A stretch of DNA of 64,000 bases from a virus: the IMG/VR virus record IMGVR_UViG_3300045988_074321, positions 1-64,000 of that record; one strand, 5' to 3'. Shown here one piece after another: positions 1 to 64,000 of the stretch. A program made the translations under genes and the position numbers. Under the pieces are notes generated by a model. That model searched no databases. It was not told the origin of the DNA and saw only the letters and a program-made list of their open reading frames with translations. Positions within the stretch are counted from its first letter, which is position 1; each line of letters begins with the position of its first letter.

Positions 1-9415: not shown

Positions 9416-9628
9416 TGGAAGACAAATATGAAGGGCTATCTGATGAAGAACTCAAAGAAATCTTCGAAGATATGCAGGCAGACTATTGGATAGATTATTA
9501 TCAATCTATCTATGAATAAAACCCTATTAGCGAGACCTAGGATATGGATTTTAGAAATATGTATACCCACTGCATATAGGTTAGTCATATTTAAATGAGG
9601 AAACCAGGGTTCTCTACTAGGTCGATTC

Positions 9629-9717
9629 GGGATTGTAACCGGTAATTGGTAGCCGCGCAGACTGTAAATCTGCTCTCTTTTGAGACTGGAGGTTCGAGTC
9701 CTCCCAATCCCACACTA
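9629..9717 (+). tRNA. tRNA-Tyr (GTA), type II, second copy
   Basis: anticodon arm gcaga-CTGTAAA-tctgc identical to E. coli tRNA-Tyr; acceptor gggattg/caatccc; T-arm ggagg-TTCGAGT-cctcc; D-arm irregular. Confidence 0.6.
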
Positions 9718-9730
9718 ATTTCAATATATT

Positions 9731-9946
9731 ATGATGATATTTGTATATTCAGCATTTATATACGTAATAAGCACGTACATAGTTGGCCTTTATATGGCAG
9801 TAAATGAACGATTTGTTACAGTTAGAAGACTCGCAATAATGGCATTACCAGTAATAAATACTATATTTGTTATTGTAATACTATTATTTGATATTAAACC
9901 ATTTATAAAAACAGTTATAAACGAATTTAAAGAAATTACAAAATGA
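9731..9946 (+). CDS. small membrane protein
   Basis: ORF track; hydrophobic. Confidence 0.45.
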   Translation: MMIFVYSAFIYVISTYIVGLYMAVNERFVTVRRLAIMALPVINTIFVIVILLFDIKPFIKTVINEFKEITK

Positions 9947-9952
9947 CAAATT

Positions 9953-10204
9953 ATGAGTACGGAGAAGGATACTTACCAGAAATCTGGTACTAGTGTAGTA
10001 TTTCAAAAAGAAATTAAGCAGTGTAGAGAATGTCCGCACTGCTTAATTGTTCCTGACCCAGATCCTAATGACTGGTTCAATGATGACGACGAGAAAGCGC
10101 TCTGTAAGGAGTCTGAGAATAAACTAATTGAAGGAATGTTAAGACCTTACGAAAGGGTATTAATTCCGGATTGGTGTCCATTAAAAACTAATAAACAAAA
10201 ATGA
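9953..10204 (+). CDS. Cys-rich (zinc-ribbon-like) hypothetical protein
   Basis: CRECPHC ... C..C motif. Confidence 0.45.
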   Translation: MSTEKDTYQKSGTSVVFQKEIKQCRECPHCLIVPDPDPNDWFNDDDEKALCKESENKLIEGMLRPYERVLIPDWCPLKTNKQK

Positions 10205-10665
10205 ATAGAATTAAGACAAAAGCCTATCTTGAGGTAACTTTAGAGCAGGCACGCGAATGGTATGAAAGCGGTAATGAAGACTTGAAGAAATTAGCTCTTA
10301 CTGCATTTAGTGAGGAAATGCTAATTCCTTCCTTTAAAGAGATAGTAGAGTCTGAAGAAGATTATGGTTTTTGGAATACATTAGTATGTCCTCCAAGCAT
10401 GACAGAACAACTCAGTTCTCTAGCTAGTTTACAAATAGTTGCTAACTATCTAAATAAAGGATGGATCAAAACAGAAGGTAATACTGGCTATTTTCTTGGA
10501 AGGGGTTCTTCTCTATCTGGAAAGACGGAAACTGATATAAAAGGAGTGTACGTCGTTATGCATCAAAACGTAAAATATCCAGGTGTTGTTTATTTTAGAA
10601 CTGTAGCTGATGTACAGAAAGCGGTGAAGATACTAGGAAAGAAGTTGCTGCCGCTATTCGAATAA
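10201..10665 (+). CDS. hypothetical protein
   Basis: ORF track. Confidence 0.5.
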   Translation: MNRIKTKAYLEVTLEQAREWYESGNEDLKKLALTAFSEEMLIPSFKEIVESEEDYGFWNTLVCPPSMTEQLSSLASLQIVANYLNKGWIKTEGNTGYFLGRGSSLSGKTETDIKGVYVVMHQNVKYPGVVYFRTVADVQKAVKILGKKLLPLFE

Positions 10666-10671
10666 TTTGAT

Positions 10672-10745
10672 GGTGTTATTAGTTCAGTTGGCAGAACGCT
10701 ACATTGTGGCTGTAGAGGTCAGCGGTTCGAGTCCGCTATAACACC
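10672..10745 (+). tRNA. tRNA-His (GTG) with G-1
   Basis: extra 5' G pairing with discriminator C; anticodon stem ctaca/tgtag, loop TTGTGGC; T-arm agcgg-TTCGAGT-ccgct. Confidence 0.85.
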
Positions 10746-10775
10746 CTAATCATGTTTTATTAAATATTATAACGA

Positions 10776-11336
10776 ATGAAAAAGACAATTGAAATTGAAT
10801 GTCCAGATGGTTATAAACCCATCTATAATGCCGAAACTGGCAATGTTGAAATCGTTCCAGAAAACATTATGGGACGGATAAGAACCTATGAGGATGCTGT
10901 AAACTATCTAGGGTGTGTTACTAGAGATACTATTTACTACAATAGATCTGTAAATTCTCTAGCTAAGTTGCAGACAGTCTTGGATGCGCTAAATGAAGGT
11001 CACAAGTTCAATCTGTTAACTGGTACTATATGGTATCCCTGGGTTCGCTTCTTTAGAATGAAATCAGTTCCGAAGGATGCAGAAGTCATTGGTCACTTCC
11101 GTTATCAGGGCGAGAAATTCGCGTTGGTGGGCGGCGGCGCGTATAATGGCGGCCTTGCGGGTCTCGGCTTTTTCGATTCTATCTATGGCGTCGGCGGTGC
11201 CTATTCCTGTGTCGGGATGCTTGCGTGCAAATCTGAAGAGATTGCCAAATACGTATCAACCCAGTTTGGAAAGCTAGTGTTCGATGCTTGTTTTGCAAGA
11301 CATTTCAAGGGTGAAGAATTTGAATGGCTTGACTAA
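10776..11336 (+). CDS. hypothetical protein with GC-rich Gly-repeat segment
   Basis: ORF track; GGGAYNGGLAGLGFFDSIYGVGGAY encoded by an unusually GC-rich stretch 11100-11280. Confidence 0.5.
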   Translation: MKKTIEIECPDGYKPIYNAETGNVEIVPENIMGRIRTYEDAVNYLGCVTRDTIYYNRSVNSLAKLQTVLDALNEGHKFNLLTGTIWYPWVRFFRMKSVPKDAEVIGHFRYQGEKFALVGGGAYNGGLAGLGFFDSIYGVGGAYSCVGMLACKSEEIAKYVSTQFGKLVFDACFARHFKGEEFEWLD

Positions 11337-11814
11337 TGAAAAAGTTCCTTGTAATTATGCTTGCTTGCTCTGGATGAGCGTAGCAGCATTTTCTCAGATA
11401 ACTATATCTCAGGAAGATTATGATAAGTTACCCAATGAGACTAGAACTCAAATTGAGAAGATAACAACAGAGAAGGCTATAAAGGGTGAAATCAAGGAAG
11501 TTTCTGAGTATGCAAATCTCGGTAAGGAGATTGGAGTAGCCGTTAATGAAACTTTGAAGGCAGTTGAAGATTCGGCTATAAGAATATCTGAATCTAATCT
11601 AGGACAAACAGCGATAACTATTGTAGTATGGAAATTACTATATAAGGAGATAGCTGGAGTCGTAATAGGTATACTACTGCTAGGAATATCTCTATTTTTA
11701 CTAATAACTGGAAGAGGAAAACTATCTAAAGACGATGAAGATGCTGGCGGATGGATAAGTGTAGTCGGTGGCGCAGTATTCTTTATTTCTTCTATGATTT
11801 GTGTATTTGGCTGA
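11337..11814 (+). pseudogene. lipoprotein gene with apparent frameshift: signal peptide MKKFLVIMLACSG in one frame (11337..11378), mature part in +1 frame (track ORF 11284..11814)
   Basis: lipobox LAC in frame A ends at TGA; body continues in frame B from ~11374; indel or sequencing error near GCTTGCTTGCTC. Confidence 0.4.
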
Positions 11815-11910
11815 GGAGCAGTCCAGGCTATAGGCTGGTGTATTCTAGCTATATTCTGTGTATTATTGCTTCTTGGATGTATGTTAGGCTAACTAATTGG
11901 TTAGCCCTTT

Positions 11911-11999
11911 GGAAGGGTGGCAGAGTCAGGTTTAATGCAACGGTCTTGAAAACCGTCGGGCGGTAAAACGTCCCCAGGGTTCGAATCCCTGTCCTTCCG
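11911..11999 (+). tRNA. tRNA-Ser (TGA), type II
   Basis: acceptor ggaaggg/tccttcc, anticodon stem acggt/accgt, loop CTTGAAA, long variable arm, T-arm caggg-TTCGAAT-ccctg. Confidence 0.8.
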
Positions 12000-12008
12000 C
12001 AATTAACT

Positions 12009-12081
12009 ATAGGATTGGTGTTAACGGTTAGCACGTCGGTCTCCAAAATCGAAGGTAAGGGTTCGAATCCTTTATCCTATG
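12009..12081 (+). tRNA. tRNA-Trp (CCA)
   Basis: acceptor ataggat/atcctat, anticodon stem tcggt/atcga (G-U), loop CTCCAAA. Confidence 0.75.
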
Positions 12082-12104
12082 CAAATATCAATAACTAAAA
12101 ACTT

Positions 12105-12323
12105 ATGAAGAGAATTAGATTAATTTGTATGATGGCTGTTGTAGCAATAGTTACGGCAGTCTGTTGTTCGTTTACTTCTAGGGAAGACCGAAATCATTTT
12201 TCGGTTATAAAGGTATATACCGACCCTAATAGTCACATGAATGTCTATAGAGTCTCCGTTCCTGGGAGAGTGTATTACGTACTTCATAATACGACTCAAG
12301 GAGGGTTATGTAAATTACAATGA
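12105..12323 (+). CDS. small lipoprotein-like protein
   Basis: N-terminal signal MKRIRLICMMAVVAIVTAVCC. Confidence 0.45.
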   Translation: MKRIRLICMMAVVAIVTAVCCSFTSREDRNHFSVIKVYTDPNSHMNVYRVSVPGRVYYVLHNTTQGGLCKLQ

Positions 12324-12847
12324 GCGAAACTTATTATCTCTTAGCAGCCATTTCGTATGGCATTTTTATTGTTCAGTTCATACTCTCTTGGTTTGGTGGC
12401 GACACTGACTTAGATGTAGATTTAGATGGAGAATTGGACATGGATGTGAGTGATATTGTCTCTTTTAAAGGACTAGTACATTTTGTAATGGGAGCAAGTG
12501 GATGGCTTTGTATTAAGCATTCCGTTTCTCATTCTATAGAATGGTACGATTATTTAATCGCATTAATATGCGGTATTCTTTTTGTGGTTATACTTTACTA
12601 CTTATATAAACTTTGTTTAAAACTCCAACATCAAGTTATTCCTGAAAAGGGTGAAGCCTTAGTTGGGAGAATTGGAACAATCACTATCCCTAATGATATT
12701 TCTGGTGGTAGTTCTGTTATCTTAGTTGAGATAAATGGAATGCTTCAAGAATTGTCAGCTTATGCTGAAGAAGAGCATAAGACGTATAAAAACGGGGACA
12801 AAGTGAGAATTTCAAAATTTGAGAATGGAAAGTATTATTTTAACTAA
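12320..12847 (+). CDS. NfeD-like membrane protein (YqiJ-like partner of SPFH proteins)
   Basis: N-terminal TM helices plus C-terminal OB-fold-like segment GRIGTITIPNDISGGSSVILVEINGM; immediately upstream of flotillin gene; ATGA overlap. Confidence 0.55.
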   Translation: MSETYYLLAAISYGIFIVQFILSWFGGDTDLDVDLDGELDMDVSDIVSFKGLVHFVMGASGWLCIKHSVSHSIEWYDYLIALICGILFVVILYYLYKLCLKLQHQVIPEKGEALVGRIGTITIPNDISGGSSVILVEINGMLQELSAYAEEEHKTYKNGDKVRISKFENGKYYFN

Positions 12848-12862
12848 AAAGAATTTTTAAAG

Positions 12863-14836
12863 ATGACAACAGAAACTCTTATTGTAGCGGGTGTTATTGT
12901 ACTCTTAGTAGTTGTAACTTTTATCGGACTTTTGTCTCGGTATCGTAAGTGTGCTAGTGATGAAATCCTGGTAGTATTTGGTAAGGCAGGAAAGAAGAAG
13001 GTAGTTAACGAGAAGACTGGTAAAACGGAGGAAGTTATACTGCCGTCTAAAATCATCCACGGCGGAGGTACATTCGTAATGCCTGTCATTCAAGACTGGG
13101 CTAAAATGTCCTTGAAACCTATTCAGATTCAGGTAATGGTAGAGGGAGTATCCAGCCAAATGATTAAGGTTAGGATTCCTGTGACATTAACTACTGGTAT
13201 AGGAACCGATCAAGTACTAATGCAAAACGCTGCAAGCAGATTCTTAACAGCTAAAACTTCTGAAATCTCAGACCAAATCAAGGATATTCTCATTGGTGAA
13301 GTGAGAAGCTTGATGGCAACAATGACGATTGAGGAAATAAATGCTGATAGAATCAAATTTATCGGCAAGGCAAAAGAGAATATTGAAACTGAGTTGAACA
13401 AGGTAGGTTTCAGTATTATCAATATTAACAACGCTGATATCTCGGACGATGCAAACTATATCAAGAATCTTGGTCAGAAAGCTGCAACTAAAGCTCTTGC
13501 TCAGGCACAGGCTGACATTGCAGAAGAGAAGAAGAAAGGAGATATTCAGATTGCAGAAACCAACAAACAGCGTGAGATTGCCGTAGCCGATGCTGAAAAG
13601 GAAAGAGAAACTACAGTTGCTCAAACTAAGCAAGAACAGGAAGTAAAGGTTGCTGAGATTAATCAGGAGAAAGCTATTCGCTTGGCAGAAGCAGAAAAGA
13701 ACAAACAAGCTGGTATCGCTGAACAGAAGGCGGAACAAGAAGCTAGTATTGCTCGTGCAAACACTCAAGCAGAATCAGCTAAAGCTGAAGCTGAATCTCA
13801 GAGAATAGCTAATGTAGCGAAATCCGCTTCAGAGGCTGCTTCTAAGAAAGCTGCTGCTGACGCAGAAGCAGAAGCTAATGTAGCTAAAGCTAAGGCAGAA
13901 GCAGATTCTAAGAAAGCTGAAGCTGAAGCTCTGAAGCAAACTCGTATTGCTCAAGCTAAGCAAAAGCAGGAAGCAGACACTCAGAAAGCAATTAATGAGC
14001 AAGAAGCTGCTACTGCAGAGTATGAGTCTCAGAAGAGAATTAAGGCTGCAGAAGCTGACAAGCAAGCTGGAGTAGCTGAGCAGAAAGCAACTATTGAAGT
14101 ATCAAAGGCAAAAGGAGAAGCTGCACAGGCACAAGCTGAAGCAGAAAAGGTAGCTGGTACTTCTAAAGTAGAAGCAAGAATGGCTGTAGCCAAAACAGAA
14201 CAAGAACGCCAGATTGAGGTTAACGAAGCTGCTGCTAAGGCAGAGGAAGCAAAACTTCAAGCTGAAATGATTGTTCCTGCTCAGAAACAAAAAGAGAGAG
14301 TAACTATTGAAGCAGAAGCAATTAAAGCCAAAGCGGTATTGGAAGCAGAAGCAGAAGCTGCAAAGATTTTGAAAGAAGCAGAAGCGAAAGCTGACGCTAC
14401 TAAACTGCAGTTAGAAGCAGAGGCAGAAGGTACTCGCAAGAAATTGCTTGCTGAAGCTGAAGGTAAGAGAGCATCATTGATGGCAGAAGCTGATAAGGTT
14501 CAAGCTATCGAAATGGCTCCAGCCTTGGCAGTTGAGAAGATGATTGAATCTGGCTTGACTCCTGAAATGGTGGTTCAGTACAAGACAGTTGACCAGTTGA
14601 CAGGTATTGCAGAAGCATCTGCTCAGATGTTTGAACACGTTCACCTTGGACAGGTTACTGTTTATGGTAACGAGAATACCGCTGGTAACTTCATGGCTAA
14701 AACTGCTGAGAACTTGAATCCTGCGTTCGACTTGCTTCGCTCTATACCTTTCGCTGATACACTGAAAAGTGTTCTCGGCAAGAAAGAGTTGGAGGAGAAG
14801 AAAGCTGAAACAACTGAGTTTGAAGAAGTGAAGTAA
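12863..14836 (+). CDS. flotillin-like SPFH/band-7 protein (YqiK-like) with long Ala/Glu/Lys-rich coiled coil
   Basis: N-terminal TM, SPFH domain, ~300 aa of EA repeats, C-terminal conserved tail; minus-strand ORFs inside are low-complexity artefacts. Confidence 0.8.
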   Translation: MTTETLIVAGVIVLLVVVTFIGLLSRYRKCASDEILVVFGKAGKKKVVNEKTGKTEEVILPSKIIHGGGTFVMPVIQDWAKMSLKPIQIQVMVEGVSSQMIKVRIPVTLTTGIGTDQVLMQNAASRFLTAKTSEISDQIKDILIGEVRSLMATMTIEEINADRIKFIGKAKENIETELNKVGFSIININNADISDDANYIKNLGQKAATKALAQAQADIAEEKKKGDIQIAETNKQREIAVADAEKERETTVAQTKQEQEVKVAEINQEKAIRLAEAEKNKQAGIAEQKAEQEASIARANTQAESAKAEAESQRIANVAKSASEAASKKAAADAEAEANVAKAKAEADSKKAEAEALKQTRIAQAKQKQEADTQKAINEQEAATAEYESQKRIKAAEADKQAGVAEQKATIEVSKAKGEAAQAQAEAEKVAGTSKVEARMAVAKTEQERQIEVNEAAAKAEEAKLQAEMIVPAQKQKERVTIEAEAIKAKAVLEAEAEAAKILKEAEAKADATKLQLEAEAEGTRKKLLAEAEGKRASLMAEADKVQAIEMAPALAVEKMIESGLTPEMVVQYKTVDQLTGIAEASAQMFEHVHLGQVTVYGNENTAGNFMAKTAENLNPAFDLLRSIPFADTLKSVLGKKELEEKKAETTEFEEVK

Positions 14837-14842
14837 TTCACA

Positions 14843-14893
14843 GCGAAGGGGCTTTACAATTTCAATAGTAAAGTATAACAAAAGCCCCTTCGC
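14843..14893 (+). terminator. 13-bp stem hairpin GCGAAGGGGCTTT...AAAGCCCCTTCGC after flotillin gene
   Basis: perfect 13-bp inverted repeat directly after TAA. Confidence 0.6.
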
Positions 14894-14898
14894 AATTT

Positions 14899-14983
14899 GG
14901 AGGTATGGGTGAGTGGCTTAAACCACCGTCCTGCTAAGACGGAGGGCCTTCGGGTCCCGCTGGTTCGAATCCAGCTGCCTCCG
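14899..14983 (+). tRNA. tRNA-Ser (GCT), type II
   Basis: acceptor ggaggta/tgcctcc, anticodon stem ccgtc/gacgg, loop CTGCTAA, long variable arm, T-arm gctgg-TTCGAAT-ccagc. Confidence 0.8.
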
Positions 14984-14999
14984 CTTAATAAAATTTGTT

Positions 15000-15239
15000 A
15001 TGGAAGAAAGAATTGAAATCTTTAAGTCTCTTCATAAGTCATTTCTTGATATGCTTATGGATGATACTTGGTTAATGGAAGAGCCTATTGACGTAGCTGA
15101 AACAGAAGCTTGCTGGAGATGGGCAATAGAATTAGGAGATGAAACTGTTCCGGTAGAAAAATTTGAGGAAGAATTTAAGTTTTCTTTACAAGATTTAACT
15201 AACTGGTGGAACAAAAAAGTATTAGATTTGAGTATCTAA
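15000..15239 (+). CDS. acidic hypothetical protein
   Basis: ORF track. Confidence 0.45.
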   Translation: MEERIEIFKSLHKSFLDMLMDDTWLMEEPIDVAETEACWRWAIELGDETVPVEKFEEEFKFSLQDLTNWWNKKVLDLSI

Positions 15240-15245
15240 TTACAT

Positions 15246-15322
15246 GGGACGATAGCTCAGTAGGTAGAGCGCTGGACTGAAAATCCAGGACGATAGCGGC
15301 AGTTCGATCCTGCCTCGTCCCA
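15246..15322 (+). tRNA. tRNA-Phe (GAA)
   Basis: acceptor gggacga/tcgtccc, D gctc/gagc, anticodon stem ctgga/tccag, loop CTGAAAA, T-arm ggcag-TTCGATC-ctgcc; 9-nt variable region. Confidence 0.8.
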
Positions 15323-15385
15323 CGCATTGTGTGTTTTTCATGGTAAATATGGGCTTAACGGTTCGAGAGAATAGTTAAGCTAAAC

Positions 15386-15457
15386 TGGGCTATGGTGTAA
15401 TGGTAGTCACATCAGATTTTGGTTCTGAGAGTCCAGGTTCGAGTCCTGGTAGCCCAA
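15386..15457 (+). tRNA. tRNA-Gln (TTG)
   Basis: acceptor tgggcta/tagccca, anticodon stem tcaga/tctga, loop TTTTGGT, T-arm ccagg-TTCGAGT-cctgg. Confidence 0.85.
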
Positions 15458-15618
15458 CTAAATACAGCTTCGCTAGGGAGACCTAGCCTTGCATACCAAG
15501 AGGCGGTAAAGTCAGCTGAATAAATCCGTTGCGGTATTACCTAGTAATAATCTAAAGCTAGCTAAAGAATAACTAGGAACATAAGGGTAGTAAGGCTGTA
15601 TTTCTAAATTATATAATT

Positions 15619-15780
15619 ATGGATAAGAAGAATTATAGAAAAGTAGTTAAAATCTGTGAGAAAGGCAGATGTAAAGTGAGAGAAAATTCATTTGGAGTTT
15701 GTTGGTGTGTAAGATGTGGTAAATTACATTCTGATGCTCCAGCTAAGTTAAAACCTGAAGAGCAAATCATAGTAAAATGA
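15619..15780 (+). CDS. small zinc-ribbon protein (53 aa)
   Basis: own translation MDKKNYRKVVKICEKGRCKVRENSFGVCWCVRCGK... Confidence 0.35.
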   Translation: MDKKNYRKVVKICEKGRCKVRENSFGVCWCVRCGKLHSDAPAKLKPEEQIIVK

Positions 15781-15986
15781 AAGTAATAATTAATAGCTGT
15801 TTACTTACAGAGCTACTGAAGAACTTCCAAACTTCTCTAGATAATATGAGAGTTATTGGAGAGACATATTCTGTAGAAGATATGAATGAGCTGGTTGAGG
15901 AGTTTTCTAAGTTTAATATAAAGCCTGATGATATTATTGGTAAAACTATAATATTTAAATGTCAATCAATAAGTGCTTATGCTTAA
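15777..15986 (+). CDS. hypothetical protein
   Basis: ORF track. Confidence 0.4.
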   Translation: MKVIINSCLLTELLKNFQTSLDNMRVIGETYSVEDMNELVEEFSKFNIKPDDIIGKTIIFKCQSISAYA

Positions 15987-16323
15987 CGTAACTTCTTTCA
16001 ATATTGGGGAGATAACTAGTAAAGTATCTCTAAATACTCCCAGTAGCGGAATAATCCAGAGGTCTCATCCTAGAAGTAAATTCGTAAGATTTCATTCTAG
16101 GTCTCCTATGTCAGAATATGCATTCTCTAGTAGACCAAGACTAAGTAAGGATGGGCCGGAAATTGTGGTATTGCAGATTATGGTATTTGGTAATGATGAA
16201 TTGCTAGTTGAATATGTCTGCGAACAGGAACTAACAGTAGAATAGGTTATTAGACCGGTAAATAACCTTCCGTAGCCAGTCGGACGTTGGGAGCTTATAG
16301 TCCTACGATAGTGAGACTAAATC

Positions 16324-16368
16324 GGACCTATAGCTCAGCCAGGTCAGAGCAGCTAATTATGAGTCAGA
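16324..16368 (+). other. 5' fragment of a tRNA gene (acceptor ggaccta + canonical D-arm TAGCTCAGCCAGGTCAGAGC) lacking an adjacent 3' half
   Basis: 7/7 complement (taggtcc) plus T-arm found 730 bp downstream at 17062..17103. Confidence 0.5.
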
Positions 16369-16369
16369 T

Positions 16370-16446
16370 AGGGACGTATCCCCTCAAGCTTATACCTTGT
16401 AGAAAGGGTAGTTGGTCGCACGTGGGTTCAAACCCCACCGTCCCTA
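16370..16446 (+). tRNA. tRNA-like gene with perfect acceptor (agggacg/cgtccct) and T-arm (gtggg-TTCAAAC-cccac) but aberrant D/anticodon arms (9-10 nt anticodon loop TTGTAGAAAG)
   Basis: hand-folding; anticodon not assignable. Confidence 0.4.
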
Positions 16447-16519
16447 CAACTTCTGGATTGAATTTTTAATTTTGCACCAAAACATTTGGTATTATGATTA
16501 TTTTCATATATATTTGTAT

Positions 16520-17068
16520 ATGAATTACAATGATTATAATACACAGAAGTTAAGAGGTTTAAAGCGCAAATTAGAGCTAGTAAAATCTCGTGGTGGTAAA
16601 TGTGAACTATGCGGCTATGATAGAAACATAGCTGTTCTAGAATTTCACCATATTAATCCAGATGAGAAAGAGTTTCAGTTAGATATGAGACATTTATCTA
16701 ATACAAGTCTAGAAAGGCTTAAAGAGGAAGCAGATAAATGTCAACTTCTATGCGCTAATTGTCATAGAGAAGTACATAACCCTCACTTGGGAATGGACGA
16801 AGTTGAAGATTTAGTTAATACTGAAGCTAAAGATAAGACGTCTTTTGAAAATATGACTGGGTCTGTATGCCCAGTATGCGGCAAAAGATTTCCTAAATCT
16901 AAGGGTAAGATATACTGTTCTAAGGAATGCAGAGATGCTGATAAACATTATCCTTCTCTAGAAGAAGTAAATGAGCAGTACGAAATACTTAAGAATTGGG
17001 AGAAAGTTGCTCAGCATTTTGGATTAACTCGCAGAGTTATTCAAGGAATAAGAAAGAAAGACTCATAA
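16520..17068 (+). CDS. HNH homing endonuclease
   Basis: ELCGYDRNIAVLEFHHINPDEKE ... LLCANCHREVH; first ATG at 16520 (track ORF starts inside tRNA-like sequence). Confidence 0.8.
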   Translation: MNYNDYNTQKLRGLKRKLELVKSRGGKCELCGYDRNIAVLEFHHINPDEKEFQLDMRHLSNTSLERLKEEADKCQLLCANCHREVHNPHLGMDEVEDLVNTEAKDKTSFENMTGSVCPVCGKRFPKSKGKIYCSKECRDADKHYPSLEEVNEQYEILKNWEKVAQHFGLTRRVIQGIRKKDS

Positions 17069-17103
17069 TCAGAAGGTCGGGGGTTCAAAGCCCTCTAGGT
17101 CCA
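17062..17103 (+). other. 3' fragment of a CAU-anticodon tRNA gene (loop CTCATAA, stem tcaga, variable aggtc, T-arm ggggg-TTCAAAG-ccctc, acceptor taggtcc)
   Basis: no matching 5' anticodon stem upstream; acceptor complements 16324 fragment. Confidence 0.5.
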
Positions 17104-17108
17104 CACTT

Positions 17109-17177
17109 GAGCCTACCTAATTGGAATAAAGGTCTAGACGCGTTGGCTAGATTTGGGTTCAAGTCCCAATAGGTTCA
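17109..17177 (+). tRNA. tRNA-like gene, 69 nt, 7-bp anticodon stem with 9-nt loop ACGCGTTGG, no variable region
   Basis: acceptor gagccta/taggttc, T-arm ttggg-TTCAAGT-cccaa; anticodon not assignable. Confidence 0.4.
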
Positions 17178-17315
17178 CATAATCAGATACGGAGAAAGTA
17201 GTACAACCGAAAAGACATATCAAGTAATATAGGTTGCCACGAGTATAGTCGGCTTATATTGCGCTCCATGGAACGGGTATGAGGTCTGATTTCAAATAAT
17301 TAAAAAATAAAACTT

Positions 17316-17726
17316 ATGAATTATCAGTATTTTGGATTGTTCTTAGATGAACCAACTAGAAACAAACTTATGCAAGTTATCATTGGAAATCCCATTATTT
17401 GCAATCTGGTGTTCCAAAGAGGAAGTACTATTTATTTAGATCATTGCACTCTTCTCCATAAAAATCAACATGAAGAAAAGATGGCTAATGACCTACAATA
17501 TCGTATAGATGGTAATTTTCGATTAATTGTAAACAAAATAGGGATTTCTGAGAAAGCAATAGCTTTTGGAGTAGAATTGGGAGACCAATATCTGCCTTGT
17601 GCAAATGCTAAACCTCATATCACTATTTGTACAATCAACAAGGGTAAACCAGTAGATAGCAATGGTATTGCAACTTGGATTCCAATTCCAGAATTTAGTA
17701 TTTATTGCCATCTTAAAGTAGTATAA
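17316..17726 (+). CDS. hypothetical protein
   Basis: ORF track. Confidence 0.5.
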   Translation: MNYQYFGLFLDEPTRNKLMQVIIGNPIICNLVFQRGSTIYLDHCTLLHKNQHEEKMANDLQYRIDGNFRLIVNKIGISEKAIAFGVELGDQYLPCANAKPHITICTINKGKPVDSNGIATWIPIPEFSIYCHLKVV

Positions 17727-17727
17727 T

Positions 17728-18189
17728 ATGTGGGGAAGAAAGAGTCCTATAGAAGAATATCTGGACAAGCATCCAGATAGCTCTCTAAGAGAGTATAATG
17801 AATATGTTAAGGAAGAAGAACGGAAGAGACACCAAGAGAAGGTAGATAGCGATAATAGACATAAAGCACTACTTAAAAGCTATATAGGAAAGTGTTTCAA
17901 GATAGACTTCAATGGTATGTCAACAATGTTTTTCAGACTTACATCCGACCCAACAGATCCACGAAGTAGTAGAATCGAAGAGGATGCCTATTCAGTTTAT
18001 ATTGATTCATCTAAGGTACATATGGAATTAGAAAAGAAGAGATATATTAATGTAATGTGGCTTCCTGGTCAAGAAGAGTGGTATGGAAACTCTCACAAAG
18101 TTTTTCAAATATCTGAAGAAGACTTTAATAAAGTAGTAGAGAAATATAACGAAATGGTTAAGGTTGCTAAAGAAATAAAAGCAACCTAA
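17728..18189 (+). CDS. hypothetical protein
   Basis: ORF track. Confidence 0.5.
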   Translation: MWGRKSPIEEYLDKHPDSSLREYNEYVKEEERKRHQEKVDSDNRHKALLKSYIGKCFKIDFNGMSTMFFRLTSDPTDPRSSRIEEDAYSVYIDSSKVHMELEKKRYINVMWLPGQEEWYGNSHKVFQISEEDFNKVVEKYNEMVKVAKEIKAT

Positions 18190-18194
18190 CAGTT

Positions 18195-18276
18195 GGGGTA
18201 GTGGCGGAATTGGTAGACGCGCTAGACTTAGGATCTAGTGCCGCAAGGCGTGAGGGTTCGAGTCCCTCCTACCCTA
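18195..18276 (+). tRNA. tRNA-Leu (TAG), type II
   Basis: acceptor ggggtag/ctaccct, anticodon stem ctaga/tctag, loop CTTAGGA, long variable arm, T-arm gaggg-TTCGAGT-ccctc. Confidence 0.8.
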
Positions 18277-18298
18277 CAACTTTTATTTATTAAGTAAT

Positions 18299-18463
18299 AT
18301 GAAAGAGTTAAGTGAAATTATTCAGGAGATGGTAGACAATGGCAATTCCATGGGTCAAATGGACCTAAAAACTGCCATAGTGTTTGTTACAGAGGCTTAC
18401 GAATCTGGTATGGAAAAGGCTCGTTCTCTCATAACTAATGAACATAACGAGGAGGATTACTAA
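18299..18463 (+). CDS. small hypothetical protein (54 aa)
   Basis: own translation MKELSEIIQEMVDNGNSMGQ...; TAATG overlap with next gene. Confidence 0.3.
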   Translation: MKELSEIIQEMVDNGNSMGQMDLKTAIVFVTEAYESGMEKARSLITNEHNEEDY

Positions 18464-19875
18464 TGACCGTAGAAGAATTAGAAGGTAAGCTGACTAATAT
18501 CTACCATGAATTTGCTGAAACAATCTCTGAAAATGAGACTGATGAGCAAATAGTTGCCCGTTCTAAAGAGTGGTTTGTAAAAAGACTCTCAGAGGAAACT
18601 GATAACAAAGAAGCTATAGAATCTATAGCTAATCAATTAGTAGGATGTCTCAAACAGGCATCTGTTTTAAGTAACCTAGAAAAAGAAAAAATGAACAAAG
18701 TTTGGATGTGTTCTGGGTCTACATATACCCAGGTAAGCTCAGGCTATAGCGTTGAGCAGTCTCTCCCAGTTGGAATCTACAGTATTTGTCTGACAATGAC
18801 AGGTTATCACCTAGACAGATATGCGGATAAGTTTGTATTCCCGTACAAAATGTATGGTTTGCAGAACGAGTTTATTGACCATGTAATTAAGACGTATCAC
18901 GCTACAGAAGGCAATCTCGGAATTATGCTTACTGGTACAAAGGGCACTGGAAAGACTGTTACCGCTAAGGAACTAGCTAACAAGCTAAATCTGCCCATCA
19001 TTATCGTAAAGGATATGGGAGACCATAATCAATCTATGATTGAGTTCCTTTCTGGTATTGAAGGAGATTGCATTCTGTTCTTGGATGAATTTGAAAAGAA
19101 TTTCAGTGAATCGGATTCTACTATCTTGCAAATCATGGACGGTGTTTACAACTCTAAGTATCGCAAGGTTTTCCTGCTTACTACTAATGCCATGACCATC
19201 AATGAGAATATGGTAGGACGTCCGTCTAGAATCCGTTATGTCAAGGAATTTGGCAACTTGGATTTGAAGGTTGTGAACGAATATCTGGACGACGCACTTC
19301 AAGTGCCGGAAGCTCGTCAAGATTTGCTTGATTTCATTGATTCTTTGACTATATCTACTATTGATATTCTCAAAACTATAGTTAATGAGGTCAATATTCA
19401 CGGTATAGAAGGATTGAGAAGAGCTAAGAGCTTCTTCAATGTAGTAACTAATGAGTATGACTATTCCTGCGTCAGAGGTTATGCATATGCTTATGAGATT
19501 TCTGCCGATAAGAGTAAATTCTCTATTGAGGAGTTCTATAAAGCTGTTGAGAGATTCAACAATCCGATACCGAAGCCTATTGTAGACGATGAGGATAACT
19601 GCACTGTTGAGGAAAGAAAAGCTCTTAACGAGTATTATGAATATCGTCGCCACAATTTCCACAGTCTGTCATATTTCTATGTATCCTCGGATATTAAGTT
19701 CGCAAATCTGTCAGTTGGAGACGACTTCTATGATGAGGAAATCATTGCGATTGACAAAAAGTTGGGAATCGTAGTTACTAAGGAAAATAATGAGGTTAAC
19801 TACTACTGGGTTAAAGATCCAAATAGTAAACCGTCTCTGTATCGTAGAGGTACTTACAACTCTTTGGTACTATAA
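18463..19875 (+). CDS. AAA-type ATPase
   Basis: Walker A GTKGTGKT, Walker B ILFLDEFE. Confidence 0.7.
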   Translation: MTVEELEGKLTNIYHEFAETISENETDEQIVARSKEWFVKRLSEETDNKEAIESIANQLVGCLKQASVLSNLEKEKMNKVWMCSGSTYTQVSSGYSVEQSLPVGIYSICLTMTGYHLDRYADKFVFPYKMYGLQNEFIDHVIKTYHATEGNLGIMLTGTKGTGKTVTAKELANKLNLPIIIVKDMGDHNQSMIEFLSGIEGDCILFLDEFEKNFSESDSTILQIMDGVYNSKYRKVFLLTTNAMTINENMVGRPSRIRYVKEFGNLDLKVVNEYLDDALQVPEARQDLLDFIDSLTISTIDILKTIVNEVNIHGIEGLRRAKSFFNVVTNEYDYSCVRGYAYAYEISADKSKFSIEEFYKAVERFNNPIPKPIVDDEDNCTVEERKALNEYYEYRRHNFHSLSYFYVSSDIKFANLSVGDDFYDEEIIAIDKKLGIVVTKENNEVNYYWVKDPNSKPSLYRRGTYNSLVL

Positions 19876-19880
19876 AACTT

Positions 19881-19897
19881 GGGGAGCTAGTCTCCCC
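19881..19897 (+). terminator. hairpin GGGGAG-ctagt-CTCCCC + TTT
   Basis: follows stop of 18463..19875. Confidence 0.5.
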
Positions 19898-19902
19898 TTT
19901 AT

Positions 19903-19976
19903 GTCTAGATGCCCGAGCGGTCTAAGGGAACGGTCTGCAAAACCGTGTTTCGTGGGTTCGAATCCCACTCTAGATT
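19903..19976 (+). tRNA. tRNA-Cys (GCA)
   Basis: acceptor gtctaga/tctagat, anticodon stem acggt/accgt, loop CTGCAAA, T-arm gtggg-TTCGAAT-cccac. Confidence 0.75.
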
Positions 19977-19996
19977 CTACACTAATCTTATTGCTT

Positions 19997-20425
19997 ATGG
20001 ATAGAGAATTGAGAAGAGAACTTTCTAAAAGAAAGTGGATTTCGAGAGCTAAAAAGGTTTACAACGCTTGCGGTAAATTTTACGTACCTGTTGCCGGGAT
20101 TAAAGCCAATGTAAGGTATAATGTTCCTATAATAAGGAATAAGGCGTTGAAGGTCTGTGAGTCAATTACGGATTTCCTTGATAGTTCTAAATACGCAAAG
20201 ATGCTTAAGAATTGTACTTCTCCTTATAGAAGCAGAATGATGCAATATGAATACAAGAAAGAGAATAGAAAGGACAGATATAAAGCAAAAAGAGATATTC
20301 AAGAAGGTATTCAAGAATATGAATCTAGGGACAATCTTTCGTGTTCATCCTGCATTTTCTATGATAAAGGCTTTTGCGAAAAGGGATTATTAATGACTGA
20401 AAACTGCCCAGAATATTGGGATTAA
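19997..20425 (+). CDS. hypothetical protein, Cys-rich C-terminus (trimmed from track ORF 19790..20425 which overlaps tRNA-Cys)
   Basis: first ATG after tRNA; MDRELRRELSKRKW... Confidence 0.5.
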   Translation: MDRELRRELSKRKWISRAKKVYNACGKFYVPVAGIKANVRYNVPIIRNKALKVCESITDFLDSSKYAKMLKNCTSPYRSRMMQYEYKKENRKDRYKAKRDIQEGIQEYESRDNLSCSSCIFYDKGFCEKGLLMTENCPEYWD

Positions 20426-20428
20426 AGT

Positions 20429-20788
20429 ATGGACAAGTATATTAATGGAAGTTTAGTAAAGAGAGTTTTAGTTTTTAAAACTAGAAAGCATCCTGATTGG
20501 GTACATTATGTGGACGATTACCGATTCTTGTTTTGGAAAATACATCGAGATTATTGGTATTATTGGGACCCATGTTTTGGAACTTATACGGAAGAAAAAA
20601 TGATTTCATCTTTAGAGAAGAGATATGCCTTCTACAAGGATGGAATAGTATATCAGAAACCTCATATCATTTTAGAGTTCTCTAAAAGACATGATGAATC
20701 TATCTATTTTGATAGTGACGAAGAAATGGAGGGATGGTTCGAGTCCTTCATGGAAGAATTTGGAAAACCGTTTATTTACATAGACTAA
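20429..20788 (+). CDS. hypothetical protein
   Basis: ORF track. Confidence 0.5.
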   Translation: MDKYINGSLVKRVLVFKTRKHPDWVHYVDDYRFLFWKIHRDYWYYWDPCFGTYTEEKMISSLEKRYAFYKDGIVYQKPHIILEFSKRHDESIYFDSDEEMEGWFESFMEEFGKPFIYID

Positions 20789-20909
20789 TACCTTTATCCC
20801 AGTTTAGAGCTTAGCTCAAATAGTGAATAATAGTAGCTATTGGTTAAAACGAGGTGGAGTGCCAGACGAAAGACTGGAATTAACATAGTTTAACTTTGAA
20901 TCTCCGACT

Positions 20910-21254
20910 ATGCGGAGTATTATTATGGCAGAATTGATTTTCTTAGCTAATGGAAAATGCGACTTGAAGTTCCACGCTCATCCCAAGAATTTCAAAAGGG
21001 TTGAGAAGTTCAACTACAAAAAGAACTTTTTCAAGGTTTACGTTGACCGAAACGACAGCGTTTACGAGATAACTCGCTGCGAGGTGGTTACATGGAAAAC
21101 CATAGAGAAAGGCAAGAAGAAATTTAACGTCCCTGACGAGGTGAAAGAAACTCGTGATGCTCACTTGTTTGACAAAATCAAGGGGAATCCGTTCAAAATC
21201 GCTATTACTAAGGTAGCTGGCGAGATTGATATGCAGGAGCTGTTATCTGAGTAA
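20910..21254 (+). CDS. hypothetical protein
   Basis: ORF track; hairpin ggagag/ctctcc 21263-21284 follows. Confidence 0.5.
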   Translation: MRSIIMAELIFLANGKCDLKFHAHPKNFKRVEKFNYKKNFFKVYVDRNDSVYEITRCEVVTWKTIEKGKKKFNVPDEVKETRDAHLFDKIKGNPFKIAITKVAGEIDMQELLSE

Positions 21255-21288
21255 TTCGTTTAGGAGAGTATCGTATAACTCTCCTTAT

Positions 21289-21363
21289 GCAGATGTGGTG
21301 TTAATGGTTTGAGCACGTCAGACTTCCAATCTGAAGGGGAGAGTTCGAGTCTCTCTATCTGCA
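21289..21363 (+). tRNA. tRNA-Gly (TCC)
   Basis: acceptor gcagatg/tatctgc, anticodon stem tcaga/tctga, loop CTTCCAA, T-arm gagag-TTCGAGT-ctctc. Confidence 0.8.
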
Positions 21364-21368
21364 CATTT

Positions 21369-21440
21369 GTAGGTATAGCACAACGGTTAGTGCATCGGCT
21401 TGCCATGCCGAGGATGTGAGTTCGATTCTCATTACCTACT
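21369..21440 (+). tRNA. tRNA-Gly (GCC)
   Basis: acceptor gtaggta/tacctac, D gcac/gtgc, anticodon stem tcggc/gccga, loop TTGCCAT. Confidence 0.8.
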
Positions 21441-21455
21441 CAAAATTTAAGTTTT

Positions 21456-21680
21456 ATGAAAATAAAGTGTACAGTATGTAATAAAGAATTTTATTATGGA
21501 GACCATAACTCTCCAATGTTTATTGATGAGGTTTGGAACAAGATAATAAATTACTTTAAGCTAACCAATTTTGAAAAAGAAGCTGCAAAGAAATTCTCCT
21601 CTTATTACAAAGGGGAGGTAAAGATTATTATCCAGACCACCATGTGTTTATCTGTAGCGAATGTGCGGAGAAGGCTCTAG
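21456..21680 (+). CDS. small Cys-containing hypothetical protein
   Basis: ORF track. Confidence 0.4.
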   Translation: MKIKCTVCNKEFYYGDHNSPMFIDEVWNKIINYFKLTNFEKEAAKKFSSYYKGEVKIIIQTTMCLSVANVRRRL

Positions 21681-21757
21681 GTAGGGAAATAACTGATAAG
21701 GATATTAATGATTCATTATTTAATATCCCATTTAGAGAGAAGTACTTTAAATCTTAA

Positions 21758-21842
21758 TATCCGTGTGGGTGAATGGTTTAGCCATCAGTCTGCAAAACTG
21801 AAAAGAGAAATCTTTAATGAGGGTTCGAATCCCTCCACGGAT
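21758..21842 (+). tRNA. type II (long variable arm, Ser-like D-arm) tRNA with anticodon GCA (Cys codons)
   Basis: acceptor atccgtg/cacggat, anticodon stem tcagt/actga, loop CTGCAAA, 17-nt variable arm with internal stem, T-arm gaggg-TTCGAAT-ccctc; D-arm nearly identical to tRNA-Ser(GCT) at 14899. Confidence 0.55.
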
Positions 21843-21863
21843 TCTAATTTTAAATTTAAAAAT

Positions 21864-22499
21864 ATGGCATATATTTATTGCATTACAAATTTAATTAATA
21901 GCAAGCGATACGTAGGAAAAACTACTACTTCTATAGAAGAGCGCTGGAAGGAACATTGTTATGACTTTTAGAAAGAAAGATGCAACAAAAGACCTTTATA
22001 TGATGCCATGAATAAGTATGGTGTTGAGAACTTTATGATAGAGGAATTGGAATATGTAGATAGTAACTCTGAATTATCTGAAAGAGAAATCTATTGGATA
22101 AAAGAGCTAGGAACTTATGGTTCTAATGGGTACAATGCCTCTAAAGGAGGAGATGGCACTATTCTATACAATCATAGTGAAATTGTAGAATTAGCTAGAT
22201 TGGGATATACTAGTTCTTAGATACAAGAAAAAATAGGGTGCTGTAAAGACACTATTTACAAAGTTTTGAAGGCAAATAATATAAAAATTAGAAAAAGTAA
22301 CGCAAAGTTAATTGCTTAGTATGACTTAGCAGGTAATTTTATACAGGTATTCTTTGGTTCCAGAGAAGCTTAGGAATGGTTAATTAATAACGGAATTACT
22401 GACAATAAATCTGCATAGAGTCATATTATAGGATGCTGTAAGAATAAAACCAAATCATAGTATGGCTATATTTGGAAATATCTTCCAGAGCCTATTTAA
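21864..22499 (+). CDS. GIY-YIG homing endonuclease with C-terminal HTH/DNA-binding repeats; 6 in-frame TAG codons (21969, 22218, 22317, 22371, 22416, 22458) read as sense
   Basis: MAYIYCITNLINSKRYVGKT..RW..H + NKYGVENF..EREIYWIKELGT..GYN aligns with I-TevI catalytic domain across the TAG; downstream YDLAGNFIQVFFGSREA-Q-EWLINNGI...YGYIWKY typical HE DNA-binding tail; track splits it into 21708..21971 and 22008..22220; true stop TAA 22497. Confidence 0.65.
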
Positions 22500-22645
22500 T
22501 CTTTAAATCACTGTTTCGACATTTTCAGTCTAAATGCCGTGTCTGGAGACGTTACCAACCAGTCGTGCTATACGGTTAGAATAGTCCGTGCCTCACTGGT
22601 GATAGAGGCATCCCTGGGTAGCGGATGTAAAGTAGCTGCCAATAT

Positions 22646-22724
22646 CGTGGAGTAGAGAAGTGGTCATCTCGCTAGGCTCATAACCTAGAAATCGTCATAA
22701 ACGGTTCGAATCCTACCTCCGCAA
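22646..22724 (+). tRNA. aberrant initiator-like tRNA-Met (CAT): intact acceptor (C1xA72 mismatch), D-arm and anticodon arm but defective/expanded T region
   Basis: cgtggag/ctccgca acceptor, gaga/tctc D-stem, ctagg-CTCATAA-cctag; 28 nt where 22 expected and no T-stem complement. Confidence 0.35.
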
Positions 22725-22968
22725 CGAAACTCCTTTTGTGGCTCTGAATTAGATTAATTATTAACAATTTTAAACTTTGATGTTATGAAGAAAGTAATTA
22801 ATGTTGTGAAGAAAGCTGCTAAGTGGTATTTTGAACAGAGTTCTAAGAGCTATACATGGTTAGTTTCTGGAACTATTCCGCCTCCTTATAGAGGTCTAGA
22901 GTAAAGATACTACTAAAAGGTAAGTACCAAAGGGGTACTTATCTACACCCGTGGAGAAAATTAACTAT

Positions 22969-23040
22969 TGGGGTATAGTTCAAAGGTCAGAACTTTTGAC
23001 TGTTAATCAAAGAATCATGGTTCGAGTCCATGTGCCCCAG
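22969..23040 (+). tRNA. tRNA-Asn (GTT)
   Basis: acceptor tggggta/tgcccca, D gttc/gaac, anticodon stem tttga/tcaaa, loop CTGTTAA, T-arm catgg-TTCGAGT-ccatg. Confidence 0.8.
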
Positions 23041-23569
23041 CTATTGACCTTATATTAGATTATGCATCAGTGTGATTATTGTTGTTGGTACTACAGTGGA
23101 AATTGTGATTGTCCATATGTAATGAAGAAACAAGCGTGTGAAAATGCTTTGAAAACTAAAGAGAGAAATGAAAGACCTATTAGAAAAGTACAAAATGTTT
23201 CAAACTCCAAAACTAGCTAATGAGATTTCATGGAAAGACATGAAGGAATTTAACTCTTATATGAAAGAAGTAGTTCGTGATTATAAGATTAAACAGGCTA
23301 AATCAATTCAGAGTGCTAGAAACGTAATAATATCCTGACCTGGCAAGGTAAAAATCCATTCGGGGTTTAAGTTGAAGCCAGTCCCTGCGGAATCATAAAG
23401 ACCTTTTCTGATACGATAGTCGATGAACTGAGAGAGTAGTATGGTTGCGGACTTATGCTACTAGAACATGATTTAAACAAAAAAAACTTATCTGGTGATG
23501 TTAGGTTATGGAATCCTAACAGTGGAAATTTATGAGTTATGTCACCAATTAAAAAGAAAATCTCAAACA

Positions 23570-23642
23570 TGGGCCGTTAGCTCAAATGGCTAGAGCGCTG
23601 GTTTTGCACACCGGAAGATAGGGTTCGAGTCCCTGCGTGTCC
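23570..23642 (+). tRNA. tRNA-Ala (TGC)-like with G3:U70 but 3 mismatches at base of acceptor stem
   Basis: gggccgt vs cgtgtcc; D gctc/gagc, anticodon stem ctggt/accgg, loop TTTGCAC, T-arm taggg-TTCGAGT-ccctg; looks like a 3-nt inversion (cgt vs acg). Confidence 0.5.
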
Positions 23643-23661
23643 ACAACAAAATTAAATAATT

Positions 23662-23847
23662 ATGAAAGTATACGTAGTCGTAGTGAACCATCATCCAGCT
23701 AATGCGCCTCAGAACTATAAAACTGAGTGTCAGATATTTCTGGATAAAAAGGAAGCCGAAGGCTATAAGAAAGCCAAGGAAGAAGAATATCCCATACGTT
23801 GGGGAGGTGAATACAATCATTGTGAAATATTTAAAAAGCATTTGTAA
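23662..23847 (+). CDS. hypothetical protein
   Basis: ORF track. Confidence 0.4.
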   Translation: MKVYVVVVNHHPANAPQNYKTECQIFLDKKEAEGYKKAKEEEYPIRWGGEYNHCEIFKKHL

Positions 23848-23850
23848 TAT

Positions 23851-23923
23851 CGCGGGGTGTTAGCAGAGGTAGCTAGTCAGGCTCATAACCTGAAGGTCGA
23901 GGGTTCGAGTCCCTCTCCCGCTA
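23851..23923 (+). tRNA. tRNA-Met (CAT), initiator-like (C1 unpaired, CGCGGGG 5' end)
   Basis: 5' CGCGGGGTG as in E. coli tRNA-fMet; anticodon stem tcagg/cctga, loop CTCATAA; T-arm gaggg-TTCGAGT-ccctc. Confidence 0.75.
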
Positions 23924-23956
23924 CTAGTAATTAATTAGATACTTAATTTTTAGATT

Positions 23957-24382
23957 ATGAATTACAAAAATCTTACTAAAGAAACTCTCCCCGTAGAGTT
24001 TCAAAACAGAATCGAACGATTTAATCGTCTATTCTCAGCTGCAACCGACCATTCCTTTGAAGAGGATGACTTGTTTGAGTATGAAATGTTATGTATAAAG
24101 CAGGCTCTTTCATTCTCGGAATTTTTCCAAGATTTCGGTGATGAACAGTATCAAGACTTCTTGAAGCAATATGAGAGCTTATACGACTTAGTTGATGCTA
24201 TTAAGGACAAACTTCAGTTCTTTGATAACGGACATACTGGAAACTCTATGAGCATGAGTTGGCTTTTATTCCGAACTTATCGAGAAAGACCGGAATTAGT
24301 TCCGTATATGCACGGATGCTTGGCTCAGCTCGTTGGGGATGAAGGCTATTATGATGACCGTTCAGATGTTCCAGAACTATGA
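23957..24382 (+). CDS. hypothetical protein
   Basis: ORF track. Confidence 0.5.
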   Translation: MNYKNLTKETLPVEFQNRIERFNRLFSAATDHSFEEDDLFEYEMLCIKQALSFSEFFQDFGDEQYQDFLKQYESLYDLVDAIKDKLQFFDNGHTGNSMSMSWLLFRTYRERPELVPYMHGCLAQLVGDEGYYDDRSDVPEL

Positions 24383-24675
24383 GCGTAATACAACAGGTCT
24401 ACTTAGCTGAATCAGGCAGTTCTATTTACATAAAGGGGATTAAACCTGATAAAGAGAATGAATATTCTGGTGAGATTACTCTAAACGGTAATCCCACTAG
24501 ATTAGAGAGAAAAGAACGTTACCATATAAGTAACGGTATGCTTGTTACAGATAGTTATCATATCCCTATGGAGTTCATTATTAGCTTCTTGCAGGCTAAC
24601 GGATGTGTTCAAGAAGGAGAAGATGGCAAGTCGTATGTTGTTTTAAGAGAAGTAGAATTTAAATTGAATAACTAA
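24379..24675 (+). CDS. hypothetical protein
   Basis: ORF track. Confidence 0.5.
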   Translation: MSVIQQVYLAESGSSIYIKGIKPDKENEYSGEITLNGNPTRLERKERYHISNGMLVTDSYHIPMEFIISFLQANGCVQEGEDGKSYVVLREVEFKLNN

Positions 24676-25256
24676 TGTTATCAGTATTATATAGCGAATA
24701 TGAGCTGTGGGGTTGTCCTAATTGTGGGTGCGATTCCGTTATAAGTAGTGGAGTTTCTGGAGGAGGTCTAACATCTGGAACTTGTAGACATTGCAAGTTA
24801 AAATTTGAAGTTAGAAGCGAAAATCCAATGGGAATAGTCAAATATGGCTGCCATCCAGAAAATCCCTCAGACCCGAAATCTAAATGGGTTATGGAAAGCG
24901 CAATCAGAATTGAACATCCTAGAAAAGGTATTCCTGCATGGAATTGGGAACCAGTTGACGAACGTCCAGAAGAAGGAGAATATTGGAACTCTCGTGGTCC
25001 TGGCTATCCAGATGTTTCTGGCTTTGTAAAGACCAAAGCTGCTGGTGAGCGTATTCTAGCTATGGTGCATGAAGTGTTAGGAACTGACAAGTGTAAGACT
25101 TATCTAGATTTCAGACCAAGTGAACCAACGTGGATTCAATTCAAATTTCATAAAGACGAGTTTGATATAGAGAAACTAGATTCTCTTACTCGTGATAGTG
25201 GAATAATTACTAAAGACATAATCAAACAATGTATTTATGGCAAAAGTAGTAAATAG
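24675..25256 (+). CDS. hypothetical protein with N-terminal zinc ribbon
   Basis: CPNCGC...CRHC. Confidence 0.5.
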   Translation: MLSVLYSEYELWGCPNCGCDSVISSGVSGGGLTSGTCRHCKLKFEVRSENPMGIVKYGCHPENPSDPKSKWVMESAIRIEHPRKGIPAWNWEPVDERPEEGEYWNSRGPGYPDVSGFVKTKAAGERILAMVHEVLGTDKCKTYLDFRPSEPTWIQFKFHKDEFDIEKLDSLTRDSGIITKDIIKQCIYGKSSK

Positions 25257-25488
25257 GGCCTCTGATATAATCCAACTTAAAGACCTAAAGGATGGGGAAT
25301 TTGCAGAAGTGATAGAATGGTTTGAGGATGGAACAGTATCTAACGGAGATATAATTCAAAGATGTGGACTTGCACTATTTATATTAGGAAGTTGTTCTTA
25401 CTATCCTGAGATATTTAGTAAGGGTGCTAGAGACTATACTAATACTAAGTTACGGACACTACCTGAGGGTACAACTATAATGTTATAA
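25237..25488 (+). CDS. hypothetical protein
   Basis: ORF track. Confidence 0.4.
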   Translation: MAKVVNRASDIIQLKDLKDGEFAEVIEWFEDGTVSNGDIIQRCGLALFILGSCSYYPEIFSKGARDYTNTKLRTLPEGTTIML

Positions 25489-25528
25489 TTTCTTTTTCCA
25501 GTTTTCTAATTAAAGATAAACTGGGTAT

Positions 25529-26090
25529 GGGCCTACTTGGATTTGACAGGCGATTACAAATTATAAGGACGTGTAGAGCGCAATCTCTTTAAACGAAGAA
25601 AAAACAATAAATGCTACTTATAGCGAAGTAAGAATGGCAGCCTAAGCTGCTGGCTTGTTGGTAAACACTATTAACTAAGTCGGGTTACGGGAGAGACCTA
25701 GAAACAGAAGAGGTTGAGTATATTGATATAATGGAGAGCTAGGCTCTAATCCTAGTAATATGCTCTTAATCAGAACACTCTAAGAGTTAGTAAGACTGAA
25801 TCTCCTACGTCATAAAACAGATGGAAGATGTGTTCCGTGAGATGTGACGAATCTCTAAAGTATCATCCCGTTCTCCAACGTAAATGGAGTGGTGGAACGT
25901 TGACTTCGGTCAGCCCTATAGTTTGGTAGCTTGTAGATAAGCATCTAGAGAAATACTTAGTATGGACTCTTGTAAGACTTATAAAACTACCTAAATGCTA
26001 GAACTCCCTAGCTGATATAATAAAAATGAGACGCACGTTATCCTTGTAACGAGGGTTGTTTGGACACGGGTTCGACTCCCGTTAGGTCCA
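25529..26090 (+). ncRNA. ssrA: tmRNA (SsrA); tag reading frame 25613..25645 encoding ATYSEVRMAA-stop
   Basis: 5' GGGCCTACTTGGATTTGACAGG parallels E. coli ssrA 5' end; resume GCT preceded by A-rich AAAAAACAATAAAT; tag ends AA+TAA; 3' GGACACGGGTTCGACTCCCGTTAGGTCCA T-arm/acceptor pairing with 5' gggccta; 560-bp ORF-free interval. Confidence 0.7.
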
Positions 26091-26096
26091 CATAAT

Positions 26097-26170
26097 AGGG
26101 CTATAGCTCAACTGGTTAGAGCACCACACTGATAATGTGGAGGTTATCAGTTCAAGTCTGATTAGCCCTA
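26097..26170 (+). tRNA. tRNA-Ile (GAT)
   Basis: acceptor agggcta/tagccct, D gctc/gagc, anticodon stem ccaca/tgtgg, loop CTGATAA, T-arm atcag-TTCAAGT-ctgat. Confidence 0.85.
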
Positions 26171-26247
26171 CAAAACCGCCAGCTCACGCGGTATATAAGA
26201 AAGGATTGCCGGACTCGCAGGTGTAACGAGATAAATACCTGCATTTT

Positions 26248-26286
26248 CGAGGCTGTGGTGTAATGGCTTGCATATCACACTGTCAT
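26248..26286 (+). other. 5' half of a second tRNA-Asp(GTC) gene (acceptor cgaggct, D-arm, anticodon 5' stem tcaca + loop CTGTCA)
   Basis: pairs perfectly with 3' half at 26943..26979 (tgtga anticodon 3' stem; agtctcg acceptor). Confidence 0.6.
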
Positions 26287-26307
26287 TAAAATTAATTAAA
26301 CTTATCT

Positions 26308-26859
26308 GTGAATCGAGAACAATCTCTTAAATTGTATTATGAGAATCCTAACCACTGTAAGGAATGTGGTAAGGTAATCGAAGTACTAGATAATCAGAGG
26401 GTCGCAGATGTGAGGAAGAAACAGTTTTGTAGTCATTCGTGTGCTGCTTCTTACAATAATAGAGGTAGGATAAAGCACGATGAAAACAAGATATGTCCTA
26501 GATGTGGTAAACCTAAGCATAAAGATTCAGAAATGTGTCGTAGTTGCTGGGAAGAACTTAATGGAATTGGTAACAAAACATTAGGTTATTATACATCTGG
26601 GCAGAAGTACTTATCATCTAAATGTCAAGAAATAAGGACTAATGCTCGTAGAGTATTAGAAAGTTCCGAACGTGAGAAAGTATGTCAATATTGTCATAAT
26701 CATGAATTTGATGCAATACTTGAAGTACATCATCTTAAAGGAATATTAGAATTTGACGAAGACACTCTTATTAAGGAGATTAACAACGAGAATAATTTAG
26801 TATGGTTATGTCCGAATCACCATATTATGTTAGAGAAGGGTTTAATTAGTCTGGAGTAA
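26308..26859 (+). CDS. HNH homing endonuclease (GTG start)
   Basis: EVHHLKG ... LVWLCPNHH plus CxxC zinc knuckles. Confidence 0.8.
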   Translation: MNREQSLKLYYENPNHCKECGKVIEVLDNQRVADVRKKQFCSHSCAASYNNRGRIKHDENKICPRCGKPKHKDSEMCRSCWEELNGIGNKTLGYYTSGQKYLSSKCQEIRTNARRVLESSEREKVCQYCHNHEFDAILEVHHLKGILEFDEDTLIKEINNENNLVWLCPNHHIMLEKGLISLE

Positions 26860-26870
26860 TCCAGTTACAC

Positions 26871-26942
26871 CGAGGGTTAGTTCAGTGGTAGAATAGTGCA
26901 CTGTCTATGCGAAGGTCACCAGTTCGAGTCTGGTACTCTCGG
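26871..26942 (+). tRNA. tRNA-Asp (GTC), intact
   Basis: acceptor cgagggt/actctcg, D-arm TAGTTCAGTGGTAGAATA as in E. coli tRNA-Asp, loop CTGTCTA, T-arm accag-TTCGAGT-ctggt. Confidence 0.8.
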
Positions 26943-26979
26943 CACTGTGAAGGTTGGGGTTCGAATCCCCCAGTCTCGG
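26943..26979 (+). other. 3' half of split tRNA-Asp gene (anticodon 3' stem tgtga, variable aggt, T-arm gggg-TTCGAAT-cccc, acceptor agtctcg)
   Basis: complements 26248..26286 fragment. Confidence 0.6.
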
Positions 26980-26986
26980 CATTTAT

Positions 26987-27059
26987 TCCCCTGTAGTTTA
27001 GTTGGTTAGAACACGTGATTTGTAATCTCGAGACCTCGGTTCGAATCCGAGTGGGGGAT
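26987..27059 (+). tRNA. tRNA-Thr (TGT)
   Basis: acceptor tcccctg/tggggga, D gttt/gaac, anticodon stem cgtga/tctcg (central mismatch), loop TTTGTAA, T-arm ctcgg-TTCGAAT-ccgag. Confidence 0.65.
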
Positions 27060-27086
27060 CTTAACCATTAAATTAGATTAATTTTT

Positions 27087-27761
27087 ATGACTAGATTAGA
27101 AAAGTATTTAGTAGCAACTGCTACTGAGATTATCGAAGCGGAAACAACTGTTTCTCGCTACTTTGTCATTGGAAACGTCAAAGTTAGAGTATCAGACCAT
27201 TTAAGTAAAATGAGTGATGCAGACTTACAAGTGATTATTCCATTGAACGGAGGGACTAAGTATATAGTTACTGTTAAGGATAGTCCTGGAAAATTTCTTG
27301 TATGGAATGCAACTCAAATAAAAGACTTTATTCCTTCATTGCAGATTATTAAGGGCTTGAAGGAAGGAGTACAACTTAAGCCAAAACCTAAAGACTCTGC
27401 AGTTCAGAAGATTCAGCTAGCATTAAATAATAGTAATACCGATGGAGGTTCGTTAACGTTCGATGGTACTATTATCGAGTCTAGATTGAAAGAAAAGCAA
27501 CTTACCTCTAAACAGCGGGAAGTTTTCAGGAGAACTAAATCTACTTGGGATATTTCTCAGATTGGAACATTACCCAGTATGATTAAAGTAGATTTGGGAT
27601 TGTCAAATGGTTCTGTAAACGAAGATGTGCAGATATTTCTAACTTGTACATCTTTAACCTACAAAGAAATTCTGAACATTTATAAAATAATAGTTGTTGA
27701 TAACCATATGGTTCCAACTATTAAACTGTTGCAAGAAGCTTATAGCTTAATTGTGCAGTAG
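27087..27761 (+). CDS. hypothetical protein
   Basis: ORF track. Confidence 0.55.
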   Translation: MTRLEKYLVATATEIIEAETTVSRYFVIGNVKVRVSDHLSKMSDADLQVIIPLNGGTKYIVTVKDSPGKFLVWNATQIKDFIPSLQIIKGLKEGVQLKPKPKDSAVQKIQLALNNSNTDGGSLTFDGTIIESRLKEKQLTSKQREVFRRTKSTWDISQIGTLPSMIKVDLGLSNGSVNEDVQIFLTCTSLTYKEILNIYKIIVVDNHMVPTIKLLQEAYSLIVQ

Positions 27762-27764
27762 GAT

Positions 27765-27836
27765 AGCGCCATCATCTAATGGTTAGGATTCAGGCTTTTC
27801 ACGCCTGCCATACGGGTTCGAATCCCGTTGGCGTTA
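27765..27836 (+). tRNA. tRNA-Glu (TTC)
   Basis: acceptor agcgcca/tggcgtt, anticodon stem caggc/gcctg, loop TTTTCAC, T-arm acggg-TTCGAAT-cccgt. Confidence 0.8.
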
Positions 27837-27842
27837 CTATGT

Positions 27843-27876
27843 ACCCCAGCAGCGGAAGTTGTTGGGGTATTTTTTG
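27843..27876 (+). terminator. hairpin accccagc...gttggggt + TATTTTTT
   Basis: stem followed by T-run after tRNA-Glu. Confidence 0.55.
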
Positions 27877-27893
27877 TTTAATATAATTAATAA

Positions 27894-28214
27894 TTGATGA
27901 GAAAAACATTTGAGTTTGTAAAGGTTGGAGGAGTCTGGTTCTATTGGTGGCCAGATTATGACGGAACACCAGAGGAACTAGCAATGGTTGGTGGTGCAGA
28001 TGAACTTCTTGATTCTCTAGATAATAAGTTTGTTAGATTGCAGATGGTTGACCCAGCTGCAGCTAAGATAACGTTGTCTAAAATTGAGGAGGATGAATGT
28101 GGAGCAACTTACTTATGCAAAAGTAAGAATTACAATGACAGGGTATGGATTTGTGCTGTAACTCTATCAGTATTCGGGGAATATCCTCAAAATATTTACC
28201 TAAAAGATATGTAA
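27894..28214 (+). CDS. hypothetical protein
   Basis: ORF track. Confidence 0.5.
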   Translation: MMRKTFEFVKVGGVWFYWWPDYDGTPEELAMVGGADELLDSLDNKFVRLQMVDPAAAKITLSKIEEDECGATYLCKSKNYNDRVWICAVTLSVFGEYPQNIYLKDM

Positions 28215-28217
28215 AAA

Positions 28218-28643
28218 ATGAAAACGTTAAATGAGATTTTAGACAATTACAAAGACTATGCCGTAGTTCTCGATGACCGTTTCGGTTCTAGATTAGCAAA
28301 GTTTTTAACAGAAGAGCAGTTAGAAAAAATAGGCTTCAAGTACGATGGTGATGAGCCTTATCCAGAGCCTAAGGAATGGACTAGAGAGAATATCCTAGAG
28401 CAACTTAAGTCTGACGTGGAGTTTGGTTTTGAGAAGGCTCTAGACCAGAGAGGCATTTCAGCTAGCCTAATGTTCTACGTGGTACTAAGGTGGAATCAAG
28501 TTCTAGAAGAGGGCTTAGAGAATTATCCTGAAGAGAATTATGCTATGTATGGGTTGCCTTTGTTTAAGGCTACTGCTGTAAAGTATGGATGGGAGAATCC
28601 TATAGGCGACGATAATGGGGACGAAGAGTTCTACAATGAGTAG
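28218..28643 (+). CDS. hypothetical protein
   Basis: ORF track. Confidence 0.5.
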   Translation: MKTLNEILDNYKDYAVVLDDRFGSRLAKFLTEEQLEKIGFKYDGDEPYPEPKEWTRENILEQLKSDVEFGFEKALDQRGISASLMFYVVLRWNQVLEEGLENYPEENYAMYGLPLFKATAVKYGWENPIGDDNGDEEFYNE

Positions 28644-28839
28644 CGCTATGAAGGAATCTTCTATACTTAAAGCAATTTCTGACGCTATTGAAGAATACGA
28701 GGAAAATCAACAAAGACGAATAGACCTGTTAGAGAGTAAAATTCTGCTATTTGAGAGAGAAAGGGAGGCTTTTATTCGGCATTTGAGAGAAGGAAACATT
28801 CAATTATTAAAGGATTATCTAGGAATTAAAGATGAGTAA
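28615..28839 (+). CDS. hypothetical protein
   Basis: ORF track. Confidence 0.4.
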   Translation: MGTKSSTMSSAMKESSILKAISDAIEEYEENQQRRIDLLESKILLFEREREAFIRHLREGNIQLLKDYLGIKDE

Positions 28840-29155
28840 GTACTATTTAATTAAGGAATGTAATAATATTCCTTTTATCTTAGGACAGTTCGATAGTATT
28901 GAAGAGGCTGAGGCCGCTCTTCCTTCTACAAATAAGAAGGGAGCTAAGCACTTTGTCGTTTGTTCTACGGAGCAATTAAAGTCAGCAAGGGCGGCTATAT
29001 CCTACTTACAAGAAGAACTTAGAAAGAGTCGAGAGGAGGTACGGCAATGGAGGGATTTAGAACTTAAAACAAGGCTAGATTTCTCAAACCAAATCTGTGA
29101 ATTATCGAAGATAGCTAATCTAACTGTAGAGGACCTAACTAAAGTATTGTTATGA
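28832..29155 (+). CDS. hypothetical protein
   Basis: ORF track. Confidence 0.45.
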   Translation: MSKYYLIKECNNIPFILGQFDSIEEAEAALPSTNKKGAKHFVVCSTEQLKSARAAISYLQEELRKSREEVRQWRDLELKTRLDFSNQICELSKIANLTVEDLTKVLL

Positions 29156-29454
29156 TAGTAAGTTCTCCTTTTGATAAAGATTTGCTTGGACATGAGATAA
29201 GGGGTGTAAATACATCTTACTACGGACTTTCTGCATTGCAGGCTGTAATAAATCATGACGGAATCCGTCAAGATATTGCAAAATATATGTATAGAGACTG
29301 CATTGTAGATGGAGGACGAAAAGGAGTAATCATAGGATTTGAGGATAATAATCAATTCTTTGATTACTACTATATAGTCTATGTGCCAGAGCTAAATACT
29401 ACTGTGTATCAATTAGCTAATGATGCGAGATTTATTAATTCAATTGAGATATGA
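29152..29454 (+). CDS. hypothetical protein
   Basis: ORF track. Confidence 0.45.
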   Translation: MIVSSPFDKDLLGHEIRGVNTSYYGLSALQAVINHDGIRQDIAKYMYRDCIVDGGRKGVIIGFEDNNQFFDYYYIVYVPELNTTVYQLANDARFINSIEI

Positions 29455-29608
29455 AAGTATATTATATTTCAATTCCCACGGCATATGACGGGCAAGTCCC
29501 TATAAACTATGAGAAGATCTCTCCTCTTTTTCTAGAGAAGAAAGACGCTATAGAATGGGCGGTAACTCAAAATTACTGGGATATTAGATTAATAGAAGAA
29601 GAAGTTTT

Positions 29609-30103
29609 ATGAAAAAGAAAGTTTTAATTATCCTTATGATTAGTATTGTATTCGGATTTGCAACTGGTTATTCTTTGCATCATCTGATACATTTCAATCA
29701 GAAACAGGAGGAAATGGTATTGCTGCCAGAGCATCCATTCTACTTATTGGATGAAGTAAACGAAGAAGTATTGTACAATACTTTGAAGCATTACGATTTT
29801 CCAAATCCAGCAATTATAACAGCTCAGGCTGTTCTGGAATCTGGCAATTTTAAATCGAAACTTTGTAAGGATAATAACAATCTGTTCGGGTTGTATAACT
29901 CCAGAACAATGTCTTACTTCAAGTTCGATAGTTGGATAAGCTGCGTGTTCGCTTATAAGCAATTTATCCTTAGTAAGTATAACCCAGAAGAGGATTATTA
30001 CAAATTCCTAGACAGAATTGGCTACGCTGAGGATTCCTTGTATGAAAGTAAAGTTAAGGAATTGGAATTAGATATACTTAATAAATATGGAAGCTCAAAT
30101 TGA
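29609..30103 (+). CDS. membrane-anchored peptidoglycan hydrolase, glucosaminidase (GH73/FlgJ-like) family; candidate endolysin
   Basis: N-terminal TM; AQAVLESGNFKSKLCKDNNNLFGL matches glucosaminidase domain consensus. Confidence 0.6.
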   Translation: MKKKVLIILMISIVFGFATGYSLHHLIHFNQKQEEMVLLPEHPFYLLDEVNEEVLYNTLKHYDFPNPAIITAQAVLESGNFKSKLCKDNNNLFGLYNSRTMSYFKFDSWISCVFAYKQFILSKYNPEEDYYKFLDRIGYAEDSLYESKVKELELDILNKYGSSN

Positions 30104-30219
30104 AGAAGCTATCAAATTTAGAAAGAAAGCTAATTTCAAGATATTAACTAGATTAAGTCAAATCATTGACCAATATCCTTATCTAAGATTTCACCAAATT
30201 CTTATGATATATAAGGTTA

Positions 30220-30783
30220 GTGAACTGGGAGTGGATAAGTTCAATGAGGAGAGTGCATAACTTCTGCAAAAGAGAGCATATAGACTTTGGATTCGAGGTA
30301 GAAATCGAAATCAATGGAGAGCTTCATAAGTTCAACTATGATAAGATGGTGCCAGACAGAGAATATATTACGGTAGCAACTATCAAGGTAGATTCTATTG
30401 GTAATATAACCCTAAGTCCGGTAATTGCCGAAGGTGCAACCTCATATAAGTCTATGAACGAGTGGGGCATTGATACTATGCGTTTCCAAACTGTTTCTTG
30501 CATCATGTATTCTCCAAATTATTGGGAAGGTAATGAAATAGGAAACAAGCACCTATTCTTCATGATTGATGGATGTAAAAATCCTGACCCAGTTCGGGGA
30601 TTCTTCAATGAATATCTGAGACCCGATCTCGAAAAAGATCATAAGAGAGTATTCGAAGCTATTGGCTCTAGAGCTAAAGCAGAATACAACGATAACCAGT
30701 TGAGTGGACTAGGATTCTCTAGTACGTCTCACGACGAGGTTGTAGTTAAAGTTGATAATAAACCATTTAAAATTAAATTCTAA
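30220..30783 (+). CDS. hypothetical protein
   Basis: ORF track. Confidence 0.5.
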   Translation: MNWEWISSMRRVHNFCKREHIDFGFEVEIEINGELHKFNYDKMVPDREYITVATIKVDSIGNITLSPVIAEGATSYKSMNEWGIDTMRFQTVSCIMYSPNYWEGNEIGNKHLFFMIDGCKNPDPVRGFFNEYLRPDLEKDHKRVFEAIGSRAKAEYNDNQLSGLGFSSTSHDEVVVKVDNKPFKIKF

Positions 30784-30785
30784 TT

Positions 30786-31160
30786 ATGTACAAACAAGCG
30801 TCTAAAATGAAGTTGCGCTTTGCAACTAGTAAAGGTAATTTGAGTGTGGAAGATTTGTGGGACTTAAGTCTGCCTGCATTGGACAGACTGGCAGTGTCCT
30901 ATGACGAAGAATTAGCCAAGAGTCCTAGAAAATCTTTCATAACTAATGATACTCCTAGCAATAGCGAACTGGAGTTAAAGTTCAACATTGTGAAAGATGT
31001 TATCACTGATAAGCTGAAAGACAAGGCCGCTAGAGAAGCAGCTAAAGATAAGGCAGCTGAGAAGGCACGCCTGACTGAACTGCTGGCTAAGAAACAGTCT
31101 GAGAAAATGGAAAGTATGTCCGAAGATGAAATCAGACAACGACTTGCAGAACTCGGATAA
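30786..31160 (+). CDS. hypothetical protein, Lys/Ala-rich
   Basis: ORF track. Confidence 0.5.
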   Translation: MYKQASKMKLRFATSKGNLSVEDLWDLSLPALDRLAVSYDEELAKSPRKSFITNDTPSNSELELKFNIVKDVITDKLKDKAAREAAKDKAAEKARLTELLAKKQSEKMESMSEDEIRQRLAELG

Positions 31161-31440
31161 TTGTGTCGTATTGAAAACAGTTAGTCCACAAATCTTAGAT
31201 AAACTAAGGGAAAGTGGATTGACTGTTTGTACGTGTTGTGAATTTCCTGGTACAGCCTGGTTAGTATTCAGACCAAATATGCCTACATCGGATATTCACG
31301 GTGAGGGGTATGATTTCGAAGAGATAGGACTTTTTGGAACAGAGGCTGTTCTCAAATACTTCGAAGCTAACACTCCGAATTATGTAGATTGCGGAACTGA
31401 TGTCGATAAATTTATTAACATTTGTTTGCAGTTTAAATAA
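31126..31440 (+). CDS. hypothetical protein
   Basis: ORF track. Confidence 0.45.
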   Translation: MKSDNDLQNSDNCVVLKTVSPQILDKLRESGLTVCTCCEFPGTAWLVFRPNMPTSDIHGEGYDFEEIGLFGTEAVLKYFEANTPNYVDCGTDVDKFINICLQFK

Positions 31441-31526
31441 GTTAACGGTTTTTAACTTTGAATTTAACACTTGTACTGTTATTATAGTAAGTTGATTAGC
31501 GGTACGTGAGTATAGCTAATTACTAT

Positions 31527-31602
31527 GCCCGAATGGTGGAATTGGTAGACACGTCAGATTTAAGCTCTGATGCCCAGTAATGGGCGTGTGGGTTCGAGTC
31601 CC
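31527..31602 (+). tRNA. tRNA-Leu (TAA), type II
   Basis: acceptor gcccgaa/ttcgggt, anticodon stem tcaga/tctga, loop TTTAAGC, long variable arm, T-arm gtggg-TTCGAGT-cccac. Confidence 0.8.
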
Positions 31603-31631
31603 ACTTCGGGTACTAATTTAATATCAATAAT

Positions 31632-31802
31632 ATGGAAAGATATATAGAAGAACTTATTGAAATATATAGAAAAAATACTCTAAAGTCAGATGAAGAATTA
31701 GAATCTCTGAAGAGTTTACTTAGAAATGTTCATCGTGATGGATTTATAGCAGGAGAAGAATCAATAATTAATGTTGTGGATAAACTAACAAAACGTAACT
31801 AA
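31632..31802 (+). CDS. small hypothetical protein (56 aa)
   Basis: own translation MERYIEELIEIYRKNTLKSDEE... Confidence 0.3.
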   Translation: MERYIEELIEIYRKNTLKSDEELESLKSLLRNVHRDGFIAGEESIINVVDKLTKRN

Positions 31803-31803
31803 T

Positions 31804-32715
31804 ATGAACAGTGTATTTTTTGGAAATGAAGGGTTGACTTCTACGTCAGCAAACTTCTATGCGAACATCGCACAAGAAATGATTCAAGCAGCACAGGAAC
31901 GCTTGAATAATGTGAAATTCTTTCAAGTATCTGTAGCCTCTATCGGTGGAGGAGAAAAGCAGTTAATGACAGTAGGACAAAAGTCCCTTGACTTTATAAA
32001 AGATGATTTGGAAAAGGTCGCTGCCATGAATAGTTTTTGTGCTTGGGTACGAGAAGCTATTAAAGAGAAAGAAGGAATGATTGGCAAAGTATCTGCTACT
32101 ATGCTTGATGATTGGGCAGAAAGTCAGGGAATAGGACTGCCAGAGCAGCCTAAGTATCCAGAAGCTCTACCTTCTCCGACTGAAGAGACTATCATAAAGT
32201 CGTGGGATATTAACAAGAGAAATAAATTCCTAAGATTAGAGGCGTTTGCTTCTACCTATGGAAAGTATATTCATCCAAAAGGAGCCTTTAGTAAAGCACG
32301 AAAAGAAGTTCATGCAGCTGAGAATTGTCCTATCTATAAGGAAGGCTCTGGAAGAGATTTAATTCTCTACTACCAAGACCCTACCATCGAAGTAGAAAAA
32401 GTGGACAATATGTTCATGTCTCTTCAAGACACCTATCGTTCTTACGAGAAGGAGTTAAATGCTCTTAAAGCTGAGCTTAAGGAGGAGGTTAATAAACTTT
32501 CTAACACTCAAGAACAAGAGTATCGTGAGAAAATGGCTGAATTTAAAGCAAAATACGACAAATATACCTCCGAATTAGGAGAGTTGAGAAGTCGTTTCAA
32601 TAGTTGGAAAACTTCTGAAATGGAACGTATTTCCAAACTAAAAATCGCTTTGCCTAAGAATCTTTTAGATATTTTCGAAGAGATTAGGAGACAAGGCGAC
32701 TCTTCCTCTAAGTAA
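31804..32715 (+). CDS. hypothetical protein
   Basis: ORF track. Confidence 0.55.
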   Translation: MNSVFFGNEGLTSTSANFYANIAQEMIQAAQERLNNVKFFQVSVASIGGGEKQLMTVGQKSLDFIKDDLEKVAAMNSFCAWVREAIKEKEGMIGKVSATMLDDWAESQGIGLPEQPKYPEALPSPTEETIIKSWDINKRNKFLRLEAFASTYGKYIHPKGAFSKARKEVHAAENCPIYKEGSGRDLILYYQDPTIEVEKVDNMFMSLQDTYRSYEKELNALKAELKEEVNKLSNTQEQEYREKMAEFKAKYDKYTSELGELRSRFNSWKTSEMERISKLKIALPKNLLDIFEEIRRQGDSSSK

Positions 32716-33149
32716 TTAGAGGACTTCCGTAGGAAGCTAACATAACATACTTAACAGGAATAATTATGAACAGTATATTCTTAAATCCGCATGGATTTAA
32801 TCTTTATTCGCTGGCTACACAAAAATTTACAACCTACTCTCTAATTGAGAGTCTTTGTCTTAGTCTTTGTTAGTGTAGCTAGGTCTTTGACTACGGCTTC
32901 ATCTTTGCCTGCGCGTTAGCTTCCTACATAGCTCGTCAACCACGTGTTGAAGGAGTTACGGAATCCCTTCGGGATTCTAGCCTTTTGCTTCAGTTACAAG
33001 TAATCTTTAAACTTGGTGACTATTATCCCAAATTCTCAACAAGATGAAGAGGGAGGTTGACCAACCTAATAATGGTACAAGCTCTTCGGAGTGATAGGAG
33101 TGGGGAAAGTATCTGGTGAAGCACAGATACTGGAACCACTCTTTTTTTT
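32716..33149 (+). ncRNA. ORF-poor, hairpin-dense segment ending in intrinsic terminator (33098-33149): candidate structured ncRNA or long 3' UTR
   Basis: 13-nt long-range complement gtaggaagctaac (32733) / gttagcttcctac (32916); UUCG-looped hairpin ggaatcccTTCGgggattc; nested GAGTGG..AGTATCTG..CAGATACT..CCACTC + T8. Confidence 0.35.
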
Positions 33150-33189
33150 GATAGATAAAATGATTATTAACTAATTTAAATTAAGAAAA

Positions 33190-33363
33190 ATGAAGAAAGT
33201 ACTATTGCTTTTCGGAATGGTTGCACTGATGTCTGCTTGTGCAGGTAATACAAAGACTCAGGCTCCAGAAAACGATTCTATCGCAATCGTTAAAGAAGTT
33301 GCTGACACAATGAGTGTAGACACTCTAGGTGTGGATAGTCTTGTAATTGATAGTATTCAGTAA
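33190..33363 (+). CDS. small lipoprotein (57 aa)
   Basis: MKKVLLLFGMVALMSACAG lipobox; own translation. Confidence 0.4.
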   Translation: MKKVLLLFGMVALMSACAGNTKTQAPENDSIAIVKEVADTMSVDTLGVDSLVIDSIQ

Positions 33364-33688
33364 TATGGATTTTATCGCAACCAGAGTCAATGAACTCTTA
33401 AGTAGGGTATCTCCTATTAAGCGATGGCTTATTTCTGATGTTGCGAATGAATACTATCGAGCAGGATATCAAGATGGTCAGAAACTAGTCTACAGAAATG
33501 TGTTAAAGGGAAGCGCATTGAGAGAGTTTATCGAAATTCTAAATCATTGCGGAATTAAACTTAGTTACAACTTACGTAAGGGTGGGCTACTGGTCAGTGT
33601 AAGAACTGATAAGTTGTCCAACTTACAGAATCTTGTTAATTGTTACAAAAATGAGCAAAACAAAGAGAACAGTCCTGACAAGGGATGA
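33347..33688 (+). CDS. hypothetical protein
   Basis: ORF track. Confidence 0.45.
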   Translation: MIVFSNMDFIATRVNELLSRVSPIKRWLISDVANEYYRAGYQDGQKLVYRNVLKGSALREFIEILNHCGIKLSYNLRKGGLLVSVRTDKLSNLQNLVNCYKNEQNKENSPDKG

Positions 33689-34031
33689 TTGTCCCCCATT
33701 GGAGGAACAATACAAAAGCATTATGGAGAACTTTGATTTTGATAAGGTTCTGGAGTATATGCAGTGGGACAAGAGTCATAGAGAATATGATGACGAGGGT
33801 CGCTGTATAGGCAAAAGTACATGGAAAATGTATGTAGGTCCGAACGAACACAGAGTTCCCACTCTTTACGAACTATCCAGAAATGCTAGCGTACTACTAA
33901 GAGAAGTAATGAAGCTGTACAATGACAACAAAAGTCCTTATCTTTCTATAGCTACTGGACCATTCAAGGTTATTTGCAGATATGGGATGCTGGAACTTAT
34001 AGCTTGCCTAGAAACTTGGAGTTATGATTGA
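33633..34031 (+). CDS. hypothetical protein
   Basis: ORF track. Confidence 0.5.
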   Translation: MLIVTKMSKTKRTVLTRDDCPPLEEQYKSIMENFDFDKVLEYMQWDKSHREYDDEGRCIGKSTWKMYVGPNEHRVPTLYELSRNASVLLREVMKLYNDNKSPYLSIATGPFKVICRYGMLELIACLETWSYD

Positions 34032-34437
34032 ATTTAATCAGATTTTTTGTGAGGATTTGAAAGATGATTTCGAGGAAGCTGGTAGGCATGAGAGAAATTT
34101 CGAGTTAGACGAGTTTATTCAGAAGGATTTAAGTAGAGCATTTGCGTTTGGTTATTGTCATTTAGACTGGATAAAGGAGAAAATGTGGTTTCCTGTTCCT
34201 ATTAGGAAGGCTTTACGGCATTTAGGAGACGACCTAGAAGATTTTGCTCCTCAGCTTAAATGGCTTAACGAAAAATATGGTGCTATAGGAAAGAGAGTTA
34301 GAATTGTTGATTATGCAAACTATATTTTAGATAATATATTTTGTGACAATCAAGACGATTTGCTAAAGATAGCAATATTACTCGGAACTAACATGAGAGT
34401 AAATACTGCTGATGAGCAGGCTAGAAGTGTTCACTGA
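34024..34437 (+). CDS. hypothetical protein
   Basis: ORF track. Confidence 0.5.
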   Translation: MIEFNQIFCEDLKDDFEEAGRHERNFELDEFIQKDLSRAFAFGYCHLDWIKEKMWFPVPIRKALRHLGDDLEDFAPQLKWLNEKYGAIGKRVRIVDYANYILDNIFCDNQDDLLKIAILLGTNMRVNTADEQARSVH

Positions 34438-34855
34438 TGGAGCTTTTAGCTCGTCTAGAGACACAGGAGGAGTAGGAGTTGTATTCGTAATTGATGGGGA
34501 AAAAGCCTATGAATTTAGTAAGATGATTCCTAATACTACTAATAATAAATGTGAGTTGTTAGCAGTAATTTATGCTCTAAATGCAGTAAGTCGTAAAATC
34601 GAATCTCTGACTATTTACTCAGATTCTCAGTACGTCATAGGATGTGCTACTAAAGGATGGAAAAGAAAGAAGAATGTAGAGTTATGGAATTTATACGACA
34701 AGGTCTTAAATAAGGCAAAGCAATTTTGTCCTAATATAGACTTTTGTTGGGTGAAAGGACATACTTCAAGTTCAGACTTCTTTTCTCAGATGAATAATCT
34801 CGCAGATAAATTAGCAGTTGAAGCAAGTCAGGAATATGAAACTAAGAAAGAATAA
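34412..34855 (+). CDS. rnhA: ribonuclease HI
   Basis: VFTDGA, CELLAV, YSDSQYV, GW, WVKGH, NNLADKLA catalytic motifs. Confidence 0.8.
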   Translation: MSRLEVFTDGAFSSSRDTGGVGVVFVIDGEKAYEFSKMIPNTTNNKCELLAVIYALNAVSRKIESLTIYSDSQYVIGCATKGWKRKKNVELWNLYDKVLNKAKQFCPNIDFCWVKGHTSSSDFFSQMNNLADKLAVEASQEYETKKE

Positions 34856-35252
34856 GAATAAGAAACTTATCAAAGAAGCTATGAAGTTTTATCCATTCGA
34901 TTATGGATTTGTTCTCTCTTTAGAGAAACAAGCCCTAATTAGAATGTATGAATACTTTAAGGTATCTAGAATTGCGGAAGGCAATGAACGTGTCGAAAAA
35001 GAGCTAAATCTAGCACTAAAGCTATTAGATATTGTGCTAGAAATAGATTCTGCGTATCACCATGACTTTAGACCTGGGTCAAAGGGATTTGTAGATAGAC
35101 ACATAAATACTAAAAATTGGAATCGATTCCACTCTAAGGCTGCTGATCTCGATTGGAATACCCCAATCCTTAAAGATTATCTGAGAAGAGAAAAAGCCTG
35201 GTACTTATACAACAAACTAAAGTTTGAACGTATGAGGTCTTGGTGGGATTAA
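34818..35252 (+). CDS. hypothetical protein
   Basis: ORF track. Confidence 0.5.
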   Translation: MKQVRNMKLRKNKNKKLIKEAMKFYPFDYGFVLSLEKQALIRMYEYFKVSRIAEGNERVEKELNLALKLLDIVLEIDSAYHHDFRPGSKGFVDRHINTKNWNRFHSKAADLDWNTPILKDYLRREKAWYLYNKLKFERMRSWWD

Positions 35253-35268
35253 TTTAATTAATAGAATT

Positions 35269-36285
35269 ATGAAGAAAATTTTTAGTATTATTTGTTTGTG
35301 TTTAATGTGCGTGTTTGCTAGCGCACAAGTTGTTGAAACTGGAAGTTTGAAAGATAACTGGTATGTTTCTGGTAATGTAGGTACTACAATTTGGGACAAC
35401 TCAAGAAGTTGGGCTGAACCTCGTGATGTATTAGTAAATATTGCGGTGGGTAAAGAAATTACTCCTATCTTTGGACTAGAGTTAGATATGATGGCAGGTA
35501 TGAATCAAGGCAGTGAAACGTTCTTCGATTCCCATAACCTTACAGCTAATGTAACTACTAATCTAACTAATCTTATTTGTGGATACGAAGGCTCTAGACG
35601 TTTATTTGAGCCTGTATTACTGATAGGTGCTGGTTGGTATCATACTTATGGTGATGTTTATAATAATGTATCTGCAAGAGGTGCAATTAGATGCAACTTT
35701 AATATTACTGATAGTTGGGCATTAAATGTTACTCCTGAGTATATGTTACTTCCCAAGACTTCTCCTCTGAATCATGAGTTTAACGTCTATATTGGTGCTA
35801 CCTATCGCTTTAAGTCTAGCAAGGGGGACTTTCCAATTATGAAGTTGTATAGTGATGCCGAGGTTGAAAGCCTAAACGCTTCTATTAATGAGTTGAGAGC
35901 CAAGAATGAGGAACTTATGGCTCGTAAACCAATAGAAATTGTTAAGACGGACACAATCGAAATTACTAAAGTAGAGCTTTTGACTCCAAAAATTCAATTC
36001 CTTCAAAATTCTTCAGAGATTTCTAAAACTTCCAATGTGGCTGTCTCAGAACTAGCTTCCTATATTTCTAATAGTGGAAAAACTTATGTGATTGAGGGAT
36101 ATGCTTCGGAAGAAGGTCCAGAAGAGTTTAATAATAACCTTGCTGTAGCTAGGGCAGAATCTATGAAGAAGGCTCTGATTAGCTATGGTGCTCCAGAGGA
36201 TAAATTGGTTGTTAAGGGATGTGGAATTACCACTGAATTTGGAGATAATGAATTTAATCGTATCGTAATAATTTCCGAACAATGA
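35269..36285 (+). CDS. OmpA-family protein (signal peptide, coiled coil, C-terminal OmpA/MotB peptidoglycan-binding domain)
   Basis: MKKIFSIICLCLMCVFASAQ signal; YVIEGYASEEGPEEFNNNLAVARAESMKKALISYG OmpA-like motif. Confidence 0.7.
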   Translation: MKKIFSIICLCLMCVFASAQVVETGSLKDNWYVSGNVGTTIWDNSRSWAEPRDVLVNIAVGKEITPIFGLELDMMAGMNQGSETFFDSHNLTANVTTNLTNLICGYEGSRRLFEPVLLIGAGWYHTYGDVYNNVSARGAIRCNFNITDSWALNVTPEYMLLPKTSPLNHEFNVYIGATYRFKSSKGDFPIMKLYSDAEVESLNASINELRAKNEELMARKPIEIVKTDTIEITKVELLTPKIQFLQNSSEISKTSNVAVSELASYISNSGKTYVIEGYASEEGPEEFNNNLAVARAESMKKALISYGAPEDKLVVKGCGITTEFGDNEFNRIVIISEQ

Positions 36286-36526
36286 AGTATAAGAAAAAAG
36301 TAGCTTGGTTAAAAGCAAAGCAAGCATAGTGGGATAAACAAGGAAAAGACTTTCAGGCTGCAACTACCAGACCTGGGTCTATTAAAACTCGATAAATCAT
36401 GATTGCGTTTATAATTGTGTGCATAATGTTTGCCGCGTATATTTATTATGACCCGTATGTAGATATTACAGAGGATAATGTACTACTATGGTATAATAAA
36501 AGCGGCAATAGAGAATATATTATTCT

Positions 36527-36739
36527 ATGGTCGAGAAAAACTTAATTAAGGCATTTGTTGCCGTTCTATTAATCGTTGTAATTTACAACATCAGCTTATG
36601 GTTATTATCCGAATCATTGTATGCTGCAAATATCTTGGGGTTGTTACTATTACTAGTGGCAATCCCAAGTTTAGTTTATAGGATATTCAAATATATTAAG
36701 AAACATTACTTAAATAAGGAAAATGAAGACAATTATTAA
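36527..36739 (+). CDS. small membrane protein
   Basis: ORF track; two TM helices. Confidence 0.45.
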   Translation: MVEKNLIKAFVAVLLIVVIYNISLWLLSESLYAANILGLLLLLVAIPSLVYRIFKYIKKHYLNKENEDNY

Positions 36740-37550
36740 GATTTTGTGCGTATTAACTTTAGTGTTTGGCTTATCTAGTTGTGGCTATGAGAGAATTGAT
36801 GCTGGTTATGAAGGCATCAAGGTAAATCTATACGGAGATGGTAAAGGAGTAGACGATGTGTCTCTTGTTACTGGTGCGGTATGGTACAATCCTGTTACTA
36901 CGGCTGTATATGAATATCCTACATTCGTACAGACTGTGGACTATCCTCCTTTCAGTATTAATGCTAAAGATGGATCATCATTTACTGTAGACCCTACAAT
37001 TTCTTTGAAGATTGTTGACGGGAAATCACCAGAAGTATTTAAGAAGTATAGAAAGGAAGATATTGTAGAGGTAATTAACACTACTTTGTATAATTACGTA
37101 AAGAATGCTTTTCGCATTCAGCTGAATAACTATACTACTGATGAACTAGTAAGTAAACGTGAGGAGTTTGAGAAGTCTATAGAAGATAGACTGTCAAAGG
37201 AACTCTTGGCTGAGAATTTTCAGCTTGAACAAATGACTTCTGGTCTTCAATATCCACAGACGCTAGTCAATTCTATTGATGCTAAGAATGCTGCAATTCA
37301 ACAGGCTTTGAAGGCAGAGAATGAAGTTAAGACTATTGAGGCAGAAGCTAAAAAGAAAGTAGCAGCTGCACAAGGAGAGGCAGAAGCTCTTAAGATTAAG
37401 GGTGATGCAGAAGCTGAATATAATAGAAAGATTTCAGCATCTTTGTCAGTTCTCATAGTTCAGCAGGATATGATTAAGAAGTGGGATGGAAAACTTCCTA
37501 CTTATGGTCAGGTTCCCACCTTATTTAAAGATGTAGCTAATAACAAATGA
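36723..37550 (+). CDS. SPFH/band-7 (prohibitin/HflC-like) lipoprotein
   Basis: lipobox LSSC; SPFH-like core; C-terminal EAEAKKKVAAAQGEAEALKIKGDAEAEYNRK. Confidence 0.6.
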   Translation: MKTIIKILCVLTLVFGLSSCGYERIDAGYEGIKVNLYGDGKGVDDVSLVTGAVWYNPVTTAVYEYPTFVQTVDYPPFSINAKDGSSFTVDPTISLKIVDGKSPEVFKKYRKEDIVEVINTTLYNYVKNAFRIQLNNYTTDELVSKREEFEKSIEDRLSKELLAENFQLEQMTSGLQYPQTLVNSIDAKNAAIQQALKAENEVKTIEAEAKKKVAAAQGEAEALKIKGDAEAEYNRKISASLSVLIVQQDMIKKWDGKLPTYGQVPTLFKDVANNK

Positions 37551-37894
37551 TGTATCTAGTAATATGCACTGTGATGGTAATCATCACGGTGCTTATCTTG
37601 AAAGATACCCATGTAACCGTTTATTACAATGGGTATAGCAGAAGTGTGGCACTTATAGAAGAAGACTATGACCTTAAAGTTCCAGTGTGGCTAGTTTTAG
37701 TAATACTAATCCTAGGATTTATCCCAGTACTGAACATTATGCTATACACAGTAGGATATTTATTCTATATAGTTCATGCTGTGTGGAATCCAGATAAGTT
37801 GTCTGGATATACACATAAGTTCAATCTAAGAGGAAATAATTTTCTAACTAGAATAGTGAAGAAGATATGGAAATTCTTAAATGTATGTGTATAA
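37547..37894 (+). CDS. membrane protein
   Basis: ORF track; 3 hydrophobic segments. Confidence 0.5.
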   Translation: MMYLVICTVMVIITVLILKDTHVTVYYNGYSRSVALIEEDYDLKVPVWLVLVILILGFIPVLNIMLYTVGYLFYIVHAVWNPDKLSGYTHKFNLRGNNFLTRIVKKIWKFLNVCV

Positions 37895-38391
37895 CACTGA
37901 AACATCTTAGGCGAATACTTAGACATAAGTTTTGGGTAGCTTATTACTGTTTTCAGTTAGGTTTATACAAACAGGGCATCTTGCACGACTTATCTAAATT
38001 CGGATGGTATGAGTTCTCTCGTTCTGTAAAATTTTACGATGATGACACATCTCCCTTAAACAAGGAAAAAGAAATTCTAGGATATTCTAGGTCTTATTTA
38101 CATCACAGAGGAAGAAATCCACACCATTATGAATACTGGGTAACTAAGCTAGACATTGGCGGTGTTCCAGTGAAGATGCCTAAAGAGTATGCTCTAGAAT
38201 TGGTATGCGATTATCTGGCTGCTGGTAAAGTATACAACGGTAATAGTTTTCAAGGAGAATATAACTGGTGGATTAAGTATATAAATTCTCCTAGGGCTAT
38301 CCATCCAGAAACGAAGGAATTTATCACTCAGTGTTTTAAGAATTTAGCTAGTGGTAAAGGCATGAAAAGTTTATTAACAATTAGTTATTAA
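37867..38391 (+). CDS. hypothetical protein
   Basis: ORF track. Confidence 0.45.
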   Translation: MEILKCMCITLKHLRRILRHKFWVAYYCFQLGLYKQGILHDLSKFGWYEFSRSVKFYDDDTSPLNKEKEILGYSRSYLHHRGRNPHHYEYWVTKLDIGGVPVKMPKEYALELVCDYLAAGKVYNGNSFQGEYNWWIKYINSPRAIHPETKEFITQCFKNLASGKGMKSLLTISY

Positions 38392-38404
38392 AATAATTTT
38401 TAGA

Positions 38405-39955
38405 ATGGAAATAATTAATGCTACAGATGGTTACAAGTTGGGCCATCACAGAATGTACCCCGAAGGTACTGAACAAGTTTATAGTAACTGGACTCCTAGA
38501 AGTAATAAATACTTCCCAGAAGCAACCGAAGGTTCAGTAGTATTTGGTATTCAATACCTAATCAAAGAATATCTCATTAAACAGTTTGAGAAAAACTTCT
38601 TTAATCTACCAAAGAAGGAAGCTGTGGAGATGTTCTATCGTAGAGTAAACAACTTTGTTGGTATTGAATCCGTTGGGTACAGACATATTGAAGCTTTATA
38701 TGACCTTGGGTATCTACCAATTCGCATAAAGGCTCTTCCTGAAGGTTCTGTGTGCCCTATTCGGGTTCCCATGATGACCATTACAAATACTCTACCCGAG
38801 TTCTTTTGGTTAACTAACTACTTAGAGACTATTATCAGCTGTACCTTGTGGATGCCATGCACATCTGCTACTAGAGCTAGGCTTTATAAGAAAGAGCTAC
38901 ATCGTCATGCTTGCAAGACTGGTTTTCCAACAGATGTAAATCTTGGTTTTTGTTGTCATGATTTCTCAATGCGAGGTATGGCGGGAATGGAAGCCGCAAT
39001 TATATCTGGTATGGCGCATATGACTTCTTTTGTGGGAAGTGAAACTATTCCAGCTATTGCTGCTTTGGAAGAATATTATGGAGCTAATTCAGACGAGGAA
39101 TTGATTGCTGCTACAGTTCCAGCAACAGAACACTCTGTAATGTGTGCTGGAGGGGAGGAAGATGAGCTGGGCACTTTCAAACGTCTAATTAATGATTTGT
39201 ATCCTTCTGGGTTTGTTTCTATTGTATCTGATACTTGGGATTTCTGGAATGTAATTGAAAATTTCTTGCCCAAGCTGAAGAAAGACATTATGGCTCGTGA
39301 TGGTAGAGTAGTAATCCGTCCTGATAGTGGAGACCCAGTAGATATAATCTGCGGGTTGAGAACTAATCCTCACTTCAATACCAGAATGAAAGAAGGTAAG
39401 TATTATTGCTGCTATGCTCCGTTTAACGACGATGCAGAGTATGTTGAAGTGTCCGAAGGTCAATATTATGGGGCATATTATATGCTTGGTAAAATCTTCG
39501 GATGGAATACTACTTCAAAGGATTACCGTTATCCTAGCACTAAGGTTGGTCTGCTTTATGGAGATTCTATTACTCTGGAACGTCAAAAGCAAATCTACTT
39601 GAGATTAGAAAACGCTCATATGGCGGCTTGTAATCTCGTTCTGGGAGTAGGTTCATATTCCTATCAGTATGCAAGTAGAGATAGTCTTGGGTTTGCTATT
39701 AAGGCTACTGCTTGCGTAGTAAATGGCGAATTGAAAGAAATCTTCAAACATCCTAAAACTGATGATGGTACTAAGAACTCTTTGAAAGGTTTGATTGCTG
39801 TCTATAAATGTCTGGATGGGAAGTATACTGCTACCGACCAGGTCTCAATCGAGGAGGAAAAAGAGGGATGCTTAGAGACTGTCTTTGAAGATGGTATCTT
39901 GAAGAAAGAATATTCTCTTGAAGAAATCAGACAAAGAATTGACCATGGACTTTAA
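38405..39955 (+). CDS. nadV: nicotinamide phosphoribosyltransferase (NadV/NAMPT)
   Basis: 516 aa; N-term TDGYKLGHHRMYP, GF..HDFS.RG, GDSITLER typical of NAMPT. Confidence 0.85.
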   Translation: MEIINATDGYKLGHHRMYPEGTEQVYSNWTPRSNKYFPEATEGSVVFGIQYLIKEYLIKQFEKNFFNLPKKEAVEMFYRRVNNFVGIESVGYRHIEALYDLGYLPIRIKALPEGSVCPIRVPMMTITNTLPEFFWLTNYLETIISCTLWMPCTSATRARLYKKELHRHACKTGFPTDVNLGFCCHDFSMRGMAGMEAAIISGMAHMTSFVGSETIPAIAALEEYYGANSDEELIAATVPATEHSVMCAGGEEDELGTFKRLINDLYPSGFVSIVSDTWDFWNVIENFLPKLKKDIMARDGRVVIRPDSGDPVDIICGLRTNPHFNTRMKEGKYYCCYAPFNDDAEYVEVSEGQYYGAYYMLGKIFGWNTTSKDYRYPSTKVGLLYGDSITLERQKQIYLRLENAHMAACNLVLGVGSYSYQYASRDSLGFAIKATACVVNGELKEIFKHPKTDDGTKNSLKGLIAVYKCLDGKYTATDQVSIEEEKEGCLETVFEDGILKKEYSLEEIRQRIDHGL

Positions 39956-40382
39956 TCATCCTTTTGGGAAAGAAGCTTGCAAGAAACGACTATTAGAAGA
40001 GTATCATAAATACGGAAAGCTAATAGTCGCTTTCGATTTTGATAATACTATTTTCGATTACCATAATACTGGCGGAGATTATAGTTGCGTTATAGAACTA
40101 CTTAAAGAATGCTCACTTCTAGGTTTTGAAATGATTTTATTCACCACTGATGAAGATGATTATAAAATTATGGCAAAGCAGACAATTTGTATGCGATTAG
40201 GAATAGCAAATATTACTTCTAATACTTTATCTGCTCCAAACATTAGTAGTTCTATATTCTCTAAATCTAAGAAACCTTATTACAATATCCTCCTAGATGA
40301 TAGGGCAGGTCTGGAAGAAAGTTATGAAATCTTAAAATATGTAGTAGATGAAATTAAACTTAATCAACAAGGAAATCAGTGA
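39918..40382 (+). CDS. HAD-superfamily hydrolase (phosphatase)
   Basis: DFDNT (DxDxT) motif near N-terminus. Confidence 0.5.
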   Translation: MKKSDKELTMDFNHPFGKEACKKRLLEEYHKYGKLIVAFDFDNTIFDYHNTGGDYSCVIELLKECSLLGFEMILFTTDEDDYKIMAKQTICMRLGIANITSNTLSAPNISSSIFSKSKKPYYNILLDDRAGLEESYEILKYVVDEIKLNQQGNQ

Positions 40383-41157
40383 AATTAAGTACGATGTTAC
40401 TAGATTTCCTGATGGAGAGCCTCAGTTTTTCCTTACTGAGGAATTAAACAGAAAGGAATCTATTGATGTCATTTGTAGAATATCTAATACTGAGGATTTA
40501 TTCCTCTTAGTGCAAGTAGGAGATATTTTAGATAGACAAGAAGTAGAATGGGATTTACACATTACTTATTTAATGTCTATGCGTATGGATAGAGTAATGA
40601 GTTTTAATCGTCCATTCTCCTTGAAAGTAGTATGTAATATGTTAAATAGCTTAGGCTATAGAAACATATATGTTCTTGAGGCACATTCTAGTAGAACTTT
40701 TCATCTTCTTGGTGACAGATGTTTACCTTGGGAATTTGGACACCACTCTTGGATTCCAGCCCAAAGTAATATCGTGTTCCCAGACCATGGGGCGAAGGAC
40801 AGATATGGAAGTAACTATTCTCACTATGGTTATTTAGTCTTCAAAAAGGAAAGAAATCTAGAGACTGGAAGAATTGAGTCCTTTGAAATAGAGGAGTCTA
40901 AGAATTGCTACTATTCTACATTTGTGTTCATTGATGACTTGTGTGATGCCGGAGGAACTTTCCTAGGAGAGCTTAAGGTTCTCAAAGAGAGATATCCAAA
41001 TAGCAAGTTTATCATAATCGTATGTCACGCAGTTAATGATAAAGGTCTGATTAATATGTGTAATAATTTTGACCAGGTTATTGTATCTAATTCTCATAGG
41101 GATATTAATTATCGTCCCAGCAACGAGAACTTAACTGTAATAGACGTTTGTAAATAA
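40348..41157 (+). CDS. ribose-phosphate pyrophosphokinase (Prs)-like PRTase-fold protein
   Basis: PRPP-binding loop FIDDLCDAGGT; size/N-terminal region Prs-like. Confidence 0.6.
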   Translation: MKLNLINKEISEIKYDVTRFPDGEPQFFLTEELNRKESIDVICRISNTEDLFLLVQVGDILDRQEVEWDLHITYLMSMRMDRVMSFNRPFSLKVVCNMLNSLGYRNIYVLEAHSSRTFHLLGDRCLPWEFGHHSWIPAQSNIVFPDHGAKDRYGSNYSHYGYLVFKKERNLETGRIESFEIEESKNCYYSTFVFIDDLCDAGGTFLGELKVLKERYPNSKFIIIVCHAVNDKGLINMCNNFDQVIVSNSHRDINYRPSNENLTVIDVCK

Positions 41158-41167
41158 CAAAATAAAA

Positions 41168-41470
41168 ATGGTAATTGAAGGTCCTTTTTACAGACTTACT
41201 CCCATTAGTGAATCTTCTCCGAGGTTTGACTTGGAATTGTTGTATGATATTGGTGGGAAAAATCCGAGAAAAGAATTTAAAGTGGAAGGCTATGGCTATC
41301 CCCTAGAAGCTGCTATAGAGCGATGTCGCCATTATGCAGTAAGAAAAAAGTTCGGAAAAGATGAAGTTATAACTTTAGGTAGGTACTTAGATGAGTTTAA
41401 AAAGGCAAAGGAGGAAATTAAACTCGAAGTCTCAGGAGATTCAGGAGATTCTAGCGGAGAGGCTGAATAA
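41168..41470 (+). CDS. hypothetical protein
   Basis: ORF track. Confidence 0.45.
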   Translation: MVIEGPFYRLTPISESSPRFDLELLYDIGGKNPRKEFKVEGYGYPLEAAIERCRHYAVRKKFGKDEVITLGRYLDEFKKAKEEIKLEVSGDSGDSSGEAE

Positions 41471-41864
41471 GCTTTGTAGATTCTTAGATGAGGAATATGA
41501 CGTTAATTGTGGAGGGTGTTGCTATATAGCATACTGTCTAGCTAGGCTACTAAGTAGAGATAAATTCAAGTTCAAAGTCATTATTTACGAGGATTATGAA
41601 CTAGAAGAAAAGTTTAGCGAAGTAGCGAGAAGTCATTATCATTATGCGATTTCTATTGGAAAGTACACCATAAACGCAGCAGATTGTGATGATGACGATA
41701 GCTTTTGCAGAAATGTGTATACTGGCGTAAAAGCTTCCGAACTACTATCTCACTATCAGAAATGTAGCTGGAATGACTGTTATAATACTCAAAAGAATCA
41801 ATTCATTTTTAAGACTATAAAGGTGTTTTATGACGACCTCACGGAGGACTTACGAGAAGGATAA
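41391..41864 (+). CDS. hypothetical protein
   Basis: ORF track. Confidence 0.45.
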   Translation: MSLKRQRRKLNSKSQEIQEILAERLNKLCRFLDEEYDVNCGGCCYIAYCLARLLSRDKFKFKVIIYEDYELEEKFSEVARSHYHYAISIGKYTINAADCDDDDSFCRNVYTGVKASELLSHYQKCSWNDCYNTQKNQFIFKTIKVFYDDLTEDLREG

Positions 41865-42114
41865 ACAAATTGTGCATACGCACGATAAGTTTATCTACTG
41901 TAGTTCAGTATATCAAATATGGAGCTGGGGAGCTGCTCTAATGGAAGAAAAATACTACTCTTCTAATAAACCTATTGTATTGAAAAAGAATCAACTATGT
42001 TGTAAGAGGAAGAAGTACTCTTTGCATAGATTCTTTGAATTACAATTTGCTCCCGAAGAATATTTAATTAATAACGGTTTTAAAATTGTAGAAAATGAAA
42101 CAGGATGTGATTGA
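41830..42114 (+). CDS. hypothetical protein
   Basis: ORF track. Confidence 0.4.
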   Translation: MTTSRRTYEKDKQIVHTHDKFIYCSSVYQIWSWGAALMEEKYYSSNKPIVLKKNQLCCKRKKYSLHRFFELQFAPEEYLINNGFKIVENETGCD

Positions 42115-42679
42115 GTACATGGTAGACTCATTTGTAGACTTTAAGGGTGAAGAACGTAAAATTGTAGCTTGTGCTTTAAGTCAGGCTGCTGAAGTAAGTG
42201 AGGATGATTGTGTCTTAGCAGTAGGTTGGGTAGCTCCCGATGAATACATATGCACAAATGATCCGGACTATGCTAGAATCTGTAGAGTAGTAACCGTTGG
42301 TATTGCAGTATGTAATCCTAGTGATACCTTCGATTTGGCTAAGGGACAGAAGAAGGCTTACGATAAGGCTCTTCATGATCCAAAGTGTCCAGCTATTTAT
42401 ACTACATCTAGAGGTGTAGCAGGTAAAGTGCTGGTAAAAGCATTCTTGGAACAGGAGCTTACTTTCTTGAAAGAAAATCCAGAGCGTATCATTAAGGGGT
42501 ATAACCAAATGAAAGCTCGATTCGAAAGAAAAGAAGCCCTCAAGAACGAAATCAAAAATCTCTCTGATAAAGAGAAGCAAGCTTTGAATCTAGCTAAAGA
42601 AGGTATAGATGTAGTTAAATGCGCTGAACTGGTAACTAAAGCCAAGGCAATAGGCGTTGAGCTAAATGAACAGGACTAA
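42095..42679 (+). CDS. hypothetical protein
   Basis: ORF track. Confidence 0.5.
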   Translation: MKQDVIEYMVDSFVDFKGEERKIVACALSQAAEVSEDDCVLAVGWVAPDEYICTNDPDYARICRVVTVGIAVCNPSDTFDLAKGQKKAYDKALHDPKCPAIYTTSRGVAGKVLVKAFLEQELTFLKENPERIIKGYNQMKARFERKEALKNEIKNLSDKEKQALNLAKEGIDVVKCAELVTKAKAIGVELNEQD

Positions 42680-42971
42680 GTTTTGCTATATCTTAATAGC
42701 CTTGATGGGATTGCTAATTATTTATTTGCTAATACCTAAGAAGGAAACCGCAGTTTCTCCGCCTAATGTGCAGGAAATAGTAAGGGATTCTATAATTAGA
42801 GATAGCATCTATATAGTTAACGATTCCATCGTGGAGAAAATTAAGTATATAGACAAAGAGTATGATGAGAAAGTATCTACTATTATGTCTAGTTCTGATA
42901 GCATCAATTTGTGCTTTTTCTCAGAATACATCGACCGTTACAATAACCAGCGAGCAACTAAAAACAACTAA
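42666..42971 (+). CDS. membrane-anchored hypothetical protein
   Basis: ORF track; N-terminal TM. Confidence 0.45.
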   Translation: MNRTKFCYILIALMGLLIIYLLIPKKETAVSPPNVQEIVRDSIIRDSIYIVNDSIVEKIKYIDKEYDEKVSTIMSSSDSINLCFFSEYIDRYNNQRATKNN

Positions 42972-43236
42972 TCTGATATTTGCCGAGCATCAGAAGTTGT
43001 CTGAAACTGTTCCGTTATTGAATAAGCGAATAACTAATCTAGAACTAATAAATAAGAGTTGGGAAAAAACGGATTCTCTTCGTAGAGTTCAGTTACTGTA
43101 TTATGGAAACATAATTGAAGATAAAAATAGATCTATTGAAGGTCTTAATAAGTCTTTAAAAAAGAAGCAGAATGTCATTAAATATGGCGCTGCTGGTTCA
43201 TGTGTATTAATATTATTATGCCTATTACTGAAGTAA
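42862..43236 (+). CDS. hypothetical protein with signal peptide and C-terminal TM
   Basis: ORF track. Confidence 0.4.
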   Translation: MMRKYLLLCLVLIASICAFSQNTSTVTITSEQLKTTNLIFAEHQKLSETVPLLNKRITNLELINKSWEKTDSLRRVQLLYYGNIIEDKNRSIEGLNKSLKKKQNVIKYGAAGSCVLILLCLLLK

Positions 43237-43390
43237 TGTTTAAGGACAAAGATGGTTTTCACTACAAACATCCTGAACGTAGCTGCACTAGGTGTAAGAA
43301 TTACCCTTGCTTGCCTAACATGGATAAGCTGCAAGGAGACTTCGCTTCTTATGGTTGTAGGAAGTTCGAGGATATTAATACATTTGAAGT

Positions 43391-43714
43391 GTGGAAACCA
43401 AAGAAGTAACTTACCATGTCAAATTTGTTGCTGAATGTGAGGACGGGATGGGATACGCTAATTATGTCTTTGAAAGGCTAGAATATGATAATCTAGATTA
43501 CAAGGATATAATGTGTGTTCGATTCCCGAATTGGAACCAGTGTTCTATGAAATTAGGAGATGTCGGCTATGTTTCACTAAGATACGTAGAAGAAGGCATC
43601 GATAGATGGTACGATGGTAAAGATTTTGTTCCATACAAGGATAGTAATATAATTTTCTTGAAATTTATTCATGAAAAGCCTATCATTGAAGATGGACAAA
43701 TATTATTAGATTAA
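43391..43714 (+). CDS. hypothetical protein
   Basis: ORF track. Confidence 0.45.
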   Translation: METKEVTYHVKFVAECEDGMGYANYVFERLEYDNLDYKDIMCVRFPNWNQCSMKLGDVGYVSLRYVEEGIDRWYDGKDFVPYKDSNIIFLKFIHEKPIIEDGQILLD

Positions 43715-43759
43715 CATTAAAAAGGAGATAAACTATGAAGTATTTTTAAAGAATAATTT

Positions 43760-44623
43760 ATGACTGTATTAGGAGATAAGCTGAGAGAGGCTTTGAGCGA
43801 TAAGGCAAACGACGTTAATAGCTATGTATGGAAAGGACCTAAGGTAAATGGGGTCCAGGAGGAAATTAAATTGGTAGACGCAGGTTATGACCAGCTGAGA
43901 CGATTCTACAATCATTGTGAACAAATGTTGTACAACTCTGATACCAAGAATCCGGGTCGTGTAACATTACTCGGAATTGTGTCCGACCAAATACAAAGAT
44001 GTCGTGCAGAGCTTCTTATTAGATGGCTTAGAGCTGAAAAGCAATACACAAACACACGTTGTTTGGAAGACTTGAAAGCTGTTATCAAAAACAATAAGGA
44101 AGTGTTAACTAATGAGGCTATTAAGGTCTATCCAATTGGAGAGATTCTTAATGGAATCCCTGTAGAGTTTAGAGAAGTACCAGTAAGTTTAGTTATGGAT
44201 GCTTGTTTAGATTCCTTGGGATTGTTTGACAACTCTCATTTGACGCTTAACTTCATTGTAAAAATGGGACTGTGGTTTACACAGCAAGAAATGCAGAAAG
44301 ACTTGTATCGTAAAGACCCAGTGACAGGTAAAGCTGTTAACAGACTGTTAGTAGTAAGTAAGGAACTTCGTTTGAATCCTTCTATAGCTCTGAAAATCTG
44401 TGATACTGGATTAAGTTATGCTGAGTTTAGATCTATGTGTAGATTGAAACGAGATAAATATGCTAACTTAACTAGTGATCAGCTCAGACTGCTATCAAAC
44501 AAAGTTCTTTATCGCTTCCAAAATCAATGCGAGAACCAGGCTAAACAATGGAAGGATAAGATGGAAGAAATCAAGAAAGTTGCAGAACTTAAAGGATGGG
44601 ACATCACTAGGAATATAGATTGA
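43760..44623 (+). CDS. hypothetical protein
   Basis: ORF track. Confidence 0.55.
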   Translation: MTVLGDKLREALSDKANDVNSYVWKGPKVNGVQEEIKLVDAGYDQLRRFYNHCEQMLYNSDTKNPGRVTLLGIVSDQIQRCRAELLIRWLRAEKQYTNTRCLEDLKAVIKNNKEVLTNEAIKVYPIGEILNGIPVEFREVPVSLVMDACLDSLGLFDNSHLTLNFIVKMGLWFTQQEMQKDLYRKDPVTGKAVNRLLVVSKELRLNPSIALKICDTGLSYAEFRSMCRLKRDKYANLTSDQLRLLSNKVLYRFQNQCENQAKQWKDKMEEIKKVAELKGWDITRNID

Positions 44624-45897
44624 TGAAAGACCTCTTTACTCCTGTTACTCGTGATGAGCGACAGGAGCAATGTAAGAGAGCCTGGTTATTACATAAAGGA
44701 AGAGGCACCATAGAAGCCTGTACAGGCTTTGGTAAAACACGATGTGCTATTAATTGTTTAAAGGCTGTTCTATCTAAATATCCTACTATTAGAGCATTGG
44801 TAGTAGTCCCCACGGAACTTTTAAAGAATCAGTGGATAGATATATTAGATAAGGAAGGTCTAGGGTTAAATACAGAGGTGCAAGTTGTAAATACTACAGC
44901 AAAGAATGGATACGAATGTGACTTTTTAATCATTGATGAAATCCATAGAACTGCTGCTGAGACTTTACAATTTGTATTTAGTAAGGTTAAATACAAGTTA
45001 ATTCTTGGACTAACTGCTACTCTGGAAAGACTTGACGGTAGACATACTATAGTCGAGAAATATTGCCCTGTAGTTGATAGTGTAACTATTGAAGTAGCCA
45101 AAGCCAATGGTTGGGTATCTGATTTTACTGAATATCAAGTAATTATCACAGCAGAAGACATCGAAAGCTATCGAGAGCAAAATAGGGAATTTATAAGACA
45201 TTTTGAATTCTTTAACTTTGATTTTGGACTCGCAATGAGTATGGTTGGTAAAGACGGCCTCAGAAATAGGCTTAATTACAGAAATCAGATTTGTAGTAGT
45301 TCGGATAAAGCTGAGCTGTCTAATGCTTTGAAGCAGATTACCTTTCATTCTACGGCTTTTATGAGAGCTTTACAAGCTAGAAAAAAGTTTATCCATAATC
45401 ATCCGGCTAAATTAGAAGTGGCTAGGGAGATTATTGCTCACAGAGCAGACAAGAAAATTATTACATTCTCTGCCAACACTGCAATGGCAGAGAAGATAGG
45501 AGTAGGATATGTTTACACTGGCAAAGAAAGTAAAAAACAAAACAGAATTACACTTGAGGAGTTCGCCCTACTAGACAAGGGCGTGATTAATAGCTGTAAA
45601 TTGGCTATTGAAGGTTTTGATTGTCCCGGTCTATCGGTCGGGATAATGCTTGGAGTTGACTCTAGTAGCACAAAAAGCACTCAAGCCGCTGGTAGGGTCA
45701 TTAGAAAAGAAGGTTCTAAATACTCTGAAATATTCACATTAGTGCTAGAAGATACCGTTGAACAAGAATGGTTTAAGAAGTCTCATCAAAAGAGCGAGTA
45801 TGTTACTATTGATGTAGATAACTTACGAAAGTTACTTAATGGAGAGCCTTGGGAACCTTACAAGAAAAAATTGCAGAATTTTACCTATCGTTTTTAA
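44620..45897 (+). CDS. superfamily-2 DNA/RNA helicase (UvsW-like)
   Basis: motif I TGFGKT, motif II IIDEIH (DExH), motif VI-like QAAGRVIR. Confidence 0.75.
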   Translation: MMKDLFTPVTRDERQEQCKRAWLLHKGRGTIEACTGFGKTRCAINCLKAVLSKYPTIRALVVVPTELLKNQWIDILDKEGLGLNTEVQVVNTTAKNGYECDFLIIDEIHRTAAETLQFVFSKVKYKLILGLTATLERLDGRHTIVEKYCPVVDSVTIEVAKANGWVSDFTEYQVIITAEDIESYREQNREFIRHFEFFNFDFGLAMSMVGKDGLRNRLNYRNQICSSSDKAELSNALKQITFHSTAFMRALQARKKFIHNHPAKLEVAREIIAHRADKKIITFSANTAMAEKIGVGYVYTGKESKKQNRITLEEFALLDKGVINSCKLAIEGFDCPGLSVGIMLGVDSSSTKSTQAAGRVIRKEGSKYSEIFTLVLEDTVEQEWFKKSHQKSEYVTIDVDNLRKLLNGEPWEPYKKKLQNFTYRF

Positions 45898-46153
45898 TTA
45901 TGGAAACTTATTACACTAAAAAGAGTTTAATGAGATGAAGTCTGCTTTGACTAAGAAGTGCAAAGCATTGGAAACTAAAGTTAGTAAGCTTACCGCTGAA
46001 TTGAAGGAATTAAAGAAGGACTATGCAGTACTTCTTGAAACTGCCAGCGAAAAAGTTGAGGACTAAAGTTTATCACGTAACCAAGTTTTAACGCTTTAAC
46101 AAGTAAACTAGACTTGGTGTATAGATTAGTAGAAAATCTATTAATTTGTACAC

Positions 46154-46759
46154 GTGAAAAATCTTGAACTGAAACAGCAACTTTTGTTTTGTGAAAAATA
46201 TAGCATAAACCCAAGTGAGCTGTTGTTGTTAGAAATTCTTCTTATCGCCCAAGAGGGTGATGAACCCGAAATTGTCCACGAGTATTTCTCTTCTAGAGTA
46301 TGCGCTCGTGGTTTTACAATAGAACTATTAACTGGACTTCGCGATGCTGGAGTTATTCATAAATCCTATAAGATTCCTGAGAAAGGGTCTGTATTTAACC
46401 CACTAGATGTTCCTCTAAATAAGTTAGTTGTGAAAGACTTTTATAAGTGTTCATTCGACTTAGGTAAGGAATTGTGGGATACTTATCCATTATTTGGAAT
46501 AGTTAATAATACACAAGTGGGTCTGAAAAGCGTATCTAAGAAATTTGATACAATTGAAGACTTCTATAGGTTTTATGGTAAAACTATCAGATGGAAGCCA
46601 GAAACTCATAACCATATTATAGAGTTAGTTAAGTGGGCTAATGAACACAATATATTGTGTACCACAATAGCTAATTTTGTAATAGACCATAAGTGGGAAG
46701 AACTAGAGGCATTAAAGAATGAAGGCGGAGTTAATTATGATTCTATGAGATTACTATGA
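46154..46759 (+). CDS. hypothetical protein
   Basis: ORF track. Confidence 0.5.
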   Translation: MKNLELKQQLLFCEKYSINPSELLLLEILLIAQEGDEPEIVHEYFSSRVCARGFTIELLTGLRDAGVIHKSYKIPEKGSVFNPLDVPLNKLVVKDFYKCSFDLGKELWDTYPLFGIVNNTQVGLKSVSKKFDTIEDFYRFYGKTIRWKPETHNHIIELVKWANEHNILCTTIANFVIDHKWEELEALKNEGGVNYDSMRLL

Positions 46760-47850
46760 TTTCTGATAAACTTCTCAATGAAATTGATAGAGGTAGACAG
46801 GGACTAAATCATGGTATTTCTATGAAACTTCCTAAGCTAGAGAGTATTATTGATGGAGTTACTAGGGAAACCTATACTTTAATTCTATCAAACTCTGGTG
46901 CAGGTAAGACTTCGTTTGCCTTATATGCTTATGTATATCGACCACTAATGGAACATCTTGATGATGATGATTTTAAGGTATTGTATTTCAGTCTTGAAAT
47001 GGGAGAAGTAGCTTTGTATATTAAGCTGTTATCCATATATATATTTGAGACCTATGGAATCCAACTATCTTTTAAGAAGATATTGTCAAGAGAAAAAGAA
47101 TATATTTTATCTGATGAGCATTATGACTTAGTTAAGCAATGTATGCCTTGGATAGATAAGATTAGTAAGAAGTTAGAAATCTATGACAAGAAGGTAACTC
47201 CGAAGAAGGTATATGCCATCTTGAAAACTAGGTTGGAGGAAATGGGAACCTTTTCTGAAAGTGAAACCCGCCTCGTCTATACTCCAAATAATCCTAATCT
47301 TATTTATAATGTAGTCGTAGACCATATTGGTCTTGTTGGTACAAAGCCTGATATTGATTTGTTGTCTAGCTATCTTCTTTTTCTTAGAGATAAGTGTTTT
47401 ATTAGTCCTGTAGTAATACAGCAAGCTAATAGAGAGCAAGGAAATATTGAGAGGTTTAAACAAGGCAAAAGTGCGTTTACTATTCACGATGCTAAGGATT
47501 CAGGTAATACTGTGCAAGATTGTAATATCATGATTGCATTGTATAATCCTCACAGAGATGGATTGAAGACTTATAAACATTACAATATTGAGTATCTAGG
47601 CTCTTATTATAGGAGTATTATGGTACTTAAGAACCGATATGGGGATTGCGATGTTGAGGTTGGAGTAAACTTCTTTGGATGGATTAATATGTTCTACGAG
47701 CTGCCGAAGCCCGATGAAATTTATGATTATGAGAGATATACAAGTCCAAACTATATATTAGAAGATAATAGTTCTATTGTAGAACAGGAGCTAGATGATA
47801 TTACAGAATTAGATAATTCAAATTCGAATTTTAATTTTGCATTAGAATAA
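46756..47850 (+). CDS. DnaB-like replicative helicase / RecA-fold ATPase
   Basis: Walker A NSGAGKTSF, VVDHIGLV, C-terminal DnaB-like segment. Confidence 0.6.
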   Translation: MISDKLLNEIDRGRQGLNHGISMKLPKLESIIDGVTRETYTLILSNSGAGKTSFALYAYVYRPLMEHLDDDDFKVLYFSLEMGEVALYIKLLSIYIFETYGIQLSFKKILSREKEYILSDEHYDLVKQCMPWIDKISKKLEIYDKKVTPKKVYAILKTRLEEMGTFSESETRLVYTPNNPNLIYNVVVDHIGLVGTKPDIDLLSSYLLFLRDKCFISPVVIQQANREQGNIERFKQGKSAFTIHDAKDSGNTVQDCNIMIALYNPHRDGLKTYKHYNIEYLGSYYRSIMVLKNRYGDCDVEVGVNFFGWINMFYELPKPDEIYDYERYTSPNYILEDNSSIVEQELDDITELDNSNSNFNFALE

Positions 47851-48545
47851 TGGCTGCTGAAACAATTGCTATCGTAGGTGAATCAGGTACTGGAAAAAGT
47901 ACAAGTTTAAGAAATCTTAATCCCGAAACTACTTTTATTATAAGTACTACGGGTAAACCCCTTCCCTTCCGTGCATGGAAGAAGAAGTATATTCCCATCA
48001 AAATCGAAGGAAAGAACGTGAGTGGTAACTACTATGTAAGTTCAAAGTGGGACCAAATACTGAAAATTCTTCAAATTATTGATAAGATGATGCCACACAT
48101 CAAGCAGGTAATCATTGATGACTTCCAATATGTTCTCTCTTATGAGTTCGTTGATAGAGCAACTGAAGTTGGTTATACTAAGTTTAGTGAATTAGCTCAA
48201 CACGCTATGGAAATTCTGAGATATTCAGAAAAGATGAGAGAGGATTGCAAAATGATCTTCTTGACTCACTCAGAAAATGTTGGAGACAACGTTAATCCTA
48301 AGTATGTTATCAAGACTGTTGGTAAGTTGCTGTCTGAAAAAGTAACCTTGGAAGGTTTGTTTACATATATCTTCTTTACTAAAGTAAACGAAGGAGACTC
48401 CGGTAGAATGGAGTATAAGCTTATCACTAACAATGATGGTAGCTGTGTAGCAAAGACTTCTTTGGGAATGTTTGAAGACTTAGAAATTGATAATGATTTG
48501 GATGAGATTATTAAAGTTATTGACGCTTATAACGAAGGGGAATAA
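47850..48545 (+). CDS. P-loop ATPase (possible helicase loader or annealing-associated ATPase)
   Basis: Walker A GESGTGKST. Confidence 0.5.
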   Translation: MAAETIAIVGESGTGKSTSLRNLNPETTFIISTTGKPLPFRAWKKKYIPIKIEGKNVSGNYYVSSKWDQILKILQIIDKMMPHIKQVIIDDFQYVLSYEFVDRATEVGYTKFSELAQHAMEILRYSEKMREDCKMIFLTHSENVGDNVNPKYVIKTVGKLLSEKVTLEGLFTYIFFTKVNEGDSGRMEYKLITNNDGSCVAKTSLGMFEDLEIDNDLDEIIKVIDAYNEGE

Positions 48546-49120
48546 TGAAATTAGACATACTGTTTCACTATGATGTGAATGAGCAAACGGGTGAAATCAC
48601 CTATATTGGTAAAGAAGAAATCCATGTTGACACCGTAGCTACTAAGAAAGCTGCAAGTAGTAAATCTTCATCTGCTAAGGTAGATGAAAATCCTGAACCT
48701 ATTATTACGCTTGATTCTAACAAGTTGATTTTGACCCAAGGGGCAGTAGACTTGTTACAAGTCTGTGCAGATTGTCGTGTAGACATCAAGTATAAGAAAA
48801 AGGATAAGAAGGCAGTTCCTATTATTGGAACCGATGCTGCTTTCGGTACTAAGGCTGGAAACAAGCTGACTAAAAGTAATACTGTAAGTTATAGAGGAGC
48901 TGCTAACGAAAAGCTTTCTGCTTACGGTACTGTCTTTAAGTTGGAACCTACAGAGGATAAAGGAATTTATTATCTGATAGGAGACAAGGTACAGGAGTCA
49001 AATCCTGTGCCGGAAGAGATAATTGATATCGAAAAAGAACTCGATATAGAAGCATTAGATAATTTAAACATAGACGAAGATGACAAAAACTTAGAAAAAT
49101 TTGATTTTAATTTGAATTAA
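48545..49120 (+). CDS. hypothetical protein with acidic C-terminal tail
   Basis: ORF track. Confidence 0.45.
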   Translation: MKLDILFHYDVNEQTGEITYIGKEEIHVDTVATKKAASSKSSSAKVDENPEPIITLDSNKLILTQGAVDLLQVCADCRVDIKYKKKDKKAVPIIGTDAAFGTKAGNKLTKSNTVSYRGAANEKLSAYGTVFKLEPTEDKGIYYLIGDKVQESNPVPEEIIDIEKELDIEALDNLNIDEDDKNLEKFDFNLN

Positions 49121-49122
49121 TT

Positions 49123-49818
49123 ATGGCATTTAATTTTGGTATATCAGCAGACTCAGCAGTAAGAAACACACGTCGTCCTTTAACCCCTTGGAATATCCAT
49201 GATGTAAAATTCATGGGTTGCGAAATCAAGGAATTTGATGGGAAGAAGGACCCAACAGCCCACTATAAAGTTTTGTCTATCAATTTTGAGAACGAAGATG
49301 GTTACTTCTCAGTAACTCAATTCTTCCCGAAAGCTGGTGATGATGAGAGACGAGAATTTGATAGTAAGAATGGTGGAAAGGTAGTGATGCCCTCCAACTT
49401 CGAAACTTTGATGGCTGTAGTTAAACAGACTGCGCAGGTTCTTAACCCTGCAGGATTCGAAAAGATGCAAGCAGCTAGCTCTAAGTTTAAGAGCTTCGAT
49501 GATGTAGCTAAGGCTCTGATTACTATAACTGAAAAAGTTAAAGGTACAGAGACTAAGTTGAAGTTGATTGGTAGAAACCGTGATGGTAAAGTAGTTGCTG
49601 ATATACCTCGTATCGTAGGTATTAACAAACAAGGTGAGTCGTTCATCTCTGATAACTATATTGGTGACAAGCTGTTCTTCTCTGACTATGAGGAGGGAGA
49701 ACGTCAGAAGTATCTGAAAGCTAAGCCTACCGAAATGAAGTCAGAAGACCCGATTGCAGATGTTGCCGGTGTAGATGCTGCACCAGGAAATGACTTCGAT
49801 CTTGACAACTTGCTATAA
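49123..49818 (+). CDS. possible single-stranded DNA-binding protein
   Basis: position between helicase and primase; acidic C-terminal tail DFDLDNLL reminiscent of SSB tails. Confidence 0.3.
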   Translation: MAFNFGISADSAVRNTRRPLTPWNIHDVKFMGCEIKEFDGKKDPTAHYKVLSINFENEDGYFSVTQFFPKAGDDERREFDSKNGGKVVMPSNFETLMAVVKQTAQVLNPAGFEKMQAASSKFKSFDDVAKALITITEKVKGTETKLKLIGRNRDGKVVADIPRIVGINKQGESFISDNYIGDKLFFSDYEEGERQKYLKAKPTEMKSEDPIADVAGVDAAPGNDFDLDNLL

Positions 49819-49852
49819 TGATTTGTTAGTAGAGTAATTCATAAATTCCTTA

Positions 49853-50872
49853 GTGACTATGTTTGATTATACTTTTGAACCCAAAATTACTAAGGAATTT
49901 CTTCTATCTAAGAACAATGAGGAGACTTACATGACTTATTATCTGGGTATTCCAGTTAAGAAAGGACTGTTCAAGTCTCCTTTGCGTAGTGACAGTCATG
50001 TCACCTGCAGCTTTTTTAGAGGAAAATCTGGAAACTTATATTTTAAGGACTTTGCTTCCGGAAAATGTTTGACATTCGAAGGGGTAGTTATGGAAAAGTA
50101 TAATTGTAACTATCACACTGCTTTAAAGATTATAGCTAAGGACTTTGGATATACTAAGGATTCTCCTGTAAAGAAGATTGCAGTAAAAATCCAGCCGAAA
50201 TTTGAGGAAGAAAAACAAACCTTCATCCAAATAGAAGCTAAGGAGTTCTCAGAACCTGAGTTGAAGTGGTGGGGAAGCTTTGGTATTACTAAAGATATTC
50301 TACATAGGTTTAAGGTATACAGTTGTAGTACTGTATTCTTAAATGGAAATATATATGCACAGTCTGCCCAACATAGTCCTATCTATGGATATTATTTTGG
50401 GAAGAAAGAGAACATCGAGCAATGGCGTATTTATATGCCAAAACGAAAGGAGTTTAGATTCATAGGTAATGTTTCTACTAAGACTATTCAAGGCTATAAA
50501 CAATTAGCTAAGACTGGAAAACTGGTAGTAATAACTAAGTCTATGAAAGATGTAATGTGTTTATATTCTTTAGGAATACCAGCTATAGCTCCCAACTCTG
50601 AGACTCAGTTTGTTTCTGACAAAGTTTTAGAAGAATTAAAGCAGAGATTCAAATACATTGTGTTGCTATATGATAATGACCTAACTGGAGTTCGTTTTAC
50701 TAATAAGATTAGGAAACAACATCCAGAATTAATCGTATCAATGATTCCCAGAAACACAGGAGCTAAGGATATAAGTGATTACTATAGGGACTATGGAAGA
50801 AAAGCTACTCAGGAGTTGATTAAGTTAACTATTGACAAATTTAAAAGAAATGGTATTTTACGTAGTAATTAA
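49853..50872 (+). CDS. DNA primase (zinc finger + TOPRIM)
   Basis: CSFFRGKSGNLYFKDFASGKC zinc-binding region; TOPRIM-like KSMKD...LYDNDLTG. Confidence 0.65.
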   Translation: MTMFDYTFEPKITKEFLLSKNNEETYMTYYLGIPVKKGLFKSPLRSDSHVTCSFFRGKSGNLYFKDFASGKCLTFEGVVMEKYNCNYHTALKIIAKDFGYTKDSPVKKIAVKIQPKFEEEKQTFIQIEAKEFSEPELKWWGSFGITKDILHRFKVYSCSTVFLNGNIYAQSAQHSPIYGYYFGKKENIEQWRIYMPKRKEFRFIGNVSTKTIQGYKQLAKTGKLVVITKSMKDVMCLYSLGIPAIAPNSETQFVSDKVLEELKQRFKYIVLLYDNDLTGVRFTNKIRKQHPELIVSMIPRNTGAKDISDYYRDYGRKATQELIKLTIDKFKRNGILRSN

Positions 50873-51337
50873 TGATACTGGAGAAAACTTTATTTCTGGA
50901 GACGAAGAAGCACTAATATCCAAATTTCCTAGACAGACAGTATATAGGTGTGAGCTTCCAGCCGGAGCGTGTGTAAATACACAAGACTTATTGGACTTTA
51001 TAAATGAGCAACTCGTTATTGACTAGAGAAACCCTAGAGATGTAAAGTTAATGAAAAAATAAATAGAATAAACGGAATGAAAAAGTAGACTAATACAAGT
51101 GTTACAGCTACATTTAAAAATGGAGAAAAGAAAACCTTCGAAACTATAGAAGAAGCCTCAGAAGTAACTGGCTTAGAGATAAACTCTATTAAAGCTAGGG
51201 CTAATAAACCTGGCTCTGGAGCTAAATCGAAAGATGGAATTACCTTTGAATGGGCAGATCCTGCAGTTAGAAGAAGTAAGCAAGCGAAGAAAAGTAAACA
51301 AAAAGGTTCTCAATATGAGTTAGAAATAATTCATAAA

Positions 51338-51622
51338 TTGAGAGATGTTGGATATGAAGGATGTGTATCTAGTAGAAGCCAGAACAAACTGGCTGATGCT
51401 GACAAAATAGATATTGTTGATATGAACAATGAACTTCCAGTTAATATCCAAGCCAAGTTTACCCAAAATATGCCAAACTATTTTGACATTAGGGACGCTT
51501 GTAGTGATAAATCTAAACCGTTCTGTATATGTTGGAAGAAGGCAGGAAAGAACGGGGCACCTAGCGTGGGTCAAGTAGCTGTAATACCTATAGAATATTT
51601 TTATGAATTGCTTAAGAAATGA
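51338..51622 (+). CDS. hypothetical protein
   Basis: ORF track. Confidence 0.45.
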   Translation: MRDVGYEGCVSSRSQNKLADADKIDIVDMNNELPVNIQAKFTQNMPNYFDIRDACSDKSKPFCICWKKAGKNGAPSVGQVAVIPIEYFYELLKK

Positions 51623-51867
51623 AAAAGTTAATAGTTAAAGGTCCAATTCCTACGATTAAGAACTGTGTAGTTAATGACTTTGATGACGAGTATGCCCTCT
51701 ATTTGAGGACAGCTAAGAAGAATTGGAGAACTGAGGAAGCATTTTCTCTAGAATTTGACTCTACATTATCTGATTTGAAAAAGAGTCACTTTGTCTACGT
51801 GGATAGAGAAGACCTTGAACTTTTAATTAAGAAGCGATTAAATGTTATTGAAGTAATCGAGTTATGA
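51619..51867 (+). CDS. hypothetical protein
   Basis: ORF track. Confidence 0.45.
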   Translation: MKKLIVKGPIPTIKNCVVNDFDDEYALYLRTAKKNWRTEEAFSLEFDSTLSDLKKSHFVYVDREDLELLIKKRLNVIEVIEL

Positions 51868-52085
51868 ACACATATTTATTTCCATGGCATACAGATGAAG
51901 TCTGTAGAATTGGTAAAGTGGTAGCTAGAAGCTACGAGGATTGTGAAGAAAAAATAAAGAGTATGTATATAAATAAGTACGACGATTTAGATGATCTTCT
52001 GGATTATGATGATTTCTGCGAAGAACTTGCCGATAAACATGGGATATATTTAGGAGAAGTATCTGAGATAAATGAATTTATGTAA
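51864..52085 (+). CDS. hypothetical protein
   Basis: ORF track. Confidence 0.4.
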   Translation: MNTYLFPWHTDEVCRIGKVVARSYEDCEEKIKSMYINKYDDLDDLLDYDDFCEELADKHGIYLGEVSEINEFM

Positions 52086-52590
52086 TCCATTAAGGATAGC
52101 GTTAGACTTGGATGACACTATCTTTGACTTTTGGGGAGCTTACAAGGCTCTATTTCCAAGGGAATCTGATTTAGTTGAACACGTAATTACACGGAACGTA
52201 GTAAGTCTTCGCTATAATAAGGAGTTTTGGGAAAATTTACCCTTGCTAGAGAAACCAAATTTTGAACCATATATTTATGCCACAAAGAGAATAAACAGTA
52301 AGGTTTATACTAGGAATTGTCTAGCTAAATACAATTTACCCATAAGACCTATTTATCAAATGTATTATCAGCATGGAAATAAGGCTGACTTGATAAAAGG
52401 CAAATGCGATGTATTAATCGACGACAGTATTAGTAATGTGACTATGGCAATAAACTCTGGACTTCCAGCATTGCTAATAGATAGGCCACATAACCAGAAT
52501 GGAGATCCTTTATTCCGCATTTATAGTTTAGATATTGACGAAATTAGATTTGCATATGAATTAGAATTAGCAACTTTAGGATGGAATTAA
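52072..52590 (+). CDS. HAD-family 5'(3')-deoxyribonucleotidase-like protein
   Basis: N-terminal LDLDDT (DxDxT) motif. Confidence 0.5.
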   Translation: MNLCNPLRIALDLDDTIFDFWGAYKALFPRESDLVEHVITRNVVSLRYNKEFWENLPLLEKPNFEPYIYATKRINSKVYTRNCLAKYNLPIRPIYQMYYQHGNKADLIKGKCDVLIDDSISNVTMAINSGLPALLIDRPHNQNGDPLFRIYSLDIDEIRFAYELELATLGWN

Positions 52591-53630
52591 AAGATATCAA
52601 GCTTAGGCCGCTGCTAGACACACTAAGATTGGAGAAGATAAGTGATAAGGTATATTTTTCTGAACAGTACAGTGGATACGTTAGTAATTCCCGTTTAGGA
52701 TTAATTAATCCTCGGCAGGATGGTAATCCAGATAAATTCTTTACTGGGTTTAAAAATACTTTCTCTTCTGCTCTGGAACTTGGAAGTGCTGTACACGAAT
52801 TGGTGCTACAGCCAGATAGTTTTGAACTGTCAGAAGACATTGGTAAACCTACTGCAAAGTTAGGAGCAATGGCTAATGAACTCTATCCCGTTTTTCTAAA
52901 AGGAGAAGTGACATTTGACGATGTAAAGAAAGCATCAGACAAGGTCGAATATTATAAGGGAAAGCTTACCAAGGAACTAGCTAAATCTGTGATTGAAGCT
53001 TCTACTAACTATTGGAAGAATAGACAGCTAAAAGAATTTGATTTAACACAAGATAAGGAAATTATATATCTTGACAACAAATCACTAGAAATCGTAAAGT
53101 CTTGTGTATCAGCATTAAATAGCAATAAGCAAGTGCAGAAACTTTTACATCCTGAAGGGATAACTAAAACACCTATTTCTGAAAATGAGCAAGCTATTTT
53201 ATTGGACGTGGAGGCGACCTGCCCTAATGGAAAAAAGTTTATCTTACACCTGAAGTCCAAACTAGATAATTATACAATAGATACAGAAACTAACACTATT
53301 GTAGTGAATGATATTAAGACGATTGGAAAAATCGTTAGTGAAATTGATACCAATATCAATAAGTATCACTATAGTAGGGAGTTTGCGATGTATTTATACC
53401 TTCTGAAGTTGTGTGCTGAAAAGTTCTATAACTTGGAGAATCCAAAATTGCAAGCTAATTACTTAGTAGTTTCTACCATTCCGAACTTTTATAGTAAGGT
53501 TAGGCCAGTTACTTATTTGGAATTGCGACAAGGATTTCATGAGTTCAAGACTCTTTTGAAGTATGTAGCCTATCAGATAGGTTATAGAGACTATTCTCTT
53601 GATGAACGACCTTCAAAATATCAGCTTTGA
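52581..53630 (+). CDS. possible PD-(D/E)XK (RecB-family) exonuclease
   Basis: LGSAVHELVLQ-type motif; weak. Confidence 0.3.
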   Translation: MELKDIKLRPLLDTLRLEKISDKVYFSEQYSGYVSNSRLGLINPRQDGNPDKFFTGFKNTFSSALELGSAVHELVLQPDSFELSEDIGKPTAKLGAMANELYPVFLKGEVTFDDVKKASDKVEYYKGKLTKELAKSVIEASTNYWKNRQLKEFDLTQDKEIIYLDNKSLEIVKSCVSALNSNKQVQKLLHPEGITKTPISENEQAILLDVEATCPNGKKFILHLKSKLDNYTIDTETNTIVVNDIKTIGKIVSEIDTNINKYHYSREFAMYLYLLKLCAEKFYNLENPKLQANYLVVSTIPNFYSKVRPVTYLELRQGFHEFKTLLKYVAYQIGYRDYSLDERPSKYQL

Positions 53631-53952
53631 ACAATTGTCATCAATTTACTCAAAATACTTTACCTTAAACTACCTAGGGAGCAATATGGGTGATAAACTA
53701 GCCTGTATTGCTCTTACTTGTTATATAACTAATGAGTTAAAGAAAAAAGGTCAAAAGGTAACGTGTTATGATGTTTTATTGAAAGTCGGAAAAGATTTTA
53801 GGGAGGGAGAAAAAAATACCTTTCTGAAGTCTTTAGGGGCTATCTGTGAGGATTTAATGTATGGGTGTACCACTTTTCTTGACTTTGGTATTAAGCCGAA
53901 AGATATGCCCAAACAGCTCCAGATTTTGCTCGACAATTATGTACCATTTTAA
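53599..53952 (+). CDS. hypothetical protein
   Basis: ORF track. Confidence 0.4.
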   Translation: MMNDLQNISFEQLSSIYSKYFTLNYLGSNMGDKLACIALTCYITNELKKKGQKVTCYDVLLKVGKDFREGEKNTFLKSLGAICEDLMYGCTTFLDFGIKPKDMPKQLQILLDNYVPF

Positions 53953-54133
53953 GAGATTTTTAGTTAAGAGGATTTTAACGTCCTTTAACATAAAATTAAC
54001 ATTTGAAGATTAGGGTTTCTATGTATGATGTAGTATAATTGATTACATCAGTAAGGGAAACAATACTGATTAGATACGGAAAAATAATTTCAGATTATAT
54101 GTTAATGATTTATGTTTAAAAATTTTATTTATT

Positions 54134-54691
54134 ATGAGTACAACGATTTTGAATTTTAAGAAAGTAGAAGTAGTAGCAGAAAGCAAAGAAGCAGCAATCG
54201 CACAAGTTGAAAGTACATTATTCCATGTAAATGGTGATGCAACTCAGGCTTACAAAAATTGGAAAGCTAAACAGACTAAGGGTATTACTGAGCGTGATGT
54301 AAAAGAGTTTATGCTTGAATATCTCGCTAAGAAAGGCAAGAACTGCCCCGGTGCTGGTTATCTGATTACTATCGAATCGTCTGTTGCAGACACTCGTGAG
54401 CGTCCGTACAAGATTGACGATGTTAAAGGTGATGGAAAGCGTAAGTTTAAGACTTTCTACAAGTGGATTGACAAAGAAACTAAGACTGTTGTTTGCCAAG
54501 TTGATACTAACAAAGCTGACGCTAAGAACGCAATCAAAGAATTGTATAAGAGCGGTAAGTATAAAGGAAATGCTGAGTTGGTGAAAACTAAGGATGTTGT
54601 TGAAGGACAGGCAGTAGTAGCAACTGCACAATATACTCCTTCTAAGAATACCAAGAATGGTACTTGGTTAGCTTTCGGTATCGAAGCCTAA
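54134..54691 (+). CDS. hypothetical protein (strong flanking hairpins; probably abundantly expressed)
   Basis: ORF track; terminator hairpin 54709-54750 aggaaga...tcttcct + T-run. Confidence 0.55.
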   Translation: MSTTILNFKKVEVVAESKEAAIAQVESTLFHVNGDATQAYKNWKAKQTKGITERDVKEFMLEYLAKKGKNCPGAGYLITIESSVADTRERPYKIDDVKGDGKRKFKTFYKWIDKETKTVVCQVDTNKADAKNAIKELYKSGKYKGNAELVKTKDVVEGQAVVATAQYTPSKNTKNGTWLAFGIEA

Positions 54692-54824
54692 TTTCTTGAA
54701 AGATATACGTTTAAAAGGAAGATTGCCTAAGGGTGGTCTTCCTTTTTTATTTTGAGATAAGCAATATTTAATAGATATTAAACGTAATTTAATTATGGAA
54801 GTGTAACAACTAATTAACAATTAA

Positions 54825-55415
54825 ATGGAATTTACTCCTATAACAGGACTTCAGATTAGAATTAATTTCTATACAAACAGAGGTTGTGTGCTTGAAGATG
54901 TAATAGAAAATCATTTCTATAACTATTTTAGCTTAGTTAATCCTCTAATAATCGGAAGAAAAGAATCCATCGCGGGAAAACCTACAGATGGAATAGTTAG
55001 GTTCTATGATGAAAACCGGAATGTCAAGTTCTGGATTCTTCAAGAAACTAAAAGAGATATAGGTATTAACTCTGTTTTCGTACATAGGTCTTTATTACAG
55101 GCTATGATGTATTTAGGAAACGTATATTATGATACTAGTACTCATTTAGGAGTAGATAATTTCAATGGAGTATTCCTCGATTCGGCAAGGTATTTTTGCT
55201 ACATTCCGAGAAAGGAAATAGATACTCTAATGGAAAAATTTGAACCTTTATGGCGCAAATATTTTCGAGTTTCACCTTCCAAAGCATACAAAGAACCAGA
55301 ATTAGAGAGTTTTGCAGAATTAGCTATGTATTCTCTAAGGCATAGGGTTAAAGCATTGGATGAACACTTTAGATTAGACCTCCTATTAAAGGAGATTTAC
55401 TATAATAATGTTTAA
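54825..55415 (+). CDS. hypothetical protein
   Basis: ORF track. Confidence 0.5.
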   Translation: MEFTPITGLQIRINFYTNRGCVLEDVIENHFYNYFSLVNPLIIGRKESIAGKPTDGIVRFYDENRNVKFWILQETKRDIGINSVFVHRSLLQAMMYLGNVYYDTSTHLGVDNFNGVFLDSARYFCYIPRKEIDTLMEKFEPLWRKYFRVSPSKAYKEPELESFAELAMYSLRHRVKALDEHFRLDLLLKEIYYNNV

Positions 55416-55417
55416 AT

Positions 55418-56185
55418 ATGGAATTGACGATTGAACAATTGATGCAAGGGAAAGCAACTAGAATTAAGGATAAAGAGTATTTTACTACTGAAGCCTATGT
55501 AACTCCGTTTATAGACAGAGTATCTAAAATGACTGATAATTTTATCATTAATGCTAAGCCTGCTGACCAAATATCGCTTACTAAAGATGGGGAGATTAAT
55601 TTTGATGATGTAATATACAATAGAGTTTGGATTCAAGGTGTTTTGCCAGACGAATATGCTTGGGATAATCATAAAAGAGTGATTAGTATGATTTATGCCC
55701 TTGACACTCGTAAACCATTAGTTAAGTTCTATGTAGGAGCTTTAAATATGGCTTGTCTAAACTTGTGTGTATTTAATCCAGAAATGTTAAATGTTTCTGA
55801 GCTAGAGCCAGAATCTGCTATTAACTATAGCTTCTTAAGAAATGCTATGTCGATGACAGATGAAACCAACTTAATGCTTAAGAAACTTTCAGAGATAGAG
55901 TATAAGAAAGATGATATATATGCTGACCTAGGTCACTGGGTTGACAACTGCATCAATTCTAAAATCAACATGGGATTTGGTTCTGTAAAATTAGCTGAAT
56001 CTGCTCCGATTGATGTTTATAAAGATTTGTTTTATGATGAAAAATCTAAGTATTATACAACAGACAATGTTGTAGATGGATTTACCGTGTATAACGCATT
56101 TACTGACTTGATTACCCAGGATAAGAGAGACTTAGTAAATAAATTCGAGAAGACATTGTTAATTAAGGACGTAATGGGTATTTAA
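55418..56185 (+). CDS. hypothetical protein
   Basis: ORF track. Confidence 0.5.
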   Translation: MELTIEQLMQGKATRIKDKEYFTTEAYVTPFIDRVSKMTDNFIINAKPADQISLTKDGEINFDDVIYNRVWIQGVLPDEYAWDNHKRVISMIYALDTRKPLVKFYVGALNMACLNLCVFNPEMLNVSELEPESAINYSFLRNAMSMTDETNLMLKKLSEIEYKKDDIYADLGHWVDNCINSKINMGFGSVKLAESAPIDVYKDLFYDEKSKYYTTDNVVDGFTVYNAFTDLITQDKRDLVNKFEKTLLIKDVMGI

Positions 56186-56186
56186 T

Positions 56187-58355
56187 ATGCAAGTAGTAAA
56201 GAGAGACGGAAGTTTACAGGAATTTGACGGTAATAAGATAGTAGAAGCAATATCTAAAGCATTTAATGCTTGCTGTCCTGAAGAAAATAAAGAAGTCATT
56301 ACAGCTATGGTGGCTGATATGCATTTATGGGACGGCATTACTATAGAAGAGATTCAAGACGTAGTAATAGAAACCTTGAGGGACTATGGTTACGACGATG
56401 TAGCCTCAGCATATTCTCAGTATAGAAGTGAACAATCTAGACTTAGAGAAATCATAGCTAAGATTAGTTACCAAGATAACTATATTAATAGTTCCGAAAA
56501 TGCAGCTACTTCATCTGAAACAGATGGAAATGCTAATGTTGTATCTAAGAACGTTGCTACATTAGAGAGTGAAGATAGAAAGCGCGAGAACAGAGAAATT
56601 CAGCGCTATCGTATGAAGAAGAAATTAAAGCTTCTTTATCCCGAACTCTCTTCTCAATATTCTAAAGACCTAGACAGTCATATTATTTATACCCACGATG
56701 AGGCTTCTACGTCAGTACTTAAACAGTATTGTATGGCAGTCTCGTTATACCCCCTAATGTTAGAGGGAGTAGGTAATATTGATGGAGTTACTCCTGGCCC
56801 TCCTAATGATTTGCAGTCATTCAGTGGACAAGTTACTAACTTAGTATTTCTATTGTCCTCTCAATGTAAAGGAGCAGTTGCTGTAGGTAGCTATTTTATT
56901 GCACTTAACTATTATATTATTGCTGAATACGGAGAAAAGTGGTATGAGAAGCTCGATTGTATATGTACTTCGGAACATTCTCTTATTAAGAGAACTATCG
57001 AAGACTCCATCCTTAAAGCTTTTAAACAGTTTGTTTGGGGAATTAATCAACCTGCTGGAAACAGAAGTTATCAATCTCCCTTTACTAATGTTTCGTACTA
57101 CGATAAGACCTATTTTGAATCTCTATTTGGAGAATTTTACTATCCAGACGGAACTAAGCCAGAATGGGTAGCAATTGATACTTTACAGAGATTGTTCATG
57201 TCTTGGTTTAATAAACTTCGCTTGAAACAAGTTCTGACATTTCCAGTAGAAACCTTTGCTATGGTGCATGACGGTAAAGACATTATAGATAAGAACTATA
57301 AAGACTTATGTGCAGAAATGTATTCTCAAGGTCATAGTTTCTTTACCTATATCTCAGACAGTGCAGATAGTCTTGCATCTTGTTGTCGTCTTCGTAATGA
57401 ATTAGCTGAAAATACATTTAGTCCTACCTCTGGTATGACTGGTGTAAAGACAGGTTCTTGTAATGTTATTACTCTGAATATTAACAGAATTGTCCAAGAT
57501 TGGGCTAGACAAGAAACTACTTGGTGGAGTGAAGATGGAGACAAAAATCTCTTGCATTGTAAAGATAATGTTGCCCTACTCAAAAAATATCTAATAGATA
57601 TTCTAGAGAGAGTATACAAGTATCACATTACCTATAAGACCATGCTCTATGAGTGGGAGGATAAGAAGATGTTTGCTTCTTCAAATGGAGGTTATATAAA
57701 CATCAAAGACCTATATAGTACTATTGGGCTAAATGGTCTGAATGAAGCTGCTGAGTTCTTAGGAATGAAGGTATCTAATAATCCAGAATATTTTGAGTTT
57801 TTACAGCTCATACTTGGAACAATAAAAGAGCAGAATAAACTTCATTCTATCCATGACAAAAAGCGCCCCTTCTTATTTAATTCTGAAGTCGTTCCAGCAG
57901 AGGGACTTGGTGGTAAGAATTATAAATGGGATAAAGCAGATGGCTATTGGGTTCCTGAAGATAGGAATCTATACAATAGTTACTTCTATAATGCCCATGA
58001 TGATACATCAGTGTTGGATAAGTTTATACTTCATGGAAGGCAGACTTATCAGTATACAGATGGAGGTAGTGCAGCTCACATTAACTTGGAGGAACATCTG
58101 TCTAAGGAGCAATACTTGAAGCTTATAGACTTTGCTATTCAGCAAGGAACTAATTACTTCACGTTCAATATTCCTAATAGTAAGTGCGAGGATTGTAAAC
58201 ATATTGTGAAAGCTCCCATTAAGGTATGTCCTAAATGTGGAAGTGAACATATTACTCAATATACCAGAATTATTGGCTATCTAAGACCTATCACTGCTTT
58301 TGGTAAGGATAGAAGAATAGAAGCTGAAAGAAGAACATATTCAAAAAATGTATAA
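56187..58355 (+). CDS. nrdD: anaerobic ribonucleoside-triphosphate reductase
   Basis: 722 aa; N-terminal ATP-cone, C-terminal zinc ribbon CEDCKH...CPKCGSEH and glycyl-radical motif RIIGYLRP. Confidence 0.85.
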   Translation: MQVVKRDGSLQEFDGNKIVEAISKAFNACCPEENKEVITAMVADMHLWDGITIEEIQDVVIETLRDYGYDDVASAYSQYRSEQSRLREIIAKISYQDNYINSSENAATSSETDGNANVVSKNVATLESEDRKRENREIQRYRMKKKLKLLYPELSSQYSKDLDSHIIYTHDEASTSVLKQYCMAVSLYPLMLEGVGNIDGVTPGPPNDLQSFSGQVTNLVFLLSSQCKGAVAVGSYFIALNYYIIAEYGEKWYEKLDCICTSEHSLIKRTIEDSILKAFKQFVWGINQPAGNRSYQSPFTNVSYYDKTYFESLFGEFYYPDGTKPEWVAIDTLQRLFMSWFNKLRLKQVLTFPVETFAMVHDGKDIIDKNYKDLCAEMYSQGHSFFTYISDSADSLASCCRLRNELAENTFSPTSGMTGVKTGSCNVITLNINRIVQDWARQETTWWSEDGDKNLLHCKDNVALLKKYLIDILERVYKYHITYKTMLYEWEDKKMFASSNGGYINIKDLYSTIGLNGLNEAAEFLGMKVSNNPEYFEFLQLILGTIKEQNKLHSIHDKKRPFLFNSEVVPAEGLGGKNYKWDKADGYWVPEDRNLYNSYFYNAHDDTSVLDKFILHGRQTYQYTDGGSAAHINLEEHLSKEQYLKLIDFAIQQGTNYFTFNIPNSKCEDCKHIVKAPIKVCPKCGSEHITQYTRIIGYLRPITAFGKDRRIEAERRTYSKNV

Positions 58356-58692
58356 AATAGAAGAGTTTGTAGGAACAGCTGCTGAGCTGGAGAAGTTCCT
58401 TAATGAAATGCAAGTTATTAAACATTTTAATCTATCTCATATAGTATCTAGACAAGCTAAAACTTTTGCAGGACCTGGATGCTCAGTTGATAGAACCGTT
58501 TATACCTTAGTATTTTATGGGAATGACGAAGAAAAGAAGAGACAAATATATCTTGAATATGCTAAAGAAAACTTATGTAAAGATTGCTTGACTTGTGCAG
58601 ACTTCGGGTATTATTGTAGAGGAAATAAAGAAAGATGTAATGCGTGGAAATACGATGAAAAAGCACATTATAGAATTGATAAAGTTGTATGA
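58348..58692 (+). CDS. Cys-rich hypothetical protein
   Basis: ORF track. Confidence 0.45.
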   Translation: MYKIEEFVGTAAELEKFLNEMQVIKHFNLSHIVSRQAKTFAGPGCSVDRTVYTLVFYGNDEEKKRQIYLEYAKENLCKDCLTCADFGYYCRGNKERCNAWKYDEKAHYRIDKVV

Positions 58693-59354
58693 GTAAAGTT
58701 TTAATTATTCCAGATGTTCACGGTAGACCATTCTGGAGAAAAGCAAAAGAGAAGATTAATAGTGTGGATAAGGTAGTCTTTTTAGGGGACTACCTCGACC
58801 CATATGGTTATGAAGGTATTACTAGAGAGAATGCGATAGAGGAGTTTAAAGAGATTATCCAATTCAAAGTTGATAATCCCGATAAGGTAATACTACTCCT
58901 TGGAAATCACGACTGTGCTTATTGCTATGATTTCGGAAGTGCTTCTAGGTATGATTACGCTAATGCAGAGCTAATTAAGGAAATGTTTGAGAATTTCAAG
59001 TCTCTATTCCAACTCAAATACTTCTCGGAAGGTATTCTATATACTCATGCTGGAGTTACTAATGATTGGTTAAAGAGTATGGATTTTACTATTACTGACC
59101 TAATTACTAAGCCTGAGGACTCTCTAGTTGGCTTCCTATGGGAAGTATCTCGTATGAGAGGAGGGTGGTCTAATACAGGCAGTATGGTATGGAGCGATGT
59201 CAGAGAAGGAGATAGAGAGTCTACATATTATCAAATATTTGGGCATACTCAATTGGAATCAGAACCCATTATTACTGACAAGTTTGCTTGCTTAGACGTA
59301 AGAAGACCTTTTATATTAGATACAGAAACTAAAAAGATTGAGGAGTATGCTTAA
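58689..59354 (+). CDS. calcineurin-like metallophosphoesterase
   Basis: PDVHG, FLGDYLD, LGNHD motifs. Confidence 0.7.
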   Translation: MSKVLIIPDVHGRPFWRKAKEKINSVDKVVFLGDYLDPYGYEGITRENAIEEFKEIIQFKVDNPDKVILLLGNHDCAYCYDFGSASRYDYANAELIKEMFENFKSLFQLKYFSEGILYTHAGVTNDWLKSMDFTITDLITKPEDSLVGFLWEVSRMRGGWSNTGSMVWSDVREGDRESTYYQIFGHTQLESEPIITDKFACLDVRRPFILDTETKKIEEYA

Positions 59355-59841
59355 ATATGTTGATGCCAGAGTAGTCTTTCAGGAAATTCCGGATGAGATT
59401 ACATTAGCTATAAATATATCTAACTGTCCTTGTCATTGTAAAGGATGTCATAGTCAATACCTAGCCGAAGATATAGGTAAACCATTAATTGAATATCCGC
59501 AGGGGTTCTCTGATGATTACATTATTCATCTAGACGAACTAATTACAGATGGTATTTCGTGTATAGCATTTATGGGAGGGGATTCTGACCCTCACTTAGT
59601 AAATGTGTTAGCTAGTTTTGTTAAAGATTATTATCCGAATTTAAAAGTGGCATGGTACTCAGGTAGACAAGAACTATCAGAGCACGTGAATATGAAGCAT
59701 TTCGATTATATCAAGCTAGGTCCATATATTGAAGAAAACGGGCCTTTAAATAGTAAGACAACTAATCAAGTTATGCTTCATATAGATAATAGCTGTGGAA
59801 AACCCATAGTTAAAGACATAACATCACGTTTTTGGAAATGA
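59338..59841 (+). CDS. nrdG: anaerobic ribonucleotide reductase activating protein
   Basis: CPCHCKGCH radical-SAM-type cluster; adjacent to nrdD. Confidence 0.8.
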   Translation: MRSMLKYVDARVVFQEIPDEITLAINISNCPCHCKGCHSQYLAEDIGKPLIEYPQGFSDDYIIHLDELITDGISCIAFMGGDSDPHLVNVLASFVKDYYPNLKVAWYSGRQELSEHVNMKHFDYIKLGPYIEENGPLNSKTTNQVMLHIDNSCGKPIVKDITSRFWK

Positions 59842-60137
59842 TTCTTAAGGTTGCATATGATGATAACAGTCAACATCTGGTTGACGAATTAAAAAAGGTT
59901 CTTTCTAAATATCCTTTAGTAGAATTACAAACTTACCATGAAGGCTTGTTTAAGGAACGTAAAAACGCCTTCAAGCTTAAGGGAGGTTTTAGCGCTAGAC
60001 ATACTCCATTTGCTGTATTAATTGATAATGATGCAGCTCCAGTAATGGCATTCTACGGTGAAGCTAATACTTGTACCATAGAAGAGATAATGAAAGCATT
60101 AAATAATCCTGTAGTGTATGGTAGAATTGAAGGTTAA
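59832..60137 (+). CDS. hypothetical protein
   Basis: ORF track. Confidence 0.45.
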   Translation: MEMILKVAYDDNSQHLVDELKKVLSKYPLVELQTYHEGLFKERKNAFKLKGGFSARHTPFAVLIDNDAAPVMAFYGEANTCTIEEIMKALNNPVVYGRIEG

Positions 60138-60459
60138 AGATATTATTGAAAGGAAGAAACTTCTGATAAAAGGACTTGAAGAGAATATCTTCAAGGACTT
60201 TACTGAAGAAGAAGAAAATCTCTTGCACTCCAAGCACGGAATGATTAAAGTTAGTCATAGGTCAGGCGCTGGTAAAGTGTACGAAGGGATAACTGGAGCG
60301 TTTAAGGTTGGGCTTCCTCTAATTATTGATAGTGAGCCGACTAAGATAATACAGAGAATTACCATGATAGATTGGGACTCTAGTATGTTCCAGGATGCAG
60401 ATGGAGAGTGGTTTATATTTGAATTTACTCCAATAAGACTCTACGAATTAAGTGTATGA
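60118..60459 (+). CDS. hypothetical protein
   Basis: ORF track. Confidence 0.45.
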   Translation: MVELKVKDIIERKKLLIKGLEENIFKDFTEEEENLLHSKHGMIKVSHRSGAGKVYEGITGAFKVGLPLIIDSEPTKIIQRITMIDWDSSMFQDADGEWFIFEFTPIRLYELSV

Positions 60460-60761
60460 TAAGAAAATTTACTAACATCGTTTGTGTATATTACAACGAC
60501 AAAAATTATATTCCAGCTAAGTATAATTGTCCAGACTTAGAGATTGATGATGTAATTCTCAACCTGACTACAAACAAGGAACAGAATTATGAAAAGATTT
60601 CTGAGATTATTGTTGATTATGCCTTTGCTTTGTTTTGTAATAAATCTGATTTAAAGGATTTTGCACAAGACCATAAGAAGTATAAGAGGCAGAACTGGAA
60701 ATTGCTCGACTTTAGGGAAATAATTAAAACAACAGAGATAAAACCAAAAGATCAGAAATGA
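60456..60761 (+). CDS. hypothetical protein
   Basis: ORF track. Confidence 0.45.
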   Translation: MIRKFTNIVCVYYNDKNYIPAKYNCPDLEIDDVILNLTTNKEQNYEKISEIIVDYAFALFCNKSDLKDFAQDHKKYKRQNWKLLDFREIIKTTEIKPKDQK

Positions 60762-61312
60762 AATATGGAGTTATTTTAGCTAGGTTTCAGCCCATTCACA
60801 ATGGGCACCTAGCTTTAATTAAAAAAGCTTGTTCAGAGAACGATAAGGTTCTTTTGTTAGTTGGTAGTGCTGATAAAGTAAACAAGCGTAATCCTATTCC
60901 TATAAAGGTTAGGATAAAATTACTAGAAACTGCCTTAGAGGACGAAGGTTTACTTAGTAGATGTATCATTCAGCCTCTTAATGATTTGACTGATGAGTCT
61001 GATAACTCTCAGGATTGGGGATTCTATTTATATGCTAACATAGTTAGTATTATAAAAGAGTCCCATTTTAATATCTACTATAGCGATGGATACGAAATTA
61101 TTACAACATGGTTTCCAAAGTTTATGCTGAAGGGTTATATATCAATGACTCTCATGGCAAGAGAACAGGTAGAAGAAGGTATATCGGCTACTGTTGTAAG
61201 AGATGCCCTAAGATCTAATTTAAGCCTAGAAGGACTAGTTCCTAAGTGTGTTATAGATGCAAGATTTTATTTAACTGAATTTATTTTATTACATGAAAGT
61301 ACTCATAATTAA
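60758..61312 (+). CDS. nicotinamide/nicotinate mononucleotide adenylyltransferase (NMNAT, NadM/NadR-type nucleotidyltransferase)
   Basis: [14 protein letters not shown] (HxGH) motif. Confidence 0.6.
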
Positions 61313-61874
61313 TAAATCAAGACATCAACTTCCTCAGTATGAAACTCCCTTATCAGCAGGTATGGATATTAGAGGAGACTTTAGTAGAATTAAGTTAGTA
61401 GACAATAAGCCTGAGAAATTCTTTTTCGATGCTGATGTTGTAGCTATTAGTAAAATTGAAGATCCAAATGGTCCATTTGTGGTAGACAAGGAAGGAAATC
61501 TTACTGATAGAAGAGTTCCTAGTATTCCCGTTGCTTCTACTATTGAAATAAAGCCCGGAGGTAGATGTTTGATTCCGACTGGATTGTTTATAGCTTTACC
61601 TAAGGGTTACGAGGCGCAAGTTCGACCACGAAGCGGTCTTGCATTAAAATTGGGACTTACTGTCCTTAATTCACCTGGAACCATTGACGCCGACTACAGA
61701 GGAGAGATTGGAGTTGTATTAGTGAACACTTCTAATGTCCCAGTTAGAATTACTGATGGAGAAAGAATTGCCCAAATAGTTATTGCTAAGCATGAAACTA
61801 TAGAATGGGAAGTTGTTGAAGAATTACCTTCCACTGAACGAGGAGAAGGGGGATTTGGACATACCGGAGTATGA
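61293..61874 (+). CDS. dut: dUTP diphosphatase
   Basis: [29 protein letters not shown] motifs. Confidence 0.85.
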
Positions 61875-62116
61875 TATGGATATTAATGGTATTGGGGTTA
61901 TGTAATTTAGCCCTAATACTTTGTCTCATGCGGAGAGTTGAGGACATTAGTAATCAAATCAAAACTAATTATCACTTTATTGATGATACAAGAGACAAAG
62001 TCAAGTATCTAACTTCTCTAATGGATATACGAGTGAATATTCCAGAAGAAATCGAGAAGCAATTTGGTAAGATGAAAAAGGAAATTGTTGTTAAAAATGT
62101 ATTAAAAGTACCATGA
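61871..62116 (+). CDS. small membrane protein
   Basis: ORF track. Confidence 0.4.
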
Positions 62117-62433
62117 CTAAAGAGGAATTGAGGTCTAAAATATTAGAACTCGAAGAAGCTATGAGAGAAGAAGACAGCAAGTCTACCACAGCTAAACTAA
62201 GTGATGAATGGGATGAATTAATGAGTAAGTTGGAAGATGTTATCTATGACGAACTCGAAGGTGTTGCAGTTAAGATAGTCACTGAAAGAATTGTTGATAA
62301 ATACGATGTAGACACTGATATATTAATTGCAGAGTATATGGAAAGTGGAGACCTAGAGGAATCATTTAAGATAGCAGCCGAGGAGTGCGATTGCGGTTGG
62401 AAGACAGATATTACAAAAAGAATATTAAAATAA
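62113..62433 (+). CDS. acidic hypothetical protein
   Basis: ORF track. Confidence 0.45.
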   Translation: MTKEELRSKILELEEAMREEDSKSTTAKLSDEWDELMSKLEDVIYDELEGVAVKIVTERIVDKYDVDTDILIAEYMESGDLEESFKIAAEECDCGWKTDITKRILK

Positions 62434-62753
62434 TTACTACTATGACTAAAGAAGGATTTGTAAAGCTTATTGAAAATGCCCAGAACTATTCTAAGGAATT
62501 GGATAGATGGTCTGATTTTGGAATTGATTTGTTTGAACTTCCTATATCCGAACTCGGTTGGGGATTCTTAAATACAGTACTTCCGGAATTGTTCTCTGAT
62601 GAAGGAGTGGACTGGGTTAATTGGTGGTTGTTTGAGAAGCCTGGACTATTCAAAAATAGTCTTCCTAATGAAGCTTATGATGAAGACGGAAATATAATTC
62701 CTACTGATACTATAGATGATTTGTGGAACTTAGTTAAGGACTATCAGAAATGA
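62385..62753 (+). CDS. hypothetical protein
   Basis: ORF track. Confidence 0.45.
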   Translation: MRLRLEDRYYKKNIKIITTMTKEGFVKLIENAQNYSKELDRWSDFGIDLFELPISELGWGFLNTVLPELFSDEGVDWVNWWLFEKPGLFKNSLPNEAYDEDGNIIPTDTIDDLWNLVKDYQK

Positions 62754-62971
62754 CACTAGAAGAACTTAAAAAGAAAGTAGTCACTATTACAGTACACAAA
62801 AATATTGTATTAGGAGAAGATTTACAGGAAGAATGGCTAAAGAAATATATAGAGGAAGAGTTCGTTAGCGATGAAGAGCTTTTGAAAACCTTAATCGAGA
62901 ATGAATATGACTACAGTGGACTAGATGATGTATTAGACTATGATGATTATAAGGTAACTATTCATGATTAA
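62750..62971 (+). CDS. acidic hypothetical protein
   Basis: ORF track. Confidence 0.4.
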   Translation: MTLEELKKKVVTITVHKNIVLGEDLQEEWLKKYIEEEFVSDEELLKTLIENEYDYSGLDDVLDYDDYKVTIHD

Positions 62972-64000
62972 ATATTTGTTAAGCAAAGCCTCAACTGGCA
63001 AATTTAGAGTTGTATATTTATCTACTACAGAACAGTGGGATGAAGAAAAAGCTGGATTTGTAATTAATAGAGTTACAGGACAGCTACATGGAAAGATGAC
63101 AGAGCAACCAGAAATAGTCATTACTAAAGGAAAAGCTGGTAGAACGCATAGAGAACAACTTGAGTTGCAGTTTAAGTCTGAGCTTAAGAAATATTTAGAT
63201 AAGGGTTACAAGGAGCTAGAGAACGATCCCGAAACTTATAGCGAAACTCAATTGGAAGAATTTTATGGAGACATTAAAACCGACCAGAATGGATTTGCAA
63301 AGCACATGCTTGCAAAATCTGCAGATAAAGTTAAGGAATCCTCAATCAATAAGGTTAAGTATTGGTATGCTAGCAGAAAAATTGATGGAGTTAGGTGTTC
63401 CTTCTACTATAAGGACGGTGAGATTCTATCTGCTTCCAGAGGTGGGGGAAATTATGACTATTCAACAAGCCATATCCGAAACAATGAGAGATTGCTTGAG
63501 TTCTTCAGGAATCATCCCACTTACATTCTTGATGGAGAGTTGTATAGACATGGTAAAAGTCTCCAACAAATCAGTGGAGCAGCTCGTCTTGAGAAAAACG
63601 CAGTTGACTGCGACTGGCTTGAATATTATGTTTACGACATCATGATTCCTGGAATGAAGTTCTCAGATAGATTAGAGATTCTTAAGCAGTTGCAAAAGGA
63701 ACTTAATCTTGGATTTGACCCAAATAGAGAATGGGAAGAAGGAGAACTTCAAATGCAATTAGTTCCACAGGAGAAGGTTTCTGGATATGAGAATATAATG
63801 AAACTCCATGACCAGTATGTATCAGAAGGTTGGGAAGGTGTAGTGTGTAGAAATCCTGATAAGGAGTATGGCTTCGGAAAACGTACTAATGATATGCTTA
63901 AATTTAAATTCTATAAAGATGCAGAGTTTGAAATTACTGGCTTATCAGAAGGTCTTCGAGAAGAGGATATGTGTTTTACGTTAATAACTGAAGATGGTAT
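62964..64000 (+). CDS. ATP-dependent DNA ligase, 5' portion (ORF runs off window end; absent from ORF track)
   Basis: open frame from ATG 62964 to window end; motif I KIDGVR (KxDGxR), ILDGELY, EGVVCRNPD, KFK. Confidence 0.7.
   Translation, partial: MIKYLLSKASTGKFRVVYLSTTEQWDEEKAGFVINRVTGQLHGKMTEQPEIVITKGKAGRTHREQLELQFKSELKKYLDKGYKELENDPETYSETQLEEFYGDIKTDQNGFAKHMLAKSADKVKESSINKVKYWYASRKIDGVRCSFYYKDGEILSASRGGGNYDYSTSHIRNNERLLEFFRNHPTYILDGELYRHGKSLQQISGAARLEKNAVDCDWLEYYVYDIMIPGMKFSDRLEILKQLQKELNLGFDPNREWEEGELQMQLVPQEKVSGYENIMKLHDQYVSEGWEGVVCRNPDKEYGFGKRTNDMLKFKFYKDAEFEITGLSEGLREEDMCFTLITEDG

Follow-up and report, generated by a model that had tools for sequence, protein, structure and literature searches.

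A HAD-superfamily phosphatase gene between Namat and Adps in a predicted NARP1 operon of an uncultured human-gut phage

Within the 64,000-nucleotide stretch of DNA analyzed here (the window), an uncultured human-gut phage carries a NAMPT-family gene, a HAD-type gene and a Prs-like gene in one cluster, together with a distant gene of the NMNAT type. Such a gene set raises the question of whether the phage restores NAD+ by the classical route, from nicotinamide and PRPP, or from the ADP-ribose (ADPR) and nicotinamide that are released when host defenses degrade NAD+, and what the HAD enzyme contributes in either case. An earlier note had proposed an NAD+-restoring module of the anti-defense type whose core chemistry was NAMPT plus NMNAT salvage from PRPP. 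Our analysis agrees with the first part of that reading and replaces the second, as the sequences indicate that the operon is very probably NARP1, which consists of Adps and Namat and starts from ADPR and nicotinamide.

Gene layout and the core enzymes

All four open reading frames were confirmed on the plus strand, exactly where the earlier note had placed them. The features discussed in the text are the following.

38405..39955, plus strand: predicted Namat, a NAMPT-family nicotinamide ADP-ribose transferase, 516 aa
38492..38521, plus strand: selectivity-clamp loop (SCL) of Namat, TPRSNKYFPE, with K35-Y36
39644..39682, plus strand: selectivity-clamp helix (SCH) of Namat, GVGSYSYQYASRD, aa 414-426, with Y418 and Y422
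39918..40382, plus strand: HAD phosphatase reading frame as listed, 154 aa from TTG 39918
39945..40382, plus strand: HAD phosphatase with corrected start, 145 aa from ATG 39945; NARP1-associated, capless, HAD superfamily
40080..40300, plus strand: variable cassette in the HAD gene, approximately aa 46-119, after motif I through motif III
40348..41157, plus strand: predicted Adps, a PRPS-like ADP-ribose pyrophosphate synthetase, 269 aa
40930..40968, plus strand: PP (donor) loop of Adps, IDDLCDAGGTFLG, of the Adps type DD[IL]CD.GGTF
60758..61312, plus strand: probable NMNAT, stand-alone, NadM/archaeal-type, no Nudix domain, 184 aa

The clustered genes are arranged in the order Namat, HAD phosphatase and Adps. 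Database homologues and the cr126_1 annotation place the true start of the HAD gene at ATG 39945, so that Namat and Adps are separated on the same strand only by this 438-nt gene, which overlaps Namat by 11 nt and Adps by 35 nt; these overlaps point to one co-translated unit. Since the same synteny is kept in all 27 close IMG/VR relatives as well as in cr126_1, cr111_1 and DAC15/17, the three-gene arrangement is not a product of chance.

The first gene product matches PF04095/PF18127 and PHROG 448 (E 1e-182). Its best matches among solved structures were 9W5X/9W5W (488 bits, E 2e-145), which are structures of the SpbetaL1 Namat (PMC12774641), as compared with 227 bits for mammalian NAMPT and 198 bits for Xanthomonas Nampt, these two being the NAMPT-side comparators. 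PDB 9KE8, known here by accession alone, reached 387 bits, with Q/R where the clamp residues lie. The catalytic core is kept (D8, Y10, H243 in ATEHS, and R305 and D307 in IRPDSGDP), with H243 (ATEHS) and R305/D307 (VVIRPDSGDP), the equivalents of Arg306/Asp308, matching SpbetaL1 exactly. In the selectivity clamp, the helix GVGSYSYQYASRD aligns with GIGSFTYQYNTRD of SpbetaL1, with Y418 and Y422 in the places of F392 and Y396, the residues that stack on adenine (PMC12774641), whereas Xanthomonas Nampt has GMGGALLQKVDRD at this site, with A and K instead of the aromatics. In the loop, K35 aligns with R40 of SpbetaL1 and has Y36 as its neighbor, and the window protein accordingly carries the full Namat clamp, namely two SCH aromatics and an SCL R/K/Y residue with a stacking residue. 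It differs from SpbetaL1 Namat in an extra segment of approximately 38 aa (aa 318-355). By these scores and clamp residues, the gene that had been labeled NadV/NAMPT is assigned as a Namat, an ADPR-PP-using paralogue of NAMPT that is closer to the characterized Namat.

The Prs-like product scored 176 bits against PHROG 619 (E 2e-51) and 58.3 bits against TIGR01251 (Prs; cut-off 113), with all Prs equivalog models far below threshold and only 34 bits to the best solved Prs. A domain scan of this protein returned no match to Pribosyltran_N (PF13793), whereas a true Prs from Mucilaginibacter, included as a control, scored 69.6 bits on the same model. The donor loop reads DDLCDAGGTF in the window, as compared with DDICDGAASF in ICP1, DDICDGGGTF in DyoEdafos, DDICDGGRTF in wV8 and DDMIDTGGTL in E. 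coli Prs. R79, H113, D146, K167 and D196 are the equivalents of R87, H121, D161, K185 and D212 of ICP1 Adps, while D197, C199, D200 and F205 correspond to its D213, C215, D216 and F221; the acceptor and donor roles of the ICP1 residues and the extent of its PP loop (C215-S220) are taken from PMC13586617. F92 of ICP1 is replaced by M84, at a position that also varies among other Adps. The catalytic residues, whose loss the earlier note had named as a point against its reading, are present, including the catalytic Lys K167. A tblastn search with the window protein retrieved 1477 phage records, among them those of ICP1, DyoEdafos and felixO1-like phages whose NARP1 is characterized. The protein is 40.6% identical to a DAC15 protein with a Namat neighbor in the published Adps table, and by the published rule 97% of Adps-clade genes adjoin a Namat. 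Two roles had been suggested for the Prs-like protein: supply of PRPP is contradicted by its low Prs score and by the domain that the control Prs has and it lacks, while the Adps-type PP loop bears out the other role, that of the ADPR-pyrophosphate synthetase in phage NAD reconstitution. We thus assign it as an Adps, distinct from cellular Prs.

NARP1 has been described in Bacillus phage SpbetaL1, E. coli phage Bas63, Vibrio phage ICP1 and Bacteroides phages DAC15/DAC17 (Osterman et al. 2024, bioRxiv 10.1101/2024.02.11.579819), with structures reported in PMC12774641 and PMC13586617. The core steps are known for these homologues, and we infer them for the window enzymes. Host NADase defenses (TIR, SIR2, SEFIR and similar) would split NAD+ into ADPR and nicotinamide, Adps would pyrophosphorylate ADPR at its 1'' hydroxyl, using the beta-gamma pyrophosphate of ATP, to form ADPR-PP, and Namat would join ADPR-PP and nicotinamide into NAD+ and PPi. 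The window shares with these phages the same two enzyme families, adjacent and on one strand, along with the conserved Namat clamp residues and catalytic core and the Adps donor loop and catalytic Lys; it differs in having Namat first, in the HAD gene that lies between the two and overlaps both, and in the separate NMNAT of the same genome.

The distant gene product matches PF01467, and its best solved match is the M. jannaschii NMNAT 1f9a (E 1e-9, residues 4-167 of 184). Among its 16 PDB matches, 14 are NMNAT, NaMNAT or NadR and two are PPAT. The top NCBIfam matches are all NMNAT families, every one below its cut-off (NF002243, 57 bits with a cut-off of 127; TIGR01527, 47.6 with a cut-off of 181), and motifs of the (H/T)xGH and ISxTxxR types are present as RFQPIHNGH and ISATVVR. 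The closest phage homologue belongs to Bacteroides phage BS-TP1 (53% identity), followed by the NadM-type NMNAT/Nudix of KVP40-like phages. At the family level, the 184-aa protein is likely a divergent NMNAT of the NadM/archaeal type. The earlier NMNAT call is therefore plausible given the best solved matches, but the gene is not part of the operon and lies 20 kb away, within a nucleotide-metabolism block (NrdD, NrdG-like, dUTPase). NMNAT and the HAD-containing NARP1 operon occur together in at least 40 related IMG/VR contigs. A second route to NAD+ might be provided by this enzyme from NMN and ATP, with NMN arising from residual PRPP-dependent activity of Namat or from defenses that cut NAD+ into NMN and AMP.

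A classical or NARP2-like salvage, in which NadV converts nicotinamide and PRPP into NMN, with the PRPP coming from the Prs-like protein and NMNAT completing NAD+, would also account for a NAMPT-family gene and an NMNAT in one genome. It would further agree with the PRPP activity of SpbetaL1 Namat, which in vitro is about half that of human NAMPT (PMC12774641), and with the HAD family adjoining canonical NadV-Prs-NadM clusters in Mucilaginibacter. We regard this reading as very improbable, as the first gene groups with Namat in bit scores and clamp residues, and the Prs-like protein stays under the Prs cut-off and shows the Adps donor loop but no Pribosyltran_N signal. In addition, NARP2 Nampts form a separate clade found in phages without Adps. 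NARP2 of Vibrio phage KVP40 consists of Nampt and a bifunctional NMNAT/Nudix; the window resembles it in combining a NAMPT-family enzyme with a NadM-type NMNAT, but the former is of the Namat type and paired with Adps, and the latter has no Nudix domain and lies outside the operon. NARP2 with a PRPP-preferring Nampt was accordingly rejected, given the presence of Adps and the Namat-type clamp. According to the NARP paper, NARP1 and NARP2 were not found together in any phage, which makes the NARP1 plus NMNAT of the window an unusual mix.

The HAD phosphatase and its association with NARP1

The middle gene had been called a HAD enzyme, and both its motifs and its fold agree. The four motifs of the superfamily (DxDxT, S/T, K and DD) are found on a Rossmann-like core as DFDNT (motif I; D31, D33, T35), T67 (motif II), K110 (motif III) and D118-D119 (motif IV), and structure comparison matched the protein to HAD phosphatases. 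These motifs are conserved in 78-79 of the 81 non-redundant family members. The closest structural relative is BT_0820 of Bacteroides thetaiotaomicron (PDB 2OBB), which belongs to NF046079, the 'BT0820 family HAD-type phosphatase'; membership of the window protein in this family was rejected, as it scored 20.4 bits on the NCBIfam model with a cut-off of 165. Another weak match was to PHROG 1238, labeled 'phosphoheptose isomerase'. A literature search found no paper on the function or substrate of the HAD family or of BT_0820. In a comparison with IMG/VR locus L016, DNA identity was 97-100% in the flanking Namat and Adps genes and only 52-61% in the HAD cassette, and protein identities are 99.8% for Namat, 68% for HAD and 99.3% for Adps; the HAD catalytic motifs are unchanged despite this divergence.

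Across genomes, Adps and Namat both lie within 5 kb of the HAD gene in 72 of 78 IMG/VR viral loci and in 61 of 79 bacterial or archaeal genome loci. Both are present in 66 of the 81 non-redundant HAD loci, with HAD exactly between them in 54, while HAD is alone in about nine; stand-alone members occur, for example, in Planctomycetes. The linkage holds through at least five different gene orders, in phages (the crAss-like group, Lak megaphages, Bacillus Herelleviridae and phage Phass-1) as well as in bacteria (Flavobacteriia, Saprospiraceae and Paenibacillaceae), and the family is found in approximately 5% of NARP1-bearing phage records (82/1477). Bacterial copies adjoin genes for NrtR, which has an ADPR-sensing regulator fold, and for ADP-ribosylglycohydrolase. 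In the three bacterial groups named above, the family occurs in NrtR-flanked Adps-HAD-Namat clusters, which recall bacterial NrtR-regulated nadV-prs-nadM and chromosomal NARP1; those clusters are chromosomal and carry the regulator, whereas the copy in the window belongs to a phage and lacks such a regulator. From the conserved motifs and this linkage, we consider it highly likely that the HAD protein is an active phosphatase dedicated to NARP1. In four Mucilaginibacter loci, however, HAD lies beside a canonical NadV-Prs-NadM(Nudix) cluster, which, along with the loci where HAD is alone, suggests that its substrate may be common to both recycling routes rather than specific to NARP1.

Predicted role of the HAD phosphatase

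In two known NARP1 variants, a further enzyme is inserted alongside Adps and Namat. NARP1-AP of Vibrio phage Gary has the order Adps, Macro phosphatase Adpp and Namat (Osterman et al. 2026, bioRxiv 10.64898/2026.01.28.702374), whereas Mycobacterium phage DyoEdafos has RyDEP between Adps and Namat in its NARP1 operon, a glycosidase that targets cyclic ADPR immune signals and whose product, linear ADPR, feeds NARP1 (bioRxiv 10.64898/2026.05.28.727677). The window operon resembles NARP1-AP as a three-gene operon with a phosphatase gene located with Adps and Namat, and in its predicted logic of dephosphorylating a modified ADPR for use by Adps; its phosphatase, however, has the Asp-nucleophile HAD fold, which is not homologous to the Macro domain, and the window encodes no Macro-domain (Poa1p-like) protein. 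With RyDEP, which is neither a phosphatase nor a HAD protein, it shares the insertion of an accessory enzyme between Adps and Namat.

Because the two inserts already known from this slot each produce ADPR out of a modified form of it, the HAD enzyme probably feeds the NARP1 pathway as well. As an Asp-nucleophile phosphomonoesterase and dedicated accessory of NARP1, it would act as a 'feeder' that strips the phosphate from an ADPR derivative unusable by Adps, leaving plain ADPR, and would thus be a non-homologous counterpart of Adpp. We put a phosphorylated ADPR as its substrate at close to, though a little short of, an even chance. The likeliest form would be ADPR-1''-phosphate from RES-domain NAD+ phosphorylases such as aRES, with 2'-phospho-ADPR from NADP+ as an alternative. 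We know of no HAD enzyme acting on ADPR-1''-phosphate, and the proposed role draws on the operon slot and on near-exclusion with the Macro gene. An Adpp-like Macro gene was found in only 1 of approximately 190 HAD loci, and none was found among the six-frame reading frames of the window by profile and jackhmmer searches seeded with Gary Adpp. In published data, 15% of phage NARP1 operons carry the Macro gene (bioRxiv 10.64898/2026.01.28.702374), the Macro list contains neither Bacillus-phage nor Bacteroides entries, and the aRES list includes Bacteroides thetaiotaomicron. The one locus with both genes (L186) argues that Macro Adpp and HAD are not fully redundant.

Among the other roles considered, it is unlikely that the HAD protein drives or tidies the pathway, either by hydrolyzing the PPi from Namat/NadV or by dephosphorylating breakdown products of the labile 1-pyrophosphoryl intermediates, for example the ADPR or ribose phosphates to which ADPR-cyclic-phosphate or PRPP would give rise. 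Bacteroides does have a HAD-family inorganic pyrophosphatase, BT2127, but that enzyme is a capped (C1) HAD, whereas the window protein is capless and its open active site suits bulky substrates; inorganic pyrophosphatase is, moreover, already abundant in cells. A substrate of this kind would be common to the NARP1 and canonical NadV-Prs contexts, and the methods headings of the NARP1 paper name ADPR-cP derived from ADPR-PP. A cyclic phosphate could, in addition, be salvaged only with the help of a phosphodiesterase, and no gene for such an enzyme recurs in the HAD loci.

A NADP(H) 2'-phosphatase, which would turn the NADP pool directly into NAD upon NAD+ depletion, seems quite unlikely. It would suit an NAD-restoring operon, a dinucleotide-accepting capless HAD and both genomic contexts, but the NADP pool is small relative to that of NAD, which limits the gain, and the slot between Adps and Namat parallels that of ADPR-making enzymes.

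We consider it very unlikely that the protein is an NMN/NaMN or general 5'-nucleotidase that tunes pyridine-nucleotide pools or yields nicotinamide riboside. Some enzymes of the HAD/DDDD superfamily are NMN nucleotidases (the class C acid phosphatase e(P4) of H. influenzae and yeast Isn1/Sdt1), and ISN1-type IMP nucleotidases appeared among the non-significant Foldseek matches; in the structural matches, nucleotidases did not score above many other HAD phosphatases. The NMN nucleotidase raised in the earlier note fits poorly, as NMN is not an intermediate of NARP1, the pathway to which HAD is almost always linked, and such an activity would oppose the phage's own NMNAT.

It is extremely improbable that the gene is a passenger or moron unrelated to NAD (a nucleic-acid 3'-phosphatase, for instance, or a heptose-phosphate enzyme, as the PHROG 1238 label would suggest), since, stand-alone family members notwithstanding, it stays linked to Adps/Namat across unrelated phages, bacterial phyla and changing gene orders, overlaps both neighbors, and shows no isomerase fold or SIS-domain signal.

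Returning to the feeder role, the complete account, comprising a NARP1 operon, a HAD feeder and a second-route NMNAT, appears moderately likely to us, whereas the proposal that the HAD family is a third, independently evolved class of NARP1 feeders, after Adpp and RyDEP, is more tentative and falls somewhat below an even chance.

Implications for phage NAD+ restoration

The pathway formed by Adps and Namat is already known, and the new part is the HAD phosphatase. Depleting NAD+ is one of the most frequent ways in which bacteria resist phages, and the chief phage response known so far is NARP1; its weak point is the need for unmodified ADPR, which is exploited by defenses such as aRES and which some phages answer with a Macro phosphatase. 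In abundant human-gut phages, Lak megaphages, Bacillus phages and many chromosomal clusters, the same NARP1 slot is taken by a second phosphatase family, unrelated to the first, and this points to a convergent counter-counter-defense or to a modified-ADPR product and defense system as yet unrecognized. Routine annotation of these phages should read Namat for 'NadV', Adps for 'Prs' and HAD phosphatase for 'phosphoheptose isomerase'.

If the feeder role is correct, phages and many Bacteroidota and Bacillota genomes would rebuild NAD+ from phosphorylated ADP-ribose, the substrate being ADPR-1''-P from RES-type phosphorylases or the product of an unrecognized NAD(P)-degrading defense. The swapped HAD cassette would then reflect an arms race over the substrate or a host inhibitor and, together with the stand-alone NMNAT, the four genes would cover canonical, phosphorolytic and pyrophosphatase-type cleavage of NAD+.

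Identity of the clustered genes and their phage

The four open reading frames that the earlier note had read as NadV, a HAD phosphatase, a Prs-like protein and a separate NMNAT were all recovered on the plus strand where it had placed them.

38405-39955, plus strand: Namat ('NadV' in the earlier note), 516 aa
39918-40382, plus strand: HAD phosphatase, 154 aa from a TTG; likelier start at ATG 39945, 145 aa
40348-41157, plus strand: Adps ('Prs-like' in the earlier note), 269 aa
58689-59354, plus strand: calcineurin-like metallophosphoesterase, in the NMNAT block
60758-61312, plus strand: NMNAT, 184 aa

The start of the HAD gene is most likely ATG 39945, since database homologues and the annotated cr126_1 gene begin there. 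The three clustered genes then overlap by 11 nt and 35 nt, so that Namat, HAD and Adps are translated as a single unit. At 99.8% identity, the region matches MT836666, a human-faecal phage fragment, and the three-gene block is shared with the crAss-like phages cr126_1, cr111_1 and DAC15/17 at ~66-70% DNA identity. A firm assignment to Crassvirales was dropped because, beyond the NARP1 region, the DNA resembles that of crAss-like phages only in short, weak matches to primase genes; given these faint matches, we describe the source phage as an uncultured one from the gut, ~95-106 kb long and distantly crAss-like, and we infer a Bacteroidales host. When 35-43.8 kb was scanned for sigma-70 promoters and terminators, promoter-like sites were fewer than in shuffled sequence, the sigma-70 model being uninformative for a Bacteroidales-type phage. 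Just 5' of the operon (35269-37550, plus strand) lie an OmpA-like outer-membrane beta-barrel protein (PF13505 and PF00691) and an SPFH/band-7 lipoprotein. Ending 14 nt 5' of Namat is a DUF5662 protein (PF18907, E 1e-28; 37867-38391, plus strand) with the HD-like motifs LHDLSK and HHRGRNPHH; it was rejected as an operon member, as its synteny is limited to close relatives and does not extend to distant NARP1-HAD loci. In six near-identical IMG/VR relatives (loci L012, L025, L028, L060, L067 and L075), Namat, HAD or Adps is broken into two frames by frameshifts, which reflect either assembly errors or pseudogenisation.

The protein labelled NadV belongs to the NAMPT family (PF04095, PF18127). 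Within a comparison set of SpbetaL1, mammalian, Xanthomonas and 9KE8 proteins, its top solved relatives were 9W5X and 9W5W at 488 bits, two structures of SpbetaL1 Namat, the enzyme that acts in this Bacillus phage as the ADPR-PP:nicotinamide transferase of NARP1 (PMC12774641). Mammalian NAMPT scored 227 and Xanthomonas Nampt 198 bits, and 9KE8, compared as a bare PDB entry and carrying Q/R at its clamp positions, was intermediate at 387 bits. The clamp that sets the selectivity of Namat versus Nampt comprises two helix aromatics, F392 and Y396 in SpbetaL1, and a loop residue, R40, whose place is taken by the next residue if a Lys or Tyr stands there (PMC12774641). The aligned helix reads GVGSYSYQYASRD in the window (Y418, Y422), GIGSFTYQYNTRD in SpbetaL1 and GMGGALLQKVDRD in Xanthomonas Nampt, the R40-equivalent loop position of the window protein is K35-Y36, and the window and SpbetaL1 proteins are identical at the catalytic His (ATEHS) and over IRPDSGDP (R306/D308 equivalents). 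Bit scores, clamp and catalytic core thus identify the protein as Namat, and the NadV label does not hold. Compared with SpbetaL1 Namat, it contains an extra segment of ~38 aa (LRTNPHFNTRMKEGKYYCCYAPFNDDAEYVEVSEGQYY; aa 318-355, 39356-39469), which falls between two blocks aligning to the SpbetaL1 crystal structure.

For the Prs-like protein, the earlier note had considered both a PRPP supplier and an ADP-ribose (ADPR) pyrophosphate synthetase. The protein scored 176 bits against PHROG 619 (phage 'ribose-phosphate pyrophosphokinase'), only 58 bits against TIGR01251 with its cut-off of 113, and at most 34 bits against any solved Prs. The Pribosyltran_N domain was not found in it, while a control Mucilaginibacter Prs scanned alike gave 70 bits; the low TIGR01251 score and the absent domain argue against a PRPP-supplying Prs. 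Relatives were found by tblastn in 1477 phage records, including ICP1, from which the Adps structures come (PMC13586617), and DyoEdafos and felixO1-like phages, in which NARP1 has been characterised. The closest named relative, a DAC15 protein of 40.6% identity, is entered with a Namat neighbour in the Prs/Adps table of the original NARP1 paper (bioRxiv 10.1101/2024.02.11.579819). The catalytic residues are in place: the structurally described acceptor and donor residues R87, H121, D161, K185, D212, D213, C215, D216 and F221 of ICP1 Adps (PMC13586617) align with R79, H113, D146, K167, D196, D197, C199, D200 and F205 of the window protein. Its donor loop, DDLCDAGGTF, is of the Adps type (DDMIDTGGTL in E. 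coli Prs). The sub-threshold Prs score, the donor loop and the Adps relatives together bear out the synthetase option.

With Namat and Adps identified, the gene pair is NARP1, whose chemistry is ADPR + ATP → ADPR-PP + AMP, followed by ADPR-PP + nicotinamide → NAD+ + PPi (bioRxiv 10.1101/2024.02.11.579819). The earlier reading of an NAD-restoring counter-defence cluster therefore stands, but its enzymes are renamed Namat and Adps and its pathway NARP1.

Linkage of the HAD family to NARP1

Neither Pfam (even at E <= 10) nor a PDB sequence search gave a usable match for the window HAD. Literature searches found nothing on BT0820 and nothing tying NARP1 to haloacid dehalogenase, where only an unrelated Metis paper came up. 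By tblastn, the HAD family was detected in 82 phage records, covering crAss-like phages, Lak megaphages, Bacillus Bastillevirinae, Phass-1, one Vibrio phage and one Aeromonas phage. In IMG/VR, profile-guided scanning yielded 78 HAD loci. Namat and Adps both lie within 5 kb at 72 of them; the others have Adps alone (2), are cut by contig ends (3) or have neither partner (1). In GTDB, scanned with each species represented by one genome, both partners accompany 61 of 79 loci, in Flavobacteriia, Saprospiraceae, Paenibacillus, Cohnella and others. After clustering of the HADs at 80% identity into 81 representatives, all three genes share one strand in 66, and HAD lies exactly between Adps and Namat in 54 (Adps-HAD-Namat, 32; Namat-HAD-Adps, 22); BPS10C has the order Adps-Namat-HAD. 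The Namat clamp motif G[IV]GS[FY][ST]YQ[YF]xxRD is present in nearly all HAD-linked NAMPT-family genes and the Adps loop in most HAD-linked PRPS-like genes. In Prevotella phage Lak-B2 (L035), HAD is immediately 5' of Adps (genes at 5998-6453 and 6489-7358), and a search of 6 kb to each side gave no Namat; in the Lak megaphages (540-550 kb genomes), Namat-like matches lie ~200 kb from HAD-Adps. The persistence of this linkage over wide taxonomic distance and through gene reshuffling shows that the HAD family and NARP1 share a function.

The neighbourhoods vary further. In Phass-1 (L034, code-15 clade), five genes at 1881-6319 encode nicotinamidase, Adps, Namat, HAD and NAD synthase (NadE), a block that joins NARP1 to Preiss-Handler-type enzymes. 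In Bacteroidota and Bacillota, NrtR (NUDIX and NrtR_WHD) flanks the bacterial Adps-HAD-Namat clusters at 33 loci (e.g. L185, 3411-4103), and ADP-ribosylglycohydrolase also flanks some chromosomal clusters (7 loci; e.g. L139, 4856-5815). Stand-alone HAD copies, in Planctomycetes, Acetivibrio and others, have no recurrent neighbours in their surroundings. At five loci (L140, L156, L163, L171 and L181), a third NAMPT-family type, with the clamp region GVGGILRNxSRD unlike the Namat and Nampt patterns, is linked to HAD and Adps-like genes, two of the latter with the unusual loop DDIGEGC.SF.

Variable cassette and candidate role of the HAD phosphatase

The three operon genes are mosaic among close relatives of the window phage. 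Protein identity between the window and L016 is 99.8% for Namat and 99.3% for Adps but 68% for HAD, and Adps identity to the window is 73% in L010 and 42% in L021. The DNA divergence of L016 is limited to ~40080-40300 (52-61% identity; flanks 97-100%), a cassette of about HAD aa 46-119 that runs from past motif I through motif III, the catalytic motifs in and around it being unchanged between the two. One reading is that a module facing a substrate or partner was swapped. Beyond the four HAD motifs, R15, D38, H40, Y112, N114 and R120 (window ~39987-40304) are near-invariant in the 81 members; these residues, two arginines and one histidine among them, could bind an anionic, diphosphate-bearing substrate.

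Two enzymes are known from the slot between Adps and Namat. Adpp, the Macro phosphatase of Vibrio phage Gary, turns ADPR-1''-phosphate, which the RES-domain defence aRES makes, into ADPR and so restores NARP1 (bioRxiv 10.64898/2026.01.28.702374), and RyDEP, a glycosidase of DyoEdafos, converts cyclic ADPR signals to ADPR (bioRxiv 10.64898/2026.05.28.727677). The window HAD occupies the same slot and, by analogy, would remove phosphate from an ADPR derivative that Adps cannot use. Conversion of phosphorylated ADPR to ADPR is a tentative assignment, to which we give slightly less than even weight. In its favour, the active site of capless HAD enzymes in general fits a bulky substrate; against it, HAD enzymes with activity on ADPR-1''-phosphate are not known to us.

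The assignment is also supported by the distribution of Adpp-like Macro genes: one occurs in 1 of ~190 HAD loci, against 15% of phage NARP1 operons, a population not strictly comparable with the HAD loci; the published Macro-NARP1 list has no Bacillus-phage and no Bacteroides entries, and Bacteroides thetaiotaomicron is on the published aRES list (bioRxiv 10.64898/2026.01.28.702374). The one locus is L186, a MAG contig.

3121-3696: Macro
3678-4505: Adps
4917-5198: HAD, cut by the contig end

Strict mutual exclusion of Macro and HAD was rejected on this locus, which suggests that the two phosphatases are not fully redundant. On four Mucilaginibacter chromosomes (L144, L145, L146 and L159), HAD is directly 3' of a canonical NadM(NMNAT+Nudix)-NadV-Prs cluster (e.g. 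L145, 1544-5339) whose NadV clamp region carries the Nampt-type motif GMGGALLQKVDRD, so the HAD family is not confined to the Adps/Namat form of the cycle. A pyrophosphatase or an NADP phosphatase would also fit, each being compatible with this canonical context, and the remaining probability is spread over several rival readings, these two among them. The co-occurrence at L186, the Mucilaginibacter clusters and the stand-alone copies all count against an ADPR-supplying HAD; the canonical cluster, however, likewise recycles both ADPR and nicotinamide, by way of Nudix, Prs, NadV and NadM, and an ADPR-producing phosphatase still fits there.

The stand-alone NMNAT and what the operon adds to NARP1

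The 184-aa protein has a cytidylyltransferase fold (PF01467), and the solved structures related to it are those of archaeal NMNATs (1f9a, E 1e-9, residues 4-167), NadM and NadR, with phosphopantetheine adenylyltransferase only marginal among the solved matches. Its top NCBIfam matches are all NMNAT models, none at cut-off, and it contains the motifs RFQPIHNGH and ISATVVR and a Trp that we take to align with the nicotinamide-stacking Trp of archaeal NMNAT. PF01467, the 1f9a match and both motifs uphold the earlier NMNAT call at the family level, and the substrate predicted from these features is probably NMN or NaMN. Its phage homologues are a protein of Bacteroides phage BS-TP1 (53%) and, from KVP40-like phages, the NMNAT/Nudix proteins; a Nudix domain was not found in the 184-aa protein. 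In Vibrio phage nt-1, the NMNAT and NadV genes are not adjacent. The gene belongs to a nucleotide-metabolism block (56187-61874, plus strand) with the anaerobic ribonucleotide reductase NrdD bearing an ATP-cone, the metallophosphoesterase, an NrdG-like CxxxCxxC protein and dUTPase. At three other phage loci, Metallophos family genes adjoin NARP1-HAD operons as well.

NMNAT and the NARP1-HAD operon occur together on at least 40 IMG/VR contigs, and the NARP paper has no phage with both NARP1 and NARP2 (bioRxiv 10.1101/2024.02.11.579819). The PRPP activity of SpbetaL1 Namat in vitro is about half that of human NAMPT (PMC12774641), and with such residual activity Namat and NMNAT could form a bypass independent of ADPR. 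NMNAT may also re-ligate NMN left after Metis-type cleavage.

NARP1 itself is not new and has been catalogued in crAss-like phages before, and the operon described here is a further member. New are the stable association of a stand-alone NMNAT with NARP1, the variable cassette inside the HAD gene and, as the main result, the tie between NARP1 and a widespread HAD-type accessory phosphatase in the slot of Adpp and RyDEP.
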